Source: a virus. From it: a stretch of DNA of 64,000 nt. A model generated the notes under the pieces. The model was given only the letters and a program-made list of their open reading frames with translations, was not told where the DNA came from and did no database searches. The stretch covers positions 280,770 to 344,769 of IMG/VR virus record IMGVR_UViG_3300024252_000004. One strand, given 5' to 3'. The position numbers were made by a program, and so were the translations under genes. Positions within the stretch are counted from its first letter, which is position 1. Every line of letters starts with the position of its first letter. This document shows, piece by piece, positions 1 through 64,000 of this stretch.

Positions 1-20
1 CAGATAAGTTTCGAGACTCT

Positions 21-668
21 TTGGCTAAGGTATTCGTTAAGACTCCGGAGTTTGTGAGGACACAGTCCGAACTAAGATTAGATGTTCCAGAGAACCCCTT
101 TTTAGAATATGTCAAAAATATTCACGAAAGCTGGATGATGAATGAAAGAAGAGCTGAATTTCTTGAGTTATATGGTGACAAAAGAGCGGCCGACGAATTA
201 AGAGAAGCTACATTAAACTTTGCAGTATTCACTCGTGGTTACAACTCAAACGTAATAGCAGCACGACAAGCGGTTAATATAGCATTAGATAAAGGTATGT
301 CGTTTTGTATGATCAATTACGGAAACCTTATTGATGTGCCAAAGATCTTATTAGAAGTATCGGACAAGATAGATAAAGTTGATACAAGTTTTTACAGTGA
401 CTTGATGATGCCTCCAAGGTGGCAGTATGATTTTTATCCAAGAGATACAGATCATTTGCTTCCGGCATCGAGGTGCTCTATTTTTATTATTGAGAAGATT
501 CCTGGCACAAAATTCAGCGGCCATGTCCCAAAGGACAGCCGGGCCGAAGCAAAGATACCAGAAGTACAAGATTTGGTTGACATTATGGACGAGCTTCCTG
601 CTGAAATTCAGGAGACCATGGCCCTTTACTTACCATTTTTTGCGGCAAGTGAGAGCAAAATTTGCTAA
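21..668 (+). CDS. hypothetical protein (may be 5'-partial; frame stays open to window edge)
   Basis: 215-codon ORF from TTG; no in-frame stop upstream to nt 3; no recognisable motif. Confidence 0.45.
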   Translation: MAKVFVKTPEFVRTQSELRLDVPENPFLEYVKNIHESWMMNERRAEFLELYGDKRAADELREATLNFAVFTRGYNSNVIAARQAVNIALDKGMSFCMINYGNLIDVPKILLEVSDKIDKVDTSFYSDLMMPPRWQYDFYPRDTDHLLPASRCSIFIIEKIPGTKFSGHVPKDSRAEAKIPEVQDLVDIMDELPAEIQETMALYLPFFAASESKIC

Positions 669-690
669 ATTTCTCACAAGATGGTATGAT
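662..690 (+). promoter_or_regulatory. sigma70-like promoter, copy 1 of conserved family
   Basis: TTGCTA(662-667)-N17(AATTTCTCACAAGATGG)-TATGAT(685-690); ~35 nt near-identical to copy at 8435; tRNA pair 874-1029 downstream. Confidence 0.6.
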
Positions 691-751
691 GAAGTGAGCA
701 GCGGCGTTGCCGTTCGGTCGATAAACAAGCAACATTTTAAAGGAGGTTGTT

Positions 752-835
752 ATGACGTACATTACGAATTATGTTATCCAGAGCATTACCCTTGATGTTG
801 CACAGATTCCAGGCAAGAGCCCCGTAAGGGTGTAA
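752..835 (+). CDS. small ORF (27 aa) with near-perfect SD, between promoter and tRNAs
   Basis: AAAGGAGG 738-745 then ATG 752; below 60-aa cutoff of ORF track. Confidence 0.3.
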   Translation: MTYITNYVIQSITLDVAQIPGKSPVRV

Positions 836-844
836 TAAGCTATA

Positions 845-856
845 GTGCTTAAGCAC
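845..856. repeat. 12-bp palindrome GTGCTTAAGCAC upstream of tRNA
   Basis: perfect palindrome; related copy TGCTTAAGCA at 2522-2531, also just upstream of a tRNA. Confidence 0.5.
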
Positions 857-873
857 AATTACAAAAATCTTGT

Positions 874-951
874 CTGGGTGTGGCGCAGTCTGGTCAGCGC
901 TCCTGTTTTGGAAACAGGAGGTCGCAGGTTCAAATCCTGTCACCCAGACCA
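874..951 (+). tRNA. tRNA, anticodon TGG (Pro), CCA encoded
   Basis: acceptor CTGGGTG/CACCCAG, D stem GCGC/GCGC, anticodon stem CCTGT/ACAGG loop TTTGGAA, T-loop TTCAAAT. Confidence 0.7.
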
Positions 952-956
952 TATCT

Positions 957-1029
957 CGGGATATGGTGTAATCTGGTAACACTCATGGTTTGGGACCATG
1001 AATTGCGGGTTCAAATCCTGCTATCCCGA
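957..1029 (+). tRNA. tRNA, anticodon TGG (Pro-like), paralog of 2429
   Basis: acceptor CGGGATA/TATCCCG, anticodon stem CATGG/CCATG loop TTTGGGA, T stem GCGGG/CCTGC. Confidence 0.6.
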
Positions 1030-1049
1030 CCGAAGAATTAAGGGACTTA

Positions 1050-1373
1050 ATGGAAGACTTACTAAAGAAGTACGAGGATGCGAGAAAGGCTCTTGGTGAG
1101 TATTTTGACGCCCCTATCTATCATAACCTAATCACTAATTTTCAAGATCAGTGGACAGATTATGGTGTTCAGCACGACTCAGTTGCTTGGGAATATCAAG
1201 AAGACGAGAGCAGTGAGTGGGATGACGGGGAGTTCATGTATAGCTTTGAGGTCCAAGGAGTTTCCAGATGGCAAAGCAAAGACGGCAAGTATACCTTGTT
1301 CATCGGTAGAGACTGTTGTGGAAACACTGACTGTTATATTTTTCTAAATGAATTAAAGATGGAAGGCGTCTAA
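1050..1373 (+). CDS. hypothetical protein
   Basis: 107-aa ORF, ATG start. Confidence 0.45.
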   Translation: MEDLLKKYEDARKALGEYFDAPIYHNLITNFQDQWTDYGVQHDSVAWEYQEDESSEWDDGEFMYSFEVQGVSRWQSKDGKYTLFIGRDCCGNTDCYIFLNELKMEGV

Positions 1374-1374
1374 C

Positions 1375-1686
1375 ATGGCGGGCTCGGTAATGCCTTTGTT
1401 CGAAGATATGAAGTTTCTTAAAGCGACGAAATATCCGGTGGCAAAAGTTGGTATTATTTATCTTACGGAAAACCGTAGGGGCGGAATAATCTATGCTGCT
1501 GAACGAGATCAATGTTATCTGTACGATATGGGAAAGGGAAAATGGAAAACGGTTATTCCGGGTTCATACCTTCAATGCCCAGGCAATTGGGCTCGTCATC
1601 TTAACGCATTAGAGAAAAGAAAATTTGTTTCATTGATGAACATTCTTAAATTCAAGAATTGGACATACAAGAAAGTTTACAAGTAG
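1375..1686 (+). CDS. hypothetical protein
   Basis: 103-aa ORF abutting previous gene. Confidence 0.4.
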   Translation: MAGSVMPLFEDMKFLKATKYPVAKVGIIYLTENRRGGIIYAAERDQCYLYDMGKGKWKTVIPGSYLQCPGNWARHLNALEKRKFVSLMNILKFKNWTYKKVYK

Positions 1687-1694
1687 AGGTGCTT

Positions 1695-2129
1695 ATGAGC
1701 ATTCAGGACACAGTTAAGGCCCACATGAAAGAGGCCATGTATAGCCGAGATAAACCTCGCCTTACTGCCCTTCGCGGTATCAAGGCTGAGCTTACCAAGG
1801 AGACGAAGATCAAGGGTGTTGAGACTCTTTCTGAGGAAAAGAGTATAAAGATCCTGCGAAGGCTTGCAAAGCAGCGAACAGAATCCGCTACTGTTTATTC
1901 AGATGCGGGAAGAGATGAGCTTGCAGAGCAGGAGCGTTTCGAGCTTGGGATCATCGAAAGTTTTCTCCCCGCCCTGGCAGGTGAGGCAGAAACTCGTGTA
2001 TGGATTCAGGAGGCCATCGATAGTGGGGCGTCTAACATGGGCGCAGTAATGGGGATGGTTATGAAGTCTCATAGAAGTGAGGCTGACGGCAAGCTTGTTC
2101 GCAAGCTTGTGCAGGAAATGCTTAAGTAA
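1695..2129 (+). CDS. YqeY/GatB-domain protein
   Basis: SD GAGGTG then ATG 1695; sequence MSIQDTVKAHMKEAMYSRDKPRLTALRGIKAEL...ADGKLVRKLVQEML matches YqeY (GatB C-terminal-like) family along full length. Confidence 0.75.
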   Translation: MSIQDTVKAHMKEAMYSRDKPRLTALRGIKAELTKETKIKGVETLSEEKSIKILRRLAKQRTESATVYSDAGRDELAEQERFELGIIESFLPALAGEAETRVWIQEAIDSGASNMGAVMGMVMKSHRSEADGKLVRKLVQEMLK

Positions 2130-2160
2130 TAGCTTGCCTCCTTGGATAAGGAGGTGTGTC

Positions 2161-2352
2161 ATGCTTGATGCAAAAACGCAGGAGTTCCTGCGCAAATTGA
2201 AAGAGTTGTGTGCAGAATTTGAGGTAGAGATAGGCGGCTGCGGCTGCTGTGGTTCACCATACTTCACAGTGGGTGAGAAGAGTTACGAGGATCTTTTTAT
2301 TAGCAAAGACGAAAATCGTTGCTATGATAAAGACGGAGAACACAACTTTTAA
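2161..2352 (+). CDS. small Cys-rich hypothetical protein
   Basis: strong SD TAAGGAGGTG 2145-2154 then ATG 2161; GGCGCCGSPYF motif. Confidence 0.5.
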   Translation: MLDAKTQEFLRKLKELCAEFEVEIGGCGCCGSPYFTVGEKSYEDLFISKDENRCYDKDGEHNF

Positions 2353-2428
2353 CGTTACTGAGCAGTTAGAAGCGCCGCGTAGAGCTGGATCAACGGGGAA
2401 CTTTCGAAATGGTGAGAGGCCATTACAT

Positions 2429-2506
2429 CGGGGTATAGCGCAGTCTGGTCAGCGCACCTGCTTTGGGAGCAGGGGGCCGTAGGTTCGAATCCTACTATCC
2501 CGACCA
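2429..2506 (+). tRNA. tRNA, anticodon TGG (Pro-like), CCA encoded
   Basis: acceptor CGGGGTA/TATCCCG (one G-U), anticodon stem CCTGC/GCAGG loop TTTGGGA, T-loop TTCGAAT. Confidence 0.65.
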
Positions 2507-2521
2507 TAAAACTACTTGGAG

Positions 2522-2531
2522 TGCTTAAGCA
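2522..2531. repeat. palindrome TGCTTAAGCA upstream of tRNA
   Basis: second copy of motif seen at 845-856. Confidence 0.4.
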
Positions 2532-2555
2532 TCATGACCGTCGAGAGGGTCTTAT

Positions 2556-2646
2556 AGGACTGTAGCTCAGTTTTTGGTTAGAGCGCTCGCCTGATAAGTG
2601 AGAGGCCACTTGGTATACGTTGGTTCAAATCCAACCAGTCCTACCA
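2556..2646 (+). tRNA. tRNA-Ile(GAT)-like with 16-nt variable region (11-nt insertion)
   Basis: acceptor AGGACTG/CAGTCCT, D arm GCTC..GAGC, anticodon stem CTCGC/GTGAG loop CTGATAA; body matches bacterial tRNA-Ile(GAT) except ACTTGGTATAC inserted before T stem GTTGG/CCAAC. Confidence 0.55.
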
Positions 2647-2658
2647 TAAGGAAATGAA

Positions 2659-2871
2659 ATGCTTACTATTGATCAAGTTAGAAAGCTAAAGCGTGGCGAT
2701 AAGGTTGTGGATACCTACGGAAAGGTTTATGACTTTGGATATATTTCCCAAACGAATGCTGCCGTAGTTTACGATGAAGGCGAATACAATATGCAGGATG
2801 CTTCAGCTTTCAGACTACTTTCTGACAAAGAGGTTTCTGAAAAACCATTCTATAAGCTGAGGATCAAATGA
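2659..2871 (+). CDS. hypothetical protein
   Basis: 70-aa ORF. Confidence 0.4.
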   Translation: MLTIDQVRKLKRGDKVVDTYGKVYDFGYISQTNAAVVYDEGEYNMQDASAFRLLSDKEVSEKPFYKLRIK

Positions 2872-3107
2872 TAAACAAAATCGATTTTAGCAAAATCCCT
2901 AAAGAAGACCTATCTGTTTACGAACTATGGGTTGTGGCAACGTGGTCAGGGAATCCTTATACCGATGATCCTGGGAGTTGGTATATTGAAGATGGTCTGT
3001 ATCTAAAAAAGGAATCCGCCATTCTTGCTGCCTCAGTAAGGGGCGTCCGTAAGGATCAAGTTATGAGTCTGAGCGATTTCATATCGAAATGCAATAGGGG
3101 TTACTAA
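2868..3107 (+). CDS. hypothetical protein
   Basis: 79-aa ORF, overlapping stop/start with neighbours. Confidence 0.4.
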   Translation: MINKIDFSKIPKEDLSVYELWVVATWSGNPYTDDPGSWYIEDGLYLKKESAILAASVRGVRKDQVMSLSDFISKCNRGY

Positions 3108-3304
3108 TGGATTTGTGGCTACATCTGATGGAATGCAGTTACCCGGAGGGTTGCACTTGCGGCACCTCCGCATACAATGCTTTGGCAGAAAAAGTTGCTG
3201 AGCAGCAGTCTCTTATGAGAGAAGCTGCCAAAGCCTTGTCTGACTGGAACAACGGACAAGGGGTGGATGAAGATTTGGAGCTAATAAAGAAGCTTCGAAG
3301 TTAA
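3107..3304 (+). CDS. hypothetical protein
   Basis: 65-aa ORF. Confidence 0.35.
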   Translation: MDLWLHLMECSYPEGCTCGTSAYNALAEKVAEQQSLMREAAKALSDWNNGQGVDEDLELIKKLRS

Positions 3305-3305
3305 A

Positions 3306-3656
3306 ATGGGCTGCCCAAATTGTGGTGGAGAATCATATCTGACGACTTATCGAGCGAGATACCCTCGTGCAGGTAAGAGTCTTTTGGTTAAGTCAAAATG
3401 TATGATGTGTTCATCCTGTAGGACCCGGATAGGTCCTTTCAAATTCTTGACACCAGCGTTGGCAAATGAAAATGATGCTAACGCCGAGATAGAATGGGAA
3501 AGAAAATATAATGAGAAGATGCCTCCAGAATATCCGATGGGTCGTATAAGAAAGATTATGCGAACAGAGGAAGGTAAAAGGCGTGTAGCTGAAGCTTTTG
3601 GAAAAGCTTTGTACAAAGAAGTAGAGAAAACCTCTAAGGAGAGTAAAGATGATTAA
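3306..3656 (+). CDS. zinc-ribbon protein (CPNCG..CMMCSSC)
   Basis: 116-aa ORF with two Cys pairs. Confidence 0.45.
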   Translation: MGCPNCGGESYLTTYRARYPRAGKSLLVKSKCMMCSSCRTRIGPFKFLTPALANENDANAEIEWERKYNEKMPPEYPMGRIRKIMRTEEGKRRVAEAFGKALYKEVEKTSKESKDD

Positions 3657-4020
3657 TCAGAGCGATGTTGTTGAATACCTAAAGAACGTTAGCGTTATTG
3701 AACTTAGAGGTCTTATCGGGACTCTGGAGGATGAGCTTGGAGTTAAGATTCCAGAATACACAGCACCTTCTCAGTACGATCTCGGTTTTGGTGGCGGAGA
3801 GGTAGAGCAGACCGAGTTTACCGTTGTCCTTCAGGGCTTTGAGGGTAAGAAGGTTGCACTGATTAAGGTCGTGCGAGCACTTACAGGTCTCGGTCTAAAG
3901 GATGCAAAGGTCGCGGTAGAGTCCGCTCCTTATGTGATTAAGGAAGGCGTTGATAAGGGCGTAGCAGAAGAGGTTGCCGCTTCTATGAGAGAGGTTGGTG
4001 GCTTGGTAGACATTGTATAA
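3649..4020 (+). CDS. rplL: ribosomal protein bL12 (L7/L12) homolog
   Basis: SD AAGGAGAG then ATG 3649; N-terminal dimerisation/L10-binding region and C-terminal TGLGLKDAKVAVESAP..KEGV align with bacterial RplL. Confidence 0.8.
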   Translation: MINQSDVVEYLKNVSVIELRGLIGTLEDELGVKIPEYTAPSQYDLGFGGGEVEQTEFTVVLQGFEGKKVALIKVVRALTGLGLKDAKVAVESAPYVIKEGVDKGVAEEVAASMREVGGLVDIV

Positions 4021-4208
4021 TGTTGAATGAAGCCATCGCAGAAGCTCTTGACGCGCCTTATAAACAGGCGCGTCAAGAGGGAGCAGAGGAAGAGAGAAAA
4101 AAGATCGCTGACTGGTTGAGAGAAACCAGCAAGCACAGTAAGATAGCAAGTACCTTGCTGCGATTAATGGCTGATGAAATTGAGTCTGGCGATTATGGCA
4201 AGGGTTAA
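4020..4208 (+). CDS. hypothetical protein
   Basis: 62-aa ORF. Confidence 0.35.
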   Translation: MLNEAIAEALDAPYKQARQEGAEEERKKIADWLRETSKHSKIASTLLRLMADEIESGDYGKG

Positions 4209-4214
4209 CAATTT

Positions 4215-4288
4215 TGGAGATTAGTTTAATCGTAAAATAGGTGGCTCTGACCCGCCCGTTACTGGTTCAAATCCAGTATCTCCAGCCA
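4215..4288 (+). tRNA. tRNA, anticodon CTG (Gln), atypical D arm, CCA encoded
   Basis: acceptor TGGAGAT/ATCTCCA perfect, anticodon stem GGTGG/CCGCC loop CTCTGAC, T arm ACTGG-TTCAAAT-CCAGT; D loop lacks GG. Confidence 0.5.
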
Positions 4289-4305
4289 TCATCATAGGTG
4301 ATACA

Positions 4306-4545
4306 ATGAAGATCGATATGGAGATTCTTAAGAGTCGAGTCAAAGGGACAGTAAACTTTTCTTTTTTCAGAGCAGGACAGCTCTGGTATGTATGTGAGGA
4401 CGGGTGGGAATTTCCTATTCCTGTCGAAGATACGGGCAATGCACAGGGAAGCTCTCCCACTTTCTCTGCTCAGATGAAGGGCATTTATATGATGCGCTGG
4501 GTAAAGAAGGCTATGGAAGCAGAACTACAAAGGGATAGTGAGTGA
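4306..4545 (+). CDS. hypothetical protein
   Basis: 79-aa ORF. Confidence 0.4.
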   Translation: MKIDMEILKSRVKGTVNFSFFRAGQLWYVCEDGWEFPIPVEDTGNAQGSSPTFSAQMKGIYMMRWVKKAMEAELQRDSE

Positions 4546-4808
4546 GCATTTTTTCTAAAGTTATTGGCGAGAATATCTTTTTTAAACCAGAATTGTATCC
4601 GAGCGGAAATTGCTATGCTCATTATCCTTTGTCAACAAGGGATGTGAGTATTATATTGGAATATGATACGGGAAGATTTATCTATTACAAAATGAGACCA
4701 AGTGGATATGTTACAGGTGATCATATTTGTGCTGGGAAATTTTCGTCATACCTTTCCGAAAAGGAAAAGAAGTCATTTATTGAAATGTTGGAAAAGATCG
4801 AATCGTAG
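4542..4808 (+). CDS. hypothetical protein
   Basis: 88-aa ORF; 3' end overlaps tRNA start. Confidence 0.4.
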   Translation: MSIFSKVIGENIFFKPELYPSGNCYAHYPLSTRDVSIILEYDTGRFIYYKMRPSGYVTGDHICAGKFSSYLSEKEKKSFIEMLEKIES

Positions 4809-4876
4809 CTCAGTCCGGTAAGAGCACTCGGCTGATACCCGAGGGGTCGGTAGTTCAAATCTACCCGGTTCGACCA
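4799..4876 (+). tRNA. tRNA-Ile(GAT), CCA encoded
   Basis: acceptor CGAATCG/CGGTTCG, D arm GCTC-AGTCCGGTAA-GAGC, anticodon stem CTCGG/CCGAG loop CTGATAC, T-loop TTCAAAT. Confidence 0.7.
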
Positions 4877-4888
4877 TTAAAATGGGAG

Positions 4889-5311
4889 TTGGTTATGTCT
4901 AAACTGTTGAAAAAAAGACCCACTAAGCCAAGGGCACCAACTGAACCAAAAGAAATTTTGTCTTCGTATTCGTCAAAAACAATATACAGTTCATCTATTG
5001 AAGGTAGCGAGATTTTGGAACTCATGAAAGAGTGTAATTGTAGTATTACAGATTTATCTTTTCTCTTTTATGGAGACGACAACTATTCTTGTGACGAGAT
5101 AGAAATAAGTATTAACGCTCCGCTAATGAATAACAAGTATTCTGAGCAGATGGTTGTCTACGAGAGTAAGCTTGAAATCTATCACAAAAAGATGGAAATT
5201 TTCACGGCAAAGCTTTCTCTGTGGAATGAACAGAAGAAGCAAAGAGATGACGAGGCAAAGGCAAAGAAAATTGAAGCTCTTGAGTATAAGCTATCTCAGC
5301 TAAGGAAGTAG
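4889..5311 (+). CDS. hypothetical protein (coiled-coil C-terminus)
   Basis: 140-aa ORF. Confidence 0.45.
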   Translation: MVMSKLLKKRPTKPRAPTEPKEILSSYSSKTIYSSSIEGSEILELMKECNCSITDLSFLFYGDDNYSCDEIEISINAPLMNNKYSEQMVVYESKLEIYHKKMEIFTAKLSLWNEQKKQRDDEAKAKKIEALEYKLSQLRK

Positions 5312-5312
5312 T

Positions 5313-5795
5313 TTGACTCGCCTTAGTGACATACTCGAACGAATATCTGCGAACCCTTACAAGACTATGTCTACTCCGAAGCCCTATGGGAAGTCGGATG
5401 GAGAAAGGCTTGCGGGAGAGTTCTACCTTCAACTTAAGAAGCTTGATTGCATTCGCGGAATTGGATCGGGCATTCTTGAGATCATCGGAACAGATTATGT
5501 TTTGATGGTAAGAGGCACTAAGAGCACAGCAGAGTTGTTTTTTGCCAACAGGGTTTACATCAAACAGGCAAGGAAGCAGTCCCATGAGGAATCAGTAAGT
5601 CTTGATGCAGCCTTTCGTCTCTCTAAAGTGAATGATGAATTCGATGAATTCTTAGCAATTCCACATTTCTTAGATGCTATGGAGGAAATGCCTGAAGAGT
5701 TGCAGGGTTACATCGTAACTAACATTCCGGACTTTGCAGATTATGATGTTTCTGATAGGGTTAGAAAGAATTCTGAGTGGTTGAAAAACGTATAA
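5313..5795 (+). CDS. hypothetical protein
   Basis: 160-aa ORF from TTG; alternative ATG at 5370. Confidence 0.45.
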   Translation: MTRLSDILERISANPYKTMSTPKPYGKSDGERLAGEFYLQLKKLDCIRGIGSGILEIIGTDYVLMVRGTKSTAELFFANRVYIKQARKQSHEESVSLDAAFRLSKVNDEFDEFLAIPHFLDAMEEMPEELQGYIVTNIPDFADYDVSDRVRKNSEWLKNV

Positions 5796-5813
5796 TGCTC
5801 CCATGAGGTGAGC

Positions 5814-6689
5814 ATGAAACCAGTAGTTCTTTTTGATATGGATGGCACATTAACTGAGCCAAGAAAAACAGTAGAAGCTCCGATGCTTCGGGCGTTAGAG
5901 ACGCTGATGCAATACGCTGTAGTAGGCATTGTATCCGGCAGTGATTACGATTACATCTATCAACAGATGGAACTTGATAAAAATGATTTAAAAGATGTTT
6001 TGATTTATCCTTGCAATGGGACAAAGAGATATGTCTATGATCAAGTTAAGAAACGTTGGGAAAATACGTTTTCTGTCGATATGAAAGAGGAGATCGGGGG
6101 CGAGAAGCTTTATAGTTTAATGGAGCTACTTTTAGATTGGCAGCTATTCTATCTTGAATCTGCAAAGAAAAATGGTTTCAAGACGCCCCTTACGGGTTTG
6201 CACTTACAGAACAGAGGCTCCATGATTAACTGGTGCCCAATTGGACGAGGCGCAGATCACGACGAAAGGAAATTGTTTCAGGACTATGATGCAAATACTT
6301 CTTGGCGAGAAGAGACCCTTCCCTTGTTGGAAGATGAAATCGGACTAAGAGTAGAAGGAGTAACAGTTGTCAAAGGCGGATCAACATCATTCGACATCTA
6401 CCCAGACGGATGGGATAAAAGATTTGTCAAAAGATTCCACGAAGGACAAGAACTCTATTTCGTTGGAGATCGATGCGAAAAAGGTGGGAACGATTACGAG
6501 CTTTACGCCGATCTTAAAAGATCCAAAGAAAGTCGCACCTTTGAGCGCAAACAGCTATTCTTTCCCTGGTCTAAAGTCAATCAAGATGAGTGCAAATATC
6601 AAGATTCTTTTAACACCGGATCTCCGGAAGAAACAAGCAGGATCATTGAAGAGGATCTCATCCCGCGTATCGTTAAGGCGCGAGTTTGA
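5814..6689 (+). CDS. phosphomannomutase, eukaryotic-type (HAD-IIB, PMM family)
   Basis: SD GAGGTG then ATG 5814; VLFDMDGTLT motif I, SFDIYPDGWDKRF and GGNDYEL match PMM family; C-terminal ~40 aa extension. Confidence 0.75.
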   Translation: MKPVVLFDMDGTLTEPRKTVEAPMLRALETLMQYAVVGIVSGSDYDYIYQQMELDKNDLKDVLIYPCNGTKRYVYDQVKKRWENTFSVDMKEEIGGEKLYSLMELLLDWQLFYLESAKKNGFKTPLTGLHLQNRGSMINWCPIGRGADHDERKLFQDYDANTSWREETLPLLEDEIGLRVEGVTVVKGGSTSFDIYPDGWDKRFVKRFHEGQELYFVGDRCEKGGNDYELYADLKRSKESRTFERKQLFFPWSKVNQDECKYQDSFNTGSPEETSRIIEEDLIPRIVKARV

Positions 6690-6732
6690 GGAATGTCAAG
6701 ATGAAGTGACAGAGCGCATAGGGTATTTTCAA

Positions 6733-7125
6733 ATGAGCGAGAAAACACTTAAGCCTATTGAACCTATTGATGATATGGTTATGACCATTATCGCTGACCT
6801 TAAGGAACTTGATTGTGTTACAGAGGTAATGGAATCTGGGTGGGAGGTTGGTTATAGGATTCAAGGAACGCCTTTGACTCTTATGGTGGCTCACGATGAC
6901 ATCAAGCCAACATTTCTATTTGTGAGAACAGAAATCTCAGAGGATCTTTTTAACTCATTTTGGGTTGATGACATGAATACAAAAGACCCAAACAAGTTGA
7001 GCCTTTATGTTCCAGTTCGCAAGCTATTCGATTTGGTAGATTTGCCAGAAGAAATGATTGAGTTTTTGGCGGTCAGGATTTCAATGTTTGTTGATGGAGA
7101 TATCTCCGAGCAGCAAGACTTTTAG
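6733..7125 (+). CDS. hypothetical acidic protein
   Basis: ATG 6733 just after PMM stop; same frame open from 6367, alternative start 6586. Confidence 0.4.
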   Translation: MSEKTLKPIEPIDDMVMTIIADLKELDCVTEVMESGWEVGYRIQGTPLTLMVAHDDIKPTFLFVRTEISEDLFNSFWVDDMNTKDPNKLSLYVPVRKLFDLVDLPEEMIEFLAVRISMFVDGDISEQQDF

Positions 7126-7406
7126 TCCTCGTCTTTATCTTCTTTCTTTTCTTTTGGAGCTTCGCCACCAAAGAGCTTTTCCATAAGCTCAGCAAAGTCG
7201 GAGGCATCCTCTGCTTCTTCTGGCATTTCTTCGCCATGACTATGTTCACATATATCAAGCGTAGGCTCATCGGGCATAGGAGATAGTCCCAAAGCAGATG
7301 CAATTTCTGCTGGATCTACTCCTTCTAAAATCAAAATCTCTTGAGCCTCTTTTTTGAAATTAAGGCTGTAGAGGTTTCTGCTTAAACTTACAAGTTTAGT
7401 GTACAT
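7122..7406 (-). CDS. hypothetical protein with acidic Lys/Glu/Asp tail
   Basis: start taken at MYTKLVSL (AGGAGTG 7 nt upstream on minus strand); longer ORF to 7538 overlaps the RF gene start and is likely spurious. Confidence 0.4.
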   Translation of the reverse strand: MYTKLVSLSRNLYSLNFKKEAQEILILEGVDPAEIASALGLSPMPDEPTLDICEHSHGEEMPEEAEDASDFAELMEKLFGGEAPKEKKEDKDED

Positions 7407-7457
7407 AGTACTGTCACTCCTACTAAGATTAAGTATAATAGTAGGACTGGAGGTTCT

Positions 7458-8146
7458 AATGAATTCGATCATATTGGAAATTAAAGCTGCCGAAGGCGGC
7501 ACAGATGCAAAGCTCCTTGTTGATGAACAGTTGGCCATTTATAGGAGATACTGTTCTCGGAGGTCTCTTTGAGTTAGCTCTCTTAGATTCCAGAAGCGGT
7601 TTTATCAGATGCAGAGTCAGCGGCAAAAACGTCAAAAAACATTTTAGGCATGAGCCTGGAGGCCACAGATGGCAAAGGGTTCCTCCGACAGAGAGACGAG
7701 GAAGGGTTCATACTTCTACGATCACTGTCGCTGTCCTACCGGAAGTAACTGAATCTGAAGTTAAGATTAGCGAAAAAGATTTAGAATGGAAAGCCTTTAG
7801 GGGTTCTGGTCCCGGCGGTCAGCATAGAAACAAAACTGATTCTGCTGTGTCGCTTCACCATAAGCCTACTGGAATCAAGATCCGTTCTGAATCTCAAAAG
7901 AGTCAGAAGCAGAATAAGGACACCGCTCTTGCAATATTGAGAGCGAGGTTGCATTCTGAGCAGAGAGAGTCTCAGTCTTTGCGACGCAGTAATATGAGGA
8001 AGAGCCAAGTGGGCTCAGGTATGCGCGCCGACAAAATCAGGACGATCAGGTTGCAGGACGGACAAGTTACGGATCACAACACTGGAAAAAGAATCTCTGC
8101 GAAAAAATATTTGCGCGGAGACTTGGAAGGTCTATTTGAAAAGTAA
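7458..8146 (+). CDS. class I peptide chain release factor, RF1-like (PxT = PPT), lacking domain 1; needs +1 frameshift at 7570 and has an additional +1 frame break at 7499/7501
   Basis: SD GGAGG + ATG 7458; MNSIILEIKAAEGG (frame 0) / TDAKLLVDEQLAIYRRYCSRRSL (frame +1, stops at UGA 7570) / ELALLDSRSGF..GGHRWQRVPPTERRGRVHTS..SGPGGQHRNKTDSA..DKIRTIRLQDGQVTDH (frame +2) align contiguously to RF1. Confidence 0.75.
7559..7573 (+). other. prfB-type programmed +1 ribosomal frameshift site
   Basis: GGAGG-UCU-CUU-UGA-G: SD-like element 3 nt upstream of CUU UGA, same architecture and spacing as E. coli prfB AGGGGG-UAU-CUU-UGA-C. Confidence 0.7.
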
Positions 8147-8336
8147 AGAAGCGATTGCAAAAGTGATGTTTTGGAGAATCGTAATTTCGATTCCGTTAAG
8201 CACGATAGTTACATATTTGTATTACGGTCAACTCTTCAAGGCTATTGGGTTTGTCATCTTGATGAACGTAATGATGACGGCGGCACACTTCGCTTTTGAA
8301 AAGGTTTGGCCTAAGATTTGGAGGAAGCTTGAGTAG
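8136..8336 (+). CDS. small membrane protein
   Basis: 66-aa ORF with two hydrophobic helices. Confidence 0.4.
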   Translation: MKSKEAIAKVMFWRIVISIPLSTIVTYLYYGQLFKAIGFVILMNVMMTAAHFAFEKVWPKIWRKLE

Positions 8337-8434
8337 AAAAGAACACTGCCGGGTTTATTGATCCTGAAATTGCCATCAGACTTGGGGCCAATCGTCAAGG
8401 TTTTGGCGGGAACTGATAAAGTTTAGAGCAAAAT

Positions 8435-8463
8435 TTGCTAAATTTCTCGCAAGATGGTATATA
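8435..8463 (+). promoter_or_regulatory. sigma70-like promoter, family copy 2
   Basis: TTGCTA-N17(AATTTCTCGCAAGATGG)-TATATA; tRNA 8525 follows 62 nt downstream. Confidence 0.6.
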
Positions 8464-8524
8464 TGATTCACGGGATCGAAACGTGCCGACGTAGTTTGGA
8501 TGCCATCTTCGAAAAACAAAATAA

Positions 8525-8617
8525 TGCGGGGTCGACTAGTCTGGCCCATGTCACCAGTCTCATAAGCTGGCTCTGAGTATACCTCAATCGTTGGTTCAAA
8601 TCCAACCCCCGCACCCA
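8525..8617 (+). tRNA. tRNA-like, anticodon CAT on class-II scaffold (19-nt variable arm), CCA encoded
   Basis: acceptor TGCGGGG/CCCCGCA perfect, D stem GAC/GTC, anticodon stem CCAGT/GCTGG loop CTCATAA, variable arm hairpin TGAG-TATAC-CTCA, T arm identical to tRNA 2556. Confidence 0.5.
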
Positions 8618-8629
8618 TAATAGGAAACA

Positions 8630-8866
8630 ATGAGCATCTATAGAGTTCATCACATAGATCTTTTGAATGTTCTGACTTATCTTTCTGCTTTTGATAATAA
8701 TGTACTTGAAAAAATACATTGTGATGGAGAGCAGGGAAGAGTAGTAATCTTTGTAGATCCTAAAGAAATACCCAAAAAAGATCTTGATCTTATTTTGGAT
8801 TGCAATTGCGAAGTGGACGAGGAAGGCTTTTTCATCCTTAAACCCACGATCATTATTGCAAAATAG
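8630..8866 (+). CDS. hypothetical protein
   Basis: 78-aa ORF. Confidence 0.4.
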   Translation: MSIYRVHHIDLLNVLTYLSAFDNNVLEKIHCDGEQGRVVIFVDPKEIPKKDLDLILDCNCEVDEEGFFILKPTIIIAK

Positions 8867-8883
8867 TTATGTTGTTGGTACGT

Positions 8884-8959
8884 GGGGACATGGTGAAACT
8901 GGATATCATGTTAGCCTTCTAAGCTTAAGTTCGGGGTTCGAGTCCCTGTGTCCCTGCCA
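8884..8959 (+). tRNA. tRNA-like, anticodon arm non-canonical (possible pseudo-tRNA)
   Basis: good acceptor GGGGACA/TGTCCCT, T arm CGGGG-TTCGAGT-CCCTG and CCA, but D and anticodon arms do not fold canonically (candidate loop CTTCTAA). Confidence 0.35.
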
Positions 8960-8980
8960 TCATCTTTTTGGAGTTTTCAA

Positions 8981-9253
8981 ATGAAGTTAGAAAAGACTCA
9001 ATTGAAAGCAGGATGGACTGTGGCTCTTAGGCCGGAAGATCCTACGAGATTCCGACTTATCAACCCTGATGGGTTTGGAGTAGCCTTAATTGGCCTCAAA
9101 GGCGAATGGTGGGGCACAAGCTATAATCTGTGGGATTCCCAAGGTGAAGAACATGGATATGAGGCGATAGACCCACCTGACATGCTGAGTGCGGTCAGAA
9201 ATTGTGCAGCACACTGTGGTGCTTTAAAATATGCGAAATGTGAGGAGTTGTAA
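8981..9253 (+). CDS. hypothetical protein
   Basis: ATG 8981 after tRNA end; ORF open from 8948. Confidence 0.4.
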   Translation: MKLEKTQLKAGWTVALRPEDPTRFRLINPDGFGVALIGLKGEWWGTSYNLWDSQGEEHGYEAIDPPDMLSAVRNCAAHCGALKYAKCEEL

Positions 9254-9546
9254 TGGAATGGATTGATATTGCCCACACGATGGGCCAACATAACTTTGAC
9301 GATGTATCGATTTCCACATCGTCAACCACAAGTGTCATGAACCTTTCTAACGGTTGCCTCATGCGAGAGACCACTGTTACTGCACAAGGTAGTGTAACCA
9401 CTTCTCCTATTCACCTTTCCGGCGTCCGCTATGAGAACGGAGTGCTAAGGGCTCTTACCATGAAGGAAATGCTTGGCGACGAAATGGGCGAAATGGCAGA
9501 AAAAATGTCTGGACTTACCGGAATGCTCGGAAAGTTCGGAAAGTAA
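9253..9546 (+). CDS. hypothetical protein
   Basis: 97-aa ORF, ATGA start/stop overlap. Confidence 0.4.
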   Translation: MEWIDIAHTMGQHNFDDVSISTSSTTSVMNLSNGCLMRETTVTAQGSVTTSPIHLSGVRYENGVLRALTMKEMLGDEMGEMAEKMSGLTGMLGKFGK

Positions 9547-9550
9547 TCAT

Positions 9551-9623
9551 AGCTGAGTAGCTCAATCGGTAGAGCAACAGGTTCATATCCTGTAGGTTGT
9601 AGGTTCAAGCCCTATCTCAGCTA
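9551..9623 (+). tRNA. tRNA-Met(CAT)
   Basis: acceptor AGCTGAG/CTCAGCT, D arm GCTC..GAGC, anticodon stem ACAGG/CCTGT loop TTCATAT, T-loop TTCAAGC. Confidence 0.65.
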
Positions 9624-9683
9624 CCGTAAAGTAGAAACATAGTTTGTGTTTCATTTAAACAATCATCAAAGGGGAGAATCATA

Positions 9684-9752
9684 ATGATCACCATCTTCAA
9701 CACTGACCGACGTAGTACGCTCATGTTTAGTTTAAGGACTATTCATGTCTAA
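9684..9752 (+). CDS. putative leader peptide (22 aa)
   Basis: SD AAAGGGGAG + ATG 9684; stop 3 nt before hairpin 9755-9801. Confidence 0.3.
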   Translation: MITIFNTDRRSTLMFSLRTIHV

Positions 9753-9754
9753 GT

Positions 9755-9801
9755 GTGCTCTCTCGGTTAAATAAAGAATTAGCTTTCGCCGGAGAGAGCA
9801 C
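9755..9801 (+). promoter_or_regulatory. 10-bp perfect-stem hairpin (GTGCTCTCTC/GAGAGAGCAC) upstream of gene 9823
   Basis: hairpin between leader ORF stop and SD GGAGG 9812-9816. Confidence 0.45.
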
Positions 9802-9822
9802 GTTCACCCACAGGAGGTTAGC

Positions 9823-10878
9823 GTGTATTACGGTGATGAAAAGAAGAAAGAAATTATGAGAAGCATTCTTCCGTCCAAATGGGCAAAGGGTGCAAGAGAA
9901 GACAAAAGAGATCTCAACAAAAAGGTGCGAAGAACAGCTAAGAATGCTCTTCGTCATATTCGGGATGCAGAAGATTGGGATGACTCAAGCTTTGATTTCT
10001 GGGATGACGGACAGGATGAGCGTAGCTCGATTGTGTGGAACAGACGAGGGGCTGACAAGCTCTCTCACTTCATGCGCTGGGCCGAGCACACTGCCAAGGA
10101 TATTCCCGATGGGGAAAAGATGGGGTACATCAAAGGACTACTTCCCGGTAAGGGAGTAATCTTTGATCACGCTTGTGGTCACCTTGAGCACCTCGATGGC
10201 TTTGATAGCGACACCTATATCTGGAGTTCTTACTGGAGAAGAAGAGATAAGGATGTTCTTAGCAGAGCAGATCTAATTCGTCTTCTTGAGAAGGTTTGTG
10301 AGGTTCGCAAGTTCCACGGTTACCTTAACGATGCAATTAAGAAGCGTCATAAGAAGACTTATTGGCGTCGCGTTCTTCGCATCGAAGAGTACAATCATTA
10401 TAAGACTGCGCGGATTGGTGGCGAAATAGTGAAGGTTAGTCCTCCCGAAGTAAGGGTAAGGTACCATACTGACTCTCAGGATAAGACCATTGCACCTCGT
10501 CAGCTTATGGGTATGTACGACGTTGAGAATTTCGTTGATGATATTATTTGCGTTTCCAAGTGCAAAGAGTGGATTGATAAGTCTGGGTACCGAAGTCGGG
10601 TCAGAAATCCAAACGTAAGATATTCTTGGGAGCAGGGTTCCTACCGGTTTATGGACGGGAAGGTTCCCAATCCTGATTACCATCCCGAATGGATTGAGAC
10701 TGTCAAATACTTCATCGAAGATTTTCTTAAAAATACTCATAAGCTTAAGGGGTTCAGCGTCTTTACTTCGTTCAGAAGAAGAACTTATGATTGGGAGAAC
10801 TCAGATCCGCGCAGGTCTAAATTTGTCTGGAGGACGGACAGAGTTAAGCGTAGCTACGTCTACGATTGGAAACTTTAA
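9823..10878 (+). CDS. hypothetical protein (351 aa)
   Basis: GTG start 6 nt after SD GGAGG; no recognisable domain. Confidence 0.5.
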   Translation: MYYGDEKKKEIMRSILPSKWAKGAREDKRDLNKKVRRTAKNALRHIRDAEDWDDSSFDFWDDGQDERSSIVWNRRGADKLSHFMRWAEHTAKDIPDGEKMGYIKGLLPGKGVIFDHACGHLEHLDGFDSDTYIWSSYWRRRDKDVLSRADLIRLLEKVCEVRKFHGYLNDAIKKRHKKTYWRRVLRIEEYNHYKTARIGGEIVKVSPPEVRVRYHTDSQDKTIAPRQLMGMYDVENFVDDIICVSKCKEWIDKSGYRSRVRNPNVRYSWEQGSYRFMDGKVPNPDYHPEWIETVKYFIEDFLKNTHKLKGFSVFTSFRRRTYDWENSDPRRSKFVWRTDRVKRSYVYDWKL

Positions 10879-10917
10879 TTTGCTTTATCCTTTACTACCC
10901 AGTAGTAAAGGATATAT

Positions 10918-10994
10918 GGCCCCATAGTCTAATTGGATAAGGCACTTGATTACGAATCAAGAAACTGCAAGTTCGAATCTTGCTGGGGCTACCA
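10918..10994 (+). tRNA. tRNA-Arg(ACG), CCA encoded
   Basis: acceptor GGCCCCA/TGGGGCT, anticodon stem CTTGA/TCAAG loop TTACGAA, T arm GCAAG-TTCGAAT-CTTGC. Confidence 0.65.
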
Positions 10995-11011
10995 TTGCAA
11001 ATGAGGGAATA

Positions 11012-11311
11012 ATGAGCATTGAAGATCACGAACTCTTATCACTACCATTCATCAAAAGGGTGTATAATCCTAATGAGAAAGTGGGATATAAGAGGTTCAA
11101 AATAGTTGAAACCAATTATGGTTTTGACTATAAGATCCGAGGAGACATTTGCTCCCCCATTATGCGGTTTCGAAAAAACGGATATAACTTCAAAGGTAGA
11201 AAGGGACCTGTTGATTTCCAAGTTGTATTAGATACTGTCCCTGAAGAATATATTGCGTTTCTCATCTTCTGCCAGGAAGTATTTGATTATGAAGAATCTG
11301 AAAATTGGTAA
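11012..11311 (+). CDS. hypothetical protein
   Basis: ATG 11012 after tRNA; ORF open from 10946. Confidence 0.4.
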   Translation: MSIEDHELLSLPFIKRVYNPNEKVGYKRFKIVETNYGFDYKIRGDICSPIMRFRKNGYNFKGRKGPVDFQVVLDTVPEEYIAFLIFCQEVFDYEESENW

Positions 11312-11324
11312 AGAAATGCTGTAC

Positions 11325-11400
11325 GCACCCATAGTTTAATCGGCCAAAACGCTTCCTTGGTAAGGAAGTAATATGAGTTCAAGTCTCGTTGGGTGCTCCA
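11325..11400 (+). tRNA. tRNA-Thr(GGT), CCA encoded
   Basis: acceptor GCACCCA/TGGGTGC, anticodon stem CTTCC/GGAAG loop TTGGTAA, T-loop TTCAAGT. Confidence 0.65.
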
Positions 11401-11463
11401 TACAGCAAAGTATGGAGAGAAGAATTGTTATTTGAATACGCTGATCTTGAAAATTATAATGAA

Positions 11464-11811
11464 ATGATTTCGGAAATGGGGCAAGAAGAAAGGATAGGCT
11501 TTGAAGACCTGTTCGGTTTTTTTGAAATAGACATAGTAGAACATAGGGATGCTTTGAAAAAAGAACTCACCTATACTGGAAGCGATGTTGTGTATCACAA
11601 CTATGAGGTAAAAGGGACAAACATTATATTTTGCCTGCTTAAGGCAGATTCCGAATCAATGAAGCACGTTTTCAAAAAAATTGAGTTTTTCGAAAAGGGT
11701 CTTCATATTAAGGTAGTTCCATTTGAAATGGTCATTGATCATCTTCCTGAAAATATGTGCGAACATCTCATCATACAGATAGGGAGGCTATTCCGTGAAG
11801 ACAGAATTTGA
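11464..11811 (+). CDS. hypothetical protein
   Basis: first ATG after tRNA; ORF open from 11389 (TTG). Confidence 0.4.
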   Translation: MISEMGQEERIGFEDLFGFFEIDIVEHRDALKKELTYTGSDVVYHNYEVKGTNIIFCLLKADSESMKHVFKKIEFFEKGLHIKVVPFEMVIDHLPENMCEHLIIQIGRLFREDRI

Positions 11812-12127
11812 ACATCTTATGGATGATATAGACAAATCACAGTTCTTCGTTAGAGATTCCATTTACTCTATTGAGCCAATTTGGTACTATGCAGATTTCG
11901 AGATTAAGGCGAAGAATAGGAAATTTAGTAGCTTTGCTTATCTTCTAATGAAGATCGAGCTAACTGGAAATATAACTTGGCTTGTGACTAATAGGCCAAA
12001 TGGTATTTCTTTCAAAAATAATCACGGGCTCAAATCTGTTTCTAAAGAATACGCTATCGATGTCTTGTCGGAAGATGAAAGTGTTCTTTCTAAATTTGCA
12101 GAACTAACTCCCGTTATATTTAAGTGA
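11795..12127 (+). CDS. hypothetical protein
   Basis: 110-aa ORF. Confidence 0.4.
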   Translation: MKTEFEHLMDDIDKSQFFVRDSIYSIEPIWYYADFEIKAKNRKFSSFAYLLMKIELTGNITWLVTNRPNGISFKNNHGLKSVSKEYAIDVLSEDESVLSKFAELTPVIFK

Positions 12128-12130
12128 TCC

Positions 12131-12472
12131 ATGTCTAAAAACTCAAAGCTATACGTAACAGGAAAGACCGAAGACGGCAGACCAATGATTGGTGGCTGGT
12201 TCGCTATGGTGGCGACATATGGTATCCCAATAGATACAGTTATCAGTTATCTGGACGACTCGGGGCACATGCCAGATTGGTTAGAGTTTTACTTTACCGC
12301 CGTTAGTGAGGGATGGAACGCAAAGCGTACCATAGGGAGACTGAGGCAAGCCGTTGCCGACGTTTACGGACCAGAGTTCAGAGAAGGCTGGTCTGAAAGG
12401 TTCGAACCAATTCTAAAAAGATTAGAGGTAGAAAATGAGCGAGAAAGAAAGTGTTCTGGAGACTCTGGCTGA
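12131..12472 (+). CDS. hypothetical protein
   Basis: 113-aa ORF. Confidence 0.45.
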   Translation: MSKNSKLYVTGKTEDGRPMIGGWFAMVATYGIPIDTVISYLDDSGHMPDWLEFYFTAVSEGWNAKRTIGRLRQAVADVYGPEFREGWSERFEPILKRLEVENERERKCSGDSG

Positions 12473-12779
12473 AGAGCTTAGAGCAAATCCCGAAGGAGCT
12501 ATTATGCTTCTTGAGGCAATGACAAATGTTGTGAGGCCATGGGAAAGTTTAAGAAGCGAAGGTCAGTCTGTCATGCACGCATATAGAAGGCTTACCGCGA
12601 TGGGTGTAGAGGTTGCTTTAATCGAAAGCAGCGCACCCACATGGATTCTAACTATTGGAGGCGAACGTTTTACAGGCGGCAAAGTCTTCAATAGAAAGGG
12701 TGCCGAAGTTGAAGCTAAGGCTTTGCTTGATGCAGAGTTAGCAGAGCGAGGTTTTGTTCTCATGGATTCGCAAGCATGA
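12435..12779 (+). CDS. hypothetical protein
   Basis: 114-aa ORF. Confidence 0.45.
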   Translation: MSEKESVLETLAEELRANPEGAIMLLEAMTNVVRPWESLRSEGQSVMHAYRRLTAMGVEVALIESSAPTWILTIGGERFTGGKVFNRKGAEVEAKALLDAELAERGFVLMDSQA

Positions 12780-12812
12780 TAAAAGCCGGGTAATCGGTTT
12801 TAGAAGCGAATT

Positions 12813-12841
12813 TTTCTAAATTTCTCGTAGGATGTTATAGA
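12813..12841 (+). promoter_or_regulatory. sigma70-like promoter, family copy 3
   Basis: TTTCTA-N17(AATTTCTCGTAGGATGT)-TATAGA; tRNA-Tyr 62 nt downstream. Confidence 0.55.
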
Positions 12842-12902
12842 AAAAATAGATACGGTTTTGCTTTTAACCTTCGTCATGCGTAGGATAAAAGCACCGTTTA
12901 AT

Positions 12903-12990
12903 GGGTCGTTATCCCGTAGGGGCAGCGGTGGAGACTGTAAATCTCCTGTCATTATTGACTCGGTTGGTTCGACTCCAGCACGGCCCACCA
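12903..12990 (+). tRNA. tRNA-Tyr(GTA), class II, CCA encoded
   Basis: acceptor GGGTCGT/ACGGCCC, anticodon stem GGAGA/TCTCC loop CTGTAAA, long variable arm, T-loop TTCGACT. Confidence 0.7.
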
Positions 12991-13130
12991 TATTTGTGAA
13001 GCGATACATCGATAAACACTGACCACGGCTACGGGCGGGATGATGAAGGGGCAGTAGCCTGTCCCAAATCGCTCACAAATATACTTTCGGGACAGTCTCT
13101 TGTAGGAAAGATTACGCGCGTGACATCGGT

Positions 13131-13664
13131 TCAATTCCGATCTGTTCCACCACTGAATCGTCCATCACCTGATAGGAAGTGATCAACTTCGTGACAGGTC
13201 GGACAAACAATCTCTAAGTTCTCAATCGAGTTATTCTCTCTATTGCGATCTTTATGATGAACTTGTAGAACTTCAGGATGCTTATCGTATCCGCAATGAG
13301 AGCATATCTGTTCAAGATGCTCTTTTGCAGTTTTGCGATAATCCTTTCGGTTATCAGTATAGTGCGGCGGATGAATTTCTTTTATCCCTCCTATCCTTTG
13401 TGCAATATCTTTGCAATTTCTTGAGCAAAAAACAAATCCGCTTTTAGATGCAGCAATCTTAGAGGCAGACCTGTAAAAGTCTTTATCACAAATAGCACAA
13501 ACACAATTTGGCTTTTGTATCTTCGGATTTTTCTTTCTCCATTCAAAAGAGCATTTGCGATTGCAAAATTTTGCGTTTCCTCTGTTTAATTCTTTAATTT
13601 CTGCATCAAATTGCGTATAACAATTTAAGCAACTTTTCTTAATGGTTCTACCTTTGTAAGACAT
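13131..13664 (-). CDS. HNH homing endonuclease
   Basis: HHKDRNRENNSIENLEIVCPTCH HNH motif plus multiple CxxC pairs; sits between tRNA-Tyr and tRNA-Cys. Confidence 0.75.
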   Translation of the reverse strand: MSYKGRTIKKSCLNCYTQFDAEIKELNRGNAKFCNRKCSFEWRKKNPKIQKPNCVCAICDKDFYRSASKIAASKSGFVFCSRNCKDIAQRIGGIKEIHPPHYTDNRKDYRKTAKEHLEQICSHCGYDKHPEVLQVHHKDRNRENNSIENLEIVCPTCHEVDHFLSGDGRFSGGTDRN

Positions 13665-13685
13665 AATAAATTCCTTTAATTATAT

Positions 13686-13761
13686 GGGGCCTTAGCTCAA
13701 TTGGGAGAGCGCGACATTTGCAATGTCGAGGTCGCGAGTTCGATCCTCGCAGGCTCCACCA
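13686..13761 (+). tRNA. tRNA-Cys(GCA), CCA encoded
   Basis: acceptor GGGGCCT/AGGCTCC, anticodon stem CGACA/TGTCG loop TTTGCAA, T arm GCGAG-TTCGATC-CTCGC. Confidence 0.7.
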
Positions 13762-13821
13762 TGCAAATCAATTATACTCCACCGCAGAGTATAACACATA
13801 ATTAAAGTAAGACTACACATT

Positions 13822-13843
13822 CTCCCTTAGCTCAGTTGGTTAA
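13822..13843 (+). pseudogene. tRNA 5' remnant (acceptor + D arm start CTCCCTTAGCTCAGTTGGTTAA) truncated by HNH gene
   Basis: canonical tRNA 5' end with no matching D-stem 3' strand, anticodon or T arm; overlaps the stop of minus-strand HNH 13840-14325. Confidence 0.45.
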
Positions 13844-14325
13844 TTCCATTTTGGTTTTAACTTATAGTGTTCTTCTCTGTGGCAGTTTGCACACAGCATG
13901 ACGCATTTGTCAAGTTCAGCTTTAATGGTATCCCAGGCATAAGTATTCCCAGAGCCAATGCCGAAATCTTTCTCGTTTGGTTCTAAATGGTGAAAATCAA
14001 ATGCATCAATACATTTGTCATATCCACAATACTCGCACTTTTCTCCTTTATATTCTACGGCTTTAATCTTACACTGCCATCTTCTTTTTTGCACATAGTA
14101 CTTGTTCTTACACTTTTTTGAGCAAAATTTTCCTGAAGATGGCAAGTCACACAAATGCCATGTGCATTCCAAAGCTTTTGACTTTTCTTTATTTTTTGGA
14201 GAAGTTGATAGTCCAAATTTCTTAAGCCAATGACGAACATTTGTTTGCGAGCAAGATAGCTCTTTTGCGATTTCTCTGGTAGAATAATTATTATCAACTA
14301 ATAACTTTAAAGTTTCTAATTCCAT
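13840..14325 (-). CDS. HNH endonuclease with N-terminal HTH
   Basis: FDFHHLEPNEKD...LCANCHREEH HNH motif; N-terminal STREIAKELSCSQTNVRHWLKKFG helix-turn-helix. Confidence 0.75.
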   Translation of the reverse strand: MELETLKLLVDNNYSTREIAKELSCSQTNVRHWLKKFGLSTSPKNKEKSKALECTWHLCDLPSSGKFCSKKCKNKYYVQKRRWQCKIKAVEYKGEKCEYCGYDKCIDAFDFHHLEPNEKDFGIGSGNTYAWDTIKAELDKCVMLCANCHREEHYKLKPKWN

Positions 14326-14331
14326 AGTTCA

Positions 14332-14351
14332 CCTCATGTAATTATATGAGG
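14332..14351 (-). promoter_or_regulatory. hairpin sequestering the RBS of HNH gene 13840-14325
   Basis: on mRNA CCTCAT-ATAATTAC-ATGAGG with SD GAGGTG inside the 3' arm, ATG 6 nt downstream. Confidence 0.45.
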
Positions 14352-14365
14352 TTAATAATAGATGA

Positions 14366-14452
14366 GCTACTGTGGCCGAGCGGTTGAAGGCAGCAGGCTG
14401 TTAACCTGCCTGGGAAACCACATCATAGGTTCAAATCCTATCGGTAGCGCCA
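14366..14452 (+). tRNA. tRNA with tRNA-Ser body (D arm TGGCCGAGCGGTTGAAGGC, long variable arm, G73) but anticodon GTT
   Basis: acceptor GCTACTG/CGGTAGC, anticodon stem GCAGG/CCTGC loop CTGTTAA (one change from Ser GCT loop CTGCTAA), CCA encoded. Confidence 0.5.
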
Positions 14453-14479
14453 AATTTAATAAGAGGCTGAACATGAGCC

Positions 14480-14728
14480 TTGCAGGGAGAGCCAATTATT
14501 AAAGAATCAGATAAGAATAATGGAGTATGCTATCCGGCAACGTCGATCAAAGTGATTCCCCTTGTTGAGGGAATTAGATTGCGGCCGAAGATGTACGGTT
14601 TGACAGAAGATCAGGTATCCAATATGAGTGATCAGATGATCAAAGATTGGTACGAAGATTGTGAAAACGTATGCGAGCATGATTTAGATATTGCGAGAGT
14701 GTCGGACACCTTTGATCCCAGCGGGTAG
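14480..14728 (+). CDS. hypothetical protein; residues 24-45 resemble GyrB/topoisomerase N-terminal motif
   Basis: SIKVIPLVEGIRLRPKMYGLTEDQ resembles [24 protein letters not shown]; the rest of the 82-aa product does not. Confidence 0.35.
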   Translation: MQGEPIIKESDKNNGVCYPATSIKVIPLVEGIRLRPKMYGLTEDQVSNMSDQMIKDWYEDCENVCEHDLDIARVSDTFDPSG

Positions 14729-14978
14729 GGGTCGAGATAACGCGGTCAAGTAGAGTTCCCAAAGGGCTGTTTATGATACGGTCACAATCGAACGACCTAG
14801 AGTTATACCTGATTTGAATTCGGGCAATGGGCTGGCCAATAGTCCTTAGACGTAATCCTGTTGAAGTCGTCGCAGGTCCCACTTGAGGGTTGTTTTGGAC
14901 ATGGGTGCTTAGTGTCAACGGCAAGCACGATTGGCTGTTAACCAATTAGTTTGGGTTCAAATCCCAAAGTACCCGCCA
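14721..14978 (+). ncRNA. ORF-free structured RNA with tRNA-like 3' end (unknown class)
   Basis: no ORF of 60 aa or more; 3' TTGGG-TTCAAAT-CCCAA + AGTACCC-G-CCA; 5' GCGGGTA can pair with TACCCGC. Confidence 0.3.
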
Positions 14979-15003
14979 CAAAGTATCAAAAGGTTTTGTC
15001 ATT

Positions 15004-15288
15004 ATGAAAGAGATTTTTGGACCTTGGGTTAAGGCTGCAAGGTGTTTGGATTGCGACGACGGCTTTAAAAGCAAATGGAGTGCCTGGATTGAAGAAAGTG
15101 ATTTTGATACAGAGGAAGAGATGTTGGGGCAAACTCTCATCTGCCGCTCATGTGGCTCGATATTCAAATGGCAAAAAGCTGTCGGAAGAAAAATCAAAAC
15201 GTATAAAACATCTTGGATTTTTCTTGACAAATTGGTTAAAAGCGAATGGGAATGGCGACACGAAGCTGTTCTGGAAGGAATAAATTGA
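15004..15288 (+). CDS. hypothetical Cys-containing protein
   Basis: 94-aa ORF, CLDCDD..CRSCG. Confidence 0.4.
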   Translation: MKEIFGPWVKAARCLDCDDGFKSKWSAWIEESDFDTEEEMLGQTLICRSCGSIFKWQKAVGRKIKTYKTSWIFLDKLVKSEWEWRHEAVLEGIN

Positions 15289-15704
15289 AAAGAGTTTATG
15301 TTGATATGGACGGAGTCCTTTGTGATTACGTTGCAAAATTTACAGAACTCCGTAACGAAGGAAACAAGTTTCCTCAGCAAAGCTTTGACTTCTTCAGAAG
15401 TATGAAGCCTATGCCATCGGCTCTTGCAGCTATGGGAATACTATCTAAACATTTCGATGTTTGGATTTTGACTAAGCCTTCCTACAAAAACCCTATGTCT
15501 TATACAGAAAAGAGACTTTGGGTTGAGGACCATCTTGGTCTGGATTGGTGTAAGAAGCTGATCCTTTGTCCTGATAAGGGATTGGTTATAGGAGATTATC
15601 TTATTGATGATTTCTTGTGGCCTGAATTTCAAGGTGAACAAGTTCATTTTGGTTCAAATAGATTTCCAAATTGGAGATCGGTAATAGATTATATGCGCCC
15701 GTGA
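15246..15704 (+). CDS. HAD-superfamily 5'(3')-deoxyribonucleotidase-like phosphatase
   Basis: VYVDMDGVLCD motif I (DxDxV); start may be TTG 15284 rather than ATG 15246. Confidence 0.55.
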   Translation: MGMATRSCSGRNKLKRVYVDMDGVLCDYVAKFTELRNEGNKFPQQSFDFFRSMKPMPSALAAMGILSKHFDVWILTKPSYKNPMSYTEKRLWVEDHLGLDWCKKLILCPDKGLVIGDYLIDDFLWPEFQGEQVHFGSNRFPNWRSVIDYMRP

Positions 15705-15785
15705 GCCGAGTGGTTGATGGCCCCAGACTCTTAATCTGGTACAGGTAGTGCTGCAACGTAGGTTCGAATCCTACCGGGCGTACCA
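15695..15785 (+). tRNA. class-II scaffold tRNA with anticodon CTT (Lys codon AAG), A73, CCA encoded
   Basis: acceptor GCGCCCG/CGGGCGT, D arm GCC-GAGTGGTTGAT-GGC, anticodon stem CCAGA/TCTGG loop CTCTTAA, 18-nt variable arm, T-loop TTCGAAT. Confidence 0.5.
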
Positions 15786-15840
15786 TATAAAACGATAACA
15801 TAAATATATGAGCAGTTCATTTTAAATAGCGGAGACTTAG

Positions 15841-16740
15841 ATGTCGATCACTGCCAAGCAGGCTTATCTTTGTGACAGTTGCAAAAAAGTATTTTGGACC
15901 ACAAGAGGTGCAAATAACTGTGCGGCAAGGCACGCAAAAGCTGCTGCCGAAGCGGCAGCTATCACCAAAGAGAGAAAAATTAAAGAAGACAAAAGGCATG
16001 AGCTTCGTAACTCTGTGTCTTCGTTTGAAGAAGTTGCAGATGCATTGGTGGCTTTAGCTGAAGAGCAAGGCTATACTCTGACTTGCAAAATCTTCGGAAA
16101 GATTAGCTCTTGTAGTGTGAGCCATTCGAGGCCGCTTGATTTCGATAGAGCAGATACCTACCTTGGTAAAGATAGGCGAGACTACAATAGACGACTAGCT
16201 TTCTGTGGTCGCATCGTAGGAACATTTGCATCGGAAACTAAAAATGGGCATTCATACTTCTCCGACTGGTTAAGGTCAGCGGCGGTAGGTATTCATACCG
16301 GCACAGGGAGCGGTGGTGGTAACTTCCAATATAGTTTGACCATGTGGGTTGCAGATTTCTCAAAGATTAAAGAAGCCTACTCCTTCGCCTTCCCTTACGA
16401 TGCTGGAATTGCGCAGCACAATGCACTGTACGAACAGGAGCGGCTCAGGCATAGAGAGAAGCACAGACTCAATATTGAATACGAGCAGAACTATCTTCCG
16501 CTAAAACTATCTGCGGATCCTGATTGGCTGTTTTATGATTGCGAAGCAAAGGATCTTAGGGCGCAGGCTGAGGCTTTGATTGAAAAATCAAATGAAATGA
16601 ACGAGAGAGCGAAGACCAGAATGCTTGAGCTTGATGATGAAAGGGCTGCTGAAACTACTCCTTCTTCTGATTTCGATTATGACGAAGAGCTTCTTCTCAA
16701 ATTTGATGCCTTATACGGCTCTAAAGTAAGGATGTGGTGA
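15841..16740 (+). CDS. hypothetical protein (299 aa)
   Basis: ATG start; N-terminal CDSC..C..H zinc-finger-like. Confidence 0.5.
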   Translation: MSITAKQAYLCDSCKKVFWTTRGANNCAARHAKAAAEAAAITKERKIKEDKRHELRNSVSSFEEVADALVALAEEQGYTLTCKIFGKISSCSVSHSRPLDFDRADTYLGKDRRDYNRRLAFCGRIVGTFASETKNGHSYFSDWLRSAAVGIHTGTGSGGGNFQYSLTMWVADFSKIKEAYSFAFPYDAGIAQHNALYEQERLRHREKHRLNIEYEQNYLPLKLSADPDWLFYDCEAKDLRAQAEALIEKSNEMNERAKTRMLELDDERAAETTPSSDFDYDEELLLKFDALYGSKVRMW

Positions 16741-17205
16741 ATGGCCCTATTAGTTTCTCATTATTATAGTTACAGTGATATGGTGCGCCAGATCGAAAAA
16801 AAGCATGGCGTAGATATCAGAGACTATGCCGGAAAGCATAGGCGAAGCCCGGATGAAGATTATCCGACCATTGCATGGGCAAAAAAGCATGGGTATGACC
16901 ACACTGTTCTCGAAGGCAATTTAGAGAGTGACTCTCCTGAAATGAAACTTAGGATTCAGATTAATGAAGAGTACGAGAAGGCTCCTGACGGTGAAGCTGC
17001 TGAGACTACTTATCAAGATTTCTGGCACTATGCCATAAGCGATATTTTCTACGATGTTTCCAACGGATGCGTAAGATATTTTAATCCTTGGGACGCAAAA
17101 AACGAAGCTTCGGAAGAGTGGCAGAAAGAAATTCTGCAAATGTTCATTACGCTTCTCGAAGAGAATGACATTGATGAAGCTATTGAGGTTTACATTGGCT
17201 GGTAG
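16741..17205 (+). CDS. hypothetical protein
   Basis: 154-aa ORF, ATGA overlap with previous. Confidence 0.45.
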   Translation: MALLVSHYYSYSDMVRQIEKKHGVDIRDYAGKHRRSPDEDYPTIAWAKKHGYDHTVLEGNLESDSPEMKLRIQINEEYEKAPDGEAAETTYQDFWHYAISDIFYDVSNGCVRYFNPWDAKNEASEEWQKEILQMFITLLEENDIDEAIEVYIGW

Positions 17206-17425
17206 TCTTATAGGTATGCCGCTTGGTCTAAATGACTGCGAGGGAAATCCAGTTCACTTTGGCGACACTTTATCTTTCGACGAGAAAGAGTGGGGCGGAC
17301 CATGTGAATTTGTGGTTGAATTTATAAACGGGCAGACAAGAGTTTGTGGTGCTGTAAGTGAGATTTCAGTTTTCTGCACTATCGTGAAGAAATGGAATGC
17401 TGATGTCGAAGAATGGAATGATTGA
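17165..17425 (+). CDS. hypothetical protein
   Basis: 86-aa ORF. Confidence 0.35.
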   Translation: MTLMKLLRFTLAGSLIGMPLGLNDCEGNPVHFGDTLSFDEKEWGGPCEFVVEFINGQTRVCGAVSEISVFCTIVKKWNADVEEWND

Positions 17426-17937
17426 TGAAATATACAAACTACGCTTTTGATTTTGGCTACGCTGAGTCAGGAAGCTTCTCCCTGCTAATGATGAAACATC
17501 CTGATGGATTCGTGGATCCGCTTGATGGTATAAGGGATCTCAATAATCTTTTCCAGAAGATTACTGCATCCAAATATGGAATCGGCGAAGACGGAAGAAG
17601 CCTGTTGACTTCTGATACAAAAGAGTGTTGCAGGAAATATCATCCGAATCTGGAAATGAATGTCTGTCCTATCTGTGGCAGCAGATTCACCGCGAAAACA
17701 TTTAAGGATCTCTGCACGGAAGAACTATGGTTCCAGCTATGTCGCGGAACAAATGATAGTTTCGGCGGAGAGGCATGGGAGTTCCTCGAAGAGTCAAAAT
17801 GGGAAGTCATTGGTCCAGAAGGTGGCAAATGGGTCACCGTCAGTAATGCTAGAAATATTCCTGACGGTCAAGGTTTCTACATTAATGTAAAGGGTCTATA
17901 CGACTTCAAATACATTAGGGAGAATATCTATGAGTAA
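17422..17937 (+). CDS. hypothetical protein
   Basis: 171-aa ORF; CPICGSRF. Confidence 0.45.
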   Translation: MMKYTNYAFDFGYAESGSFSLLMMKHPDGFVDPLDGIRDLNNLFQKITASKYGIGEDGRSLLTSDTKECCRKYHPNLEMNVCPICGSRFTAKTFKDLCTEELWFQLCRGTNDSFGGEAWEFLEESKWEVIGPEGGKWVTVSNARNIPDGQGFYINVKGLYDFKYIRENIYE

Positions 17938-18199
17938 CGAAGTAACAGTTGAGAAGTCTTGGACAAATAAACTAATTGGAGCTATGAACATGATTATGAG
18001 CATTTTTGAGAAGGGCATTGATAAGGTTGGAGAATTCTTCATGACTGCGGGTCCCGATCTTGCATCTGTAGATGAACGACTCTTTGGCATTCTTGACAAA
18101 GCAATCGCAGCCGACGAGCGTGTTACCAAGAGCATTGGCGATGCAGTTTTTGGCGAGAAAGATACGAAAGATTCTAAGTCTACTTTGGAGTCTGCGTAA
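17930..18199 (+). CDS. hypothetical protein
   Basis: 89-aa ORF. Confidence 0.4.
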   Translation: MSNEVTVEKSWTNKLIGAMNMIMSIFEKGIDKVGEFFMTAGPDLASVDERLFGILDKAIAADERVTKSIGDAVFGEKDTKDSKSTLESA

Positions 18200-18213
18200 T
18201 ATACAGTTCACAT

Positions 18214-18290
18214 GCCCTATTAGCATAGCGGTCCAATGCTGCGGCCTTTTAAGCCGATGATCCGGGGTTCGAATCCCTGATGGGGTACCA
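18214..18290 (+). tRNA. tRNA-Lys(TTT), CCA encoded
   Basis: acceptor GCCCTAT/ATGGGGT (two G-U), anticodon loop CTTTTAA, T arm CGGGG-TTCGAAT-CCCTG. Confidence 0.6.
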
Positions 18291-18309
18291 TAAGAACATA
18301 GAGGTGACT

Positions 18310-18789
18310 ATGGGACTTGATTATTCTGCATATGTTGTGTACGGAGTACCTGAAACAAAAGAGATGGTACAGCAACGTGTAGTTACCAAATTTATAACAA
18401 TTAATGCTTGTCCAAATCATCCGCCACGAGTAAGGACAACGTCTGTAAAGGGCCCTTACTGTGCAAAGTGCGGAGGTAAGAATACTGGTATTAAGGTTTC
18501 TCGAAAGATAAACCTATCTCTCACTGAGGCTTACGCTACAGAGGAAGACAAGAAGAAAAATGATTGGCTTCATGAAGAGGATAATTTTATCATAGAAACC
18601 AATGGGCCTTGCGGAGGAGATGTATACTTCGGTATAATACTTGCCAATATGGATATTGAACGTTCCGATGGCGCAGAAGTAATTAGGTCCGTTTCAGATG
18701 CAGAAGAGGCAGAACTTATAGCCTTCCTTGATAGGATTGGTTACGAAAACATCGACCTGAAAACATATCTTGTGCCAGCGGTGTGGTAA
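18310..18789 (+). CDS. hypothetical protein
   Basis: SD GAGGTG + ATG 18310 after tRNA. Confidence 0.45.
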   Translation: MGLDYSAYVVYGVPETKEMVQQRVVTKFITINACPNHPPRVRTTSVKGPYCAKCGGKNTGIKVSRKINLSLTEAYATEEDKKKNDWLHEEDNFIIETNGPCGGDVYFGIILANMDIERSDGAEVIRSVSDAEEAELIAFLDRIGYENIDLKTYLVPAVW

Positions 18790-18836
18790 AACGAAGTTCA
18801 TAGCTGAGATAAAAACATATTAAAGTGGAGTAAACA

Positions 18837-19205
18837 TTGGAAGCACTGTTCGCAATTCTATTTCTGATTTGGATTTTCTTTTGTCACACGATTGCAGATT
18901 TCATTTTGCAGACTCGTTGGATGGCAGAGAACAAATCTTCAAGCCTAAAAGCGCTAACAGTTCATATCATTGAGTACACCACTGTAATGTTTGTTGGATT
19001 AATTTTACCATTTGGGCTTGCGAATGCAGCACTTTATGCGGTAATAAATGGTGTGCTACACTTCTTCACTGACTTCATCACTTCACGCCTGAGTAGCTAT
19101 GCCTACAAGAATGAAAAGATGAAACTATTCTGGGGAATAATTGGGTTCGATCAGTTCATTCATATCTCGTGTATGCTTCTGACACTCCTATTCTTCTCCT
19201 TTTGA
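18837..19205 (+). CDS. polytopic membrane protein
   Basis: 122-aa ORF from TTG, 4 predicted TM helices. Confidence 0.4.
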   Translation: MEALFAILFLIWIFFCHTIADFILQTRWMAENKSSSLKALTVHIIEYTTVMFVGLILPFGLANAALYAVINGVLHFFTDFITSRLSSYAYKNEKMKLFWGIIGFDQFIHISCMLLTLLFFSF

Positions 19206-19275
19206 AATAACGGGGCGCTTGCAGCATTCTAGAAAGCTCGCAATACTGTCTGTGAAAACAGGACGCACCGCACCT

Positions 19276-19350
19276 GCTCTATTCGTCTAACGGTCAGGAC
19301 ATCAGGTTCTCAACCTGAAAATAGGAGTTCAATTCTCCTATAGAGTACCA
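19276..19350 (+). tRNA. tRNA-Glu(CTC), CCA encoded
   Basis: acceptor GCTCTAT/ATAGAGT, D arm GTC..GAC, anticodon stem TCAGG/CCTGA loop TTCTCAA, T arm AGGAG-TTCAATT-CTCCT. Confidence 0.6.
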
Positions 19351-19368
19351 AAATATAAAAGGATAAAG

Positions 19369-19767
19369 ATGCTTTACAGCGACAAAGTAATGGAACATAT
19401 TGAAAATCCGCAGAACGTTGGCTCAATGGACAAAGGCGATGTTCAGGTTGGAACAGGGATAGTCGGCGCACCATCTTGTGGTGATGTTATGAAGTTACAA
19501 TTAAAAATCAATGATGATGGTATCATTGAAGACGCTAAATTTAAGACGTTTGGTTGTGGTTCCGCGATTGCCTCAAGTTCGTTAGTGACGACCCTTGTAA
19601 AGGGAATGACTATTGAAGAGGCGGCGGAGATTAAAAACAGTCAAATTGTGGAAGAGCTAAGTCTTCCGCCAATAAAGATTCATTGCTCAGTGTTAGCAGA
19701 GGAAGCAGTGAGGGCTGCAATTGCTGATTACAGACAGAAGCAAAAAAGTAAATCTCTGGAGAAATAA
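19369..19767 (+). CDS. iscU: Fe-S cluster assembly scaffold IscU
   Basis: GAPSCGDVMKLQLK...FKTFGCGSAIASSS...LPPIKIHCSVLAEEA conserved IscU Cys/His ligands and LPPVK motif. Confidence 0.8.
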   Translation: MLYSDKVMEHIENPQNVGSMDKGDVQVGTGIVGAPSCGDVMKLQLKINDDGIIEDAKFKTFGCGSAIASSSLVTTLVKGMTIEEAAEIKNSQIVEELSLPPIKIHCSVLAEEAVRAAIADYRQKQKSKSLEK

Positions 19768-20210
19768 TGAAAAAACTACCTTTGCTGCATCCTGCTTTGG
19801 TTAATCATATGATGGACAGAACTATCAGATCTACAGATGTTGGACCGTCATATGCAGGAGGAAGGTTTTCTCTGTTTGAGATTTGCTTTGATGTCGATTG
19901 GGACTCAAAAGAGGGAGGTTGGATTTTAACTTGTCCCCATGCCTTGTCAAATGTGGAAATACAAGGGTTTCTATCTGAAGCCTACGAGTGCCATCCAGAA
20001 GGATTCTCGGATGAACTTGAAATTGTCTTTTCAGACATGGATAAAGAAGTCGGAAAAATTTTCTTCACAGATGATGGAGAGAAATGGATGCTCGCCGATG
20101 ATTTGATTCACGGGATCGGGATATTTTCCTCTTCTAAGCACAGCAGACCAAGTGGAAAGATCAAAGAATTCACTGACGAAACAGTTATTTATTATACTCC
20201 AGAAGAGTAG
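19767..20210 (+). CDS. hypothetical protein
   Basis: 147-aa ORF, ATGA overlap. Confidence 0.45.
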   Translation: MKKLPLLHPALVNHMMDRTIRSTDVGPSYAGGRFSLFEICFDVDWDSKEGGWILTCPHALSNVEIQGFLSEAYECHPEGFSDELEIVFSDMDKEVGKIFFTDDGEKWMLADDLIHGIGIFSSSKHSRPSGKIKEFTDETVIYYTPEE

Positions 20211-20282
20211 TTTTCGATTCAGTATCATAGTGTTTTTGACGCTTAGATCCGGTATAATATACCTATAGAAAGAGGTAATTTA

Positions 20283-21515
20283 ATGAGTAAGCCAGTAGAT
20301 TTTTTGATTTCATTTGACACCACGGGCAGCATGTATAGTTGTCTGTTGCAGGTGAGACGTAAGGCCGCAGGACTTGTCGAGCTTCTGTTTTCGCAGAACC
20401 CTGATATCCGTATCGGAGTAATTGCTCACGGTGACTATTGTGACACCTCAAGTTCTTACTTGAGCAAGGTTCTTGACCTTACAGAGAATAAGCGTTCTAT
20501 TCTTGAGTTTATCGAAACAGTTGGTAGCACAGGTGGTGGAAGCTTCGCAGAGGCTTATGAGCATGTTTTGTGGCAGGCTCGTGCTCTTACTTGGAGGGCA
20601 GGAAGTGAGCGTGCATTTGTCATGATTGGCGATGCTGTACCTCATAATAAAAGTATCTGGGGAACCAGAGAGGGTGGACACATCGTTAACCCTAAGTCTC
20701 TTGATTGGCAGAATGAAGCAAAGGTTCTGCATCAGGATCTTGGAGTTAAGATTTTCGGAGTCCATGCGTTGGCTTCCGCTCGTAGAGGCAGCGCATACTT
20801 CTGGAAGGATCTAGCAAGTATCACTGGCGGAAAGTACCTGAAGCTTGATCAGTTTGATGAGCTTTCTTACATGTTGAGAGCCATCATGTATAATCAGTCT
20901 GGTCAGGACGAGTTCATGACTCAGTTTGTCAACGAGGTAACGAACGACAGACAGATGACTCAGAACATGGCTGATATCTTTGAAGACATGACAGGTTCTC
21001 GACCTGAGGTCAACAAGGTTTCTATCGGTGGCGGTGGAAGAGGTAGAACGAGAACAAGGACTACGACCAGAACGGTAACAGTCGCGACAACTGTGTCTGC
21101 TTCAGACCTTGCAGCTTACCCTGATGTAAGCTTGGAGCCAGTAGCTCCGGGTAGATTCCAGATGCTTTCAGTCGAAACAAAGTCTCCGATTAGGGACTTC
21201 GTTAGGGACAATGTTGGTGCGACTCTTTTCAAAAAGGGTGCAGGTTACTACCAATTAGGTTCTAAGGCTGTGAAGATCCAGGGATACAAAAGAGTCGTTC
21301 TTGTCAATAGAGAGACGGGCGAGCTTTGGTCTGGAGATACAGCGAGAAAGATGCTTGGACTCCCGTTTGGGAAGGATTTTAAACTTTATCCTAAGAAGGT
21401 AGAGACTCAGAAGTTTCTCAGCGAGTACGATGTATTCGTGCAGAGCACCTCGGTTAACCGAGCACTGCAAGCTGGTGATGTCTTCTTGTACGAAGTTGCC
21501 GAGTTCGTGTCATGA
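20283..21515 (+). CDS. von Willebrand factor A (vWA) domain protein
   Basis: N-terminal ISFDTTGSM MIDAS-like motif and vWA fold; Arg/Thr-rich low-complexity linker; -10 TATAAT 20255 and SD upstream. Confidence 0.6.
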   Translation: MSKPVDFLISFDTTGSMYSCLLQVRRKAAGLVELLFSQNPDIRIGVIAHGDYCDTSSSYLSKVLDLTENKRSILEFIETVGSTGGGSFAEAYEHVLWQARALTWRAGSERAFVMIGDAVPHNKSIWGTREGGHIVNPKSLDWQNEAKVLHQDLGVKIFGVHALASARRGSAYFWKDLASITGGKYLKLDQFDELSYMLRAIMYNQSGQDEFMTQFVNEVTNDRQMTQNMADIFEDMTGSRPEVNKVSIGGGGRGRTRTRTTTRTVTVATTVSASDLAAYPDVSLEPVAPGRFQMLSVETKSPIRDFVRDNVGATLFKKGAGYYQLGSKAVKIQGYKRVVLVNRETGELWSGDTARKMLGLPFGKDFKLYPKKVETQKFLSEYDVFVQSTSVNRALQAGDVFLYEVAEFVS

Positions 21516-21664
21516 ATGGACACGAACATGGTTGCGGAACTCTCATAGGAGCGCCTTGCTCCTGTGGGGAAAATTTTACAAAAGATGAGGGAGAGATTAT
21601 AGCAAGAGGAGTTGTAGTTTTCCTCACAATTATGGTGGTAATACTTTCAGCTTTGGCTATGTCA
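21512..21664 (+). CDS. small Cys/His-rich membrane-anchored ORF (50 aa)
   Basis: ATGA overlap with vWA stop; C-terminal hydrophobic helix. Confidence 0.3.
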
Positions 21665-21690
21665 TAAGTAACTACTGTAATAATTGACTC

Positions 21691-21768
21691 GGGGAATTAG
21701 CTCAATTGGCCAGAGCGGCAGATTCTAGACCTGCGACAGTGTGGGTTCGAGCCCCACATTCCCTACCA
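21691..21768 (+). tRNA. candidate amber-suppressor tRNA, anticodon CTA, tRNA-Trp-like body
   Basis: acceptor GGGGAAT/ATTCCCT, D arm GCTC-AATTGGCCA-GAGC, anticodon loop TTCTAGA on stem GCAGA/CCTGC (A-C mismatch at 31-39), 6-nt variable, T arm GTGGG-TTCGAGC-CCCAC, CCA encoded. Confidence 0.5.
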
Positions 21769-21916
21769 GCATAACTCACTCTAGTCCCGAGGTGAGAACG
21801 CCTTTTGGATATCTCTCAAGTACAGTTTGGAATTAATGTAGACAAAAATGGTTTACCGACAGGAGAGGTGAATTATTTTTTTCGAATAACGTAGTATATA
21901 TCTACGGATAACCTAT

Positions 21917-21993
21917 GCTCTAGTGGTCTAATGGTTAGGATACCGGCCTTTCAAGCCGTGTGATTGCCAGTTCGAATCTGGTCTAGAGTACCA
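21917..21993 (+). tRNA. tRNA-Glu(TTC), CCA encoded
   Basis: acceptor GCTCTAG/CTAGAGT, anticodon loop CTTTCAA, T arm GCCAG-TTCGAAT-CTGGT. Confidence 0.6.
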
Positions 21994-22027
21994 TAATAAG
22001 ATTTCAAATTTACGCCGTTTCTTCAAT

Positions 22028-22126
22028 GGGATAGTTGCTGACAGGTAGGCAGCTACTTATTTGGAAGCGTTCTTAAGGGGCCTGCCTCCTATAGATCGGG
22101 GGGTTCGATTCCCCTACGGAGTACCA
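22028..22126 (+). other. tRNA-like 3' fragment (T arm + acceptor 3' strand + CCA) without a matching 5' acceptor strand
   Basis: GGGGG-TTCGATT-CCCCT then ACGGAGT-A-CCA at 22097-22126; no complementary 5' strand within 100 nt upstream. Confidence 0.3.
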
Positions 22127-22492
22127 CAGACAAGGCAATTAATTGAAAGGAAGTTGGCTTAAAGGCAGCCATCTTTTAAAGAGTGAGGTCCAGACTCCTG
22201 GGAATTATGGCAACAGAACGAATGCTATCAAGAGTAAGTTCTGCGAAAGAGAATGAGAAGCTGTCAGGCTCAAAGTTCTCGGGAGGTATAGCAACTGTGA
22301 GATTGTAAGAACCGTGGAGACTCACGGCGTTTCGGGCGAGCCTCTGTAGTAGCTGTAGAGAGTTGAGAAACTTGCAGTGAATGATGACGCTTAGTAGCCT
22401 CTTTGGCGTTATAGCACACTTTCAATTTTGCCTTAGTCTCCGGTTGATTTATTTTTTTGATATGCGTAAGATGATTACGCAAGGAGTTTGCG

Positions 22493-22585
22493 ATGTTCGC
22501 ACGTAGAGAAATTACAAATTTTCGATTTATTACTGTCTCCCGATTTATGTTTGTCGGTAGAGACGGTGACGTGTGGCATATCTGA
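22493..22585 (+). CDS. small ORF (30 aa) with strong SD in an otherwise ORF-free ~490-nt stretch
   Basis: AAGGAG 22481-22486 then ATG 22493. Confidence 0.3.
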   Translation: MFARREITNFRFITVSRFMFVGRDGDVWHI

Positions 22586-22618
22586 ACTAAAATATTCGGG
22601 TGCCTCACACAAAAATGA

Positions 22619-22694
22619 GGTACCTTAGCAAAGTTGGTCTATGCGCCCGTCTGAAGAACGGGATATTTCGGTTCGATCCCGAGAGGTACCACCA
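22619..22694 (+). tRNA. tRNA, anticodon GAA (Phe-like, G37), CCA encoded
   Basis: acceptor GGTACCT/AGGTACC perfect, anticodon stem CCCGT/ACGGG loop CTGAAGA, T arm TTCGG-TTCGATC-CCGAG. Confidence 0.55.
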
Positions 22695-22748
22695 CTTACA
22701 GTAAACTTTTATAGAAAACCCACAAGGTGTTATAAAAGATTGTTGCGA

Positions 22749-22824
22749 GGCTGGGTAGCTCAGCAGGTAGAGCAGTGGATTGAAAATCCATGTGTCGTCG
22801 GTTCGATCCCGATCCTAGCCACCA
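22749..22824 (+). tRNA. tRNA-Phe(GAA), CCA encoded
   Basis: near-identical architecture to E. coli tRNA-Phe: AGCTCAG..GGTAGAGCA, anticodon loop TTGAAAA, GTGTC variable, T-loop TTCGATC. Confidence 0.75.
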
Positions 22825-22842
22825 TATAAAGCAACGTGCAGG

Positions 22843-23238
22843 ATGAGCACAAAGGCAGAAATGGAATTCACTCTTGAGATATTTCCTCTTCCAGAAGAGA
22901 TAAAGCTATTTGTCGAAGATGGACTTGTTGAGGAAATCGAGAGGTACTACGAAGTTCTTATTGACAAAGATGTAATTAGAGTGTGGTCTCTTAAGAATAC
23001 GGACTACTTCTATTTTATGTCAGGGATTCGGCCGACAAGAACCAACGGGAAAGTCGTTGTTTCAGGTGTCGTCTGTAATTGGGCTGATAGAGAAGGGGCA
23101 CTTATCACCACTAAACACATCTTTGAGGTTGTCCAAGATTTTGACATAATCAAAGTTCTCGTTTCAAGGCCGGATATTTACTTTTCGAATGAAGATATCA
23201 ACAGAGTCTCATTTGTAACCGCATTGGAGTCTAAGTAG
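22843..23238 (+). CDS. hypothetical protein
   Basis: 131-aa ORF. Confidence 0.45.
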   Translation: MSTKAEMEFTLEIFPLPEEIKLFVEDGLVEEIERYYEVLIDKDVIRVWSLKNTDYFYFMSGIRPTRTNGKVVVSGVVCNWADREGALITTKHIFEVVQDFDIIKVLVSRPDIYFSNEDINRVSFVTALESK

Positions 23239-23756
23239 TGAAATACAAAGTAAAGAAAGGTGCGATGAACTCGGGCGGCATTAGTAAACTCATAGAGTTT
23301 GCAGAAACTCTGAACTATACGCCGTGTTCAACTTGGCTCGGATATTACAAAGAAAAGGTATTCTACCTTGGCGATATGAGCAAAGAAGATGTTCCGAAAA
23401 TTCTGCACAGTCTTGCTCCTGCGATCCTCGGAAAGCTATCGGCTCTTGGAGAGCTAAGCGAAGACAATCTTTTTAATCAAATCGTGATTAAGAAGTATGC
23501 CGAAGGAGACGAAGGCAAGCCGCATTTTGATCCAAGAGATATTAAGGGGAAGGTCGTTGCAATTCACTTTGGTGACTTTGAGCTTAGTACGGTAAGGTTT
23601 GATGGCGAAGAAGTAATGGTTGACTCTGGGGATGTCATCATCCGACAGGCAACATCGGGTTACACGATGGGGCCAAAGTACAACGTAAGTGCAGTTGAGG
23701 GCGGCACAAAATATGTCCTCGAATTCCAAACAATCACTAAGGAGAAACCCTCTTGA
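23238..23756 (+). CDS. hypothetical protein
   Basis: 172-aa ORF from GTG overlapping previous stop. Confidence 0.45.
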   Translation: MKYKVKKGAMNSGGISKLIEFAETLNYTPCSTWLGYYKEKVFYLGDMSKEDVPKILHSLAPAILGKLSALGELSEDNLFNQIVIKKYAEGDEGKPHFDPRDIKGKVVAIHFGDFELSTVRFDGEEVMVDSGDVIIRQATSGYTMGPKYNVSAVEGGTKYVLEFQTITKEKPS

Positions 23757-24238
23757 AAACAAGAGTAAATTCTGATATCATAGCAAGAAGAGTTCTTCTC
23801 ATTGGAGGAGACGGTTCCAAGGTTGGCATTTTTCAGACAAGAGATGCCATAAGTAAAGCACAGGAGGCAGGTCTTGACCTGTTGCAGGTCAGCGCAGATC
23901 AGGAAGTTCCCGTGTGTAAGATTGTCGATTATGGCAAGATGCTTTATCTTCTAAAGAAGGGCAAGAAGGCTAAGGGATCAAGGGTTGTTGTGAAGGAAGT
24001 GAAGTTCGGACCTAACACTGGTGATGCTGATATTCAGGTCAGAGTTAAGGCTGCGAACAAATTCCTCTCCAAGGGTAACCACGTCAAGTTTACCGTCAGG
24101 GTGAAGGGTCGTGCAAACGCTCACAGAGACCTTGTCATCGATAAGCTTGCAGAAGTTCTTGAGAAGGTAGAGGGGAAAGTAGAGAAGGCTCCATCCTTCT
24201 CAGGCAACATATGCTCGGCGCTTGTCGTGCCGGAGTAA
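23753..24238 (+). CDS. infC: translation initiation factor IF-3 homolog, UUG start
   Basis: SD AAGGAGA then TTG 23753, no in-frame ATG before conserved NTD; LIGGDGSKVGIF..EAGLDLLQVSADQEVPVCKIVDYGK and KEVKFGPNTGDADIQVRVKAANKFL..RVKGRANAH match IF3 N and C domains. Confidence 0.8.
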   Translation: MKTRVNSDIIARRVLLIGGDGSKVGIFQTRDAISKAQEAGLDLLQVSADQEVPVCKIVDYGKMLYLLKKGKKAKGSRVVVKEVKFGPNTGDADIQVRVKAANKFLSKGNHVKFTVRVKGRANAHRDLVIDKLAEVLEKVEGKVEKAPSFSGNICSALVVPE

Positions 24239-24249
24239 ACTCATAATGT

Positions 24250-24327
24250 ACGTGCCCATGTTCCAAGGCAAGGCGACAGAGATTCCAAATCTCCGTGGGT
24301 GGGGTTCGATACCCCAGGTGCGTGCCA
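24250..24327 (+). tRNA. tRNA-Trp(CCA), CCA encoded
   Basis: acceptor ACGTGCC/GGTGCGT (G-U pairs), anticodon loop TTCCAAA, T arm TGGGG-TTCGATA-CCCCA; D arm atypical. Confidence 0.55.
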
Positions 24328-24328
24328 T

Positions 24329-24646
24329 ATGAGTGGCCTTCATTTGGAAGGATTTGAAGACTTCGTAGATAAAGCATATGCCCTTTGGAACTCTGACAAT
24401 GAGCGCAATGAAAAAGGTGTTTCTGCTTACAGGATCTTCGGGACAACAATTAACATCCACGTAAGCAGGCGTACGGGCACATGGGAATGTACTTTCTCAA
24501 AAACGATATTAGGGGTGAAGGGTAGGGTTAGGGCAGTTTCTTCCGCTTCTATTGATGAGGTGTTTGAAGAGTTGCCAGAAGAGGCGGTAGAGATCCTCGT
24601 CATGAGCCCCTTTCTTTTTGAGAACAGGAGAGAATATGGAAGATAA
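24329..24646 (+). CDS. hypothetical protein
   Basis: ATG 24329 after tRNA; ORF open from 24299. Confidence 0.4.
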   Translation: MSGLHLEGFEDFVDKAYALWNSDNERNEKGVSAYRIFGTTINIHVSRRTGTWECTFSKTILGVKGRVRAVSSASIDEVFEELPEEAVEILVMSPFLFENRREYGR

Positions 24647-24845
24647 ATTTGACAAATTGAGAAGGCTTTGGGCCTCCCTTGTCTTTTCTTTCCTCATTCT
24701 CCTTTTTGTTGGATTCATTGTAACTATGTGTGTCCATCTTTGTAAGTTGATCATGATTACTGCGCCATGGTCGTATTTGTTGATTTCACTATTTCTGGCT
24801 ATTTCAGGAATACTTTATATTTATATGGGGAGGATGGAAGTATGA
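24618..24845 (+). CDS. small membrane protein
   Basis: 75-aa ORF, two TM helices. Confidence 0.35.
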   Translation: MRTGENMEDKFDKLRRLWASLVFSFLILLFVGFIVTMCVHLCKLIMITAPWSYLLISLFLAISGILYIYMGRMEV

Positions 24846-25186
24846 GATTTGGTTTAATGCTATTGGCATGTTTGGCGATTGGTTGCGGCAATAAGAGGGT
24901 CAGTGTCGAATCTGCCCCTGTTATCCCTGAGGTTTGCGGTCCTGAACTGATGATTGGTCACGTACTGTCTGAAGTTTCTGAGTGTGAAAATGTGGTCATT
25001 TATCAGGATATTGACATGGCTGATATTTTCTATGGCGTTTGCGAGTATGGTTCAGATGTCGTGCTTGTAAACGTTGCAATGCCAACAGCGCTTTACCTTT
25101 CGGTTCAGGAGTCTGTTGCGGAAGATGGAGGAGTAGTTCTCTGCTCTGATGACATGTTCACAATCATCGACGTGCCGAATAAATGA
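24842..25186 (+). CDS. putative lipoprotein
   Basis: SD GGGAGGATGGAAG + ATG 24842; MRFGLMLLACLAIGC signal peptide with lipobox. Confidence 0.5.
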   Translation: MRFGLMLLACLAIGCGNKRVSVESAPVIPEVCGPELMIGHVLSEVSECENVVIYQDIDMADIFYGVCEYGSDVVLVNVAMPTALYLSVQESVAEDGGVVLCSDDMFTIIDVPNK

Positions 25187-25224
25187 TTTGAGTTAGCTTA
25201 TGCTACAGAGTATAAGTTAAACAC

Positions 25225-25300
25225 CGGTCCTTAGCTCAGTTGGGAGAGCGCTTGCTTTACACGCAAGGGGTCACAGGTTCGAGCCCTGTAGGACCGACCA
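25225..25300 (+). tRNA. tRNA-Val(TAC), CCA encoded
   Basis: acceptor CGGTCCT/AGGACCG perfect, D arm GCTC-AGTTGGGAG-AGC, anticodon stem CTTGC/GCAAG loop TTTACAC. Confidence 0.75.
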
Positions 25301-25312
25301 TAAAATCCTTAT

Positions 25313-25399
25313 GGCTTTGTGGCGGAATTGGTATACGCAGGGGACTTAAAATCCCCCGGTCATTAGACCTTAAGGGTTCGAGTCCCTTCGGAGCTACCA
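25313..25399 (+). tRNA. tRNA-Leu(TAA), class II, CCA encoded
   Basis: Leu-type D arm TGGCGGAATTGGTATACGC, anticodon stem GGGGA/TCCCC loop CTTAAAA, 15-nt variable arm. Confidence 0.7.
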
Positions 25400-25400
25400 T

Positions 25401-25652
25401 ATGAAAAAATCTGAACTTGCAAAAATCATTAGAGACCTTAACACCGTATCAAACATGGCACAGGCAATTGAAAACAGAGACTCAGTTGTTATGTCTGGAA
25501 AACGAGTTACTCTTGTCAATCCGGAATGGCTGGAAGCTGTTGTCGAAATGTTGTCTATATGTGGAGACAATCTCCTTACTCTTCTTGATGATTCGGATGT
25601 AATATTGGAGAAGGAAGATGTCGCAAAAGTTTCGAGCCCATTGTCAGACTGA
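25401..25652 (+). CDS. hypothetical protein
   Basis: 83-aa ORF starting 2 nt after tRNA. Confidence 0.4.
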   Translation: MKKSELAKIIRDLNTVSNMAQAIENRDSVVMSGKRVTLVNPEWLEAVVEMLSICGDNLLTLLDDSDVILEKEDVAKVSSPLSD

Positions 25653-25869
25653 TAACAATTGGGAAATATGGACTGAAGACGAGGATGGCGTAGCGTCAAA
25701 CGTTGCGGAGTTTCTGGAAGAAGATATGGCTTTGAGAATGGTCGCCCTTCTGAATCTGTTTGAAGGTACTTCTACAAATAGGATTCCGAAAAAGAATCAT
25801 TACGACCTCGCGATAAAGCTTCTCTCCATTGAACTAAGGAAACAAGAAATATTGATGGAGCTTAAGTAA
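25618..25869 (+). CDS. hypothetical protein
   Basis: 83-aa ORF. Confidence 0.4.
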   Translation: MSQKFRAHCQTDNNWEIWTEDEDGVASNVAEFLEEDMALRMVALLNLFEGTSTNRIPKKNHYDLAIKLLSIELRKQEILMELK

Positions 25870-26070
25870 TGGCGGGGTATCACCTAAGAGACATTAAAAA
25901 AGGTGTTCTTGGCGAACCATCGAAAATTAGATTAAGGTCAGTCTAATGGATATATTTATTTTCATCATGTTTGCGGTGGCTCTGCTTATCATCTGCGACC
26001 TACTTTTTGATGTGTGGACTTCTATTGGGTTTTGGATACTGAATAAAATTTTAGGAAAAGACGAGTCTGA

Positions 26071-26517
26071 GTGAACAACATCACTAATGAGGTTGCAATG
26101 AGTTGGAAAACGAAACTGCTTCGAAAGTTCTTCCTTGTGAAGGAGATTAGATCAAGAAAAGGTATGCTGCATTTTGAAAGATGGCGCATCCTGAATGTTT
26201 GGTTGTTCGCTATATACATCCACAAGATTTATCGTAGCGACGAAGACATCCATCAGCATTCGCATCCTTGGATTTTCTTTTCTAAAATTCTCACAGGAGG
26301 TTATATAGAGCAGAGGGGCGGACGCGGCGATCTTATGACCCAAGGCTCATGGACAATCATGAAGCCGAAAGAGTACCACAAGATTACGGTCATCAAACCG
26401 ACGACCTCGTTCGTAATCACTGGCCCGAGGCTACATAAGTGGGGTTACATGACGAGCGAAGGACATGTTGATTCTGTCGCTTATAGAGAAAGAAAAAGAA
26501 AGAACGTGACGCATTAG
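26071..26517 (+). CDS. hypothetical protein
   Basis: 148-aa ORF from GTG; alternative ATG 26098. Confidence 0.4.
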   Translation: MNNITNEVAMSWKTKLLRKFFLVKEIRSRKGMLHFERWRILNVWLFAIYIHKIYRSDEDIHQHSHPWIFFSKILTGGYIEQRGGRGDLMTQGSWTIMKPKEYHKITVIKPTTSFVITGPRLHKWGYMTSEGHVDSVAYRERKRKNVTH

Positions 26518-26706
26518 GATTTGGTCCTAAAAGAGTTGCGAAAATTTTAGAAACAAAGTAGAATAGTTCTACAAGGGAGATAAAACATGCTGAACGCACT
26601 ACTCGATACGCTCGATAGCGACGACGACCTAAGTGACGATCTTAGGTGCGCGGCTACGTTTATCTCATAAATAGAGAATAACGGAGTCGCGTCAAACAAA
26701 ACACGC

Positions 26707-26792
26707 GGCTCCGTGATGGAACTGGTATACATGCTGGCCTTAGAAGTCAGTGCCTTTATGGATTGTGGGTTCGAATCCCACCGGAGCTACCA
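26707..26792 (+). tRNA. tRNA-Leu(TAG), class II, CCA encoded
   Basis: acceptor GGCTCCG/CGGAGCT, D stem ATG/CAT, anticodon stem CTGGC/GTCAG loop CTTAGAA, 14-nt variable arm. Confidence 0.65.
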
Positions 26793-26794
26793 TC

Positions 26795-27016
26795 ATGTCA
26801 TATACAGAACAGGTTCGCAATCTACCAGAAGGAACCCTTTCAAAAGTTCTCCAGTCCGCTCACAGAATTGCTCGTGAGAAATTGGAAGCTGATTGGGGCC
26901 GGAAGGCAGAGTACGCAGCTTATAGAGTTCTGTACTATGATGAGTCTACTTGGCGTCAAGCTTTGGAAGACAATGATATAAGTCTAAGTGGTGGAACGGT
27001 AGACACGCAGCGCTGA
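26795..27016 (+). CDS. hypothetical protein
   Basis: ATG 26795 right after tRNA; ORF open from 26750. Confidence 0.4.
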   Translation: MSYTEQVRNLPEGTLSKVLQSAHRIAREKLEADWGRKAEYAAYRVLYYDESTWRQALEDNDISLSGGTVDTQR

Positions 27017-27064
27017 GTACGTTGTCCGGCAATCCGGGTGAAGGTTCAAATCCTTTCTTAGGCA
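26982..27064 (+). tRNA. tRNA-Leu(GAG), class II, only CC of CCA encoded
   Basis: acceptor GTCTAAG/CTTAGGC, anticodon stem CAGCG/CGTTG loop CTGAGTA, variable-arm hairpin CCGG-CAAT-CCGG, T-loop TTCAAAT. Confidence 0.6.
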
Positions 27065-27120
27065 CCTTAAGAAGTGTTAAGATGAGTTCAATTAATGTTA
27101 ATGAATGAGGAAGTTGTAAA

Positions 27121-27432
27121 ATGAATGCTATGATTTTGTTCGCTTTGGTCTTTGGTTCTATCGCTAACGCTGAGCCAGAAATTGTATTTGAGCCTGTTTG
27201 CGATCGTTTGTTCGCGGAAGACTACCTTGATGACAGAGAGAACTGCGAGACTATCTCGTCAGAAGTCGTCAAGTTGGCGCCAGTCGTTACGATTACCTGC
27301 CACACAGAGGACTCCAAAATCTCCGTATCTGGTATACCGAGCGGCTACTTCAAGCAGAACGAAAAGAATATACTGAGGCAAAATAAGGTTCTCTGTCAGG
27401 ATTCTTGGTTTGCAGTTGTAGAGAGCAAATAG
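27121..27432 (+). CDS. secreted hypothetical protein
   Basis: MNAMILFALVFGSIANA signal peptide. Confidence 0.5.
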   Translation: MNAMILFALVFGSIANAEPEIVFEPVCDRLFAEDYLDDRENCETISSEVVKLAPVVTITCHTEDSKISVSGIPSGYFKQNEKNILRQNKVLCQDSWFAVVESK

Positions 27433-27444
27433 GCTAACGCCTAT

Positions 27445-27531
27445 GCCCAGGTGGCGGAATTGGTAGACGCGCCAGATTAAGGATCTGGTTCCTGAAACGG
27501 AGTGAAGGTTCGATCCCTTTCCTGGGCACCA
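27445..27531 (+). tRNA. tRNA-Leu, class II, anticodon read as AAG (unusual A34), CCA encoded
   Basis: Leu-type D arm TGGCGGAATTGGTAGACGC, anticodon stem CCAGA/TCTGG loop TTAAGGA, long variable arm, T-loop TTCGATC. Confidence 0.5.
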
Positions 27532-27560
27532 TTAAGAAAGATTATAAGAAGGATTAGAAA

Positions 27561-28058
27561 ATGAGTTCCATTAAAGACCTGTTTCCGATTGATGTAGATA
27601 ATGATGGTGCAGTAATTCGTAATAAGATAAACGAACTTCTCATTTCGTTATGTTATACTGAAGATCAGGATATCAAAATCAGATTCTATTCGATGGCGAT
27701 CATGGCTACCTTCAGAGAGTATGAGATTAATGGTCTTGAAGCAGCTTTGAGGCAGCTTGACCAAATGATTGAGAAGCCTGCTCTGAATGACAATTCTGAC
27801 ATAGGATTCCCGGTTAAACTTGAGACAGATGAGAAGTGGCCGGGCATTTGCAAAAACGATTGCCCATTCGACAGAGAGTGCGCAAATGCAGGAAGCGCTG
27901 GAGATTATCGTTCTGAAAGCGGACTGACACCCGACTTTGTTAAAAACGAAGATTCTTCGATTACCTGTCACGGTTGTGGAGATATGGAGGAAGGTATGAG
28001 GCTTTTCGATGACAATGGAAGGCCGACAACTTTTTATAAGCATTATAATCATTGGTAA
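27561..28058 (+). CDS. hypothetical protein
   Basis: 165-aa ORF. Confidence 0.45.
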   Translation: MSSIKDLFPIDVDNDGAVIRNKINELLISLCYTEDQDIKIRFYSMAIMATFREYEINGLEAALRQLDQMIEKPALNDNSDIGFPVKLETDEKWPGICKNDCPFDRECANAGSAGDYRSESGLTPDFVKNEDSSITCHGCGDMEEGMRLFDDNGRPTTFYKHYNHW

Positions 28059-28069
28059 AGACATAAGGA

Positions 28070-28378
28070 GTGAGAGTGAGTGATTCTGTAACGGATTTTA
28101 TATATGGGTGTGAGTTGCCCTGGAGACATAGAGATATGGTTTCCGATTTCGTTATGAACGGGGAGGTTGGTTTCGTATCAACCTATACGTCGCACGAAGA
28201 TATCTTTTGGTTTGGAATAGGATACGCATCAAATTCTAATGGATTTAATGATGCGCCAGAACCTCCAAGTGCAGAGCTTATGAGTGAAGTAGACTCTGCT
28301 TATGAAGAATTGTCAGATGAACTTAAGGAAGCTTTGAATGGTCGGCCAAGAAATTTGGTACACTCATACGCAGCATGA
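28070..28378 (+). CDS. hypothetical protein
   Basis: 102-aa ORF (GTG start). Confidence 0.4.
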   Translation: MRVSDSVTDFIYGCELPWRHRDMVSDFVMNGEVGFVSTYTSHEDIFWFGIGYASNSNGFNDAPEPPSAELMSEVDSAYEELSDELKEALNGRPRNLVHSYAA

Positions 28379-28384
28379 AAATTT

Positions 28385-28461
28385 AGGGTATTAGTTTAGT
28401 TGGTTAAAACACTGGCTTGTCACGCCAGAGATCGCGAGTTCGAGTCTCGTATATCCTGCCA
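28385..28461 (+). tRNA. tRNA-Asp(GTC), CCA encoded
   Basis: acceptor AGGGTAT/ATATCCT, D arm GTTT-AGTTGGTTA-AAAC, anticodon stem CTGGC/GCCAG loop TTGTCAC, T arm GCGAG-TTCGAGT-CTCGT. Confidence 0.7.
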
Positions 28462-28490
28462 TAATATGACTGTAATTTTACGGAGACCTA

Positions 28491-28922
28491 ATGGTTAAAA
28501 CATTCGAAACTGGAGGATACATTTGGATTTATCCAAATGTGGAAATATTGGATAAAGCTTTGAAAAAGCATAATCGGTTGGGCGGTCTTGATACAGGATT
28601 TCTCGCCAATTGCAGACCAGATGTAAGCTTAGCTTATGGCCTTTGGAATGAGAACCTTTACCGATTTGATTGCGAAACGGATCCAGAAGAAAGAATTTAT
28701 AAGTTTCCAGATACAGAAGTTTCTTTTGTAATTCGTATAGGAAGTGATGGCCGACACTATATCACGTCACATAACGGATTAACTTTGGAACAATATGGTG
28801 CAATGCTATTGGGCTATTCAACGAAACGGTATCTGGAAATGACAGAATCTGAATTTGAAAAAGAGATTGAAAGGCGCAACGAGCCTCCCTCTTCTTCTTT
28901 TGAAAACGATTTTCTATTTTAA
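28491..28922 (+). CDS. hypothetical protein
   Basis: 143-aa ORF. Confidence 0.45.
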   Translation: MVKTFETGGYIWIYPNVEILDKALKKHNRLGGLDTGFLANCRPDVSLAYGLWNENLYRFDCETDPEERIYKFPDTEVSFVIRIGSDGRHYITSHNGLTLEQYGAMLLGYSTKRYLEMTESEFEKEIERRNEPPSSSFENDFLF

Positions 28923-28928
28923 AATTAT

Positions 28929-29225
28929 GGGGGTATCAGGTCTGTTTCAGACCGATTCCGGGCGGCCCACACGATCAGTGGGACGGGTGAGAGGATTGCT
29001 CACTGCCCCCGCCAGTTTTGGGAATATATAGGCCAAGGTACAACGGCCGCTTTCAAAGCAGTATTCATGATATCTGCGCAGGAGAATTACCTGCTATTCC
29101 CGCCAGTTAGATTAGTTTTGGGGAGTGGGTGGACTGGTTCGAGTCCAGATAGAAAGGTTATACCCTACCCGCATGGCAAAGGATCGCGCGTCCGACTTTA
29201 GGTTCGAATCCTAAACTCTCCACCA
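28929..29225 (+). ncRNA. ~300-nt ORF-free structured RNA with tRNA-like 3' end and alanine-identity-like G3-U70/A73 (tmRNA-like? class unknown)
   Basis: 5' GGGGG..; 3' TTAGG-TTCGAAT-CCTAA + ACTCTCC-A-CCA; internal second T-arm-like GGACTGG-TTCGAGT-CCAG; no canonical tag reading frame. Confidence 0.3.
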
Positions 29226-29241
29226 TTTAAAAAGGAATTTA

Positions 29242-29508
29242 ATGTTTGTTGTTCACTTCAAATCAGAATCTGGTGACAATTACTACTCAGCTTTCGAAAG
29301 AAAGCCTGACGATTACGAATTGAAAGTTTGGATCATTTATCATTGGCCTGAATCAATTGAAGATGGCGTCTGCTATATTCATGTTAATAGCGTTACAGAG
29401 TGTGAGTTTTATGACGTAGACGAAGGTGATTTGGATCTCAGAGAGTTGCCGTATCCCGACAAAGTGGAGTGGATGTTGCCGTATCCCGACAAAGTGGAGT
29501 GGATGTAA
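29242..29508 (+). CDS. hypothetical protein with duplicated LPYPDKVEWM C-terminus
   Basis: 88-aa ORF; C-terminal 20 aa encoded by tandem repeat 29445-29504. Confidence 0.4.
   Translation: MFVVHFKSESGDNYYSAFERKPDDYELKVWIIYHWPESIEDGVCYIHVNSVTECEFYDVDEGDLDLRELPYPDKVEWMLPYPDKVEWM
29445..29504 (+). repeat. perfect tandem duplication, 2 x 30 bp (GTTGCCGTATCCCGACAAAGTGGAGTGGAT)
   Basis: identical adjacent 30-mers, in frame. Confidence 0.9.
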
Positions 29509-29930
29509 TGTACAAAGTTAACCATGATCATTTTCGATTGAACGCAGAAGAATCTGCTTGTCTTGACAAACAGTTTGAATCACTCATAATTAAGCACGCT
29601 CATTTTATTATGAAGAACGGTTTAAGTCATTTTTTTGTGGTTGCTATTGAGGATAAAGAATTTCGGATAAAGTTTAAGTGGCCAAAGGGTTCCTGGGTTG
29701 ATGCCGACGATGGACGCGGGAAGAGAATAGCTGATGATGCAGTTCCTATTGGGGCGACAATGCAATACAGGGATTATAGAAAAAACGCTTATGATCATGG
29801 TGCTGTTGAAAAATATACCTGCTCTGAGTTTTACAATAAAACAATGATTGATCTGAATGATATCTTTGGTAGGACGTTGAGAGCACAAATGAGGTATCAC
29901 GATCATAAATGCAATTTTTGTGAGTCTTGA
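29508..29930 (+). CDS. hypothetical protein
   Basis: ATG 29508 overlapping previous stop by 1 nt; longer ORF from 29469 crosses previous gene. Confidence 0.4.
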   Translation: MYKVNHDHFRLNAEESACLDKQFESLIIKHAHFIMKNGLSHFFVVAIEDKEFRIKFKWPKGSWVDADDGRGKRIADDAVPIGATMQYRDYRKNAYDHGAVEKYTCSEFYNKTMIDLNDIFGRTLRAQMRYHDHKCNFCES

Positions 29931-29949
29931 ATAGTTAGGTTTGAAATAA

Positions 29950-30026
29950 GGGTGGCGTGGTGTAATTGGCTAACACGCTGGACTGTCTATCCGGAATTTG
30001 GGGTTCAAATCCCCCGTTGCCCGCCA
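29950..30026 (+). tRNA. tRNA, anticodon read as GTC (Asp-like) with U37; uncertain
   Basis: acceptor GGGTGGC/GTTGCCC (three G-U), anticodon stem CTGGA/TCCGG loop CTGTCTA, T arm GGGG-TTCAAAT-CCCC, CCA encoded. Confidence 0.45.
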
Positions 30027-30036
30027 AGGAAATGTT

Positions 30037-30402
30037 ATGAATGTAACGGAAGTTATATCAAAGATATCAGAGTCTAAGTTTTTCGACATCGAAACAACTC
30101 AATATCTGATGATTGTAAACATAAAACGCACACACTTTTATTTTGTTATTGATTATGAATCGTCTCTGTTTTCTCTTTATAACTATGAGCATAATCTTCA
30201 AATTAAAAAACCTGATGGTTCATGGGTTAATTTAAAAGGGGAGCCTATCATCACTCATTGGAGTGTTTTCGACATAACCGAGAAGATGGTAGGAAAATTC
30301 TCTCAAAAATACATCGAGGAATTTGAAGAGTTTGTGATGATAGATCTGCTCTTCATGAGTTCTGAATATAAATTAGAGGAAGCTGAATGGCCAAAGAATT
30401 AA
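30037..30402 (+). CDS. hypothetical protein
   Basis: ATG 30037 after tRNA; ORF open from 29998. Confidence 0.4.
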   Translation: MNVTEVISKISESKFFDIETTQYLMIVNIKRTHFYFVIDYESSLFSLYNYEHNLQIKKPDGSWVNLKGEPIITHWSVFDITEKMVGKFSQKYIEEFEEFVMIDLLFMSSEYKLEEAEWPKN

Positions 30403-30782
30403 ATTCCGAATACAAATACCTAATCCCTTACTTATCTCCCCTTCTTCAGGGTTTTGCAGCCCATTTCCCCCTTGATGAACTTGGCGGTGCAAGACAACTT
30501 GAATCCTTTAAAAAGGTTGAAGATTCGGACGGAGAGTTCGCAATCGCAGTTTCATATTGGATTGAAGGCGGAGATAGCCCGAATATAGAAACGGATTTGT
30601 TTTTGGTCTGTGACGAATCTTATGAGAAGCTTGCCAACTCAATGCTTCAAGATTTTGCCGCCAATAATGAAGAATACTACAAAGTTAAAATAATACACAG
30701 CTACGGGAAAGTTGTTCAATTTGTCCCAAAAGCGGAAAAGATTATACTTGAGAAGGTTAGTTATAACTTTCTTGAAGTGTAA
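30387..30782 (+). CDS. hypothetical protein
   Basis: 131-aa ORF. Confidence 0.45.
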   Translation: MAKELNSEYKYLIPYLSPLLQGFAAHFPLDELGGARQLESFKKVEDSDGEFAIAVSYWIEGGDSPNIETDLFLVCDESYEKLANSMLQDFAANNEEYYKVKIIHSYGKVVQFVPKAEKIILEKVSYNFLEV

Positions 30783-30885
30783 CGTATATCATAGCGCGAG
30801 CCGTAAGCTCATTGATCTTTATAAAAATGCGACCAAGTTAGTATGAGCTATGACGGAAACCTTGGTTTGAGGAACGGTGAATTAG

Positions 30886-31581
30886 TTGAGTGATTTCAAA
30901 ATTTTGATTGGGGATGACTTTTCGGGCATGTCTGCGGAAGAGATCCGTGCATACTATGACGGCATGACCATTGAGCAAAAAGCAGAGCACAAGGCAGAAC
31001 AGGATCGTCGCTGGAAAGAGGAAGCGCGTATTCGAAAGAAAAAGTATGCTGCAAAGCGAGTTGTAATCAACGAATACTACGATTCTTTCAACAAAGTTCT
31101 TACCTTGACTGAGGAAGATAAGCGTCACCTTTTTGAAGGTACCCATCCAAGGTTCAGGTTCAAGTCTGGATATAACAGATATGGTGCAGGTCATAAGTTA
31201 TCCGCAAAACACTTGGATTGGAAATTTCATCCTGACGAAACGTACACAGCGAACGTTACGTTCACGGATGGTCACTCAACGTTCACCGTTACTCTTAGAG
31301 CAGAGGACAATCCTCACAAAGATGCGATTAAGCCGTGGCTAAACATGCCAGACGAAATCAAACCGAAATGGGGTGATGATATCATCCCGAAAGAATATAA
31401 GAGATTCTCGGTCAGCGAACCGGAACACACGACGTATGCACTTTATACGGTGTATGCGAGAGACGAGGATCACCTTCAGGTGCTTCTTGACAATGGAATT
31501 CTTGACGATATGGATTCAGAAGATAGAGAGAGTGGCTATTCTAACGACAAGGTCACATTTAATGAAGATACTAGTTGGTAA
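30886..31581 (+). CDS. hypothetical protein (231 aa)
   Basis: TTG start; no domain recognised. Confidence 0.45.
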   Translation: MSDFKILIGDDFSGMSAEEIRAYYDGMTIEQKAEHKAEQDRRWKEEARIRKKKYAAKRVVINEYYDSFNKVLTLTEEDKRHLFEGTHPRFRFKSGYNRYGAGHKLSAKHLDWKFHPDETYTANVTFTDGHSTFTVTLRAEDNPHKDAIKPWLNMPDEIKPKWGDDIIPKEYKRFSVSEPEHTTYALYTVYARDEDHLQVLLDNGILDDMDSEDRESGYSNDKVTFNEDTSW

Positions 31582-31604
31582 CACACAACAAGGAGTTGTT
31601 TTAG

Positions 31605-32399
31605 ATGAATTTTAGAAATTTTGTTTTGTTCGCGGCGCTTACCAGCGTCATTGGTTGCGCCACTGTAGAGCCAGGTAATGCCGGCGTTGTAGTTGATTGG
31701 GATGGTGTGCAGGAAATTCCACTTCCAGAAGGCTTTCATCAGATCAATGTATTCACTGATACGGTAGTCAATTATCCTGTGAAGATTCAGGTTTATAATG
31801 CGCCAGCAAGTGCTATGTCGAAGGATATGCAGCTTGCAAACACACAAGTTACTGTTAATTATAAAGTAGCAATCGCAGATGCTCCCGGACTCTATCAGTC
31901 CGTTGGTATGATTGATGACGTTGAGGCTGTCCTTATCCGACCCAAGGTTCAGGATACTGTCAAGAAGTACACTGCACAGTACGCTGCGGAACAGCTTATT
32001 GGTGACAGAGAAGCAGTGACTGTTGCTATCAAAGAGGAACTTGTTGCGGAGCTTGCGGAACTCGATATCACAGTAACGGAAGTGTCTCTGACTAACTTCA
32101 ATTTCGCGGAAGAATTCCAGAAAGCGGTTGAGGATAAACAGATTGCTGAGCAGCAGGCAAAGACTGCGATGAATCAGGTAGCAATCGAAGAGGCAGAGGC
32201 AGCGAAGACTGTGGTTAGAGCAGTTGCTGAAGCTGAGTCAACCCTTGCATTGGCACGGGCACAGGCAGAGGCTAACAAGCTGCTTGATCGTTCGCTTACC
32301 GAGAAGGTGATTCGGTACGAGATGGTTAAGAAGTGGGACGGTGTCAACTCCAAGGTTGTATCCGGTAACGGTAGCGGCCTCCTTATCTCAGTAGAGTAA
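31605..32399 (+). CDS. SPFH/Band-7 (prohibitin/HflK-like) lipoprotein
   Basis: signal peptide with lipobox LTSVIGC; SPFH core followed by Ala/Glu-rich coiled coil AEQQAKTA..EEAEAAK..ARAQAEANKLL typical of Band-7 proteins. Confidence 0.65.
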   Translation: MNFRNFVLFAALTSVIGCATVEPGNAGVVVDWDGVQEIPLPEGFHQINVFTDTVVNYPVKIQVYNAPASAMSKDMQLANTQVTVNYKVAIADAPGLYQSVGMIDDVEAVLIRPKVQDTVKKYTAQYAAEQLIGDREAVTVAIKEELVAELAELDITVTEVSLTNFNFAEEFQKAVEDKQIAEQQAKTAMNQVAIEEAEAAKTVVRAVAEAESTLALARAQAEANKLLDRSLTEKVIRYEMVKKWDGVNSKVVSGNGSGLLISVE

Positions 32400-32561
32400 A
32401 ATGGAAGCATTTATAATCTTGGCAACTATAGCTATTTGCCTACTGCTTTTCTTTGACGATTAAAAAATGGAGGCCGTTTATGGCTTGGTATATATGGTTA
32501 ATCATAGCGATATGTTGCCTCATACTAATCTGCAAACGGCCTCCGCACATTTGAGGACCCT

Positions 32562-32798
32562 ATGTCTATTTACGCTGTAATTTTAATTTTGGTTATGATT
32601 GGGCTTATCGCCGCAGGGATTAAATTCCTTCCAGGCTATATTCATAAGATCCAGATGAATGCAAGAAAAGTTGAGCTATTGGATCTTGAGATTGAAAAGA
32701 AAAGAAGCCAGCAGGCGGACGAGGAATTGAATAGTTATCTCAGTGATGACGAGAGAGCCGAAATGCGCCGAAAAGCGGAGCAGGCACAAAGGAGTTAA
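32562..32798 (+). CDS. small single-pass membrane protein (possible NfeD-like SPFH partner)
   Basis: N-terminal TM helix then charged coiled coil; adjacent to SPFH gene. Confidence 0.4.
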   Translation: MSIYAVILILVMIGLIAAGIKFLPGYIHKIQMNARKVELLDLEIEKKRSQQADEELNSYLSDDERAEMRRKAEQAQRS

Positions 32799-32800
32799 AG

Positions 32801-33451
32801 ATGAAAGTAGTATGCATATCAGATACGCACAACAAACATGAACAAATTGAGATACCAGAGTGCGATCTGCTTTTGCATACCGGAGACTTTTCGTCCAGAG
32901 GCTATAAGCACGAGTTTCAAAACTTTGTCAAGTGGCTGGACAAACAGCCTGCAAAGCACAAAGTATTTATATCTGGCAATCACGATTACATTTGCCAAAA
33001 AGAACGAGAGTTTGTTGCGGAATTCGTAGCAGACTACGATGTTCATTACTTGCTTGATAGCTCCGTTGAAATAGAAGGTCTCAAAATCTATGGCAGCCCT
33101 TGGCAGCCTTGGTTTCACAATTGGGCCTTCAACTTCAATAAGAATGATCATGCTCAGGCTATATCAACTTGGGCTAAAATCCCTGATGATACTGATGTAT
33201 TACTTACACATGGGCCACCATACAAGGTCCTTGATAGAGTGGCGAGAGTCATGCATGCTGGAGAAGATCCGAATGTTGGGTGCAAGTTCCTTTTAGGAAG
33301 AGTCATGGAAGTTAAGCCAAAGCTTCATGTTTTCGGACATATCCACGAGGCTTATGGGCAGCTTGAGCACAACGGAACACTTTTCATTAATGCTGCGAGT
33401 TGCACCTTACAATATCAGCCAACTAACTTAGCGACAGTAACGGAGCTATGA
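32801..33451 (+). CDS. calcineurin-like metallophosphoesterase
   Basis: ISDTH..GD..GNHD..THGPP..GHIHE motifs. Confidence 0.7.
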   Translation: MKVVCISDTHNKHEQIEIPECDLLLHTGDFSSRGYKHEFQNFVKWLDKQPAKHKVFISGNHDYICQKEREFVAEFVADYDVHYLLDSSVEIEGLKIYGSPWQPWFHNWAFNFNKNDHAQAISTWAKIPDDTDVLLTHGPPYKVLDRVARVMHAGEDPNVGCKFLLGRVMEVKPKLHVFGHIHEAYGQLEHNGTLFINAASCTLQYQPTNLATVTEL

Positions 33452-33488
33452 TGTTCTTGATCACAATGGTGAAGACGGTTGATGCCTT

Positions 33489-34004
33489 ATGCAGGGGGAG
33501 ATAATGAAGACAAGAACATTTCAAGAGTACCATAAAGAGATTATGTCTCAGAAAAGGTACGGTGAAGATACATTTAAGGATTTCATTGAAACATGTTTTA
33601 AGCATTGTCCTGACCTTTTGGCCATCAGGCTGAGAGGTTGGACTCCAAGCTTCAATGATGGTGATCCTTGCTATCACTCAGAAGATCTAAAAGTTCTTTT
33701 TCGTGACGATGTTTACGGTTTCGATTGGGCAGTTCATTTTCATGAAAAGTACGAAAGTATTTGCGAAGAAATCTTTTTAATAAAAGCGACCCCGTCTCGT
33801 TGGAACGAAAAAGAAATGCACTACGGCGGCATGAGTCGTGAGGATATCGCTGCTCTTGGAGATTGTCCGAAAAAAAGAGTCCTTTACGCTATTCGAAATC
33901 AATTCTATGCGGAACATGCTTATGGCACAGATTATGAGTTGATCATCGATAGGACAGAGGAAGGTACGGATATCGAGTACAGACAGTACGAATGTGGTTA
34001 CTGA
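33489..34004 (+). CDS. hypothetical protein
   Basis: 171-aa ORF; alternative ATG 33504. Confidence 0.45.
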   Translation: MQGEIMKTRTFQEYHKEIMSQKRYGEDTFKDFIETCFKHCPDLLAIRLRGWTPSFNDGDPCYHSEDLKVLFRDDVYGFDWAVHFHEKYESICEEIFLIKATPSRWNEKEMHYGGMSREDIAALGDCPKKRVLYAIRNQFYAEHAYGTDYELIIDRTEEGTDIEYRQYECGY

Positions 34005-34006
34005 TT

Positions 34007-34339
34007 TTACGAGAGAAGGTCTTCTTCGACAATTGATTCTACCATGCATCTAACGTCCCAAAAGAGTGGGGACTTAAACCATTCCCCTCTTTTGACGTAC
34101 GATGAAACAAGTCTCTGATGGCACTCTTTCTCTAATTTGTAAACCTTCTCAGAAGGTAATGAATAGATTTCTATCAGTTCCAATGATTCAGAAGAACCAG
34201 TTTGTAACTGTTTCAGTCGCTTGGCAGGGTTTTTGCTAACACCGATTTTAAGGTCAGTGCCATTACTTATGATGTAAAGGTATGAAGTTTCCATGAGAAC
34301 ACCTAATATTTCGGGTAGGATTGTGAGTGAGGGTATCAT
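34007..34339 (-). CDS. T5orf172/GIY-YIG-like domain protein
   Basis: YLYIISNGTDLKIGVSKNPAKRLKQLQTG matches T5orf172 (MUG113) motif; only other minus-strand gene in this region. Confidence 0.5.
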   Translation of the reverse strand: MIPSLTILPEILGVLMETSYLYIISNGTDLKIGVSKNPAKRLKQLQTGSSESLELIEIYSLPSEKVYKLEKECHQRLVSSYVKRGEWFKSPLFWDVRCMVESIVEEDLLS

Positions 34340-34755
34340 TTATGCAAGAATACGATTCGTTATATGATGAAGCACACGATCTCCTTTGGGGAAATCATTT
34401 TACAAGAGTTCTCCGGAACGGAGCCATGATTGAAGCTGAGCTTCGATGGGGACTACCCGGACCAGAAATAGGAGAAGTCTGCATTGACAAATACGGATGC
34501 GACTCTGAAGATATCTTCTATTGGGCGTCGCAAACTCTTAATGAATCTTACGCTTTGCCTACGCATGTTGAGAAAGCAATTATGGAATCGGATGAATATG
34601 TTTCATTTGCATTGCGTATAGATAAGGTTAATAAAGAAGTCAAAAGCATTCAGAAAGAGAAGGGTGACAAGAAGTTCTATCAGCAATTTCTTAACGATTT
34701 AGAAGACGACCCTGACAATAACAAAGTTATGTTTCATAAAAGCTTAACTAAATAA
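34327..34755 (+). CDS. hypothetical protein
   Basis: 142-aa ORF. Confidence 0.45.
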   Translation: MRVSFMQEYDSLYDEAHDLLWGNHFTRVLRNGAMIEAELRWGLPGPEIGEVCIDKYGCDSEDIFYWASQTLNESYALPTHVEKAIMESDEYVSFALRIDKVNKEVKSIQKEKGDKKFYQQFLNDLEDDPDNNKVMFHKSLTK

Positions 34756-34759
34756 TCTC

Positions 34760-34845
34760 GGCCCCTTGGTGGAATTGGTTTACACAGCAGGTTCAAATTC
34801 TGTGCGCTTATGCGTTTCTCGGTTCGAGTCCGAGAGGGGCTACCA
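34760..34845 (+). tRNA. tRNA-Leu(CAA), class II, CCA encoded
   Basis: Leu-like D arm TGGTGGAATTGGTTTACAC, anticodon stem GCAGG/TCTGT (two G-U) loop TTCAAAT, 16-nt variable arm, T arm CTCGG-TTCGAGT-CCGAG. Confidence 0.55.
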
Positions 34846-34858
34846 AAAGGAAATTAAA

Positions 34859-35221
34859 ATGGGATATTACACTGACTTCTCTCTTGAAATGATTGGTTCT
34901 GAAAATGATATTCGCAAAGTTCATATCGGATTGGAAATGCAAAACTGCAATTGTCCAGATAGTCATGCCGATATCTTTAGCACAATAGCTTCCCTTGAAT
35001 CAGGTGACGCTGTCGGGTGGAAATGGTACAATAGTAAAGATGATATGGTAACATTTTCAAAGCATTTCCCCAATGTTCTATTCGTTTTAGAAGGCGAGGG
35101 AGCAGATAGCGAAGATATGTGGAGACTCTATGTGAGGGGTGGAAGGTTCTTTGTGGTTGAGCCAGAAATTATCTGGCCAGAATTTGACGAATTAGATATA
35201 TCGAAACACCTCGGAGAATAA
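34859..35221 (+). CDS. hypothetical protein
   Basis: ATG 34859 after tRNA; ORF open from 34766. Confidence 0.4.
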   Translation: MGYYTDFSLEMIGSENDIRKVHIGLEMQNCNCPDSHADIFSTIASLESGDAVGWKWYNSKDDMVTFSKHFPNVLFVLEGEGADSEDMWRLYVRGGRFFVVEPEIIWPEFDELDISKHLGE

Positions 35222-35223
35222 AG

Positions 35224-36138
35224 ATGCACCTAACGTCAATAGAACAAATTGACCGAGAGACATTAGAGAAGTTATTCCAAAGAGCGGATTACTGGAAAAG
35301 AATAAGAACACAAAAGCTTACAACAATTAAGCCGCTTCAGGGCCGCTTATTGACAAACCTATTTTATGAGCCATCGACAAGGACTGCATCATCGTTCTTT
35401 GCGGCGGCTTCTTTTCTTGGTGCCTCTGTTAATCAAATTACCAATGTAGCTTTCTCTTCTGTATCAAAAGGCGAAACGTTTGAAGACACCATTCTGACTC
35501 TCGCACAATACTCTGACGGAATTATCTTAAGGCACCCTGAGAAAGGGTACGCAGACTTAGCCGCCAGTGTGTCTCCTGTCCCCATCATTAATGCTGGGGA
35601 TGGCACAGGTGAACACCCTACTCAGACGCTACTTGATTTATATACAATATACTCAGAGCTTGGCAGGATAGATGACTTAGCTGTGGCAATGGTTGGTGAT
35701 CTTAAAAATGGGCGAACAGTTCATAGTTTAACTAAAGCGTTTGCAAAGTACGAAACAGAAACCGATCTTATTTTCATCTCTCCAGAAGAGCTTAAGATGC
35801 CCGAAGAGTATTGCGAAGTCTCTAAGGTTCTTGGGATACAAGAAACAGAAGATATGACTTCCGCAATGGAAAATAATCATATCGATGTACTGTATATGAC
35901 TCGCATACAAAAAGAGCGCTTCAATAATCAAGAAGATTATAAAAGGTATCATGGCTGCTATGAGCTTACGCCAAAAGAAATGAAGCTCATGCCGGACGAA
36001 TCATGTGTCCTTCATCCCTTGCCAAGGGTTGGGGAGATATCGTCAGAGGTTGATCACGACCCAAGGGCTGCATACTTTCGTCAAGTAAAGAATGGTATGT
36101 TCATGAGAATGGCGATATTAGAGGCATTAATTTCTTAA
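35224..36138 (+). CDS. pyrB: aspartate carbamoyltransferase catalytic subunit
   Basis: EPSTRT carbamoyl-phosphate motif, HPTQ, and VLHPLPRVGEI..FRQVKNGMFMRMAILEAL characteristic of ATCase rather than OTCase. Confidence 0.8.
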   Translation: MHLTSIEQIDRETLEKLFQRADYWKRIRTQKLTTIKPLQGRLLTNLFYEPSTRTASSFFAAASFLGASVNQITNVAFSSVSKGETFEDTILTLAQYSDGIILRHPEKGYADLAASVSPVPIINAGDGTGEHPTQTLLDLYTIYSELGRIDDLAVAMVGDLKNGRTVHSLTKAFAKYETETDLIFISPEELKMPEEYCEVSKVLGIQETEDMTSAMENNHIDVLYMTRIQKERFNNQEDYKRYHGCYELTPKEMKLMPDESCVLHPLPRVGEISSEVDHDPRAAYFRQVKNGMFMRMAILEALIS

Positions 36139-36159
36139 TTTCCCACAAGATGGTATGTG
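36131..36159 (+). promoter_or_regulatory. sigma70-like promoter, family copy 4 (overlaps pyrB 3' end)
   Basis: TTTCTT-N17(AATTTCCCACAAGATGG)-TATGTG; gene 36224 downstream. Confidence 0.55.
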
Positions 36160-36223
36160 GAGAAGAACGGTCCCCAAATGGATACCGGATTAAAATCTGG
36201 TGTTTCACAGAATAGGAAGCTAA

Positions 36224-36841
36224 ATGAGTTGTTACGAATGGGAAGAGGGCTCTATCAAAATACCTGTAAGCCATTGGCCTATGATTAAAAAGGCAGTTAG
36301 GGATGCCTATAACAAGCATCAAGAGGCGGAATACATGGCGGCTCTTTCGGTGTATAATCGGGTATGCGCCGCCGGTAAGGGGCGACGCAATTTTGATTTT
36401 CGAGCAGCAGAGCGCAAGCTGAGCTATGAGAATACGGATCGTTACCTTCTTCCCTGGCTAAAATTCAACGCATCTGAGAAACCGTTAAAACCGAAAAAGA
36501 AAGATTTTTCAAAAGCCACAAGCACCTCCACTCTGTACTCATATGACGAAATCGTTATCGGCTTCGATAACAAGACCCGCTGTATTGAGTGGCGCGTCAG
36601 CGAAAACAACCGAGCAGTAGAGCGTGCTCATGGGCACCCTGTCAGCAAAGCGTTCTTTTCGGAATTGAACAGGGTAAACTGGACCTCCAAAACTGGAGGC
36701 GTTTTCGTTGGCAATGATGAGTATAACAGAGAAGACTATAGTGCCGGTGGTGGTGGAAACTATATAACCAAATACTATGGTGGAATCGGAAAACGAGAAG
36801 CTGGTTTTAGTTCAAAACGTTCTTTGTTTAGCGGTTACTAA
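36224..36841 (+). CDS. hypothetical protein (205 aa)
   Basis: ATG start downstream of promoter copy 4. Confidence 0.5.
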   Translation: MSCYEWEEGSIKIPVSHWPMIKKAVRDAYNKHQEAEYMAALSVYNRVCAAGKGRRNFDFRAAERKLSYENTDRYLLPWLKFNASEKPLKPKKKDFSKATSTSTLYSYDEIVIGFDNKTRCIEWRVSENNRAVERAHGHPVSKAFFSELNRVNWTSKTGGVFVGNDEYNREDYSAGGGGNYITKYYGGIGKREAGFSSKRSLFSGY

Positions 36842-36851
36842 AAGGATATTT

Positions 36852-37493
36852 ATGCCAGTTTATTACGGAATTCAAACAATCTTTATACACATTCCTAAAT
36901 GTGCAGGAAGCGGAATGGCTCAAAAGCTATTCGCCCTTAACGAAAGTGGCGATGGGCTGAGTCAAGAGGTCGATAAGCATGAGAGTGCTTATGCTGTTGC
37001 AAATTATCTCAAGTACGATCTGTTCCTTCAGTTTTTCAAATTTGGATTTGTCAGGAACCCTTACGACAGAATGGTGTCGTGGTTCCATTACTACCAGAAA
37101 CTATGGAAAAATCCAGACGAAGAACCATGCAGTCAAGATTGCATTGATCGGTTTCTTGAAATGGATTTTGATACATGGATCAAATCCCTTAAGAGGCATG
37201 AGGAAGGCGGGTGTCGTTCAGAAACTGCATGTCCGTTTCACTTTATCGCCAACCAGTATCAATATTTGATCTGGAGGGATGGAAGAATCTTTGTGGATTT
37301 TGTTGGTAAGGTTGAGAATATCGATGAAGACTGGAGTTATGTTTGCGAAAAGGTTGGCCTTCCTCAAGAGAAGCTGGATGTATCCAATAGATCTGATAGG
37401 GAAGACTATCGAACTTATTACACGGAAGAAACTAAGGCTATTGTCACAGCGCAATATGAAAAAGACTTAGAATATTTTGATTACTCATTCTGA
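36852..37493 (+). CDS. sulfotransferase-family protein (putative)
   Basis: ATG 36852; IFIHIPKCAGSG resembles the 5'-PSB PAPS-binding loop (IPKTGGT) of sulfotransferases. Confidence 0.45.
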   Translation: MPVYYGIQTIFIHIPKCAGSGMAQKLFALNESGDGLSQEVDKHESAYAVANYLKYDLFLQFFKFGFVRNPYDRMVSWFHYYQKLWKNPDEEPCSQDCIDRFLEMDFDTWIKSLKRHEEGGCRSETACPFHFIANQYQYLIWRDGRIFVDFVGKVENIDEDWSYVCEKVGLPQEKLDVSNRSDREDYRTYYTEETKAIVTAQYEKDLEYFDYSF

Positions 37494-37504
37494 GAGGTAA
37501 CATC

Positions 37505-37816
37505 ATGGAAGATACTGTAGGGCATATTCGCCACATCAACTACATGGTCCGCAATTTAGAGCGTGAGTTTGTGTTCTCGGATGGGTCTGGGCCAAAAATT
37601 ATGATCGAAGACTATTGTTCTAAAAATTGGTCTTATGATCCTGATTCGAAAAAAGTGACCATTTCATTTGTGGGGGGATACTGGAATTCTTTTGAAGTGT
37701 TAGATGTGGCAAAAGGATCAGAGGTCACTCTTTTTTCTGTCAAATATGACACTGACACGCACAATTCTTATTTGGCCGTATCTAACCATAAGGAAAGCCA
37801 TGAACAGGTTGACTAA
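37505..37816 (+). CDS. hypothetical protein
   Basis: 103-aa ORF. Confidence 0.4.
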   Translation: MEDTVGHIRHINYMVRNLEREFVFSDGSGPKIMIEDYCSKNWSYDPDSKKVTISFVGGYWNSFEVLDVAKGSEVTLFSVKYDTDTHNSYLAVSNHKESHEQVD

Positions 37817-38501
37817 AACTGTAAAGATTGGCAGAATAGACTTAGAGAAATTGGGTTTAATTCTGTCTCATTTTAGAAATGTAAATTGTAACTCACGAAA
37901 CTCTGCCCTTCCAATGCTTGAAGAGATATTTGATAAGGAATCTGCTGAGGCATTAGCGTACTACATTGAGCCGCCAACTCAGATTAAGAAAGAAGATGTG
38001 CAAAAAACCATTGAGCGAGCATATAATGATGGTGTGTTTTCGCCATACCTTGCCGCCTGTAACATTATTCATATAGATCATATTGGAAATCCGGAACTGT
38101 TTATCGGGATTGCTAAGATAATTATGTGTGCTGTAACTGAAGGTAAAATTACTGAGTTGTTGATATCATTATATGAACTTAGCTTTATTTCGGCCCTATC
38201 ATTAGACACAAGATCATCGATGATTGCTTGGATATTTTCCAACAGAGAACACTTGACTGACGAAGTGTTGAAGATATGCAGATCGCCTTTCTTTTTTCCA
38301 TCCGATGCAAGTGCGATGGTGATCCAGTTAATTAAAATGGAAATGTACGACGAAGCGGTTGAGTTTTCAATCGAGAACGAAGGGGAGCATCTTCGGTACC
38401 TGCTTGCGTCGGAGCTTCCTATTGAATATATGGCTCACTTGATGGACTCACCCGCCAGTGTTATGGAAGTTATTGATGAAAGATTGCAGAACGAAAGCTG
38501 A
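37800..38501 (+). CDS. hypothetical protein
   Basis: ATG 37800 preceded by AGGAAAG; longer ORF from 37704 overlaps previous gene. Confidence 0.4.
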   Translation: MNRLTKTVKIGRIDLEKLGLILSHFRNVNCNSRNSALPMLEEIFDKESAEALAYYIEPPTQIKKEDVQKTIERAYNDGVFSPYLAACNIIHIDHIGNPELFIGIAKIIMCAVTEGKITELLISLYELSFISALSLDTRSSMIAWIFSNREHLTDEVLKICRSPFFFPSDASAMVIQLIKMEMYDEAVEFSIENEGEHLRYLLASELPIEYMAHLMDSPASVMEVIDERLQNES

Positions 38502-38513
38502 ATGCTTCGAAAT

Positions 38514-38542
38514 TTTCTAAAATTCCTGTAGGACGTTATAGG
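38514..38542 (+). promoter_or_regulatory. sigma70-like promoter, family copy 5, flanked by inverted repeat CTTCGAAA/TTTCGAAG
   Basis: TTTCTA-N17(AAATTCCTGTAGGACGT)-TATAGG; gene 38585 downstream. Confidence 0.55.
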
Positions 38543-38584
38543 TTTTCGAAGCGATACTTCAACCCTTAACCAAGGAAATTTAAC

Positions 38585-38827
38585 ATGGGTTTCAATAGAG
38601 TTTCGACCAACAAGCCGTGCGACAAGCACTTCTGTTTTTTCATTCAGGACTTTCGGGAAGGTGATTCCGTTTACGTCATGGTTAATAGGCAGCGCGTCCG
38701 AGGGCGAGTTGTGGCAGTTAACAAGCGTGAGAACGTAGTTCTGTGGGAGGATGGCGATGGTGTTATCAGCCGCTCAGTTCTTGACGAGTTCTCATTCCTC
38801 GGACCTTTCGACAGTGAGTGGGTCTGA
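38585..38827 (+). CDS. hypothetical protein
   Basis: 80-aa ORF 43 nt downstream of promoter copy 5. Confidence 0.45.
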   Translation: MGFNRVSTNKPCDKHFCFFIQDFREGDSVYVMVNRQRVRGRVVAVNKRENVVLWEDGDGVISRSVLDEFSFLGPFDSEWV

Positions 38828-38844
38828 GAACACCAAGGAGATAG

Positions 38845-39090
38845 ATGATAGTTGTCTATGAGAATAGGAAATACTTTTTTCGCGATAAATGGCTTAGCGA
38901 AAGTGGTGCGGAGGTTAGCGATATCCTCTCTAATTTCCTTAGCGAAAAGGCCATGCAGGATGGAGTCGATCCTGGCCTATTTGCGAGCATTGTGACCCCG
39001 GTGCAAACTAGGGTTATCAAGGCAAAACCTAAGCCAAAGAAGGAAAAAAAGAAATCAACTCTTGAAGTCTTGTTTGACCTTAATTGCTGA
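38845..39090 (+). CDS. hypothetical protein (Lys-rich C-terminus)
   Basis: 81-aa ORF. Confidence 0.4.
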   Translation: MIVVYENRKYFFRDKWLSESGAEVSDILSNFLSEKAMQDGVDPGLFASIVTPVQTRVIKAKPKPKKEKKKSTLEVLFDLNC

Positions 39091-39183
39091 TTTCTTATCC
39101 TTATTTTGGATTAGTAAAACAAGTTGAGTATCATTAATTAACGATACTAATATAAAATTGATAAAACTGAAAAAGGAGTTTAA

Positions 39184-39396
39184 ATGAATTCTAACGAGAA
39201 TCGGAGCGAGGTTATCGAGTCTACTCGTAATCTCAAGAACCTTAGTGTGACTGTACGCTCTGGCAGTCTTAGGAAGCAGAGGCTTTCTAACAATGTCTCC
39301 CTTACACGTACCCTCGATGGCGGAGAGTTTAGTACAAGACTTACCATTAGAGAGGCCCGAGCCCTTCGTGATTTCCTGAACGAAACCCTGGACTGA
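39184..39396 (+). CDS. hypothetical protein
   Basis: SD AAAAGGAG + ATG 39184. Confidence 0.45.
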   Translation: MNSNENRSEVIESTRNLKNLSVTVRSGSLRKQRLSNNVSLTRTLDGGEFSTRLTIREARALRDFLNETLD

Positions 39397-39525
39397 ACGA
39401 AAAAACGAAAATCGTGTTACAGGGGCGTAACACACCGAACCTAACAACGCAAAAAATTAAAGTCAAATAGACTTGGCGCAGCATCGGGGGATCCTTCTAC
39501 AAGGTGAACCCGATCTCGCCATACG

Positions 39526-39840
39526 TTGGAGCGTATATTGCCAAGCATTACTATTAGCAAAGAGGCCATTGAAGACATCATGTGGTCATCTGTTGGTCCA
39601 TCCGATAGCGGAGCATTCATCATTGTGCATGAAGGCGAGTGGACGCAGGACGGAAAATGTCAGTATCAGGAGATTATCTTCAAAAACACTGGCGATACTA
39701 AATGCTATTCATTTAACATTTCACGTTCTGGCTCTCCATTTACGTATTGGCATTACGACACAGAGTACATGGAAGAGATGACGTGTACCGAAGTTGAAGA
39801 AGTAGAGATCATTACCAAAATGTGGAGAGCCGTAAAGTAG
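39526..39840 (+). CDS. hypothetical protein
   Basis: 104-aa ORF. Confidence 0.4.
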   Translation: MERILPSITISKEAIEDIMWSSVGPSDSGAFIIVHEGEWTQDGKCQYQEIIFKNTGDTKCYSFNISRSGSPFTYWHYDTEYMEEMTCTEVEEVEIITKMWRAVK

Positions 39841-39858
39841 CCTCCCAAAGAGGATACC

Positions 39859-40554
39859 ATGGATTCCGCGAAATATCCCAGGTCGCTGCATTGGCCGAGT
39901 TCCCCAGGAACTACCTCAGATGACCGTTTCATTACACAGGCACAAGCGCTCGCATTTCTAAATGTCGAGACTGTGCTTACCGAAAAGCTTGACGGTGGAA
40001 ATACTACCATAACGAGAGATGCCTTTTTTGCAAGGTCTCATGGTGGAGAACCAGCTCACCCGTCATTCAATCTTCTACGCACCCTTCATAAGAATTATCT
40101 ATGTAGGGCCATTGATAAAAATATATCAGTATTTGCTGAGTGGTGCTTCGCAGTACACTCAATTAGGTACTCGATGCTTCAAGATTATCTCAACATTATC
40201 GCCGTCAGGAATGATGAAACCGGCGAATGGTGGGATTGGGACGAAGTATGTTTGATGGCTGATCACCTCGGCTTCCCCACTGTACCAGTTCTACTCCGTG
40301 GAACGTTTACAGACATAGGCGCCTTGGAAAAAACTATGACCACGTTCTCTGGCTTGTCGTCTTTGTACGGCCCAACAAGAGAAGGTGTAGTTCTAAGAAA
40401 AGTCAAGGGTGTTGCTGAGATCAAAGACGAGCGTGGTCTTTGCTTAGATGGTCTTGCTAAGTGGGTAAGAGAAGATCATGTTCAAACGGACGAACATTGG
40501 AGCAAGAAGAAAGTTGAAATTCAGCCAACCATATCGGCACTGAGTTTTATGTAA
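39859..40554 (+). CDS. ATP-dependent RNA ligase (RNA_ligase/DRB0094-like family)
   Basis: KYPRSLHWPSSPG..DD N-terminal signature and nucleotidyltransferase motif I TEKLDGGN (KxDG). Confidence 0.6.
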   Translation: MDSAKYPRSLHWPSSPGTTSDDRFITQAQALAFLNVETVLTEKLDGGNTTITRDAFFARSHGGEPAHPSFNLLRTLHKNYLCRAIDKNISVFAEWCFAVHSIRYSMLQDYLNIIAVRNDETGEWWDWDEVCLMADHLGFPTVPVLLRGTFTDIGALEKTMTTFSGLSSLYGPTREGVVLRKVKGVAEIKDERGLCLDGLAKWVREDHVQTDEHWSKKKVEIQPTISALSFM

Positions 40555-40640
40555 TCAGCCTTTTGCTTCGTTCTAAAAATTGCGTATATATCCTAGACAA
40601 GAAAGCTAAATCCTGTAAACCTCCATCAAGGAAGAAATTA

Positions 40641-41561
40641 ATGCTCCGTAGACTATTCAGTATGTTCAGTGGATCCGCTCCTACCATCAAGGCAAGGAAC
40701 GTGACACATAAGTACCTGTCCAACGCTCAGGTGTTGGCCAAGGCAATGGGGGATAAGCTTAGGATTAATCCTTCTGCCACCGCCCCCAAGGGAAAGAATC
40801 TTTTCATCATCGACTTCTATGGCGATAAGATGGCTTCCCGCGCAGAATTTCTTGGAGAGGAGATTTCTTCCTTGATGACCGTTGCAAATCCGGAGACTGA
40901 TGCGGTCCTTATCCGCCTCAATTCTCCTGGTGGAGCCGCACACGCATACGGATATGCGGCTTCTCAGATTGAAAGACTCAGAAAGCGTGGCCTTCATGTC
41001 ACTGTGTCTGTAGATCGCGTAGCCGCTTCCGGTGGTTACTGGATGGCTTGTGTTGCGGATAAGGTTATCGCAGCGCCTTACTCTATCATCGGTTCCATTG
41101 GAGTCGTTGCAGAGTTTCCGAACTTCGCAAAGGTCCTTGAGAATCTCGGAGTTGAGTACAAGCAGTACACTGCTGGTAAGTTTAAGAGAACCGTATCTCC
41201 TTTCACCGAGGCAGATGAAGAGGGTGAGGCAGAGTTTGTTCGATCTCTCAATGAGATTTACGATGACTTCAGAGAGCACGTTATCTCCTTCCGTCCCGAC
41301 GTTGATGCTGACGAGGTAGCTAACGGTAGAACTTGGAATGGAACCAGGGCTCTTGAGATTGGCCTTGTTGATGAGGTTCTTACTTCGGAAGAGTTCATCG
41401 GGCGTGCTTGCACAGAGTTCTCGGCAATTAAGATTGAGTTCATCGGCGAAAGAGATAGTTTGGGCCGCATGATCGGAACTGGCATCGCAACGACTCTGTC
41501 TGACATCATCAGCCTTTCGATTGAGAAGCTGTTTGTCAACATGGGAATGTCGTGGAAGTAG
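40641..41561 (+). CDS. S49-family serine peptidase (SppA-like; candidate prohead protease)
   Basis: ATG 40641 after AAGGAAG; LIRLNSPGGAAHAYGYAASQIERLRKRG..SVDRVAASGGYWMA..KQYTAGKFK ClpP/crotonase-fold S49 signature. Confidence 0.7.
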   Translation: MLRRLFSMFSGSAPTIKARNVTHKYLSNAQVLAKAMGDKLRINPSATAPKGKNLFIIDFYGDKMASRAEFLGEEISSLMTVANPETDAVLIRLNSPGGAAHAYGYAASQIERLRKRGLHVTVSVDRVAASGGYWMACVADKVIAAPYSIIGSIGVVAEFPNFAKVLENLGVEYKQYTAGKFKRTVSPFTEADEEGEAEFVRSLNEIYDDFREHVISFRPDVDADEVANGRTWNGTRALEIGLVDEVLTSEEFIGRACTEFSAIKIEFIGERDSLGRMIGTGIATTLSDIISLSIEKLFVNMGMSWK

Positions 41562-41989
41562 ATAGAATATACAAATACGCCGAACTTCCTCCAGAAAAAG
41601 GAGTAGTTAAGTTCGGCTGGGGAGCTACAGAGGAAATGCCAGAGACAGATTACGTCTTAGGCTATCATTCCCGTTCTAAGTTCGCCACAGAGGAAGAGGT
41701 CAGTCTTTCTCGCAAAGAAGGGACTAATGCAGCCTCCGTGGCTGATTACACAAAGTTTCTGCAAAGCCTTACAGGAAGTACTCCAGAAGCATTCTATGAG
41801 AAATGGGATGGAAAAGAGGATGAGCTTAAGGCTTTTTGGTCAGCAAATTTCAGCAATGCCGATCCCAAACAATATCTATTTGTTTGGAAGCTATCAAGAC
41901 TGTTAGTCACTGGCAAGAAATTCGTAATGTATAGTAGGGGATTTAGGCTGGTGAAAAATGAGACAGGAGACACGCCGACAGAGGTATAA
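41552..41989 (+). CDS. hypothetical protein
   Basis: 145-aa ORF (GTG start). Confidence 0.4.
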   Translation: MEVDRIYKYAELPPEKGVVKFGWGATEEMPETDYVLGYHSRSKFATEEEVSLSRKEGTNAASVADYTKFLQSLTGSTPEAFYEKWDGKEDELKAFWSANFSNADPKQYLFVWKLSRLLVTGKKFVMYSRGFRLVKNETGDTPTEV

Positions 41990-42476
41990 TGGGAAAAAGA
42001 ATGATGCAATTTCTTTACCGCTTAGCATTGTCACGGTCAACTTTGATTTTGATGACAATCTTGCTTTCACAATCAGAACCGCTGCTTGCTATGGTGTGGG
42101 CACTATTTATGTAATAGGCTCCGTACCGGACAGAAGTTTTTTGAACTCTCGCTCCGGCAGTCTGTATGACTACGTTGACATCTACTCTTTCTCTCAGCCG
42201 AGAGACTTTACAGAGTTTGCAAAGAAGAACGGGTATAATATAGTGTCGGCCGAGCTTTCGGATGATTCTGTAAGCCTGTTCGATTACAAATTCGACATGG
42301 ACACGCATACGTGTCTGGTGTTAGGCCATGAAACAACTGGCGTACCCATCGAATGTACCTTGAATGGAGATAATGTTTTCATACCAATGCTCGGAGTAGG
42401 GTTTTGTTTGAATACGTCCCAGACAGGAACAGCAATCATGACAGAGTATGTTCGTCAGTATTTGGAGAGAAAATGA
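41958..42476 (+). CDS. SpoU/TrmH-family RNA 2'-O-methyltransferase (SPOUT)
   Basis: CLVLGHETTGVP..FIPMLG..LNTSQTGTAIM matches SpoU motifs 2 and 3. Confidence 0.6.
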   Translation: MRQETRRQRYNGKKNDAISLPLSIVTVNFDFDDNLAFTIRTAACYGVGTIYVIGSVPDRSFLNSRSGSLYDYVDIYSFSQPRDFTEFAKKNGYNIVSAELSDDSVSLFDYKFDMDTHTCLVLGHETTGVPIECTLNGDNVFIPMLGVGFCLNTSQTGTAIMTEYVRQYLERK

Positions 42477-42666
42477 GGAAGCTTGTTAAGAAGGCGGTGA
42501 AGGTTGTTGTTACACCAGTTGCAACAGCCGCTGTTATGTCACAGTGGGCAATTGTAATTCTTGCCCTTTATGCACAGACAATTCGTCGCAACTATGGATC
42601 TAATAAGGAAGACTAATCTAATAATGAAGTGAGTTATAGTGAACGCTCACTTCACAGGGATTAGTC

Positions 42667-43854
42667 ATGGGAACAGTAGATAGATATACAGATGATTTAA
42701 AAGTAAAGCTCTCGTCAGGAAAGACGTTAACGCTTGATGCGGATACGGTTGCCTTCACAGGTGATGTGTCAATATCAGGTGCGTTAGGCAACACGACAAT
42801 CACTGGTAGTTTGTCAGTATCAAGTACGGCAACATTCAGTGGCTCCATAGTGGCCAATGGCGATATCACAAGAGCCGCTACTTTATCGATCACAGCAACC
42901 GGTGTTTCTTCGGATCTAACGTTAACATCAGGAAGGGACATTAACTTAGTCGGAAACGACGATATTAATGTGACTCCAACAAATGATTACGATTTGACTG
43001 CTGGAGACGAGGTTAATATAACCTCTGGCACCACCTGTGCGGTGATTGCATATTCATCGCTGTCATTGACTGGAGCCTTTGGCCTAACTCAATGTGCGGT
43101 AAATATAAGTTCTTCTGGGCTCTTCCTTTCTGGAACACAAGACTCCACTTATGTGGTGGACCTTTTGAACAGGTCAACGACTGTTGGCTCTGATGTCTTA
43201 ATGGTTAGAACCTTGACAGAGTCTCCATCTTCCTCGACAAGATACGCGACATTTGCTTCCGGTGCTGCTCAGACCACAAGAGGTTTGATCAGGGGAGCAG
43301 CTACCGCAACATCGAGTGCCTTCTATTCGGAAGGAACATCTGGAGACTCCGCAGCGTATGGTATTTCACCAGACAATGTAGAAGTCAATAGTACGGGAGA
43401 CTGCGTATTCGTTTCCGGTTCTGCTGATTATGGTGAGTTCATTGAGTGTGGCGATTTAAGTGAGTGGCCCGTAGAGGTTCCAGAGGGTGACAAATACCTC
43501 GGACTACCAGAGGGCTACATAGTGTATGTAAGGGATAAGGCATTCTACAAAGAAGGCCCAGGGACACCGATGGTGGTATCTCATAGATCAATCATTGTTG
43601 GTAACGAAAGAGTTGACGAAGAATCAGTTGGACAGGTAATGTCCTTCATTGGTCAGGTTCCTGTATTGGTTACAGGAGTTGTCAACTCTGGAGACTTGCT
43701 CATCCCTACAGGAGATTTCTATGCAGAAGCATTCTCTCCTGATAACATTACCTTAGCTCAGTATATGAGAGCAATAGGTACAGCGTGGGAGTCTTCTGAT
43801 AAAGAAGACATGAAGAGGGTCATGTGTTCTGTGGGTGTAAAAAACACTTATTGA
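42667..43854 (+). CDS. tail fiber/tailspike-like structural protein
   Basis: 395 aa, Ser/Thr/Gly-rich beta-repeat region (SISGALGNTTITGSLSVSSTATFSGS..). Confidence 0.5.
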   Translation: MGTVDRYTDDLKVKLSSGKTLTLDADTVAFTGDVSISGALGNTTITGSLSVSSTATFSGSIVANGDITRAATLSITATGVSSDLTLTSGRDINLVGNDDINVTPTNDYDLTAGDEVNITSGTTCAVIAYSSLSLTGAFGLTQCAVNISSSGLFLSGTQDSTYVVDLLNRSTTVGSDVLMVRTLTESPSSSTRYATFASGAAQTTRGLIRGAATATSSAFYSEGTSGDSAAYGISPDNVEVNSTGDCVFVSGSADYGEFIECGDLSEWPVEVPEGDKYLGLPEGYIVYVRDKAFYKEGPGTPMVVSHRSIIVGNERVDEESVGQVMSFIGQVPVLVTGVVNSGDLLIPTGDFYAEAFSPDNITLAQYMRAIGTAWESSDKEDMKRVMCSVGVKNTY

Positions 43855-43868
43855 TAACAAACATATAA

Positions 43869-44135
43869 TTGAAACTTGTTGAGGTAAATATGACCACAGA
43901 AGATAATGTATATACGTGGATTTGTCTGCGTTACGATTCCGTTGGCTTGGTGACTGCTGAGCTTAGATGGGACAATGAAACAGTTGAAACTCTTGGAGGC
44001 TCACACTCAAAGTGGACTCCGGTGAAATTTCATGCACAGAGCAAATGGGGCAATAGCCTGCCGATTCATTGGCATGGTTACGAGATCCCTGAGGCTGTCA
44101 AAATCGATGGAGTCATCGAAGTATCGGAAGACTGA
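43869..44135 (+). CDS. hypothetical protein
   Basis: 88-aa ORF. Confidence 0.4.
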   Translation: MKLVEVNMTTEDNVYTWICLRYDSVGLVTAELRWDNETVETLGGSHSKWTPVKFHAQSKWGNSLPIHWHGYEIPEAVKIDGVIEVSED

Positions 44136-44434
44136 TGACTGACGTAGTAATGTATGATTTACTTGATCAGCCACTGCGTATCGGTGACGAAGTCATTTAT
44201 GCAAATAGTGGCCGCTTATGGAAAGGCAAGCTCCTTTATGTAAGCGGCCTCACTTGCGGATCTTGTCAGATAACAGTTCCAGAACTTGGTGGCAGGGTTG
44301 TAACGTTGCAACTTAGGAAGAGTAGAACTCCTTCTTATATCAGGACCTCTCAGCGTAAGCAGATTGAAACTGGTGAGTTTAAGATTAAGAGTTCAAGGTT
44401 AATTAAGATAGAGAAAGGTTCTGTGAAAGAGTAA
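44135..44434 (+). CDS. hypothetical protein
   Basis: 99-aa ORF. Confidence 0.4.
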   Translation: MTDVVMYDLLDQPLRIGDEVIYANSGRLWKGKLLYVSGLTCGSCQITVPELGGRVVTLQLRKSRTPSYIRTSQRKQIETGEFKIKSSRLIKIEKGSVKE

Positions 44435-44443
44435 TAAAAACTC

Positions 44444-44846
44444 GGGGGCGTTTTGGATTCGACCGGGTAACAGATAGGAATAGTGCAAGCCGATCAAGGT
44501 AACTCAGATCGTTATAAGCGTTACAAAAAACAAACTAGTTGACGACTATTCATTCGTGTACGCAAACGCAGGCAGAGGCTTCGGCGCTCCTGTAGTAGCA
44601 TACGCCTAATTCCGATTTAGGCATGTGGACTCTGTGTTCCATATATCCAAACACAGATAAGTGGTTGAACGCACTGACATAAACATTGTTCAAAAATGGA
44701 GTAGCCCGAAAGGGAGGAGGCGTCTATCATTTGGCGTCAGGGGATAAAATGAATACTTTGCCTATTTAGAGAAATGGGATAAGCTTGTGAACGACTTGAA
44801 ATTGACGTTATGCGACACGAGGGTTCGACTCCCTCCGCCTCCACCA
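44444..44846 (+). ncRNA. ssrA: tmRNA (SsrA), standard one-piece
   Basis: 5' GGGGGCGTTTTGGATTCGACCGGG and 3' GAGGGTTCGACTCCCTCCGCCTCCACCA match tmRNA termini; acceptor GGGGGCG/CGCCTCC with G3-U70 and A73; tag frame GCA AAC GCA GGC AGA GGC TTC GGC GCT CCT GTA GTA GCA TAC GCC TAA (ANAGRGFGAPVVAYA). Confidence 0.85.
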
Positions 44847-44860
44847 TCAAAACTTGCCTG

Positions 44861-44892
44861 CTCCACCTTAATTGCGTATAATTAAGGTGGAG
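44861..44892 (+). promoter_or_regulatory. perfect 13-bp hairpin sequestering the RBS of HNH gene 44900
   Basis: CTCCACCTTAATT-GCGTAT-AATTAAGGTGGAG; SD GGTGGAGG lies in the 3' arm, ATG 8 nt downstream. Confidence 0.55.
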
Positions 44893-44899
44893 GGCAAAT

Positions 44900-45493
44900 A
44901 TGTCACAAATAGAGTTAACTTGCGAAATATGCGGAACTACCTTTAGTAGGGCTAAGAAAGAGTACAATAGATCTCTTAAGCTTGACAGGAGAATGTTCTG
45001 TTCAAGAAGCTGCACAGGAAAAGGTGTTAAGAATAATCTTGGAGACCAATTAGGTATAGGCAGACCTTCTAATTTGAATTCTGGAAATAGACAAGATGAA
45101 TATTCCCCATTTAGATACTTTGTAAAAAAAGCGCGTGAAAGAAAGCACAAGTATGATATAGATGTAGAATATCTTAAAGTCTTATGGGAAATACAAGATG
45201 GTAGGTGTGCATTGAGCGGGCTAAAGATGGTATTGCCAAAGAATGCATCTGTTTGGGAAAAAGATAAAGGCAATCCTTGGAAGCCAAGTCTCGACAGAAC
45301 GGATCCCTCTGTTGGCTATATGAAGGGCAATGTTAGATTTGTTTGCAATATTGGAAACCTTTGCAAAAACATTTGGCCAGACGATACCGTGTACCATTTC
45401 TGCAAAGAGGTAGCGAAGAATATGGCAAAGCCTGTGCGTTGCGGCGGATTAGATTATAAGGAGGCAGAGGATGGGCAAGAAAGAAGCTCTTGA
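44900..45493 (+). CDS. HNH-family homing endonuclease (putative)
   Basis: N-terminal Cys pairs; RCALSGLKM..SLDRTDPSVGYMKGNVRFVCNIGN resembles HNH_3/AP2-type motif; directly follows tmRNA. Confidence 0.5.
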   Translation: MSQIELTCEICGTTFSRAKKEYNRSLKLDRRMFCSRSCTGKGVKNNLGDQLGIGRPSNLNSGNRQDEYSPFRYFVKKARERKHKYDIDVEYLKVLWEIQDGRCALSGLKMVLPKNASVWEKDKGNPWKPSLDRTDPSVGYMKGNVRFVCNIGNLCKNIWPDDTVYHFCKEVAKNMAKPVRCGGLDYKEAEDGQERSS

Positions 45494-45767
45494 AGAGGAA
45501 ATCAAAAGGTTAGAATTAAAACTTGAGAAACTTAAATCTGTTGAAAAGTGGATTAGGCCGCTCTCAGATTATTCTGACGAATAGAAGATAATGGAATTTG
45601 ATTTGCTTTATGGGCAAGCTTTAGAGCATTTAAACGAAATAGAGTCTTCAGGATATGCCGATGATGATGCTGCGCATTATATGTTTAAATCCATGATGGA
45701 TCTGTTATCTCCATTTGATTCTTCAATTTGGGACTATTACAATTCATTAACGTAATAAGGAGAGAAA

Positions 45768-46031
45768 GTGCTAAGTAGAGCTGAGAAACTTGCTAAGCTA
45801 TCTGAATGGATAGAGGCTCGTAAGCAATACTCTAAGGTATGTAACGATGCAATCTCTCTGTTGAAAAAGGACCTTTCGGTAAATTGCGATCATCCAGAGG
45901 ATTTTGTTTCACCATACAGGTGGGAATGGGATGATGGATATGGGAAACAGAAGATGATGGACGGTAAGCGCTGTACCATATGTCTCAAAGTCAAGCGATG
46001 GGATAGTAGCAGTATTTGGAGTGATGAGTGA
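45768..46031 (+). CDS. hypothetical protein
   Basis: 87-aa ORF. Confidence 0.4.
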   Translation: MLSRAEKLAKLSEWIEARKQYSKVCNDAISLLKKDLSVNCDHPEDFVSPYRWEWDDGYGKQKMMDGKRCTICLKVKRWDSSSIWSDE

Positions 46032-46246
46032 TACACGTTTTAACTTTTGATATGACATCTGTGTCTGGAGACGAGCATTCGGCTCATATTGTTCTTAACT
46101 CAAAAGAGGATGCCGAAAAGGTCCAGAGATATCTTATTGAGAACAACGTAGTTAATGGCTCATGTCCTTTTCACAATTTTGATATTTCACCTTATGTTCC
46201 GGAAAAGTCAATGTCATTTGAAGAATGGAAGGAAAGGTGGGGATGA
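46028..46246 (+). CDS. hypothetical protein
   Basis: 72-aa ORF. Confidence 0.35.
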   Translation: MIHVLTFDMTSVSGDEHSAHIVLNSKEDAEKVQRYLIENNVVNGSCPFHNFDISPYVPEKSMSFEEWKERWG

Positions 46247-46419
46247 TCAAACGGTTCATTCTGAAAAAGCTTCTTCCTTTCAGGGAGAGATATTGGGTTA
46301 TTGTGACTTTTGAGGATCACACAACTGATGAGTGGCCTGAGGATGTACGGAAATATCATTACGACAGATGTGCTAAGCTGAGAGAGCAGGAAAGACGAAA
46401 CGAAGGAAGAAAAAAATAA
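46225..46419 (+). CDS. hypothetical protein
   Basis: 64-aa ORF. Confidence 0.35.
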   Translation: MEGKVGMIKRFILKKLLPFRERYWVIVTFEDHTTDEWPEDVRKYHYDRCAKLREQERRNEGRKK

Positions 46420-46421
46420 AA

Positions 46422-46649
46422 ATGCTGGATAGGAGCTTCATTGCAGACGTGGAAAAAGCTGCTTACGAATCTCTTACGAATAATGAGTCGTTCGAGATTA
46501 TGGATGTGAGGATTTTCGAAAAATTCGATAGGATTTATCTATCAAATGACGGAAAGCTTGAATTTGTAATGAATAGTAATGCTCGTTCAAAAAGGCTTGC
46601 GGCGCAAAGGCTATCGATAATTGTGCAGGTTAAATTATATTTAGAATGA
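46422..46649 (+). CDS. hypothetical protein
   Basis: 75-aa ORF. Confidence 0.35.
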   Translation: MLDRSFIADVEKAAYESLTNNESFEIMDVRIFEKFDRIYLSNDGKLEFVMNSNARSKRLAAQRLSIIVQVKLYLE

Positions 46650-46840
46650 TAACATGGAGAAAGGATGATTTGGATATTAGAAGTAGATCTTCCATACGAA
46701 TTCTATTTTGAGAATTACGAAGAGTTGCCATATATTCAGCGAATTCTGCATTTGATTTCTGATGAACTATGTGTGCAGTACATTGGTAAAGACGGAGAAG
46801 AACACGTCGCCGTAATTTATATCGAAGAGGAACTTAAAAG

Positions 46841-47200
46841 ATGAAATATGATTTTGTACCAGTAAAGACCAGAGCCCCTAAGTTGATGTGGGAGATTGTA
46901 GCAGAGTTTATGCACGGAGATGCAGATCACTATTCAAAAGAGAAAGTGAAGTTCGCAGAAGAGGACGACTTTCTTGAGAAGGTAAAGATCTTAAAAGACA
47001 GGTTGGCTTATCGTCAGAAGTTCTGGAACGCAGCGATTGATTCAAACAATGCCTGGGCGGACGAACAAGAGGGTTGGCTGGAAGTGCCATTTGAGTATGG
47101 ATCAGATAGTAGCTGGAGAGCTGACATTGATGGCTTTGAATGTTTCTACTATGATGAAAACGGTGTTAAGTTCAAGGTGGTTTTCAATGAAGAAGGTTGA
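46841..47200 (+). CDS. hypothetical protein
   Basis: 119-aa ORF. Confidence 0.45.
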   Translation: MKYDFVPVKTRAPKLMWEIVAEFMHGDADHYSKEKVKFAEEDDFLEKVKILKDRLAYRQKFWNAAIDSNNAWADEQEGWLEVPFEYGSDSSWRADIDGFECFYYDENGVKFKVVFNEEG

Positions 47201-47408
47201 GCTAAATATTCCTTATGCCCTTAAGGTAAAGGACTATCACGATCTATATGATTACGCTAAGATGTTTAAGAACCTTAGTGTGCTTATAGAAATGGAAGAG
47301 ATCGGATTTGATGGCACTGATTATATCGGCATCGTCTACATAGATAAAGGTTCAGAGTATGAGGCTTTGAGGCGAGAACTCATTGAGGATACGTGGCAAG
47401 TCGTATAG
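47187..47408 (+). CDS. hypothetical protein
   Basis: ATG 47187 overlapping previous stop; longer ORF from 47037 lies inside previous gene. Confidence 0.35.
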   Translation: MKKVELNIPYALKVKDYHDLYDYAKMFKNLSVLIEMEEIGFDGTDYIGIVYIDKGSEYEALRRELIEDTWQVV

Positions 47409-47418
47409 AGAGGTAACA

Positions 47419-47988
47419 ATGAATGAGATAACCATAGCTGGAGCAAGATTCCTCGTCGGAAAATTGCCGGAGCATCTAACCCTTGACAAGGATGAGTTCG
47501 AAAAGCTATGGGAGATTCGTCCGTCACATTTCAATGCGATCAGGATGTTTGACAAAGAAGTCTTTATCCCAAGATGGCAACAAGCCTATGGGAAAAATTA
47601 TTTCTTTTCAAACCAGACAAGCGAAGCGCTGCCGATCACAAAAGAACTTGAGCCGTTTCTGCTATGGGCACAGACATTCAATCCTGCATATAACGGGTTG
47701 CTTCTTAACTGGTACGACTCCGATCTAAAGCACTACATAGGTAGGCATACGGATAGCACCACAGGACTCGTAAAGGGCTCGCATATAATTACCGCATCAC
47801 TTGGTGCAGACAGAGCCTTCCGAATTAGGGAGCGCGGTAAGGGTAAAGGTTTTGAGGACTATATTGTCTCTAACGGTTCTGTAGTTGTCATACCTTGGGA
47901 GACCAACCGCACGCACACGCACGAGGTTCCTTATCATGGGAAGTACTCAGGCAAAAGAATTTCTGTAACAGCAAGGGCATTTGTATGA
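47419..47988 (+). CDS. AlkB-like 2OG-Fe(II) dioxygenase
   Basis: ATG 47419; GRHTD (HxD), LGADRAFRIR, VIPWETNRTHTHEVP second His region, fits AlkB family. Confidence 0.6.
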   Translation: MNEITIAGARFLVGKLPEHLTLDKDEFEKLWEIRPSHFNAIRMFDKEVFIPRWQQAYGKNYFFSNQTSEALPITKELEPFLLWAQTFNPAYNGLLLNWYDSDLKHYIGRHTDSTTGLVKGSHIITASLGADRAFRIRERGKGKGFEDYIVSNGSVVVIPWETNRTHTHEVPYHGKYSGKRISVTARAFV

Positions 47989-48362
47989 GAGATGAACTTC
48001 AGCAAAAAATATATGACAAGTATCCTGAAATGTTTAATAATCGTTATCATACAGAAATTCTATGTGGTGATTGCTGGCTTCCAATTGTAGATGCAGCTTG
48101 CCAAAAAATAAAGAGACGACTTAAGGGTACAGGACACTTTGTAAGGTTTATTTCAATTAGTAGCTTATCGTATCCCCCTTCTCTTGGATTTTTGGGACCA
48201 GCGAGACTAAGATTTACTTGGACTTTGGTAAGAAGAGAATTTTATACACATAATGAACCGAGCAATCAGGGCAAGATTTTGATCGGGGAAGTTAAAGAGA
48301 TTTTATGCATGGCTACACGTTTGTCTTTGCTGATACCAGAGGAGATCATAAATGATCGGTAA
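47985..48362 (+). CDS. hypothetical protein
   Basis: ATGA overlap at 47985; ORF open from 47895. Confidence 0.4.
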   Translation: MRDELQQKIYDKYPEMFNNRYHTEILCGDCWLPIVDAACQKIKRRLKGTGHFVRFISISSLSYPPSLGFLGPARLRFTWTLVRREFYTHNEPSNQGKILIGEVKEILCMATRLSLLIPEEIINDR

Positions 48363-48600
48363 ATTATTCGAGTCTATTAACAAGGTGAGAGAGATTAACT
48401 CGGAGCATTGTTATCACAAGGTTCTCGTGTTTGATGAGGATGGGCATTACGAAACTCTCATGATGACGGAACACGAGTTATCTGTAATTAGACAGCGCTC
48501 AGAGAGGAACCGTGACGAGGAGCTTGTTCCTAAGTGGCATGACAAGGCTTATGTTTCTGCTGTTTTTTCGGTAAAGAGTCTATTCGCCAAAGTTTTCTAA
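48352..48600 (+). CDS. hypothetical protein
   Basis: 82-aa ORF. Confidence 0.4.
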   Translation: MIGKLFESINKVREINSEHCYHKVLVFDEDGHYETLMMTEHELSVIRQRSERNRDEELVPKWHDKAYVSAVFSVKSLFAKVF

Positions 48601-48622
48601 ATTTCCCATAAGATGTTATAGG
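48594..48622 (+). promoter_or_regulatory. sigma70-like promoter, family copy 6, pointing into the 3' end of the minus-strand gene 48640-49566 (antisense)
   Basis: TTTCTA-N17(AATTTCCCATAAGATGT)-TATAGG; no plus-strand ORF or tRNA downstream. Confidence 0.5.
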
Positions 48623-48639
48623 ATGACGTAGCCTTTGTT

Positions 48640-49566
48640 TTACGCGATTGAAGCCCACCAAGCTTCGGCGTCAAAGTTCTCATCTTCATCGGCTAATGGC
48701 AATTCTTCCGAATCATCAGGCGTAGGCGCCTGCTGCTCAATAAGGGAAGCAATTGCCATTTGTGCTGTACCGGTAATGAATTCAAGGTTTGGCAGATAAA
48801 GAGTCTTCATGAACTTCTCGGCAGGAGCTTCAACAGCGAGCCATAGAAGCATAGAGATACCAAAGTCTATTGCGGAGACTGTCAAGCCTCCAATTCCAAG
48901 ACCTGCGAAATATCCCAATACTGTCGGCATCAATAGGAGGATATCTTTAAACCCGTCAAGAAGATTGACGACAAAAGAAATTCCTTCGTCCCACAGTAAG
49001 CTGCCAGATTTTGTAAGTTCTACAACGGTTTTGAGTTCGACTGGAGACTCGGAATACTCTTTAGCTTTGCTCATCATTTTTGCAGGCTGTAGTGTGTCCA
49101 TCCAGTTAAGGCCAACGTCACCAGATTTACCCTGTACTTTTTTGAATTCCTGAAAGCCATAATACACATTCTTAATGGCTATTAAGAAACTGAATAGTGG
49201 AGCAGCTTTGCCGAGCAGAGCCATAGCTCCTGCTTCTTTAACAAAGAAATCCTCTGATGTCATATTCATATTTGACATTACAACCCTAAGCTTCTCAGCA
49301 GAATCTTTAATATCTTCAGGGTCAGCTTCTTTTAGCGCCGCTGCATCTTTAAGGTTTTTTGCAGCTTCAACGAGGTATACTATAGCTTTAGTTTGCACCT
49401 GAGTTTCGTGAGGACGTTCGATCTCATTGAGAACTGCTTTCCACGCCTCAAGGTCTCCGCCAACGATATTTGCAGACTTGATTAGCAAGTGCGTAAGCTC
49501 GTCGGCTTCGCGGTTAAGGTTGGCTTCTTTTAGGATATCAATAAGGTATTTAAGTTCTTTGTCCAC
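48640..49566 (-). CDS. hypothetical protein with C-terminal transmembrane helices
   Basis: 308-aa ORF, the only long minus-strand gene here; C-terminal LLMPTVLGYFAGLGIGGLTVSAIDFGISMLLWLAV hydrophobic segments. Confidence 0.55.
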   Translation of the reverse strand: MDKELKYLIDILKEANLNREADELTHLLIKSANIVGGDLEAWKAVLNEIERPHETQVQTKAIVYLVEAAKNLKDAAALKEADPEDIKDSAEKLRVVMSNMNMTSEDFFVKEAGAMALLGKAAPLFSFLIAIKNVYYGFQEFKKVQGKSGDVGLNWMDTLQPAKMMSKAKEYSESPVELKTVVELTKSGSLLWDEGISFVVNLLDGFKDILLLMPTVLGYFAGLGIGGLTVSAIDFGISMLLWLAVEAPAEKFMKTLYLPNLEFITGTAQMAIASLIEQQAPTPDDSEELPLADEDENFDAEAWWASIA

Positions 49567-49600
49567 TGACTGCTCCTAAGCATAAAGGTTTTATTAGTAA

Positions 49601-50725
49601 ATGAATATAATTCAAGCCAGTAATGCTAACGTAGTAAGGGTTGCGGAGTATTTCCTACCAAAGGAAATTACAAATCAAAACTTAATAATAGCAGGTGGGT
49701 TTGCTACGTGGCTGCTATATTTGCATAAGACCGTAGAAGATTGGGATAAGTTTTTTGCAGACTTAGATGTGAGTCTCATAAATCTTGAGGATAAACGGTT
49801 AAAGGATGAAGCGACAAAAGGTATTGCGAAATTTGGAGATATAGATATCTGGATTCCGGAGAACCATTCTTTAAGAAAGATGAAAATAATCACAAGTCAG
49901 GAGCTTTATCCCTTTGGCCTTAAAGAAAACGCAGGACTTGTGGAGAAAAGTCTTGCTTCCGAGAAATCATTTGAGAAAAGCTTCGGCATTTCCTCTGACC
50001 TTCTGAAGGTTAGCAGATTCGCACACACATATAGGCTTGAGCATACAGTTAAACTTTTAGGAAAAATAGCGGTTCCGTCAGTGTTCGGCTTGTTTGAGCC
50101 AATTGTAATTCCGTATAGAAAGCGAATTAAAATGAGGAATGCTTTTCAGATTATAAGAAGAACCTGTGATTCGTTAGAGGAAGTTTTTTCTACATTTGAT
50201 TTTCACCATACAAGAGCAGCCTACTACAATGGCTTACTACACTTTACAAAAAAAGCTGAGAGGACTTTCGAAGAGAAGACAATCTTTCCGACAAAGAGTT
50301 TCCTTGAGCGACACGATAGCATATCTATTAACTCTGCCTGTAGAGCATTTAAGTATATGGAGAGGTACGGATTTGGCTTCTCAGAAGACTTGGCAGATAA
50401 GATTGCGGACCTGTATCTTCAAGTTGGAATAGCAGAGGATACTGCGGATTATGTTGGCCCTCCAAAATATGCCATCATCAATTTATTCAATGCAACGAAT
50501 CTCACCCCAGAGTATGATCCAGATTATTTAATCTTTTTTTCAGAGATCACTCCAGAAACCTTGAGTAAGGTTAAAGGTATTTATCTTAAAAGATTTCTAA
50601 CATCATTTAAGACATTTTCGAGAATGTCATGCTTTAAAGATGAGTATATAGGTTTGTTGCTATGTTGCGACATGGAAGAAATAAGTAAAGTAATCGAGAG
50701 GCGACTATATGAACAATCCGACTGA
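49601..50725 (+). CDS. hypothetical protein; weak nucleotidyltransferase-like N-terminus
   Basis: 374-aa ORF; IIAGGFATWLLY..DLDVSL..FGDIDIWIPE loosely resembles GS..DxD of pol-beta-type NTases. Confidence 0.45.
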   Translation: MNIIQASNANVVRVAEYFLPKEITNQNLIIAGGFATWLLYLHKTVEDWDKFFADLDVSLINLEDKRLKDEATKGIAKFGDIDIWIPENHSLRKMKIITSQELYPFGLKENAGLVEKSLASEKSFEKSFGISSDLLKVSRFAHTYRLEHTVKLLGKIAVPSVFGLFEPIVIPYRKRIKMRNAFQIIRRTCDSLEEVFSTFDFHHTRAAYYNGLLHFTKKAERTFEEKTIFPTKSFLERHDSISINSACRAFKYMERYGFGFSEDLADKIADLYLQVGIAEDTADYVGPPKYAIINLFNATNLTPEYDPDYLIFFSEITPETLSKVKGIYLKRFLTSFKTFSRMSCFKDEYIGLLLCCDMEEISKVIERRLYEQSD

Positions 50726-51044
50726 ACTAAGAAATTACATTTACTCTGTTGATGACGAAGAAACATTGGTCACTCTCAATGGAATGTTTCGTGACGCTTT
50801 GACTATCATTGATGTAGAGAGGAAGCTTCAGGAGCTAAAAGACAGCCTGTTCGACGGAGCCAGGATGGAGCACATGATGACATTAGCTCCATTTGAAGAC
50901 GAAGAAGAGGTCATTCATATGGCGGTTACAGTCTTGAAGGGTAAGCTCAATGTGATTGAGGAAAGAAAGAAGGAAGAAGTAGCCGCCGAGCCTGAGGAAC
51001 AAAAGCCCGAAGCTGTTCAGGAGGACTCAAAAACCGAGGATTGA
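50709..51044 (+). CDS. acidic hypothetical protein
   Basis: 111-aa ORF, Glu-rich. Confidence 0.4.
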   Translation: MNNPTELRNYIYSVDDEETLVTLNGMFRDALTIIDVERKLQELKDSLFDGARMEHMMTLAPFEDEEEVIHMAVTVLKGKLNVIEERKKEEVAAEPEEQKPEAVQEDSKTED

Positions 51045-51093
51045 TACTAATATCATGAAGCTCATGTGAATACCCAAATCTGGAGACTATCAC

Positions 51094-52044
51094 ATGGATA
51101 GAAAGATTAGAAAATCCCTTTTAGAGGACTTGATCAAAGCTGCTCAAGAGACTGATGATGATGAAGATGTAAGCTCTTTCATGGGCGATTTCCTCCCTTA
51201 TGATGAGGGTCAGTTCGGAAACCATGAAGTCTTTATGGAAGACTTCACCACAAGGTTTAGGCCGAAAGATATCAATCAGGCAATCGCTATGTCTAATAAT
51301 TCCAATTGGATCACGATTCCAGAGGTAGCAAGAAGAAAAGGTTTTCCTCACCTATATGTCCTTGACCCAGGAAAGGCAACTCCTTATGAAAGATACTTTG
51401 GAGTTAAGACTGAGTACGGGTATTTGGACACACCAGCTACAGCGGCGCTCAGAGCAGCAGTGTTCAACCCTGGTAAGGTGCATCGTTTTGAGGCTAACCA
51501 ACCAATGCTTGAGATTCCACCAGATTACTCATCTTTACCATCTGGAACAAAGTTTATGATATTGGATCCGCAGGCTGAGCAGTCTGTGATTGCGAATGCT
51601 TCAAGAATTATGGAAGGTGCGCAAGGGCGACCAGAACATATCAGAAGGGTTAAGATTGACGAAACTGGCGCAGGAGAGTTTACCTCTACTCATGGCGGAG
51701 ACAGACCTAAGTTAACGCCAGGAATGGCAGAGAATGATCCCGAACTTGATTCTAAGCTAAAGCATCTTGACACCGCAATCGATCGTTTCTATAAGGAAGA
51801 TAAGGACGGTGGGATGCAACTTCGAAGGCTGCACTCTACAGTTGCAAGATTGAGACAAATCCTCGATTCGAAAATTGATGGTTTGGTGTCAGAACAAAGG
51901 GATAAGAATAGGGCTTTGAGATTCGAATTCAAGAAAGAAGAGTATGATGATCTAATTAAGCAAGCGCTTCTAAGAATCATTATCGCAGAGCTTACAGGCG
52001 AAGGTTCGCCATTCGAGGGGACAGACCTCGGATTGCTTCAATGA
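51094..52044 (+). CDS. hypothetical protein (316 aa)
   Basis: ATG start; no domain recognised. Confidence 0.5.
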   Translation: MDRKIRKSLLEDLIKAAQETDDDEDVSSFMGDFLPYDEGQFGNHEVFMEDFTTRFRPKDINQAIAMSNNSNWITIPEVARRKGFPHLYVLDPGKATPYERYFGVKTEYGYLDTPATAALRAAVFNPGKVHRFEANQPMLEIPPDYSSLPSGTKFMILDPQAEQSVIANASRIMEGAQGRPEHIRRVKIDETGAGEFTSTHGGDRPKLTPGMAENDPELDSKLKHLDTAIDRFYKEDKDGGMQLRRLHSTVARLRQILDSKIDGLVSEQRDKNRALRFEFKKEEYDDLIKQALLRIIIAELTGEGSPFEGTDLGLLQ

Positions 52045-52385
52045 ACATAGAGTTTGAAAAAGATGAAATGATGATAGTGGATGGTCACAGTAAAACCGTT
52101 GATGGTTATGTTGTAAAGGACTTTCCAGTATTCGGAATAGCTAAATACAAGTTAAAAGACTCGGGAGCCCAGCCTAATTGGCAATGGAGCATTATCCATA
52201 TCCCGTCAGAAGATATCTTTTCGGATATCTTCAGAACCAAGAAGAGTGCGGAGGAATGGCTGGACATTTTCTTGGAGGAAACTCAAGGACCAAAACAAAT
52301 TCTGCTTACGGTCCCTGGTGTAAGATTGATTAGAATTGATTTTGCAGAAGAGATTAGGACAACATTCGCAGAATGGAATAGATAG
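52041..52385 (+). CDS. hypothetical protein
   Basis: 114-aa ORF. Confidence 0.45.
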   Translation: MNIEFEKDEMMIVDGHSKTVDGYVVKDFPVFGIAKYKLKDSGAQPNWQWSIIHIPSEDIFSDIFRTKKSAEEWLDIFLEETQGPKQILLTVPGVRLIRIDFAEEIRTTFAEWNR

Positions 52386-52395
52386 GGACAAATAA

Positions 52396-53100
52396 ATGAA
52401 GAGAGTCGTCATATCCGACATTCACATTGGCAGCCAATATTTTAAGGCGGTTGAGCTTTTGCGTTTTTTAAGTGAAGTCGAATATGATGAGTTAATTTTA
52501 GCAGGGGACATTATTGATTTCATCAAGGTCCCTGAGTTTACTGACCGTGCTTTAGCAATCGCACGCACAGTTGATTACTCAAAGACTATCATTTATGTTG
52601 TTGGAAATCACGATACCCCGCTCAGAGGGTTTATTGGCAAAGAATTCTTCGGCATCAAATTTGTTGACAAATATGAATTTGAAGAAGGCGGAAGAAAGTT
52701 TAGGGTTGAGCATGGGGATGCCTACGATCATCCTATTCTTCAGAACAAAATATTTATGACGCTACTGTCTATCGTTCACGATGCGATTGAAAAGATCACA
52801 GAGTTCGATATAACTACTTGGTGGTCAGATTACAAGATTAAAAAGAGAAAGCTACGACGTATCTGGGATATTTTGAAAAAGAATAAAGACGTTGACGTAT
52901 TTATAATGGGGCATTCGCACCATCCAGAGTTTGTAATTTGGGGACTTCCTGATAAGGATGATATTTCTATCAAGACTTATGTAAACACTGGAGATTGGGT
53001 CTCGCATCAGACCTATGTTGAAATCATTGACGGAATTGTGAGGTTGAAAGATTATGGAGCAGGAAACACTGATATTGGATCGGACGAATTTACCGATTAA
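52396..53100 (+). CDS. metallophosphoesterase (LpxH/calcineurin-like)
   Basis: ISDIHIG..AGDIID..GNHD..EHGD..MGHSHHP..NTGDW motif series. Confidence 0.65.
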   Translation: MKRVVISDIHIGSQYFKAVELLRFLSEVEYDELILAGDIIDFIKVPEFTDRALAIARTVDYSKTIIYVVGNHDTPLRGFIGKEFFGIKFVDKYEFEEGGRKFRVEHGDAYDHPILQNKIFMTLLSIVHDAIEKITEFDITTWWSDYKIKKRKLRRIWDILKKNKDVDVFIMGHSHHPEFVIWGLPDKDDISIKTYVNTGDWVSHQTYVEIIDGIVRLKDYGAGNTDIGSDEFTD

Positions 53101-53743
53101 CGAGTGGCTTAATTACATAGACAGTGAGGGCTGCGGATTAGATTTAGTCATTACCGACCCTCCATATCCATTCGATAACAAAAATGGCTCAGGGAGACAC
53201 TCCTATCATGAAGGTGCCGACCTCATGTATCATAGGATGGACTGGAAGGAACTTCAGAGTGTTTTTGTCAAGATTAAAGATTTAATGAATGATGGTGGAA
53301 GAATCTATGTTTTCTCCAATCGTGATGGATATGAAAAGACGAAACAGCTCATGCTCGATGCAGGCTATCGTTACCTTAATACTATCGTTTGGGATAAAGA
53401 AAGGTTTGGTGGCGGGTATCACTGGAGGAATTCAGTCGAGTACATCCATTATTTCTGCAAGCCAAAGAAGCCAGCAGTCCTTGTCAAAGGTGCTCGCAAT
53501 GTGTTTGAGTATAAGAAGCCTACAAAGAAGTGTGCTATTCCTGAGATTGGTTATGACCCAGCGTCCAATGACTCTCCGAAGCCTCACGAAATATGGAGAG
53601 ACATCATATTGCATGGCGGAGCAGAGGGTGATGTAGTAGCAGACCCATTTGCCGGCTCTGACCCATTGTCAGCAGCACTACTTTTGAACGACGAACTTGC
53701 AGAGAAGGTAAGTAGAGCATATACAAATTCTTTTGATGTTTAA
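53054..53743 (+). CDS. DNA N6-adenine/N4-cytosine methyltransferase (beta class)
   Basis: ITDPPY motif IV upstream of AdoMet motif DPFAGSD; no restriction partner nearby. Confidence 0.75.
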   Translation: MEQETLILDRTNLPINEWLNYIDSEGCGLDLVITDPPYPFDNKNGSGRHSYHEGADLMYHRMDWKELQSVFVKIKDLMNDGGRIYVFSNRDGYEKTKQLMLDAGYRYLNTIVWDKERFGGGYHWRNSVEYIHYFCKPKKPAVLVKGARNVFEYKKPTKKCAIPEIGYDPASNDSPKPHEIWRDIILHGGAEGDVVADPFAGSDPLSAALLLNDELAEKVSRAYTNSFDV

Positions 53744-53809
53744 ATAGTTTTTAATCTACCCGAAACGTAAAAATGGTTGGAACCTTTTATGTTCTATGGA
53801 GATTAAAAC

Positions 53810-55411
53810 ATGGGAAAAGTTGTAAAGATTGGACCTGAAGCAAGAAAAGAAATGCTTCAAGGTGTAGATATTTTAGCAAACGCCGTTAAGGCCACTCTTG
53901 GTCCGCGAGGAAGAAACGTTGCTATCGAAAGGGAATGGGGTCACCCGCTTATTACAAAAGATGGTGTGACTGTAGCTCGACAGATCAGATTGGATGATAG
54001 AATTCAGAACATGGGAGCACAGTTGGTGCGTTCGGTTGCAGCCGCAGCAAATAGCGCGGCAGGAGACGGGACAACAACTGCAACTGTTCTCGCTCAGGCA
54101 ATCTACTCCAAAGGCTTAGTTCTTGTAGACGAAGAGGGACTCAACCCTGTTCTTCTTAGACGCGGCATTGACCTTGCTGTGACAAAACTTTCAAGTAGAC
54201 TGAAGGGCTTATCTGCATCTGTAAGCGATGAAGCAAGCATGAGAAGTGTTGCTGTAATCTCTGCAAATAATGATAAGGTTCTCGGTGCCAAAATCGCAGA
54301 AGCTATCGCGGCAGTTGGTCAGCACGGAGTCATTTCCGTTGAGGAAGCGACTGGAAGATCAACTGAGGTGTTCTACTCGGAAGGTATCAAGCTCGATAAG
54401 GGATGGACCTCTGAGCATTTCGTGACAAATTCTGCAAGATTTACGGCAGAATTTGATGATTGTCTTATATTTCCTTATGATGGGGCGATTTCCAGCATCA
54501 CTGATGTAAGGGAAATTTTTGAGGAATTAGCCGAGCAATCCAAACCCGTTCTTTTGGTTGTAAAGCAGATCACAGATGAAGCTATTGCTCATCTTGTCTA
54601 CAACAAGATTCAGGGAAATATTAGAATCGCGGTAGTTCGTTCTCCTGGGTTTGGTGATTCGAGACGTGCATTCCTCGAAGACCTTGCCATTGTTTCTGGC
54701 GGAAAGATGTTCTGTGATAATGACGGAATCGGTCTTGACGGAGCAACAGTTGCTGATCTTGGGACCGCACGCAGGGTCATCGTAAGCCAGAACAGCACAA
54801 CTATAATTGAAGGTGGGGCAGATCCCAAAGATGTTGAGGCGAGAGCCATTCAGATTAAAGAGCAGCTTACTGCTGGTGGTCAACATGATTATCAGCTTGA
54901 GATTCTAAAAAGCAGACTTGCAAGAATCACTGGCTCGGCAGCGATTTTTAAGGTCGGCGGAAAATCTGAAGCTGAAATGAGAGAGAGAAAGGACAGAGTG
55001 GAAGATGCTATCAACGCTGTACGTTCAGCGCTTGAAGAAGGTGTAGTTCCCGGTGGTGGCTCCGCACTAATTCATGCCCTTCCAGTCCTTGACGAGATTG
55101 AGACAGATGGCCTTCTTCCTGAAGAGGTGGCCGGCATTGGAATTATCAGAGAGGCAGTTAAGGCCCCATTTTATCAGATTCTTGATAACGCCGGAGTCAC
55201 TGGTGCTGATGATTTTGTTGAGCAGATTTTGAATTCTGATGAGCCAAGCGGTTATGATGCTCTTAATCTTGAGTTTGTAACTAACATGTTAGACAATGGG
55301 ATTATGGATCCTTGTAAAGTTGTAAGAAGCTCTTTGGAGCATGCTGCATCAGCCAGTGGAACACTGCTGACGACAGAGGTTGCAATTTACGAAACTGAAA
55401 CGGAGAGATAA
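53810..55411 (+). CDS. groL: chaperonin GroEL (Cpn60)
   Basis: 533 aa; MGKVVKIGPEARKEMLQGVDILANAVKATLGPRGRNV..AGDGTTTATVLAQAI..full-length GroEL similarity. Confidence 0.9.
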   Translation: MGKVVKIGPEARKEMLQGVDILANAVKATLGPRGRNVAIEREWGHPLITKDGVTVARQIRLDDRIQNMGAQLVRSVAAAANSAAGDGTTTATVLAQAIYSKGLVLVDEEGLNPVLLRRGIDLAVTKLSSRLKGLSASVSDEASMRSVAVISANNDKVLGAKIAEAIAAVGQHGVISVEEATGRSTEVFYSEGIKLDKGWTSEHFVTNSARFTAEFDDCLIFPYDGAISSITDVREIFEELAEQSKPVLLVVKQITDEAIAHLVYNKIQGNIRIAVVRSPGFGDSRRAFLEDLAIVSGGKMFCDNDGIGLDGATVADLGTARRVIVSQNSTTIIEGGADPKDVEARAIQIKEQLTAGGQHDYQLEILKSRLARITGSAAIFKVGGKSEAEMRERKDRVEDAINAVRSALEEGVVPGGGSALIHALPVLDEIETDGLLPEEVAGIGIIREAVKAPFYQILDNAGVTGADDFVEQILNSDEPSGYDALNLEFVTNMLDNGIMDPCKVVRSSLEHAASASGTLLTTEVAIYETETER

Positions 55412-55695
55412 TGGATGATTTTTTGCTGGTCAATGCAGGACTCAATCTTCAGAAGTTCGAGAACAATAAGCATTTCTCATTGGAAGAGCACCCTGAGATT
55501 ATGGAAGCACTTAATGTATTTCCAAATGGGGAGATTTGCGGAATTCGACTTGAAGCAATCGAAGAGGTCTTAAACGACACAGAAGTTGACAACATTCGCA
55601 ATGAACTCAAGGCAGCCCCAAAGCATGTAGAGATTAGATCAGCAAGAGATTTCTTAAAGGTCATAGCATACTACATTGATATTGAAGAATATTGA
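55411..55695 (+). CDS. hypothetical protein (not GroES-like)
   Basis: 94-aa ORF overlapping GroEL stop; no mobile-loop/GroES signature. Confidence 0.4.
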   Translation: MDDFLLVNAGLNLQKFENNKHFSLEEHPEIMEALNVFPNGEICGIRLEAIEEVLNDTEVDNIRNELKAAPKHVEIRSARDFLKVIAYYIDIEEY

Positions 55696-55711
55696 CCTTA
55701 GCAAATAGTTC

Positions 55712-55745
55712 AAAAGCCTGATAGCAATTTAGCTGTCGGGCTTTT
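55712..55745 (+). terminator. candidate intrinsic terminator
   Basis: AAAAGCC..(inner stem GATAGC/GCTGTC)..GGCTTTT followed by T-rich tract. Confidence 0.35.
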
Positions 55746-55769
55746 GTCATTTCTAATAATATAGTTTGT

Positions 55770-57344
55770 TTGATTGAGGTGAACGTGCGTAAGCTTGCAG
55801 ACTTAGAAGTTACAGAGAAGACAGATCCTGCTACCGGAAATAAAATCCGTATTAGCACGACTGCTCGTCTTGCGTTGAGAATTATGTTTCCAAAGTTTAC
55901 TGAAGAAAGGAATGCGAGACTAAATGATCGAATGGCATTCATGTTCAGTAATTCAGCAGGCAACGTTGTTCACCGTTTCAAATTAGGGAACAAAGATACC
56001 GGAGCATGGCGCCCAGCGGAACCAGATTCTGGTGAACAGAATAATAGAGAAGTTGCTGAAATTAGGTCAGGCCCAGGCGGAGACTTTTTCTTCATTTCTG
56101 CTATTAGGCAGGGATACATTGATATCTTAACATTACAAGATAATTGGAAGCAGGGAAAGCCTAATCAAGGTGGATCAAAAGGTGCTGGCGCAGGAGCCGG
56201 TGATGGAGATGTATCTTTGGCGAGTCTGAATATCGACATGAGTATATTCGGAGCTACTAATAAAACGAATTTGGACAGAAACAGGAGACATAACATGTCA
56301 GCATTGCGCATTCTTGCAGATTTAGCAAACAAGTTGGACAGTTTTGGTGAGACCAAGGCTGCTGATGAAGTAACCAAGATGATAGAGAAGAGAGCTAGGT
56401 GGCCTTTTGGAAAGGCGGACGAAGAGGAAGAATTTCCTGCTGCCCCTCCAGTCCCTAAGCCTCCTGTGTCTCCACAGTCTTCTCCATTTTTAAGAGGAAC
56501 AATTCCTCCTGCGCCGCCTATGAACCCTGTTGTTACGACCAGTCCGGAAGGTTTCAGCGATGCTCCAGTTGCTGAACCAGCAGAGTCAAGAGTAGTTGGA
56601 AAGCTTGGTCCGATTAGGCCAGACAAAGATCCTTACTCTTACGAATTCCTTCCTTCCGAAGGTGTCTTCAGAGTTTCCAGCTACACTTATGGGCCAGGAG
56701 CGGCCCCTAACCCAAGGGCAGAGAGAGCCGTTGGCGCACATATTACAAGAGAAAATGCAAGAGCTTGGGCTGTATTGTCCGAGTATGTTCCAGAAGGGGA
56801 CAAGTCCCCTTCCGAAGGGAGACATCTTCTCACAGAGTCTACAGGTGATCCTGCAAGAGACTGGAAAGAAGCACAGCTTCAGTTTGCTGGCTGGGTTAAC
56901 TCAGGACACTTTGGTACTGAACTTCAGAAGAAGTTTAGACTTGCAGACCCGGGTATGCCAATGCGTCAGCTTATGGATGCAGAGCTTTCTCCAGAGAGTG
57001 CGGGATTCCTTGTTGAAAGGTTTGAGGCAATGATTGCTGGAAATGTTCTTTCGGATCTAAAAGATCCTGAGACTCTCCTCAGATATGCTCTTGAGCTTCA
57101 GAACTATGCTCATCTTGCTAACAGGGCAAGGGCAGTAGGTCAGCAGTCAATGAGAGAATCTGAGACGGTCATGTCTCCGGGTGGATACCCATCATCATAC
57201 CCATCATCATCAGAGGCTGAAGATTTCACACTGGCATCTATGGACTCAATAGAGGATATAAGAAAGAAGGCATCTGCTAACGTAGATAGGCTTGCAGCAC
57301 TTTTCACAGTCCCAGGTGGAAGCGGTCCTTTCGGAAGGGACTGA
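55770..57344 (+). CDS. hypothetical protein (524 aa; Pro-rich centre, possible virion protein)
   Basis: GTG start; long ORF. Confidence 0.5.
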   Translation: MIEVNVRKLADLEVTEKTDPATGNKIRISTTARLALRIMFPKFTEERNARLNDRMAFMFSNSAGNVVHRFKLGNKDTGAWRPAEPDSGEQNNREVAEIRSGPGGDFFFISAIRQGYIDILTLQDNWKQGKPNQGGSKGAGAGAGDGDVSLASLNIDMSIFGATNKTNLDRNRRHNMSALRILADLANKLDSFGETKAADEVTKMIEKRARWPFGKADEEEEFPAAPPVPKPPVSPQSSPFLRGTIPPAPPMNPVVTTSPEGFSDAPVAEPAESRVVGKLGPIRPDKDPYSYEFLPSEGVFRVSSYTYGPGAAPNPRAERAVGAHITRENARAWAVLSEYVPEGDKSPSEGRHLLTESTGDPARDWKEAQLQFAGWVNSGHFGTELQKKFRLADPGMPMRQLMDAELSPESAGFLVERFEAMIAGNVLSDLKDPETLLRYALELQNYAHLANRARAVGQQSMRESETVMSPGGYPSSYPSSSEAEDFTLASMDSIEDIRKKASANVDRLAALFTVPGGSGPFGRD

Positions 57345-58921
57345 TGGAGAAAAAGACGCCGGGGTTTTCATTAGATGATTTAGTTCCATCTGAAGAAGCT
57401 GCGTCAGGCATGCACGTTCCTGTAGGGGAGATGATGTTTGCAATCCCGAATAAAGCAGATGATGAAGAGATTGAGGAGGAAGGTATGGAAAAGGAAGCCT
57501 TAGGCTTGACCAGTATGCCTCAATCTTTATATGGCGGCGAAGTTCTTGACCTGCCAGGAAGTCCTCAGCCTTCTGGACTCAGCAGAGAACAGGGCGAGGA
57601 TGAAGAGACTGAATTTTTTGGAGCTAAAGAGGAGGGCGTAGATCTTCCTCCAGAACATTACAAAACTCAGAAGAAACAGGGAATCTCAGAAGATGATGAA
57701 ACAGATGAAGAATTCTTTGACTTCTTATTTACTAACAAAAGTCACAACTTCCTGAGAGAGGAATCAAACATGAGACACTTAATTGAGAAATTAGCCGAAG
57801 GGTTAGATAAGGTTGGAGAAAAGGACGCAGCACTTGTTGCATTGGCACTTACCGACGATAGAATAAACTATTCGGAGTCTGTAAAACCTCCTGCACCTGA
57901 TAATTCTGCCCCTGATTCGAGAAAAGATGAAATCTATAAAAAATTAGTATATGATTTTGGGATGATTACAGATTGGCTTTATCGCCCAGACGGTGAATTT
58001 ACACCCAACAAATTAGAGAAAATGTGGGAAATGCTCAAGCAGCGCAAGCCTGCGCTGAGTGATGACAGAAAAGCGGAATTTATGAGTCTTGCAAAAGAGT
58101 GGGGGATGCAAGATCGTTATGGGGAAAGTTCTGCGGAAGAAGTTTCGACCGGCGAAGGAGTGCTTGCAAAGCCAGCAGAGCAGCCGTCTGGCGGAGTAAC
58201 TCCGGTAGCTAAGCCAAGATCCGGCTGGGAAGGTTACTTCGCAAATGGTGGACCAAAAGGCATGAAAGCCGCCTGGGAAGCATGGGTGGCAGCCAACCCT
58301 AATCAGGGATATGATGCGTCTTTCTTGTCATGGGTTAAGTGGTACAGGAAGCAGGTTACAGATAGAACCATTCCGTCTGGAGGTAATGTAGATGCTGTTC
58401 TTAGACTATTAGGAGGGGCTGCTCCCGCAGCGCCAGCCGCAAAAACAGATGAGGCAGCTAAGCCTGCTGAGGATACTGAGCCACCTATTGCAGAAGAGGG
58501 TAAGCCTCCAAGAGAGGCAATGGAAGAATACTTCAGAGCTATTTCTTCTAAGACAAGAGAAGCGAGAATCGCAGGTCCGTTAAGACTAAGAAACGCAAGA
58601 GTCAGAAGAAGAATCAGAAGACTCGGAGATCCAGCAGCGGCAGTAGAAGCTGTTCTCTCTTTCAGAGGCGGAGGCGATGTTGAGAAGGGTCTTGCGCTTT
58701 ATGATAGTTATGATCAGACACAGACACCTGAAGGAACAGAAGAGCGCGGTGGCAAAACCGTATCAACCTACAAGATGTCTGAGTTCCAAAACAAGGCAGT
58801 CAGTGATATCCTTACTCTGAAAGTAAGGGATTATAGAGCTGGCAGAGGACGTACCAGAAGAAGCGTGGCTTTTGAGGACAGACAAGATCAGCTTCTAAAG
58901 ATGGCAGCAGAAAATTCCTAA
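57344..58921 (+). CDS. hypothetical protein (525 aa; acidic N-terminus, Ala/Pro-rich linker)
   Basis: ATGA overlap with previous gene. Confidence 0.5.
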   Translation: MEKKTPGFSLDDLVPSEEAASGMHVPVGEMMFAIPNKADDEEIEEEGMEKEALGLTSMPQSLYGGEVLDLPGSPQPSGLSREQGEDEETEFFGAKEEGVDLPPEHYKTQKKQGISEDDETDEEFFDFLFTNKSHNFLREESNMRHLIEKLAEGLDKVGEKDAALVALALTDDRINYSESVKPPAPDNSAPDSRKDEIYKKLVYDFGMITDWLYRPDGEFTPNKLEKMWEMLKQRKPALSDDRKAEFMSLAKEWGMQDRYGESSAEEVSTGEGVLAKPAEQPSGGVTPVAKPRSGWEGYFANGGPKGMKAAWEAWVAANPNQGYDASFLSWVKWYRKQVTDRTIPSGGNVDAVLRLLGGAAPAAPAAKTDEAAKPAEDTEPPIAEEGKPPREAMEEYFRAISSKTREARIAGPLRLRNARVRRRIRRLGDPAAAVEAVLSFRGGGDVEKGLALYDSYDQTQTPEGTEERGGKTVSTYKMSEFQNKAVSDILTLKVRDYRAGRGRTRRSVAFEDRQDQLLKMAAENS

Positions 58922-58942
58922 GCCAATTTAGAATGGAGCAGA

Positions 58943-58972
58943 AACAAGGAGGGCTTAGCCTTCCTTGTTTGC
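58943..58972 (+). terminator. candidate intrinsic terminator
   Basis: AACAAGGAGG-GCTTAG-CCTTCCTTGTT then TTGCG. Confidence 0.45.
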
Positions 58973-58985
58973 GTTAGAGCATATT

Positions 58986-59014
58986 TTTCCAAATTTCCCA
59001 CAGGGTGGTATAAG
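58986..59014 (+). promoter_or_regulatory. sigma70-like promoter, family copy 7, upstream of purA
   Basis: TTTCCA-N17(AATTTCCCACAGGGTGG)-TATAAG. Confidence 0.55.
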
Positions 59015-59087
59015 GGAGCATGTCCGTAGCTCTTAGTAGTTGCCTTGTATTCGCTTCGGTACTATTATCGCTCATGGAGGAATTTAC

Positions 59088-60098
59088 ATGTTGTTATCCG
59101 CAGATGTTGTAGTGGGGCTCGCTTGGGGCGATGAAGCAAAAGGAAAGATCACCTCAGCCTTGGCAGCTACAGGGCAGTACGACGCCGTGGCTCGCTGGGC
59201 CGGAGGCAATAACGCAGGCCATACGGTCTACGTCAATGGCGAAAAATACAAAACACACCTTGTTCCAAGCGGCGTATTCCACGGAATGCTTTCCATCGTT
59301 GGTCCCGGCTGTGTATTGCATCCAGAAGAATTTGAAAAAGAATTGGCTTACCTCGCAGGACACGGATTCGATACCTCTCTTGTGAAGGTATCTCCGAATT
59401 GCCACATTGTTCAAGACGAGCATATTGAGTTTGACAAGCAGAACCTTGCAAAGAAGCTTGGCACAACCTCAAAAGGTATTGCACCGAGTTACGCAGCTAA
59501 GGCGGCAAGAACAGGTCTTCTTGCCAAAGACTATTACGAAGGCAGTGACATCCTATGGGACGGTCAGCTTAGCGGTGTATTATTGTGTGAAGGAGCGCAG
59601 GGGGCTTGGTTAGATATTGATCACGGGAATTATCCCTATGTGACCTCAAGCATTACACTTGCCTATGGAGCTTGCAGTATAGGCTTCGCACCACAGCTCA
59701 TTAAGAGCATCTGGGGCGCTGCCAAAATTTATGACACAAGAAGCGGAGAAGATCCTATTTTTCCTGCGTCACTACTTGATGACCCTATGCTGTCAAAGGT
59801 TGGGGAAATTGGGGCCGAATATGGTGTGACCACAGGGCGCAGAAGAAAGGTAAATTGGCTTGATGTTGATATGCTGATTAAGTCTATCAATTTGACTGGA
59901 TGCACACACGTTGTTGTTAGCAAATGTGATGTATTGGAAGAGGCCGGAGTTTACAGGATGTATTGTAGAGGGATTCAGAACGAGCTTTCTGAGTTCGAAA
60001 GCATTACCGATATGACCGGAGTGCTGGAGACTCTTCTTAGAAAGAATTGTTCCCTTCTCAAGAGAGTGATCTTTTCCTCTTCACCGGAGAATATATGA
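59088..60098 (+). CDS. purA: adenylosuccinate synthetase
   Basis: SD GGAGG + ATG 59088; VVVGLAWGDEAKGK P-loop and GGNNAGHTV motif. Confidence 0.85.
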   Translation: MLLSADVVVGLAWGDEAKGKITSALAATGQYDAVARWAGGNNAGHTVYVNGEKYKTHLVPSGVFHGMLSIVGPGCVLHPEEFEKELAYLAGHGFDTSLVKVSPNCHIVQDEHIEFDKQNLAKKLGTTSKGIAPSYAAKAARTGLLAKDYYEGSDILWDGQLSGVLLCEGAQGAWLDIDHGNYPYVTSSITLAYGACSIGFAPQLIKSIWGAAKIYDTRSGEDPIFPASLLDDPMLSKVGEIGAEYGVTTGRRRKVNWLDVDMLIKSINLTGCTHVVVSKCDVLEEAGVYRMYCRGIQNELSEFESITDMTGVLETLLRKNCSLLKRVIFSSSPENI

Positions 60099-60931
60099 GT
60101 AAAAGAAGTATGTTGATATATCATGCCAATTGCCCTGACGGCTTTGGCGCGGCATATGCATTTTGGAAAAAATACGGATATGGTATTGATTACTGTGCAG
60201 TAAAGCATGGTGATCCGATACCGGATGATATTGACGACAGAGATATCTGGATAGTAGATTTCTGTTTTAAGTTTCCAGAAATGGATGAAGTGATTGAAAG
60301 AGCTAAGAGCGTGGTCGTTATCGATCACCACATTACGGCTATGGAATCGATGGAGGGCGTTACTCGTCCGAATCTTGAAACCATATTTAAAATGGATAAC
60401 TCAGGCGCGGTGTTGGCATGGAAATACCTTTTCCCTGACGAAGACGTTCCAAAGATTCTTCAGTACATTGAAGATAGAGATATTCATAAGTGGGAGCTAG
60501 AGGGTGCCGAAGCACTTTTGGCTAATCTTGATTCTAATGAAAAGAATCTTGAAATCTGGGATGATTTTGCTCAAGACATTGAGACCTCAAGAGGTTTGAT
60601 GAATCAGATTAAGGGCGGAAGAATTCTTCTTGATTACAAAAAGGAGATCAGTGATTCCATTAAGAGAGGCATGTATTACATGACTATCCGAGGAATTGAG
60701 TTCCCTGTCATTAACACCGCAGTGATATTCCGTGGAGACATCCTTTCGGAGATTGCTGATAGTACAGATTTTGGCGTAGCGGCTGCTTATAATTTTGACG
60801 GAAAGCATTATGTCTTCTCGTTAAGGTCGAGAGGCGAAGTCGATGTTGCTAAGATTGCGGAATCGTTCCCCGGTGGTGGCGGGCACAAAGGAGCCGCAGG
60901 GTTTTCGGTCCTTACTATGGAGGACCTTTAG
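60095..60931 (+). CDS. DHH/DHHA1 phosphoesterase (NrnA-like oligoribonuclease/pAp phosphatase family)
   Basis: ATG 60095 overlaps purA stop (ATGA); VVIDHH DHH motif and GGGGHKGAAG DHHA1 motif. Confidence 0.7.
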   Translation: MSKRSMLIYHANCPDGFGAAYAFWKKYGYGIDYCAVKHGDPIPDDIDDRDIWIVDFCFKFPEMDEVIERAKSVVVIDHHITAMESMEGVTRPNLETIFKMDNSGAVLAWKYLFPDEDVPKILQYIEDRDIHKWELEGAEALLANLDSNEKNLEIWDDFAQDIETSRGLMNQIKGGRILLDYKKEISDSIKRGMYYMTIRGIEFPVINTAVIFRGDILSEIADSTDFGVAAAYNFDGKHYVFSLRSRGEVDVAKIAESFPGGGGHKGAAGFSVLTMEDL

Positions 60932-60965
60932 CTCTTCACAATACCCGGAGTGAAAAATTTAATAT

Positions 60966-61712
60966 ATGGAGATAAACAAGAGAACACCTCAAAGTATTCT
61001 TGAAGAGTTAGCGAATTACAAAGATGCGACAATGTGGAATTTTATCAAATGCTTTTCTAAATTATCCCTTGGCAAAGAGGAGATAAGAAGTTGCTATACA
61101 ACTTATTACCACATTGGCGGAGAAGAGAATAATTCGTTAAGTTTTCGAAAAATCATTGAGAAGATGGGGCCAGGGTCAGGAGGAAGTTTTATTAAACTTT
61201 GTTTCACAGTTTACCCTGAGTTATTAGACGAGGTTTTTAGCGACGATCTTGATGACGGAATTATTGGGGCATACGGAATTAATTGGATCCGACTGCTGCT
61301 CGCGCAAAGTGGTTATGTCAGAACGATAAATATATACGATAAGTTGACTGACAGTTCTGACCCATACCTTTATCTGTTCGCGTTGGAGGTATGTTCGATT
61401 GATAAATTAAAAGAACATAAAAGTCACGAGTCAAAGAAGGCACGAAAAATTGTGTTCAGTAGACTTGGTCCTGTGGAATGTTTGAACGATATGCTTCAGG
61501 ACGGTACGAAAGATATACGGGCGCTCGGGGTCAGATTCGCCCCGATGCATTGCGAAATGTTTAACGAAATGAGTGAGGAGGCGGCTTTACAAATTTGCAA
61601 CAATTTGCTAAAAAAAGGTGATGACGAACTAATCGTCATGTTAATGGGAAACAAAAACAACAAGAGCAATGCCTTTTCTGGTTTGCTTAATTTTAGAATA
61701 GAAGAGATGTAA
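60966..61712 (+). CDS. hypothetical protein
   Basis: 248-aa ORF. Confidence 0.5.
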   Translation: MEINKRTPQSILEELANYKDATMWNFIKCFSKLSLGKEEIRSCYTTYYHIGGEENNSLSFRKIIEKMGPGSGGSFIKLCFTVYPELLDEVFSDDLDDGIIGAYGINWIRLLLAQSGYVRTINIYDKLTDSSDPYLYLFALEVCSIDKLKEHKSHESKKARKIVFSRLGPVECLNDMLQDGTKDIRALGVRFAPMHCEMFNEMSEEAALQICNNLLKKGDDELIVMLMGNKNNKSNAFSGLLNFRIEEM

Positions 61713-61714
61713 TT

Positions 61715-61900
61715 ATGGCATACGACAAATCACATTACGGTCCGAAACTCAAAGTCAAAGTCACCAATAGTATTGGTGGCAGAGTAGATTATCACGAAGG
61801 TCTTACTAAATTTGATATTGATTGGATTAAATCTAATCCCAACCTCCAAGTAGAGGTTCTCGAAGTAAGAAATGGAAGACGTAGGCAGCTTAAGAGATGA
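61715..61900 (+). CDS. hypothetical protein
   Basis: 61-aa ORF. Confidence 0.35.
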   Translation: MAYDKSHYGPKLKVKVTNSIGGRVDYHEGLTKFDIDWIKSNPNLQVEVLEVRNGRRRQLKR

Positions 61901-62484
61901 ACAAAGGGAGAGTTATATTTGTGCTCTCCCTTCTTGTTACGTTTCTGGTGGGGTTCAAAACAATGACTCCAGCTTATAACAAACTATCAGATGTGTCGTT
62001 TACTGTTCACGATGTGTGGGCCAATACAAGTGTTCCATTGGGAACGAGGTACATATATCATGGGCAGGATTCGGCGCTTTCTGATAAAGAAGTTGAGAGG
62101 GTGATTAAGAAGACGGAAATAGCTATCCAACATTACTCCAAAGAAAAGGGCTATCCAATGGAGCAATGCAGAACAATCGACACCTTAGAGATTTATTATG
62201 TGAGGCAGGATGAGTTGAACAAAAGAGGAAGATTTCCTATTTTTATGAATGAAAACCTTAGCCCCAATGATGTTGTGTGGGGAGTTTACGATCCTGTAAG
62301 CCAAAGCCCTCATTACGCTGTTTTGATGATATCGAATCCAGGCGGAACCAAGACTGAAGAGACTCAAGCGCATGAGTTGTATCACTATTGGTATGACAGA
62401 TTTTGTTGGGAGCGGCATCACCCTGGAGATCCAGAGTCTGCTGCCCTTGAATTTGAAACCTTTTATGAATTAAACTATATGTGA
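61897..62484 (+). CDS. secreted/membrane-anchored hypothetical protein
   Basis: N-terminal hydrophobic signal-anchor VIFVLSLLVTFLVGF. Confidence 0.45.
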   Translation: MNKGRVIFVLSLLVTFLVGFKTMTPAYNKLSDVSFTVHDVWANTSVPLGTRYIYHGQDSALSDKEVERVIKKTEIAIQHYSKEKGYPMEQCRTIDTLEIYYVRQDELNKRGRFPIFMNENLSPNDVVWGVYDPVSQSPHYAVLMISNPGGTKTEETQAHELYHYWYDRFCWERHHPGDPESAALEFETFYELNYM

Positions 62485-62490
62485 GTTAAG

Positions 62491-63534
62491 ATGAAATTAA
62501 GAAGAGCTTTAGCATTTGATGACGTGCTTCTTGTTCCAAGAAAATCAGAGATACCTTCCAGGCTTGCCGTTGATCCTTCAGTAGACGTTGGTGGAATCAA
62601 ATTAGGCATTCCCCTTATTTCCTCTCCAATGGATACTGTAACAGAAGGACTTATGGCAAAACAACTTGGGCTGCTTGGCGGTCTGGGGATAATTCATAGG
62701 TACTGTTCTGTTAGTGAACAAATTGCTCACTTAAGAATACCAATTGCTGCCGGAGTATATGGAGGCTTTGCAATCGGAGTTGGAGCAGAAGCGGAAGAAA
62801 GATTCTCCATGATTCTGGAAGAATATGGCAGCAGCCTTGATGTTGTATGCATTGACATTGCGAATGGCCATAGCACGCTTATGGAGAGGACCATTAAGAA
62901 AGTTAGAGATATGGCTCCAGATATTTCAATCATGGCAGGAAATGTTGCTACCAGAGACGGATACAGGTTTCTCGCAGATCTCGGAGTAAATTCTGTCAGG
63001 GTAGGTATCGGCGGAGGAAGCATCTGCAAAACGCGAATTCAGACAGGGTTCGGCGTTCCTACATTTTCTTCTCTTCTTTGGGCCGCAGACGCTAAAGAGT
63101 CTGGTAAATACGAGGCGTCCATCATTGCAGATGGAGGCATTAGGCACCCCGGAGATTTAGCTAAAAGCATTGCGGCCGGCGCAGATGCTGTTATCTGTGG
63201 TAGCATCTTTGCTGGGAGCAAAGAAGCCCCTGGTGATGTAATCACATGGACAGATGGCATTGCCTATAAGAAATACAGGGGAATGGCATCGGAAGAGATT
63301 CAGGTAGAGAAGAGGGGCGGAATGAAGCCGGGAACCTGCGCAGAAGGAACGTCTACTCTTGTTAGATATGAAGGCTCCATGAAGAGAGTCACTGAGGAGT
63401 TTGAGGGCGGAATTAGGTCCGCCTTAACTTACAACGGTTCTTGGGATATTCCACATTTCCAGGTGACCGCAGAATTTATTGAGATTACAGATTCTGGATT
63501 AAGAGAGTCTCACTCTCACGGAACAAGGAAATAA
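62491..63534 (+). CDS. GMP reductase-like IMPDH/GMPR-family enzyme (no CBS domains)
   Basis: 347 aa, same length as GuaC; FDDVLLVP, IDIANGHS, catalytic loop GIGGGSICKTR, ADGGIRHPGDLAKSIAAGADAV. Confidence 0.7.
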   Translation: MKLRRALAFDDVLLVPRKSEIPSRLAVDPSVDVGGIKLGIPLISSPMDTVTEGLMAKQLGLLGGLGIIHRYCSVSEQIAHLRIPIAAGVYGGFAIGVGAEAEERFSMILEEYGSSLDVVCIDIANGHSTLMERTIKKVRDMAPDISIMAGNVATRDGYRFLADLGVNSVRVGIGGGSICKTRIQTGFGVPTFSSLLWAADAKESGKYEASIIADGGIRHPGDLAKSIAAGADAVICGSIFAGSKEAPGDVITWTDGIAYKKYRGMASEEIQVEKRGGMKPGTCAEGTSTLVRYEGSMKRVTEEFEGGIRSALTYNGSWDIPHFQVTAEFIEITDSGLRESHSHGTRK

Positions 63535-63535
63535 T

Positions 63536-63865
63536 ATGAGCGAAGATAAAAAGTTACCATCAGTAGAAGAGGTGCTGGAAGAGTTTAGAGTTCTTAAGGG
63601 AAGGATTGGAGGTATTCAGAAATATCTGGCAGGGCTCCATGCTGAGGAAGAAGGCAGGGCTGGCAGTGTCGAGTCAGAGGAGCCTGAGGAGACTTATATT
63701 ACATATAGTAGAGCCGAAGAGGTGCTCCACATAACCCAAATGATTACAGAACAGTTAAAAATTATGCACAACTTCTCTGATCACGAAATACAAATGGATG
63801 TTTCAAAAACTTCCGCCCGAGTGATCAAGGTACACAGCCGAATCTTAGACCACCTAGAGAAATAA
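63536..63865 (+). CDS. hypothetical protein
   Basis: 109-aa ORF. Confidence 0.45.
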   Translation: MSEDKKLPSVEEVLEEFRVLKGRIGGIQKYLAGLHAEEEGRAGSVESEEPEETYITYSRAEEVLHITQMITEQLKIMHNFSDHEIQMDVSKTSARVIKVHSRILDHLEK

Positions 63866-64000
63866 TTTTTCTAAGCTACTCGTAGGAGGTTATAGGAGGT
63901 CGTGCAGGAAATGCGTCTTCATCCCCCTACTCACAAAGGAGTTATATAGCTTATGGCAACAATTAAAAGTACACTTGATTCATTACTATCTATGCCGAAT

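Follow-up and report, generated by a model that had tools for sequence, protein, structure and literature searches.

A probable prfB-type +1 frameshift site in an RF1-type release factor gene of a huge phage

The frameshift in prfB, the gene for release factor 2 (RF2), is the textbook case of a gene that measures the activity of its own product at the ribosome, and RF2 is the factor that reads UGA. Craigen and Caskey reportedly described this autoregulatory +1 programmed ribosomal frameshift in 1986. To our knowledge, control of a release factor by a shifty stop is regarded as specific to RF2. Release factors contact RF3 and the L11 stalk through their domain 1. The prfB motif is made up of a Shine-Dalgarno (SD)-like element, a 3-nt spacer, CTT and TGA (PMC12421855). 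A survey of prfB in 8,164 genomes never found UAG as the sensor stop, and across about 12,750 surveyed bacterial genomes prfA showed no comparable frameshift. Similarly, Atkins et al. (2016) knew of no RF1 counterpart of a postulated early in-frame stop with readthrough.

Among viruses, the eRF1 gene of a giant amoeba virus is mentioned as needing both stop readthrough and a frameshift (PMC5009743). It resembles the gene described here in being a viral termination factor that would be made only through recoding at stops, but it is of the eukaryotic/archaeal type and unrelated in sequence, host and site. Code-switching phages (Borges et al., bioRxiv 10.1101/2021.08.26.457843; Al-Shayeb et al. 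2020, PMC7162821) have a class I release factor among tRNAs and a suppressor-type tRNA in the genome, as does the phage analyzed here. In those phages RF1 is paired with TGA recoding and RF2 with TAG recoding, whereas our RF1-type gene stands beside a CUA (amber) tRNA in a region of standard code. A frameshift is mentioned in neither the Borges et al. preprint nor PMC7162821, and our literature searches returned no report of a frameshift in phage release factor genes.

Layout and identity of the release factor gene

The window, a 64-kb stretch of a phage genome of about 415 kb, contains a release factor gene laid out as two ORFs that lie one base apart in frame (Table 1). The frame-0 ORF encodes the first strand and helix alpha-5 of release factor domain 2 and matches the family profile with an E value of 2e-15. 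The +1-frame ORF supplies the remainder of domain 2, the GGQ domain 3 and domain 4, and joining the two gives a protein of 228 aa. Beyond the UGA, frame 0 runs for 24 codons up to a TAG and has no release factor homology. The first-pass annotation had read the gene in three frames, with a second frame break at 7499/7501 and a start at 7458. The sequence at that point is gaa ggc ggc aca gat gca (E G G T D A) and LEIKAAEGGTDAKLLVDEQ is a single frame, an extra base having been inserted in the earlier reading; the gene uses two frames, and its ATG is at 7459. Alignment to RF1 and RF2, which had been proposed as a check of the three-frame join, upheld a two-frame join in its place: residues 4-226 of the joined protein fall in one alignment with T. 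maritima RF1 that crosses the junction (178 bits; about 105 for RF2). The SD in front of the gene implies that the genes of this phage use SD-dependent initiation, on which the internal SD-like stimulator would also depend. The DNA upstream of the gene is occupied by an opposite-strand ORF.

Table 1. Features of the release factor locus and the amber-suppressor-type tRNA, in window coordinates
Feature	Position	Strand	Remarks
Promoter-like site CTGTCA, 17-nt spacer, TATAAT	7411..7439	+	Putative; from a consensus scan alone, 10/12 matches
7-bp inverted repeat CCTACTA / TAGTAGG	7419-7425 / 7439-7445		Flanks the -10 element; read from sequence
Shine-Dalgarno GGAGG	7449..7453	+	5 nt upstream of ATG 7459; read from sequence
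Frame-0 ORF	7459..7572	+	37 codons and UGA 7570-7572; reads MNSIILEIKAAEGGTDAKLLVDEQLAIYRRYCSRRSL*
Internal SD-like stimulator GGAGG	7559..7563	+	3 nt 5' of the slippery codon; within Arg-Arg codons CGG AGG
Shift site CUU UGA G	7567..7573	+	CTT 7567-7569, TGA 7570-7572, then G
+1-frame ORF	7571..8146	+	191 codons and UAA; reads ELALLD...GLFEK*
Pro-Pro-Thr tripeptide 'anticodon'	7682..7690	+	RF1-type PxT; within QRVPPTERRGRVHTS
GGQ motif (GGC GGT CAG)	7814..7822	+	Catalytic; invariant in both family alignments
tRNA with anticodon CUA	21691-21768		Amber-suppressor-type

Pfam assigned PCRF to residues 2-90 of the joined protein, spanning the junction, and RF-1 to residues 98-206. Profile scores were 242 bits for RF1, 159 for RF2 and 84 for RF-H, and the same ranking was obtained for each of ten diverse family members. 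The segment QRVPPTERRGRVHTS matches QRVP(V/A)TE..GRIHTS of T. maritima and E. coli RF1 column for column, and its decoding residues Q, P, T, H and T are all RF1-type, at RF1 spacing. The match to the RF1 model starts at position 105 of 347, indicating that domain 1 is absent. The original description of an RF1-like class I factor with GGQ and PxT motifs and no domain 1 is thus borne out by the Pfam domains, the profile scores and the start of the model match. An AlphaFold model of the joined protein had a pLDDT of 92, reaching about 97-98 near the junction at residues 37/38, and compared with ribosome-bound T. thermophilus RF1 it gave a TM score of 0.92 and an rmsd of 1.7 A.

The protein therefore shares with bacterial RF1 (prfA) the GGQ motif, the PxT-type tripeptide, the decoding loop and the fold of domains 2-4. 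It differs in lacking domain 1, in its PPT/PPN and GGxD variants, and in missing the RF1 equivalog cut-offs (242.5 versus 400 bits for NF001859; 239.7 versus 423 for TIGR00019), as 10 relatives did too. RF-H (PrfH) has the same architecture with an equivalent starting residue, and its model aligns from position 1; however, the RF-H score of 83.8 bits compares with a cut-off of 166.65, RF-H reached 48 bits in a PDB sequence search and the TM score was 0.69. Moreover, the window protein retains the residues that read stop codons, and RF-H pairs with the ligase RtcB, whereas the scanned neighbours comprised a phosphomannomutase and ORFs without a Pfam match, with no RtcB among them. By sequence comparison, the window gene is an RF1-descended class I release factor cut down to domains 2, 3 and 4. 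Its RF1-type decoding residues suggest that the product probably does not read UGA.

At the junction the DNA reads GGAGG-TCT-CTT-TGA-G, and a single occurrence of the pattern GGAGGNNNCTTTGA was counted in the window, where shuffles would give 0.05. The sequence and this count both agree with the prfB-site anatomy initially noted around the UGA. As in prfB, a purine SD-like run lies 3 nt 5' of a CUU Leu codon that abuts an in-frame stop, the functional bulk lies in the +1 frame behind a short frame-0 ORF, the protein is continuous across the frames, and the product is a class I release factor. The base that follows the stop is different: prfB typically has UGA followed by C, a weak termination context, but in the window gene UGA is followed by G. 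The phage gene further differs from prfB in its descent from RF1 instead of RF2, in being carried by phages instead of cells, and in the position of its site, at codon 38 of the joined protein inside domain 2 (motif RRG(L/F/W)), compared with codon ~26 in domain 1 of prfB. This different position, together with the missing domain 1 of the phage protein, points to an independent origin. No downstream RNA structure stimulator was found at the shift site (z = 0.18), and an Rfam scan of 7000-9000 returned tRNAs only. Slippage at CUU UGA, as well as its efficiency, is what we infer.

Conservation of the site and variation of its stop

The site was identical in 5 independent assemblies (JGI, ENA and Logan contigs), and the called ORF is present on at least 24 contigs, the longest of 414,644 bp; JGI samples 3300024258 and 3300024256 contain the phage. 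A shift at the same codon was found in 8/8 close IMG/VR loci, in the GenBank huge phage LR745208.1, and in 62 of the best 80 among at least 300 IMG/VR relatives. At least 64 distinct genes, on phage contigs and two short MAG contigs, are broken at this codon; identities lie at 44-77%, both halves are open and conserved, and every shifted relative has a homologous ORF of 34-38 codons ahead of the site. CUU stands directly before the stop in 63 of the 64 genes and UUU in the other, and prfB likewise has rare UUU variants. Among 62 unique tallied genes the P-site codon was CTT in 61 and TTT in 1, whereas CTT makes up 17% of Leu codons elsewhere in these genes (naive binomial 5e-46, which ignores shared ancestry). 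An SD-like 4-mer was found upstream, at the same spacing as in the window, in 49 of these 62 relatives, and C follows the stop in 50 of them. With CGGAGG(K)GT CTT TGA C as its consensus, the family comes close to the prfB logo, and the prfB-like stimulator set is retained over a GC range of 38% to 72%.

Uninterrupted versions of 220-231 aa account for about half of the closest proteins in a large protein collection, and the gate is, judging by these genes, dispensable in many lineages. Among the best 80 matches in 185,579 species genomes, the family type occurred only on three short MAG contigs; the other matches checked among those 80 (12 listed) were full-length, in-frame cellular RF1 with 38-44% identity. 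A DNA-level search of GenBank phages with 7000-9000 gave no match. Huge-phage GenBank genomes that have a relative contain one RF-like place each, and relatives often lie within tRNA arrays or adjoin tmRNA.

All three stops occur at the sensor position. The 64 shifted genes use UGA in 48 cases, UAG in 13 and UAA in 3 (TGA 47, TAG 12 and TAA 3 in the tally of 62), which sets the family apart from prfB with its lack of UAG. Members that use UAG or UAA are scattered across the tree, and CUU UAG C is the site in the closest relative, which is 77% identical and shares the gene order. No decoding residue co-varied with the sensor stop in the 62 genes, and only residue 38, whose codon overlaps the stop, differed by sensor stop. 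The family tripeptide is PPT or PPN, compared with PET, PAT or PDT in sampled cellular RF1, and the tip of helix alpha-5 is GGxD in the family and GGxE in RF1; T and N variants of the tripeptide did not differ in their sensor stops. A link between an SPx tripeptide and TAG, suggested by 8 loci, was absent on 62 genes. A link between the sensor stop and a nearby suppressor tRNA was likewise set aside, the cases being too few: the window and L068 (CUA) and L062 (UCA).

Of the possible readings, a programmed frameshift is much the best supported by the comparison of relatives, and we consider it highly probable that a prfB-type +1 shift yields the RF1-type factor. A sequencing or assembly error of 1 nt in the TTT run, or decay to a pseudogene, could likewise place the frames one base apart, and gene callers annotate the downstream ORF only. 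However, the agreement of independent assemblies, the recurrence of the same slippery codon at the same codon position in 64 distinct genes at such divergence, and the open and conserved state of both halves effectively refute this explanation. Another proposal is that the +1-frame product is translated alone and that the 37-codon ORF is an unrelated leader peptide. Public annotation (P0001) does start a 213-aa 'peptide chain release factor 1' at a +1-frame ATG at 7505. This form, however, would miss the first strand and helix alpha-5 with its conserved GGxD/E tip, which are encoded in frame 0, and release factor homology is absent from MQSSLLMNSWPFIGDTVLGGLF, the residues that lead from ATG 7505 to the junction. 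In addition, the +1 frame upstream of the junction has no ATG, GTG or TTG in 27 of 64 relatives, and no ATG in 49 of 64. We consider two separate products very improbable.

Genome context and genetic code

The window carries 31 tRNAs, the amber-suppressor-type tRNA with anticodon CUA and a tmRNA. This sole suppressor-type tRNA in the window reads UAG, a codon that an RF1-type factor would also read. A profile search of the window's six-frame ORFs detected no second release factor gene. Code 11 fits the window, in which all three stops are used and TGA terminates 32 of 85 ORFs. Recoding of TGA or TAG in the window was considered and rejected: under code 11 the + strand is tiled with ORFs, and ORFs split in the same frame are not overrepresented for any stop. 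In 80 relatives, the 10-kb flanks likewise gave no sign of local recoding. A frameshift suspected in the adenylosuccinate synthetase gene (59040-60931) was dismissed, since on translation the gene ends at a normal stop and the ORF that follows is a separate one.

These data also bear on the idea that this phage or its host uses UGA as a sense codon (code 4 or 25), the gene being simply read through. TGA does occur in frame in some family members (L002, L053, L081, L084 and L086-L088), and RF1 genes have been reported in TGA-recoded phages (Borges et al. preprint). In the window gene, however, release factor homology resumes in the +1 frame and not in frame 0, and the use of TGA as a terminator in ORFs that tile under code 11 likewise opposes a sense reading. 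We regard a sense UGA as refuted for the window gene, with a negligible chance overall.

What the shifty stop may sense

In the programmed frameshift proposed here, ribosomes would initiate at ATG 7459 and translate 37 codons, bringing tRNA-Leu on CUU into the P site and UGA into the A site, while the anti-SD of 16S rRNA pairs with GGAGG 3 nt upstream. Fast reading of UGA by a release factor would release a useless 37-residue peptide. When UGA is read slowly, the tRNA would slip onto UUU, GAG (Glu) would be decoded, and the 228-residue factor would be made. The site would thereby gate synthesis of the phage factor by the current termination capacity of the cell at the sensor codon. Because UGA is a codon for host RF2 but probably not for the phage product, the loop in the window would act as a cross-sensor and, unlike that of prfB, would not be self-limiting: low RF2 activity would lead to more of the phage RF1-type factor. 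We hold this logic tentatively and give it slightly less than an even chance. The benefit to the phage would probably be sustained termination at UAA and UAG late in a long infection, without harmful overproduction, acting beside its 31 tRNAs and tmRNA. Both this benefit and the factor that reads the sensor are what we infer.

Several observations argue against cross-sensing. The sensor stop flips among close relatives, which is hard to square with specific sensing of RF2 and leaves the regulatory reading weak. The flips between UGA, UAG and UAA indicate that host RF2 sensing is not conserved in the family. The initial suggestion that expression reports on host RF2 would accordingly hold for the window gene, whose sensor UGA is read by RF2 and whose predicted product has RF1-type residues, but not for the family, in which 13 UAG and 3 UAA sensors occur among 64. 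Furthermore, an RF1-type factor would be unable to relieve a shortage of UGA termination, yet 32/85 ORFs end in TGA, and it would compete with the CUA tRNA at UAG.

True autoregulation would instead require a phage factor of broadened specificity, either omnipotent or including UGA, that reads the sensor stop and limits itself as RF2 does. An omnipotent product would allow all three stops to occur and to flip between close relatives without compensating changes in decoding; the prfB sensor is always a codon read by its product (98.6% TGA, 1.4% TAA, TAG never), the family departs from cellular RF1 at the decoding positions PPT/PPN and GGxD, and with a single RF-like place per GenBank huge-phage genome one factor may serve all stops. 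Set against this are the RF1-type decoding residues of the window protein, all retained at RF1 spacing, the far better scores of all tested members to RF1 than to RF2, the sensor stops shared by T and N tripeptide variants, and the toxicity reported for broadened RF2 variants (PMC7530605). We judge such self-limitation unlikely. A related view takes in the whole family, as minimal domain-1-less huge-phage factors gated by an early stop, either a CUU-stop +1 shift or, in other lineages such as L012, L013, L049 and L053, an in-frame stop at that codon or one close by, that the factor itself reads; this would involve broadened, possibly omnipotent specificity or, in UAG variants, an RF1 reading UAG. 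We see this as possible, though doubtful. If true, it would give prfB autoregulation its equivalent on the RF1 side, which has been looked for in cells without success. It would also cover a gate of the readthrough type, proposed for release factor genes ahead of their sequencing and unseen in bacteria (PMC5009743). Alternatively, the shifty stop might carry no regulatory information and serve as a constitutive attenuator that fixes a low yield or delays synthesis; any of the stops would then suffice, with UGA-C favoured only as the weakest terminator. The unconserved stop identity, the many lineages without an interruption and the dominance of UGA followed by C, the weakest termination context (PMC12421855), fit such a role. 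Nonetheless, yield could be cut far more simply by weakening the SD or by using a rarer start codon, the full prfB-like stimulator set has been kept at widely different GC contents, and wherever slippage competes with a release factor the yield must follow the concentration of that factor, which makes such information unavoidable. We find an attenuator quite improbable.

With the programmed frameshift as the preferred reading, a prfB-type device would have an independent origin in large phages, at a different position and in genes derived from RF1, with UGA, UAG or UAA as its sensor. The family would offer a natural series of variants on what a shifty stop senses, be it the product itself, a partner factor or total termination capacity. 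The protein, if it works, would be a minimal release factor without the RF3-interacting domain and a further element in the takeover of translation by huge phages, beside tRNAs, tmRNA and suppressor tRNAs. Standard gene callers shorten the genes of this family, here to the 213-aa ORF with a false N-terminus, leading to systematic mis-annotation. The ARFA program is said to correct the annotation of prfB for its frameshift, and a fix of the same kind would apply to the phage family.

Reading frames and product of the release factor gene

Direct reading of the bases gave two frames for the RF1-like release factor gene (7459-8146), joined at residues 37/38 into 228 residues. The first-pass annotation had claimed three, but its second frame switch, at 7499/7501, is absent: the bases gaa ggc ggc aca gat gca encode LEIKAAEGGTDAKLLVDEQ in a single frame. 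Its core observation, an RF1-like gene with a +1 shift site like that of prfB (the bacterial RF2 gene), was borne out, and the joined frames align to RF1. The GGAGGNNNCTTTGA pattern occurs once in the 64 kb, against 0.05 expected, and no notable RNA structure was found at the shift site.

Positions 7399-8146 were identical in four independent contigs (JGI, ENA and Logan samples), and a fifth differed by one base, far from the shift site. This rules out a sequencing or assembly error at the site. A genuine error in this family is probably exemplified by relative L011, which has one further frame break in a G run (about 3200-3235; AGGHRF against AGGSSF in the nearly identical L009), most likely introduced in assembly.

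Features of the release factor gene and of the RNA genes in the window
Feature	Position	Strand	Remarks
Promoter-like CTGTCA-17-TATAAT	7411-7439	+	5' of SD GGAGG and ATG 7459
SD GGAGG	7449-7453	+	upstream of ATG 7459
Frame-0 ORF	ATG 7459 to TGA 7570-7572	+	37 codons; translation MNSIILEIKAAEGGTDAKLLVDEQLAIYRRYCSRRSL
Shift site	GGAGG 7559-7563; TGA 7570-7572	+	GGAGG TCT CTT TGA G
+1-frame ORF	7571-8146	+	translation ELALLDSRSGF...GGHRWQRVPPTERRGRVHTS...SGPGGQHRNKTDSAV...GLFEK; stop TAA
tRNA gene array	874-34845	+	31 tRNA genes
tRNA-Ile	2556-2646	+	91 nt, unusually long
tRNA-Met	8525-8617	+	93 nt, unusually long
tRNA-Lys	15695-15785	+	91 nt, unusually long
tRNA with anticodon CUA	21691-21768	+	amber-suppressor type, well-formed, CCA end encoded
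tRNA-Leu(GAG)	26982-27066	+	
tRNA-Leu(AAG)	27445-27531	+	
tmRNA	44444-44846		tag DDYSFVYANAGRGFGAPVVAYA

The joined protein matched Pfam PCRF at residues 2-90, spanning the junction, and RF-1 at residues 98-206. NCBIfam scores were 242 bits for RF1, 159 for RF2, 84 for RF-H and 41 for ArfB. The alignment to the RF1 model covers positions 105-335 only, so the protein lacks domain 1 and does not reach the equivalog cut-off. Among solved structures, residues 4-226 aligned in a single stretch to T. maritima RF1 (178 bits), followed by E. coli RF1 (157 bits), RF2 (about 105) and PrfH (48). The decoding loop QRVPPTERRGRVHTS matches the RF1 loop QRVP(V/A)TE..GRIHTS in spacing and key residues. An AlphaFold model, built from an alignment of 50 uninterrupted homologues, had a mean pLDDT of 92 (about 97-98 near the junction), with a helix at 15-34 and a strand at 38-45. 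It superposed on ribosome-bound T. thermophilus RF1 with a TM of 0.92 and an rmsd of 1.7 A, against TM values of about 0.86 for RF2 complexes and 0.69 for PrfH. No second release factor gene was found in the window by family profile.

A divergent 94-aa acidic ORF occupies the minus strand at 7122-7406. In the gap that separates it from the release factor gene, a 7-bp inverted repeat (CCTACTA ... TAGTAGG, 7419-7445) flanks the -10-like TATAAT and may act as an operator or form a 5' hairpin.

Conservation of the shift site

The same shift, after 34-37 codons, was required in 8/8 close IMG/VR loci. The huge phage LR745208.1 (GenBank) likewise reads METIIVEIRAAEGGSDAKDLVNVYLGIYTKRGLRRGL* up to the site CGG AGG GGT CTT TGA C and then continues in +1. 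A profile scan yielded 300 relatives, and a +1 shift at the same codon was required in 62 of the best 80. In 62 unique shifted genes, the codon before the stop was CTT in 61 and TTT in one, although just 17% of their other Leu codons are CTT; the naive binomial of 5e-46 overstates the significance because the sequences are related, albeit at only 44-62% protein identity. An SD-like 4-mer lay within 12 nt upstream in 49/62, and the base after the stop was C in 50/62. The consensus, CGGAGG(K)GT CTT TGA C, contains the same elements that define the prfB site (PMC12421855). Its SD-like run is encoded by the Arg-Arg-Gly codons of RRG(L/F/W), a motif conserved in release factors, and the site probably arose there because these codons spell such a run.

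From the upstream stop to the junction, the +1 frame lacked ATG in 49/64 genes and lacked ATG, GTG and TTG in 27/64. The downstream ORF is therefore generally unable to initiate alone, which excludes independent initiation as a general route. Taken together, these findings indicate that a phage RF1-derived gene without domain 1 has a conserved prfB-like +1 frameshift site. It is a variation of the known prfB mechanism, the same device in an RF1-derived gene.

RF1 scored above RF2, and RF2 above RF-H, in all ten diverse members compared. When 185,579 prokaryote species (one genome each) were searched, the shifted type appeared in just three of the best 80 matches, all on short MAG contigs and each with CTT TGA C; the other matches checked (12 listed) were full-length cellular RF1 of 38-44% identity, in frame for >100 codons further upstream. 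In a neighbour-joining tree, a rough tool here, the phage genes formed one group separate from cellular RF1. Its basal lineages were uninterrupted or had an in-frame TGA, and the CUU-stop site occupied one large clade, with TAG and TAA variants scattered at at least 10 places. Of the 120 nearest proteins in a large protein collection, roughly half were uninterrupted versions of 220-231 residues.

In other lineages of the family, in-frame premature stops, mostly followed by CTN, replace the shift. They fall at exactly codon 38 in L012 (TAG; 1501-2175) and in L013 and L049 (TGA), and about 10 codons later in L053, L081, L086 and L088 (TGA). L002, L084 and L091 have two each, L091 carrying TAG where the others have TGA. 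Because TGA terminates the genes adjoining these loci under code 11, the recoding looks gene-specific rather than genome-wide. L156, on a MAG contig, has a second independent shift site, GGGGG CAC CTT TGA C (about 1615-1640), some 9 codons beyond the usual shift position, where its clade-mates have an in-frame TGA. The tripeptide loop is gone from some shifted members: LR745208.1 (3113-3658; QRTSNGRIHSS), which retains GGQ, and L063 and L072 (HRWQE----KSGGRMQTS). These may have lost the usual stop-codon reading.

No programmed frameshift was seen in prfA, the RF1 gene, in ~12,750 genomes, and TAG occurred in 0/8,164 prfB motifs (Prince et al. 2025). Readthrough of an early in-frame stop was described as unknown for an RF2 gene, as was a UAG/RF1 counterpart (Atkins et al. 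2016, PMC5009743); a remark there notes a giant amoeba virus release factor gene that requires readthrough plus frameshifting. RF1 and RF2 are listed among huge-phage genes (Al-Shayeb et al., PMC7162821), and TAG-recoded phages carry RF2 and TGA-recoded phages RF1 (Borges et al., bioRxiv 10.1101/2021.08.26.457843); neither paper mentions a frameshift. We found no description of a phage release factor frameshift in literature that excluded most subscription journals, and an earlier one may exist.

What the sensor stop may sense

It had been proposed that an RF1-type gene whose gate is UGA, the codon specific to RF2, would report on host RF2; for the window gene, this follows from established codon specificities. 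The sensor stop, the premature stop at the shift site, was TGA in 47, TAG in 12 and TAA in 3 of the 62 unique shifted genes. The window gene's nearest relative (77% identity, same gene order) reads TCTCGGAGGGAT CTT TAG C; in the next (68%), which lacks a good SD, the site is CTT TGA C. No decoding-element column co-varied with stop type in the alignment, only residue 38 (whose codon overlaps the stop) differed with it, and T and N tripeptide variants had the same mix of sensor stops. Across the family, the site cannot have been conserved for reporting on host RF2.

For the window gene, we favor cross-sensing or general sensing of termination capacity. A pure RF1 role fits badly, because such a factor would be useless at the 32 ORFs in the window that end in TGA and would be in competition with the CUA tRNA that the phage itself encodes. 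Self-sensing, in which a phage factor of broadened specificity reads its own sensor stop, seems unlikely to us, and we give slightly less credence again to a fixed attenuator.

Genomic setting

Public pipelines annotate a 213-aa 'peptide chain release factor 1' that begins at ATG 7505; at least 24 contigs, the largest of 414,644 bp, contain this ORF. Relatives occur in 'uncultured phage' genomes of 485-735 kb and on viral contigs in IMG/VR as long as 619 kb. From these sizes, the carrier is a huge phage. With the standard code, plus-strand ORFs tile the window (stops TAA 40, TGA 32, TAG 13), with no excess of ORF splitting by any one stop type.

All 31 tRNA genes lie on the plus strand, and the slippery CUU could be decoded by the two phage tRNA-Leu species. 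The CUA tRNA is not close to the other tRNAs of the window and sits oddly next to an RF1-type factor in the same phage. Proteins identified in the window include phosphomannomutase and S49 peptidase, as well as aspartate carbamoyltransferase (35224-36138), Cpn60 chaperonin (53810-55411), a short adenylosuccinate synthetase (59040-60098) and IMP dehydrogenase/GMP reductase (62491-63534).

Follow-up and report, generated by a model that had tools for sequence, protein, structure and literature searches.

Did the arrival of an endonuclease gene break a tRNA gene in the array of a large phage, and if so, what does the break retain of the event? Phage tRNA arrays are now seen as counter-defence and codon-supply modules, and the gain, loss and swapping of their tRNA genes is partly understood. 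The locus considered here, in a phage of at least 414 kb, presents a case at base resolution, with a nuclease gene lying exactly where a host-type tRNA-Asn gene is cut off and an intact tRNA, the presumed functional replacement for the broken gene, at the opposite end. The window referred to throughout is the whole 64-kb stretch of DNA that was analysed. Its tRNA array is plus-strand save for two minus-strand HNH genes inside it, here termed HNH#1 and HNH#2, and the relevant features are as follows.

12903-12990, plus strand: tRNA-Tyr(GTA), called by ARAGORN; left neighbour of the HNH module
12991-13081, plus strand: structured RNA element, a long irregular hairpin; context, outside the nuclease genes
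13089-13152, plus strand: tRNA-like element of 64 nt, from sequence, cloverleaf fold and a scan for T arm plus ACCA
13131-13664, minus strand: HNH#1, a 177-aa HNH endonuclease (PF13392, 28.2 bits; phrog_1271, E 8e-21)
13686-13761, plus strand: intact tRNA-Ala(UGC) (ARAGORN; Rfam, 67.5 bits; G3:U70 from sequence)
13772-13794, no strand assigned: 8-bp hairpin TTATACTC-N7-GAGTATAA, from sequence and fold, between tRNA-Ala and the relic
13821-13842, plus strand: relic of 22 nt, positions 1-21 of a Bacteroidota-type tRNA-Asn(GUU), from identity with complete tRNA-Asn genes
13840-14325, minus strand: HNH#2, a 161-aa endonuclease (PF01844, 24.4 bits; phrog_2255, E 8e-31)
14331-14352, minus strand: leader hairpin of HNH#2 with the Shine-Dalgarno GAGG in its 3' arm (fold -8.6 kcal/mol, z -2.4)
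14366-14452, plus strand: intact tRNA, anticodon GTT (Asn), type II scaffold with long variable arm (ARAGORN; Rfam, 59.4 bits)

Two antisense HNH genes in a tRNA array

The initial annotation had taken the two minus-strand reading frames for HNH homing endonuclease genes. Both are intact, and Pfam and PHROG bear out the HNH assignment, the curated Pfam thresholds being 24.8 bits for the HNH#1 profile and 21.4 bits for that of HNH#2. Its tRNA-Tyr is likewise correct. The gene that it took for tRNA-Cys is the tRNA-Ala(UGC) with G3:U70 at 13686-13761, and the tRNA that it described as having a Ser scaffold (14366-14452) does possess the long arm but has an anticodon that reads GTT, for Asn. Both HNH genes stand out in orientation, 18 of the 19 ORFs of at least 250 aa being on the plus strand, and in composition, with a GC content of 36.9% for HNH#1 and 34.8% for HNH#2 vs 43.1 ± 2.9% for resident genes; both are below the lowest value among 49 resident ORFs (37.6%). 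Strand and composition alike are signs of a foreign origin.

The Pfam matches of the two proteins are to HNH and helix-turn-helix (HTH) domains alone, with no GIY-YIG domain. In HNH#2 the helix-turn-helix is N-terminal (HTH matches over residues 5-40) and the HNH/zinc-finger C-terminal, and in 30 homologues C97, C100, H112, H113, C145, C148 and H149 are invariant, with N147 and H153 nearly so. HNH#1 has the motif CxxC...HH...N...CxxCH, conserved with its counterpart in the related contig L013. Each ORF lies between genes, with tRNA-type sequence on one side and an intact tRNA on the other, and no intron family is in evidence. The best reading is that both are free-standing homing endonuclease genes; their nuclease activity, their target and the repair pathway used are predictions from sequence, and homing by them, in the sense of site-specific cleavage and gene conversion, is presumptive.

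The two genes share a common plan. Both run against the array. A divergent intact tRNA starts within a few dozen bases of each start codon (21 nt from HNH#1 to the tRNA-Ala at 13686, 40 nt from HNH#2 to the tRNA at 14366-14452), and at its 3' end each gene enters a defective tRNA-type sequence whose amino-acid class matches that of the intact tRNA. The order is Ala-type tRNA-like element, HNH#1 and tRNA-Ala on the left, and tRNA-Asn relic, HNH#2 and tRNA with Asn anticodon on the right. Orthologues of the last-mentioned tRNA are 85 nt long in the related contig L099 and 76 nt, without the long arm, in L013. As to expression of HNH#2, hairpins that sequester the ribosome-binding site regulate homing endonuclease genes of T4 (PMC2988022), and by analogy the leader hairpin at 14331-14352 may regulate HNH#2. 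At the other end of the gene, the hairpin at 13772-13794, which on the minus strand is followed by a U-rich run, may be its terminator.

In the 64-nt tRNA-like element, which the initial annotation overlooked, the acceptor stem bears G3:U70 and ends in A73 and CCA, and both the D arm and a canonical T arm are present, but a mini-hairpin of just 4 bp takes the position of the anticodon arm. A paralogue of the element lies at 29122-29225. The combination of G3:U70 and A73 is found in 22 of 24 tRNA-Ala and in 0 of 807 other tRNAs, and to judge from these features the element is probably either a tRNA-Ala that has collapsed or a tRNA-like RNA that accepts alanine. Its 3' end and the end of HNH#1 overlap by 22 bases: read in reverse complement, the T stem, acceptor strand and CCA of the element give the last 7 codons of HNH#1 and its TGA stop, which lies in the T-loop. 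This neighbour of HNH#1 is not truncated, as both its ends are present and only the anticodon arm is missing. The element is absent from both L099 and L013, and a pattern search of IMG/VR for relatives of such an anticodon-less tRNA-like element gave 0 matches. That its 3' end (13125-13152) and the fragment at 13821 could be halves of one tRNA was considered and rejected, CTGTTCC and TCTCCCT not being complementary. The HNH#1 family is unrelated to that of HNH#2; its members are located in tRNA arrays, repeatedly next to tRNA-Ala, which adjoins them in loci L101, L102 and L103 as well as in the window and L013. In L013 the HNH#1 homologue (63% amino acid identity) directly overlaps the 3' end of tRNA-Tyr.

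A tRNA-Asn 5' fragment at the end of HNH#2

The initial annotation had described a perfect tRNA 5' end at 13822-13843. The tRNA derivation holds and the bounds move by one base, from 13821 (a T) to 13842, base 13843 being A where the tRNA has G22. The break is between A21 and G22, at the boundary of D-loop and D-stem, and the AT-rich HNH#2 cassette begins exactly there; that the fragment ends at the HNH#2 stop codon, as had been stated, is borne out by TAA being the reverse complement of 13840-13842. A complete cloverleaf and an anticodon are lacking, and because just positions 1-21 are present the relic is not a gene; most likely it is without function.

All 22 nt are identical to the tRNA-Asn of metagenome-assembled genomes from Flavobacteriales, Owenweeksia, Crocinitomicaceae and Chitinophagaceae, and also to that of viral contigs (the Flavobacteriales-type gene reads TCTCCCTTAGCTCAGTTGGTTAGAGC...). 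The 20-mer TCTCCCTTAGCTCAGTTGGT, which includes U1, has 26 occurrences in the sampled collections, 23 of them complete tRNA-Asn(GTT) genes and 3 rearranged copies, and every complete gene in those collections that begins with it is tRNA-Asn(GTT), versions beginning GCT being mostly tRNA-Met. Met or Val as the isotype, ambiguous with Asn in the first loci, was discarded after the collection-wide search with 19- and 20-mers, which gave Asn. The exact 22-mer had 0 matches in IMG/VR. The host of the phage is probably a member of the Flavobacteriales, and for an uncultured phage of this size the identity of the relic serves as a hint in that direction.

When up to 3 mismatches are allowed, the sequence CTCCCTTAGCTCAGTTGGTTAA occurs once in the window, at 13822-13843 (0 occurrences expected by chance). 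In 516 kb the 13-mer TAGCTCAGTTGGT is present at 17 places within called tRNAs and at 6 elsewhere, with 0.015 expected, an excess that sets chance aside as the source of the tRNA resemblance. The 6 cases elsewhere all come from loci that these HNH families served to retrieve; 4 are at an HNH stop codon and 1 is some 150 nt upstream of an HNH start.

No 3' half had been seen by the initial annotation, and searches across the 64-kb window yielded none, whether as a separate piece or as part of a complete tRNA spanning a splice. ARAGORN found none after the relic, even with introns of up to 1500 nt or relaxed scores (lowered thresholds combined with introns gave spurious minus-strand calls alone). 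With Rfam there was no tRNA match at the relic, no intron at E up to 1 in 12700-15100 and, in the whole window, no group I or II intron at the gathering score. Even with 3 mismatches allowed, the remaining tRNA-Asn sequence had 0 matches in the window, and our own scan of the window for a T arm plus a strand complementary to TCTCCCT found none. The window does contain a further tRNA 3' relic, at 22099-22126; a minus-strand ORF at 22270-22608, beside another tRNA relic, was discarded as a candidate, as it had no family match and is probably no gene.

The junction and its nuclease family elsewhere

The relic-HNH junction is also present in three other contigs, L013, L012 and L113, the last being the one match in a search of JGI metagenomes with the junction pattern. 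Apart from the relic-HNH pair, L012 and L113 share no gene with the window; in both, translation runs on through the relic and gives the protein a C-terminal extension, whereas of the relic in the window and L013 no more is read than the stop codon that it supplies to HNH#2. Given the same pair in two contigs otherwise unlike the window, the relic may move with the cassette instead of marking an insertion at this locus. Between the window and L013, the relic is identical at 23 of 24 positions and the upstream spacer at 42 of 50, with 52% for the third codon positions of HNH#2. The flanking proteins of L099 are 47-89% identical to those of the window, and L099 lacks HNH#1, the tRNA-like element and the relic, tRNA-Ala following directly after the conserved hairpin and relic plus spacer (about 68 nt) being deleted. 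HNH#1 thus varies in presence at the locus, being in the window and L013 and absent from L099. All three relatives have HNH#2, as do the otherwise unrelated L012 and L113. Signs of decay, such as homing genes would be expected to show, are a frameshift in the L013 copy and the lack of an ATG in that of L099, where the reading frame is otherwise intact. The hairpin just mentioned (12991-13081), which together with the next element folds at -50.7 kcal/mol, is absent from L013 and kept in L099, with 7 of 31 pairs compensatory and 0 broken.

The comparison with relatives that had been proposed thus provided an HNH#1-free case but none free of HNH#2. No empty-site relative, with an intact tRNA-Asn at this place and no HNH#2, was found, and the viral contigs with an intact tRNA-Asn include none related to the window phage; for want of an HNH#2-free relative, insertion at this exact spot is not seen directly. 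Either the insertion event would be old, or the relic would travel with the cassette. Among GenBank phages there were no close relatives, the matches being tRNA and HNH pieces alone at 68-83% identity, and a search of IMG/VR with the flanking proteins gave zero syntenic relatives. A promoter-like motif, GCGTAGGAT..., present upstream both of tRNA-Tyr and of the L012 relic, was dropped as such, as its 29 occurrences in the window vs 27 expected show no enrichment.

The phage itself is present in JGI samples 3300024258, 3300024259 and 3300024339 and in ENA records ERZ2724xxxx-2725xxxx. Beyond this junction, HNH#2 occurs in identical form in at least 23 metagenome contigs. Its family has at least 538 loci in IMG/VR, and for this family tRNAs are within 2 kb at 64 of 69 non-redundant IMG/VR loci. 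tRNA-Asn accounts for 28 of the 117 immediate tRNA neighbours of the family vs 18 of 340 other tRNAs (odds ratio 5.6, Fisher p 8.7e-8); in Vibrio phage PVA8, the homologue ends 3 nt before a tRNA-Asn. In L091, from an unrelated GC-rich phage, a family member with 37% identity has an AT-rich cassette that adjoins the 5' fragment of a different tRNA, and the break is at the D-loop position seen for the relic in the window. D-loop-truncated relics are also upstream of co-oriented family members in L019, L049 and L079, and the independent D-loop breakpoints are those of L091, L019/L016, L049 and L079. In some family members a D-arm-like relic is the 5' arm of a hairpin, pairing with the start-codon region and enclosing TATAAATA. 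From this survey, the widespread HNH#2 family is almost confined to phage tRNA arrays, favours tRNA-Asn and repeatedly leaves D-loop-truncated relics. The suggestion in the initial annotation that an endonuclease gene inserted into, or recombined within, a tRNA gene gains support from the match of the relic to tRNA-Asn over its full length, from the tie of the family to that isotype and from the parallel break in L091.

Origin of the relic

The account that we consider likely is that two unrelated free-standing homing HNH genes invaded the array, and that the relic marks where a break in a tRNA-Asn gene underwent one-sided repair. The starting state would be a resident host-type tRNA-Asn gene in the array, broken near its D loop by an enzyme of the HNH#2 type. 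The repair donor would have had the nuclease gene beside its own tRNA-Asn, and with homology on the tRNA-Asn side alone the other end would have been joined illegitimately. Positions 1-21 would have been kept and the rest lost, with the HNH#2 frame coming to terminate on the TTA of the relic; the event would have taken place in the ancestor that the window phage shares with L013, or earlier, and the junction would have been inherited since. In one-sided homing, there is homology on one side, a microhomology junction on the other and loss of recipient sequence (PMC2988022). The demonstration of such repair comes from engineered T4 crosses with the td intron and I-TevI, whereas here it is deduced from the end product. 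Free-standing endonucleases can have their cleavage site far from the site of insertion (PMC2988022), and the breakpoint for that reason need not be the cut site.

Neutral debris would not be expected to surpass the third codon positions of HNH#2 in conservation, as relic plus spacer do by a wide margin. Such conservation would be accommodated if the relic were under selection, as a left homology arm or part of a recognition site for homing, or as a 3' regulatory piece of HNH#2, which we regard as unlikely. In the homology-arm version, the unit of relic, HNH#2 and replacement tRNA homes into the tRNA-Asn genes of other phages, and since the relic is identical to the tRNA-Asn found in likely hosts and in other phages, homology would be on offer. 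Retention of the junction in L012 and L113 despite their different gene context is also in keeping with selection, and the TATAAATA-enclosing hairpins show that a relic can be co-opted. Nevertheless, L099 has dispensed with relic and spacer while keeping an otherwise intact HNH#2 frame, the relic is translated in two of the contigs and, bar a stop codon, untranslated in the window and L013, 21 nt would be a very short homology arm, and folding shows no stable structure involving the relic.

That the truncation had nothing to do with the nuclease, being an ordinary deletion or the result of inter-tRNA recombination, with HNH#2 landing later or already there, is a good deal less probable again. 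Fragments of tRNAs and rearranged tRNAs are common in phage arrays: the surveyed loci have about 100 partial tRNA matches, even away from HNH genes, the 3' relic at 22099-22126 is another within the window, and in L215 the same tRNA-Asn is deleted from D-loop to T-loop in an 11.5-kb locus with no homologue of HNH#1 or HNH#2. Coincidence would, however, have to account for a break that matches the end of the HNH#2 frame to the base and provides its stop codon, for the same D-loop junction beside the 37%-identical member in L091 and beside co-oriented members, and for a relic whose isotype, Asn, is the one statistically tied to the HNH#2 family. The notion that a functional tRNA has the fragment as its 5' exon or 5' half, with HNH#2 in an intron or the 3' half elsewhere, has a precedent in the group I introns of phage tRNA-Asn genes beside the HNH#2 family (L049 and L069, with halves about 190-210 nt apart), yet it is hardly credible and within the window close to refuted, there being no partner T arm, acceptor strand or other tRNA-Asn remainder by any of the searches above, a break in the D loop where those introns split the anticodon loop, an antisense nuclease, a complete different tRNA beginning 40 nt past HNH#2, and no fragment in L099.

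The locus has its nearest parallel in SegB, encoded within the T4 tRNA cluster, which cuts tRNA genes with the T2L tRNA-Asn as its preferred site (PMC2330249); recombination in T6 involves the 5' region of tRNA-Tyr and the 3' region of segB (PMC13096335). Shared with T4 are a free-standing nuclease gene within a phage tRNA array and a reading frame that ends at a tRNA 5' end, and SegB carries neighbouring tRNA genes along (PMC2330249). The differences are that SegB is a GIY-YIG enzyme recognizing a T-loop motif, whereas the genes in the window are HNH and the breakpoints in the D loop, and that segB is co-oriented with the tRNAs whereas both window genes are antisense. The resemblance to SegB is one of presumed behaviour, not of ancestry.

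Integrative elements that target tRNA genes use integrases and an attP with a replacement tRNA segment, and the 3' part of the tRNA is duplicated. The likeness is in having an invader in a tRNA gene, an intact tRNA adjoining and a displaced partial copy at the far end; here, in distinction, the relic is the 5' part, a nuclease would have acted together with recombination, and the intact tRNA is encoded by another gene. Closer in enzyme type are the F-Tfl genes of T5, which encode site-specific endonucleases of the HNH family and are scattered between phage tRNA genes (PMC2330249; Akulenko et al. 2004); no report linking the T5 enzymes to truncated tRNA relics or to one isotype was found in the literature. 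In mycobacteriophages, a different phage group comparable in setting, some tRNA clusters have HNH genes as conserved members, and a role in diversifying tRNA repertoires has been suggested for them (PMC6409571). Seen against these, the locus is a clear and fairly ordinary case of selfish nuclease genes remodelling phage tRNA arrays, and it leaves the general picture from T4 SegB and T5 F-Tfl unchanged. What it does provide is a testable target for enzymes of the HNH#2 family, namely tRNA-Asn DNA around positions 17-22.

A more far-reaching version, which we offer as tentative and somewhat doubtful, is that these genes constitute a tRNA-swapping module, in which an isotype-specific HNH enzyme would break a tRNA gene near the D loop and repair would install the nuclease gene together with a tRNA of the same anticodon. 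The targets would be Asn for the HNH#2 family and Ala for that of HNH#1; the defective old copy would stay behind, and the relic would be a second homology arm for further spread. Were this so, homing nucleases would be what chiefly drives the turnover of tRNA genes in phage arrays, and there would be a route by which odd scaffolds become fixed, the long-arm tRNA with an Asn anticodon beside HNH#2 being an example.

The HNH module and the identity of its tRNA relic

The window derives from a phage with a very large genome (an identical protein from the second HNH gene, HNH#2, occurs on contigs of up to 414,644 bp) and encodes GroEL, tmRNA and 31 tRNAs, the latter spread over 874-34845 (ARAGORN for tRNAs), with 18 of its 19 ORFs of at least 250 aa on the plus strand. 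Since eight metagenome contigs, drawn from several samples, match positions 12780-14480 at 100% identity, the sequence is real and stable. Both minus-strand HNH genes of the initial annotation are present as ORFs, and Pfam and PHROG both identify their products as HNH endonucleases. The tRNA it gave as Cys, between the Tyr and Ser-scaffold tRNAs, is actually Ala(UGC).

12903-12990: tRNA-Tyr(GTA), flank of the HNH module
13089-13152 (+): tRNA-like element, 64 nt
13131-13664 (-): HNH#1, 177 aa
13686-13761: tRNA-Ala(UGC), with G3:U70, flank
13821-13842 (+): tRNA relic, 22 nt
13840-14325 (-): HNH#2, 161 aa
14366-14452: tRNA with long variable arm and GTT anticodon, flank

The 22-mer earlier taken for a perfect tRNA 5′ end is present at 13822-13843 and unique in the window, though the stretch that is tRNA-like is really 13821-13842. 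This relic corresponds to positions 1-21 of tRNA-Asn (22 nt) with zero mismatches and leaves the tRNA-Asn sequence at G22, the first base of the D stem 3′ strand; the TTA at its end reads on the opposite strand as the TAA stop of HNH#2. In 516 kb its core 13-mer has 17 copies in called tRNAs and six outside, where 0.015 are expected, and all six are in HNH-bearing loci, four of them at an HNH stop codon. A collection-wide search with the relic 19-mer yields hundreds of genuine tRNA genes. Versions with an initial G are mostly tRNA-Met; with the relic's own first base (TCTCCCTTAGCTCAGTTGGT) there are 26 occurrences, 23 of them complete tRNA-Asn(GTT) genes, and every bacterial carrier belongs to the Bacteroidota (four Flavobacteriales MAGs, Owenweeksia, Crocinitomicaceae and Chitinophagaceae).

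As had been noticed, no rest of a tRNA follows the relic, with or without an intron, in tRNA and Rfam searches. Nor was the missing 3′ half traced elsewhere in the window, which lacks the remaining 54 nt of tRNA-Asn and also holds no uncalled T arm with a complementary acceptor strand. Given the match to positions 1-21 and the absence from the window of both the remainder and an acceptor partner, the relic is, judged from sequence, the remnant of a host-type tRNA-Asn gene and not half of a working tRNA.

Nuclease families, tRNA neighbours and further relics

HNH#1 and HNH#2 are distant (24% identity across the nuclease core). With GC contents of 36.9% and 34.8%, respectively, against 43.1 +/- 2.9% in 49 long plus-strand ORFs, both are compositional outliers, as they fall under the lowest of the 49 (37.6%). 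HNH#2 has a helix-turn-helix at its N terminus and the invariant CxxC/HH/CxxCH pattern of its family, and its leader is predicted to fold into a hairpin burying the Shine-Dalgarno sequence, as in several T4 homing genes (PMC2988022). Another minus-strand ORF, at 34007-34339 (110 aa), has a T5orf172/MUG113 domain (PF13455, E 7e-13) and PHROG matches to ‘endonuclease’ and ‘homing endonuclease’ families. Probably the array's third selfish nuclease gene, it lies some 420 nt upstream of tRNA-Leu(CAA).

HNH#2 has many homologues (436 clusters at E < 1e-10). Among 69 non-redundant IMG/VR loci of the family, 64 have tRNA genes at most 2 kb away, and as a rule the HNH stop codon is right next to a tRNA or overlaps one. 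tRNA-Asn accounts for 24% of the immediate neighbours versus 5% of the other tRNAs at the same loci (odds ratio 5.6, p 8.7e-8); some ten loci have the stop codon within the first nine bases of a co-oriented tRNA-Asn, and in Vibrio phage PVA8 a 49%-identical homologue stops 3 nt short of tRNA-Asn. Relatives of HNH#1 are less numerous, are also in tRNA arrays, and adjoin tRNA-Ala in the window and in four retrieved loci (L101, L102, L103 and L013). Two tRNA-Asn genes adjoining HNH#2-family genes (L049 877-1150 and L069 2491-2759) have the anticodon loop split after CTGT by group I intron-like inserts of ~190-210 nt, and ARAGORN makes no call for them.

Partial tRNAs are a recurrent by-product around HNH genes, and the D loop a recurrent junction, as is apparent from several other loci. 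In a GC-rich phage (L091), an AT-rich HNH cassette 37% identical to HNH#2 and likewise inverted borders on GTGCCCGTAGCTCAGTTGGTAG|G, the 5′ end of another tRNA broken at the same D-loop position, with an intact tRNA 19 nt from the HNH start codon. Co-oriented family members (L019/L016, L049, L079) have D-loop-truncated relics on their upstream side, and 3′ relics are found in L029, L044, L089, L098 and L105. The intact L091 tRNA (1877-1969, 93 nt) has a long variable arm and anticodon loop TTTTAAG, giving by register UUA (ochre suppressor) or UUU, so that an unusual class II scaffold stands beside an inverted HNH gene there as well as in the window. One HNH#2-family branch (L028, L029, L035, L038, L042, L052 and others) has a D-arm-like tRNA relic, TAGTTCAGTTG, 40-60 nt upstream of the HNH start, followed by the T4 late-promoter consensus TATAAATA and then by CTGAACTA-ATG, complementary to the relic; the resulting hairpin, which appears to be built out of tRNA debris, could block translation of read-through transcripts. 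On a viral contig (L215 9969-10008) whose sample number, 3300024262, is near those holding the window phage, the Bacteroidota-type tRNA-Asn that the relic matches is cut to 40 nt by a deletion joining D-loop GGTT to T-loop GGTTCGA (TCTCCCTTAGCTCAGTTGGTTCGAACCCAAAAGGGAGAGC). Within the window, an isolated tRNA 3′ relic (22099-22126, GGGGG TTCGATT CCCCT ACGGAGT ACCA) lies ~100 nt past tRNA-Glu; it has no convincing 5′ partner, and the 490 nt between it and tRNA-Phe hold no supported gene.

A repeated layout and its possible origin

The tRNA-like element that HNH#1 overlaps (13089-13152) shows G3:U70 in an acceptor stem of 7 bp, A73, CCA, a D arm and a canonical T arm, but in place of the anticodon arm it has only 13 nt where 23 are expected; over its last seven codons and stop, HNH#1 is the reverse complement of this element. 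Because G3:U70 with A73 is confined to tRNA-Ala in the compared set (22 of 24, versus none of 807 other tRNAs), the element is probably either a tRNA-Ala that has collapsed or a tRNA-like RNA that accepts alanine. The same layout occurs twice in a row, with an antisense nuclease gene set between a defective old tRNA and an intact one of its class.

This double layout fits homing into tRNA genes, in which a break in the resident tRNA gene would be repaired from a donor homologous on the intact-tRNA side alone, with an illegitimate join opposite. [quoted passage not shown]

In a relative, L013 (flanking protein 68% identical), the order is that of the window (Tyr, HNH#1, Ala, spacer, relic, HNH#2, tRNA(GTT)); HNH#1 there overlaps tRNA-Tyr directly, the stop is TGA, and a homopolymer run in HNH#2 carries a frameshift. 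A second, L099 (a 405,912-bp contig; flanking proteins 47-89% identical), is without HNH#1 and the tRNA-like element; HNH#2 has an intact frame and no ATG, and a ~68-nt deletion of spacer and relic leaves tRNA-Ala 10 nt from its stop. HNH#1 is, then, polymorphic among relatives, and HNH#2 decay is as expected of a homing gene after fixation. Two loci of other gene context (L012, L113) have a 66%-identical HNH#2 and share the relic (TGCCCCTTAGCTCAG(C)TTGGTT), which in them is translated and lengthens the protein at its C terminus. With one junction shared by L013, L012 and L113, it is either older than the lineage split or travels with the cassette.

That the relic itself has a role, as homology arm, binding site or terminator region, seems unlikely: between window and L013 it is kept at 23/24 positions and the spacer at 42/50, far above the 52% of HNH#2 synonymous sites, but L099 has lost it, an argument for its being dispensable, and repeated homogenisation against functional tRNA-Asn alleles is another possible cause of its conservation.

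Phage tRNA arrays are well known to harbour nuclease genes (SegB, T5 F-TflI/II/IV, mycobacteriophage HNH genes; PMC2330249, PMC6409571, PMC13096335), and the locus belongs with them. What it adds is the exact identity and breakpoint of a relic, the isotype bias of two HNH families, and the pairing of old defective with new intact tRNAs. No published description of truncated tRNA relics at such junctions was found, within incomplete literature coverage.

Other RNAs of the array

A paralogue of the tRNA-like element, at 29122-29225 and with no adjoining HNH gene, has G3:U70, A73, CCA and a canonical T arm, shares the ..AAAG..CGCGCGT.. segment, and carries ~40 extra nt near its 5′ end that resemble the 5′ part of the tmRNA tRNA-like domain. 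Anticodon-less tRNA-like genes recur in unrelated phages, as a 61-nt element (GCTCCCTTAGCTCAGTTGGTCAGAGC CTTTAGGGTC GCCGGTTCAAGCCCGGC AGGGAGCA) conserved in 22 IMG/VR contigs (L118, L119, L124, L127, L130 and others) has a tRNA-Met-like acceptor, D arm and T arm, no anticodon arm, and conserved hairpins on its flanks.

The tRNA at 14366-14452 combines a GTT (Asn) anticodon and G73 with a class II scaffold whose D arm is of the Ser/Leu/Tyr type and whose variable arm is long; AsnRS, SerRS or both could charge it. Its orthologues are at L099 7503-7587 and L013 4801-4876, the latter (76 nt) with the same acceptor and D arm and a short variable region. Immediately 3′ of tRNA-Tyr is a ~90-nt structured RNA (12991-13081), missing from L013 and without an Rfam match, whose L099 counterpart (6808-6896) has a nearly identical core, with compensatory changes at 7 of 31 base pairs and none broken; it is reminiscent of the small stable RNAs of the T4 tRNA cluster. 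A conserved non-coding stretch between the two GTT tRNAs (14690-14830, GAGAGTGTCGGACACC...GTAGGGG.CGAGATAACGCG...; L099 7605-7745) may be a further structured RNA, with no Rfam match at E up to 1; an 82-aa ORF (14480-14728) precedes it in the window and is lacking in L099. A tRNA with a CTA anticodon (21691-21768; amber suppressor, labelled ‘Pyl’ by ARAGORN) is conserved at L099 11567-11642, and its retention suggests that phages of this group read through or recode TAG.
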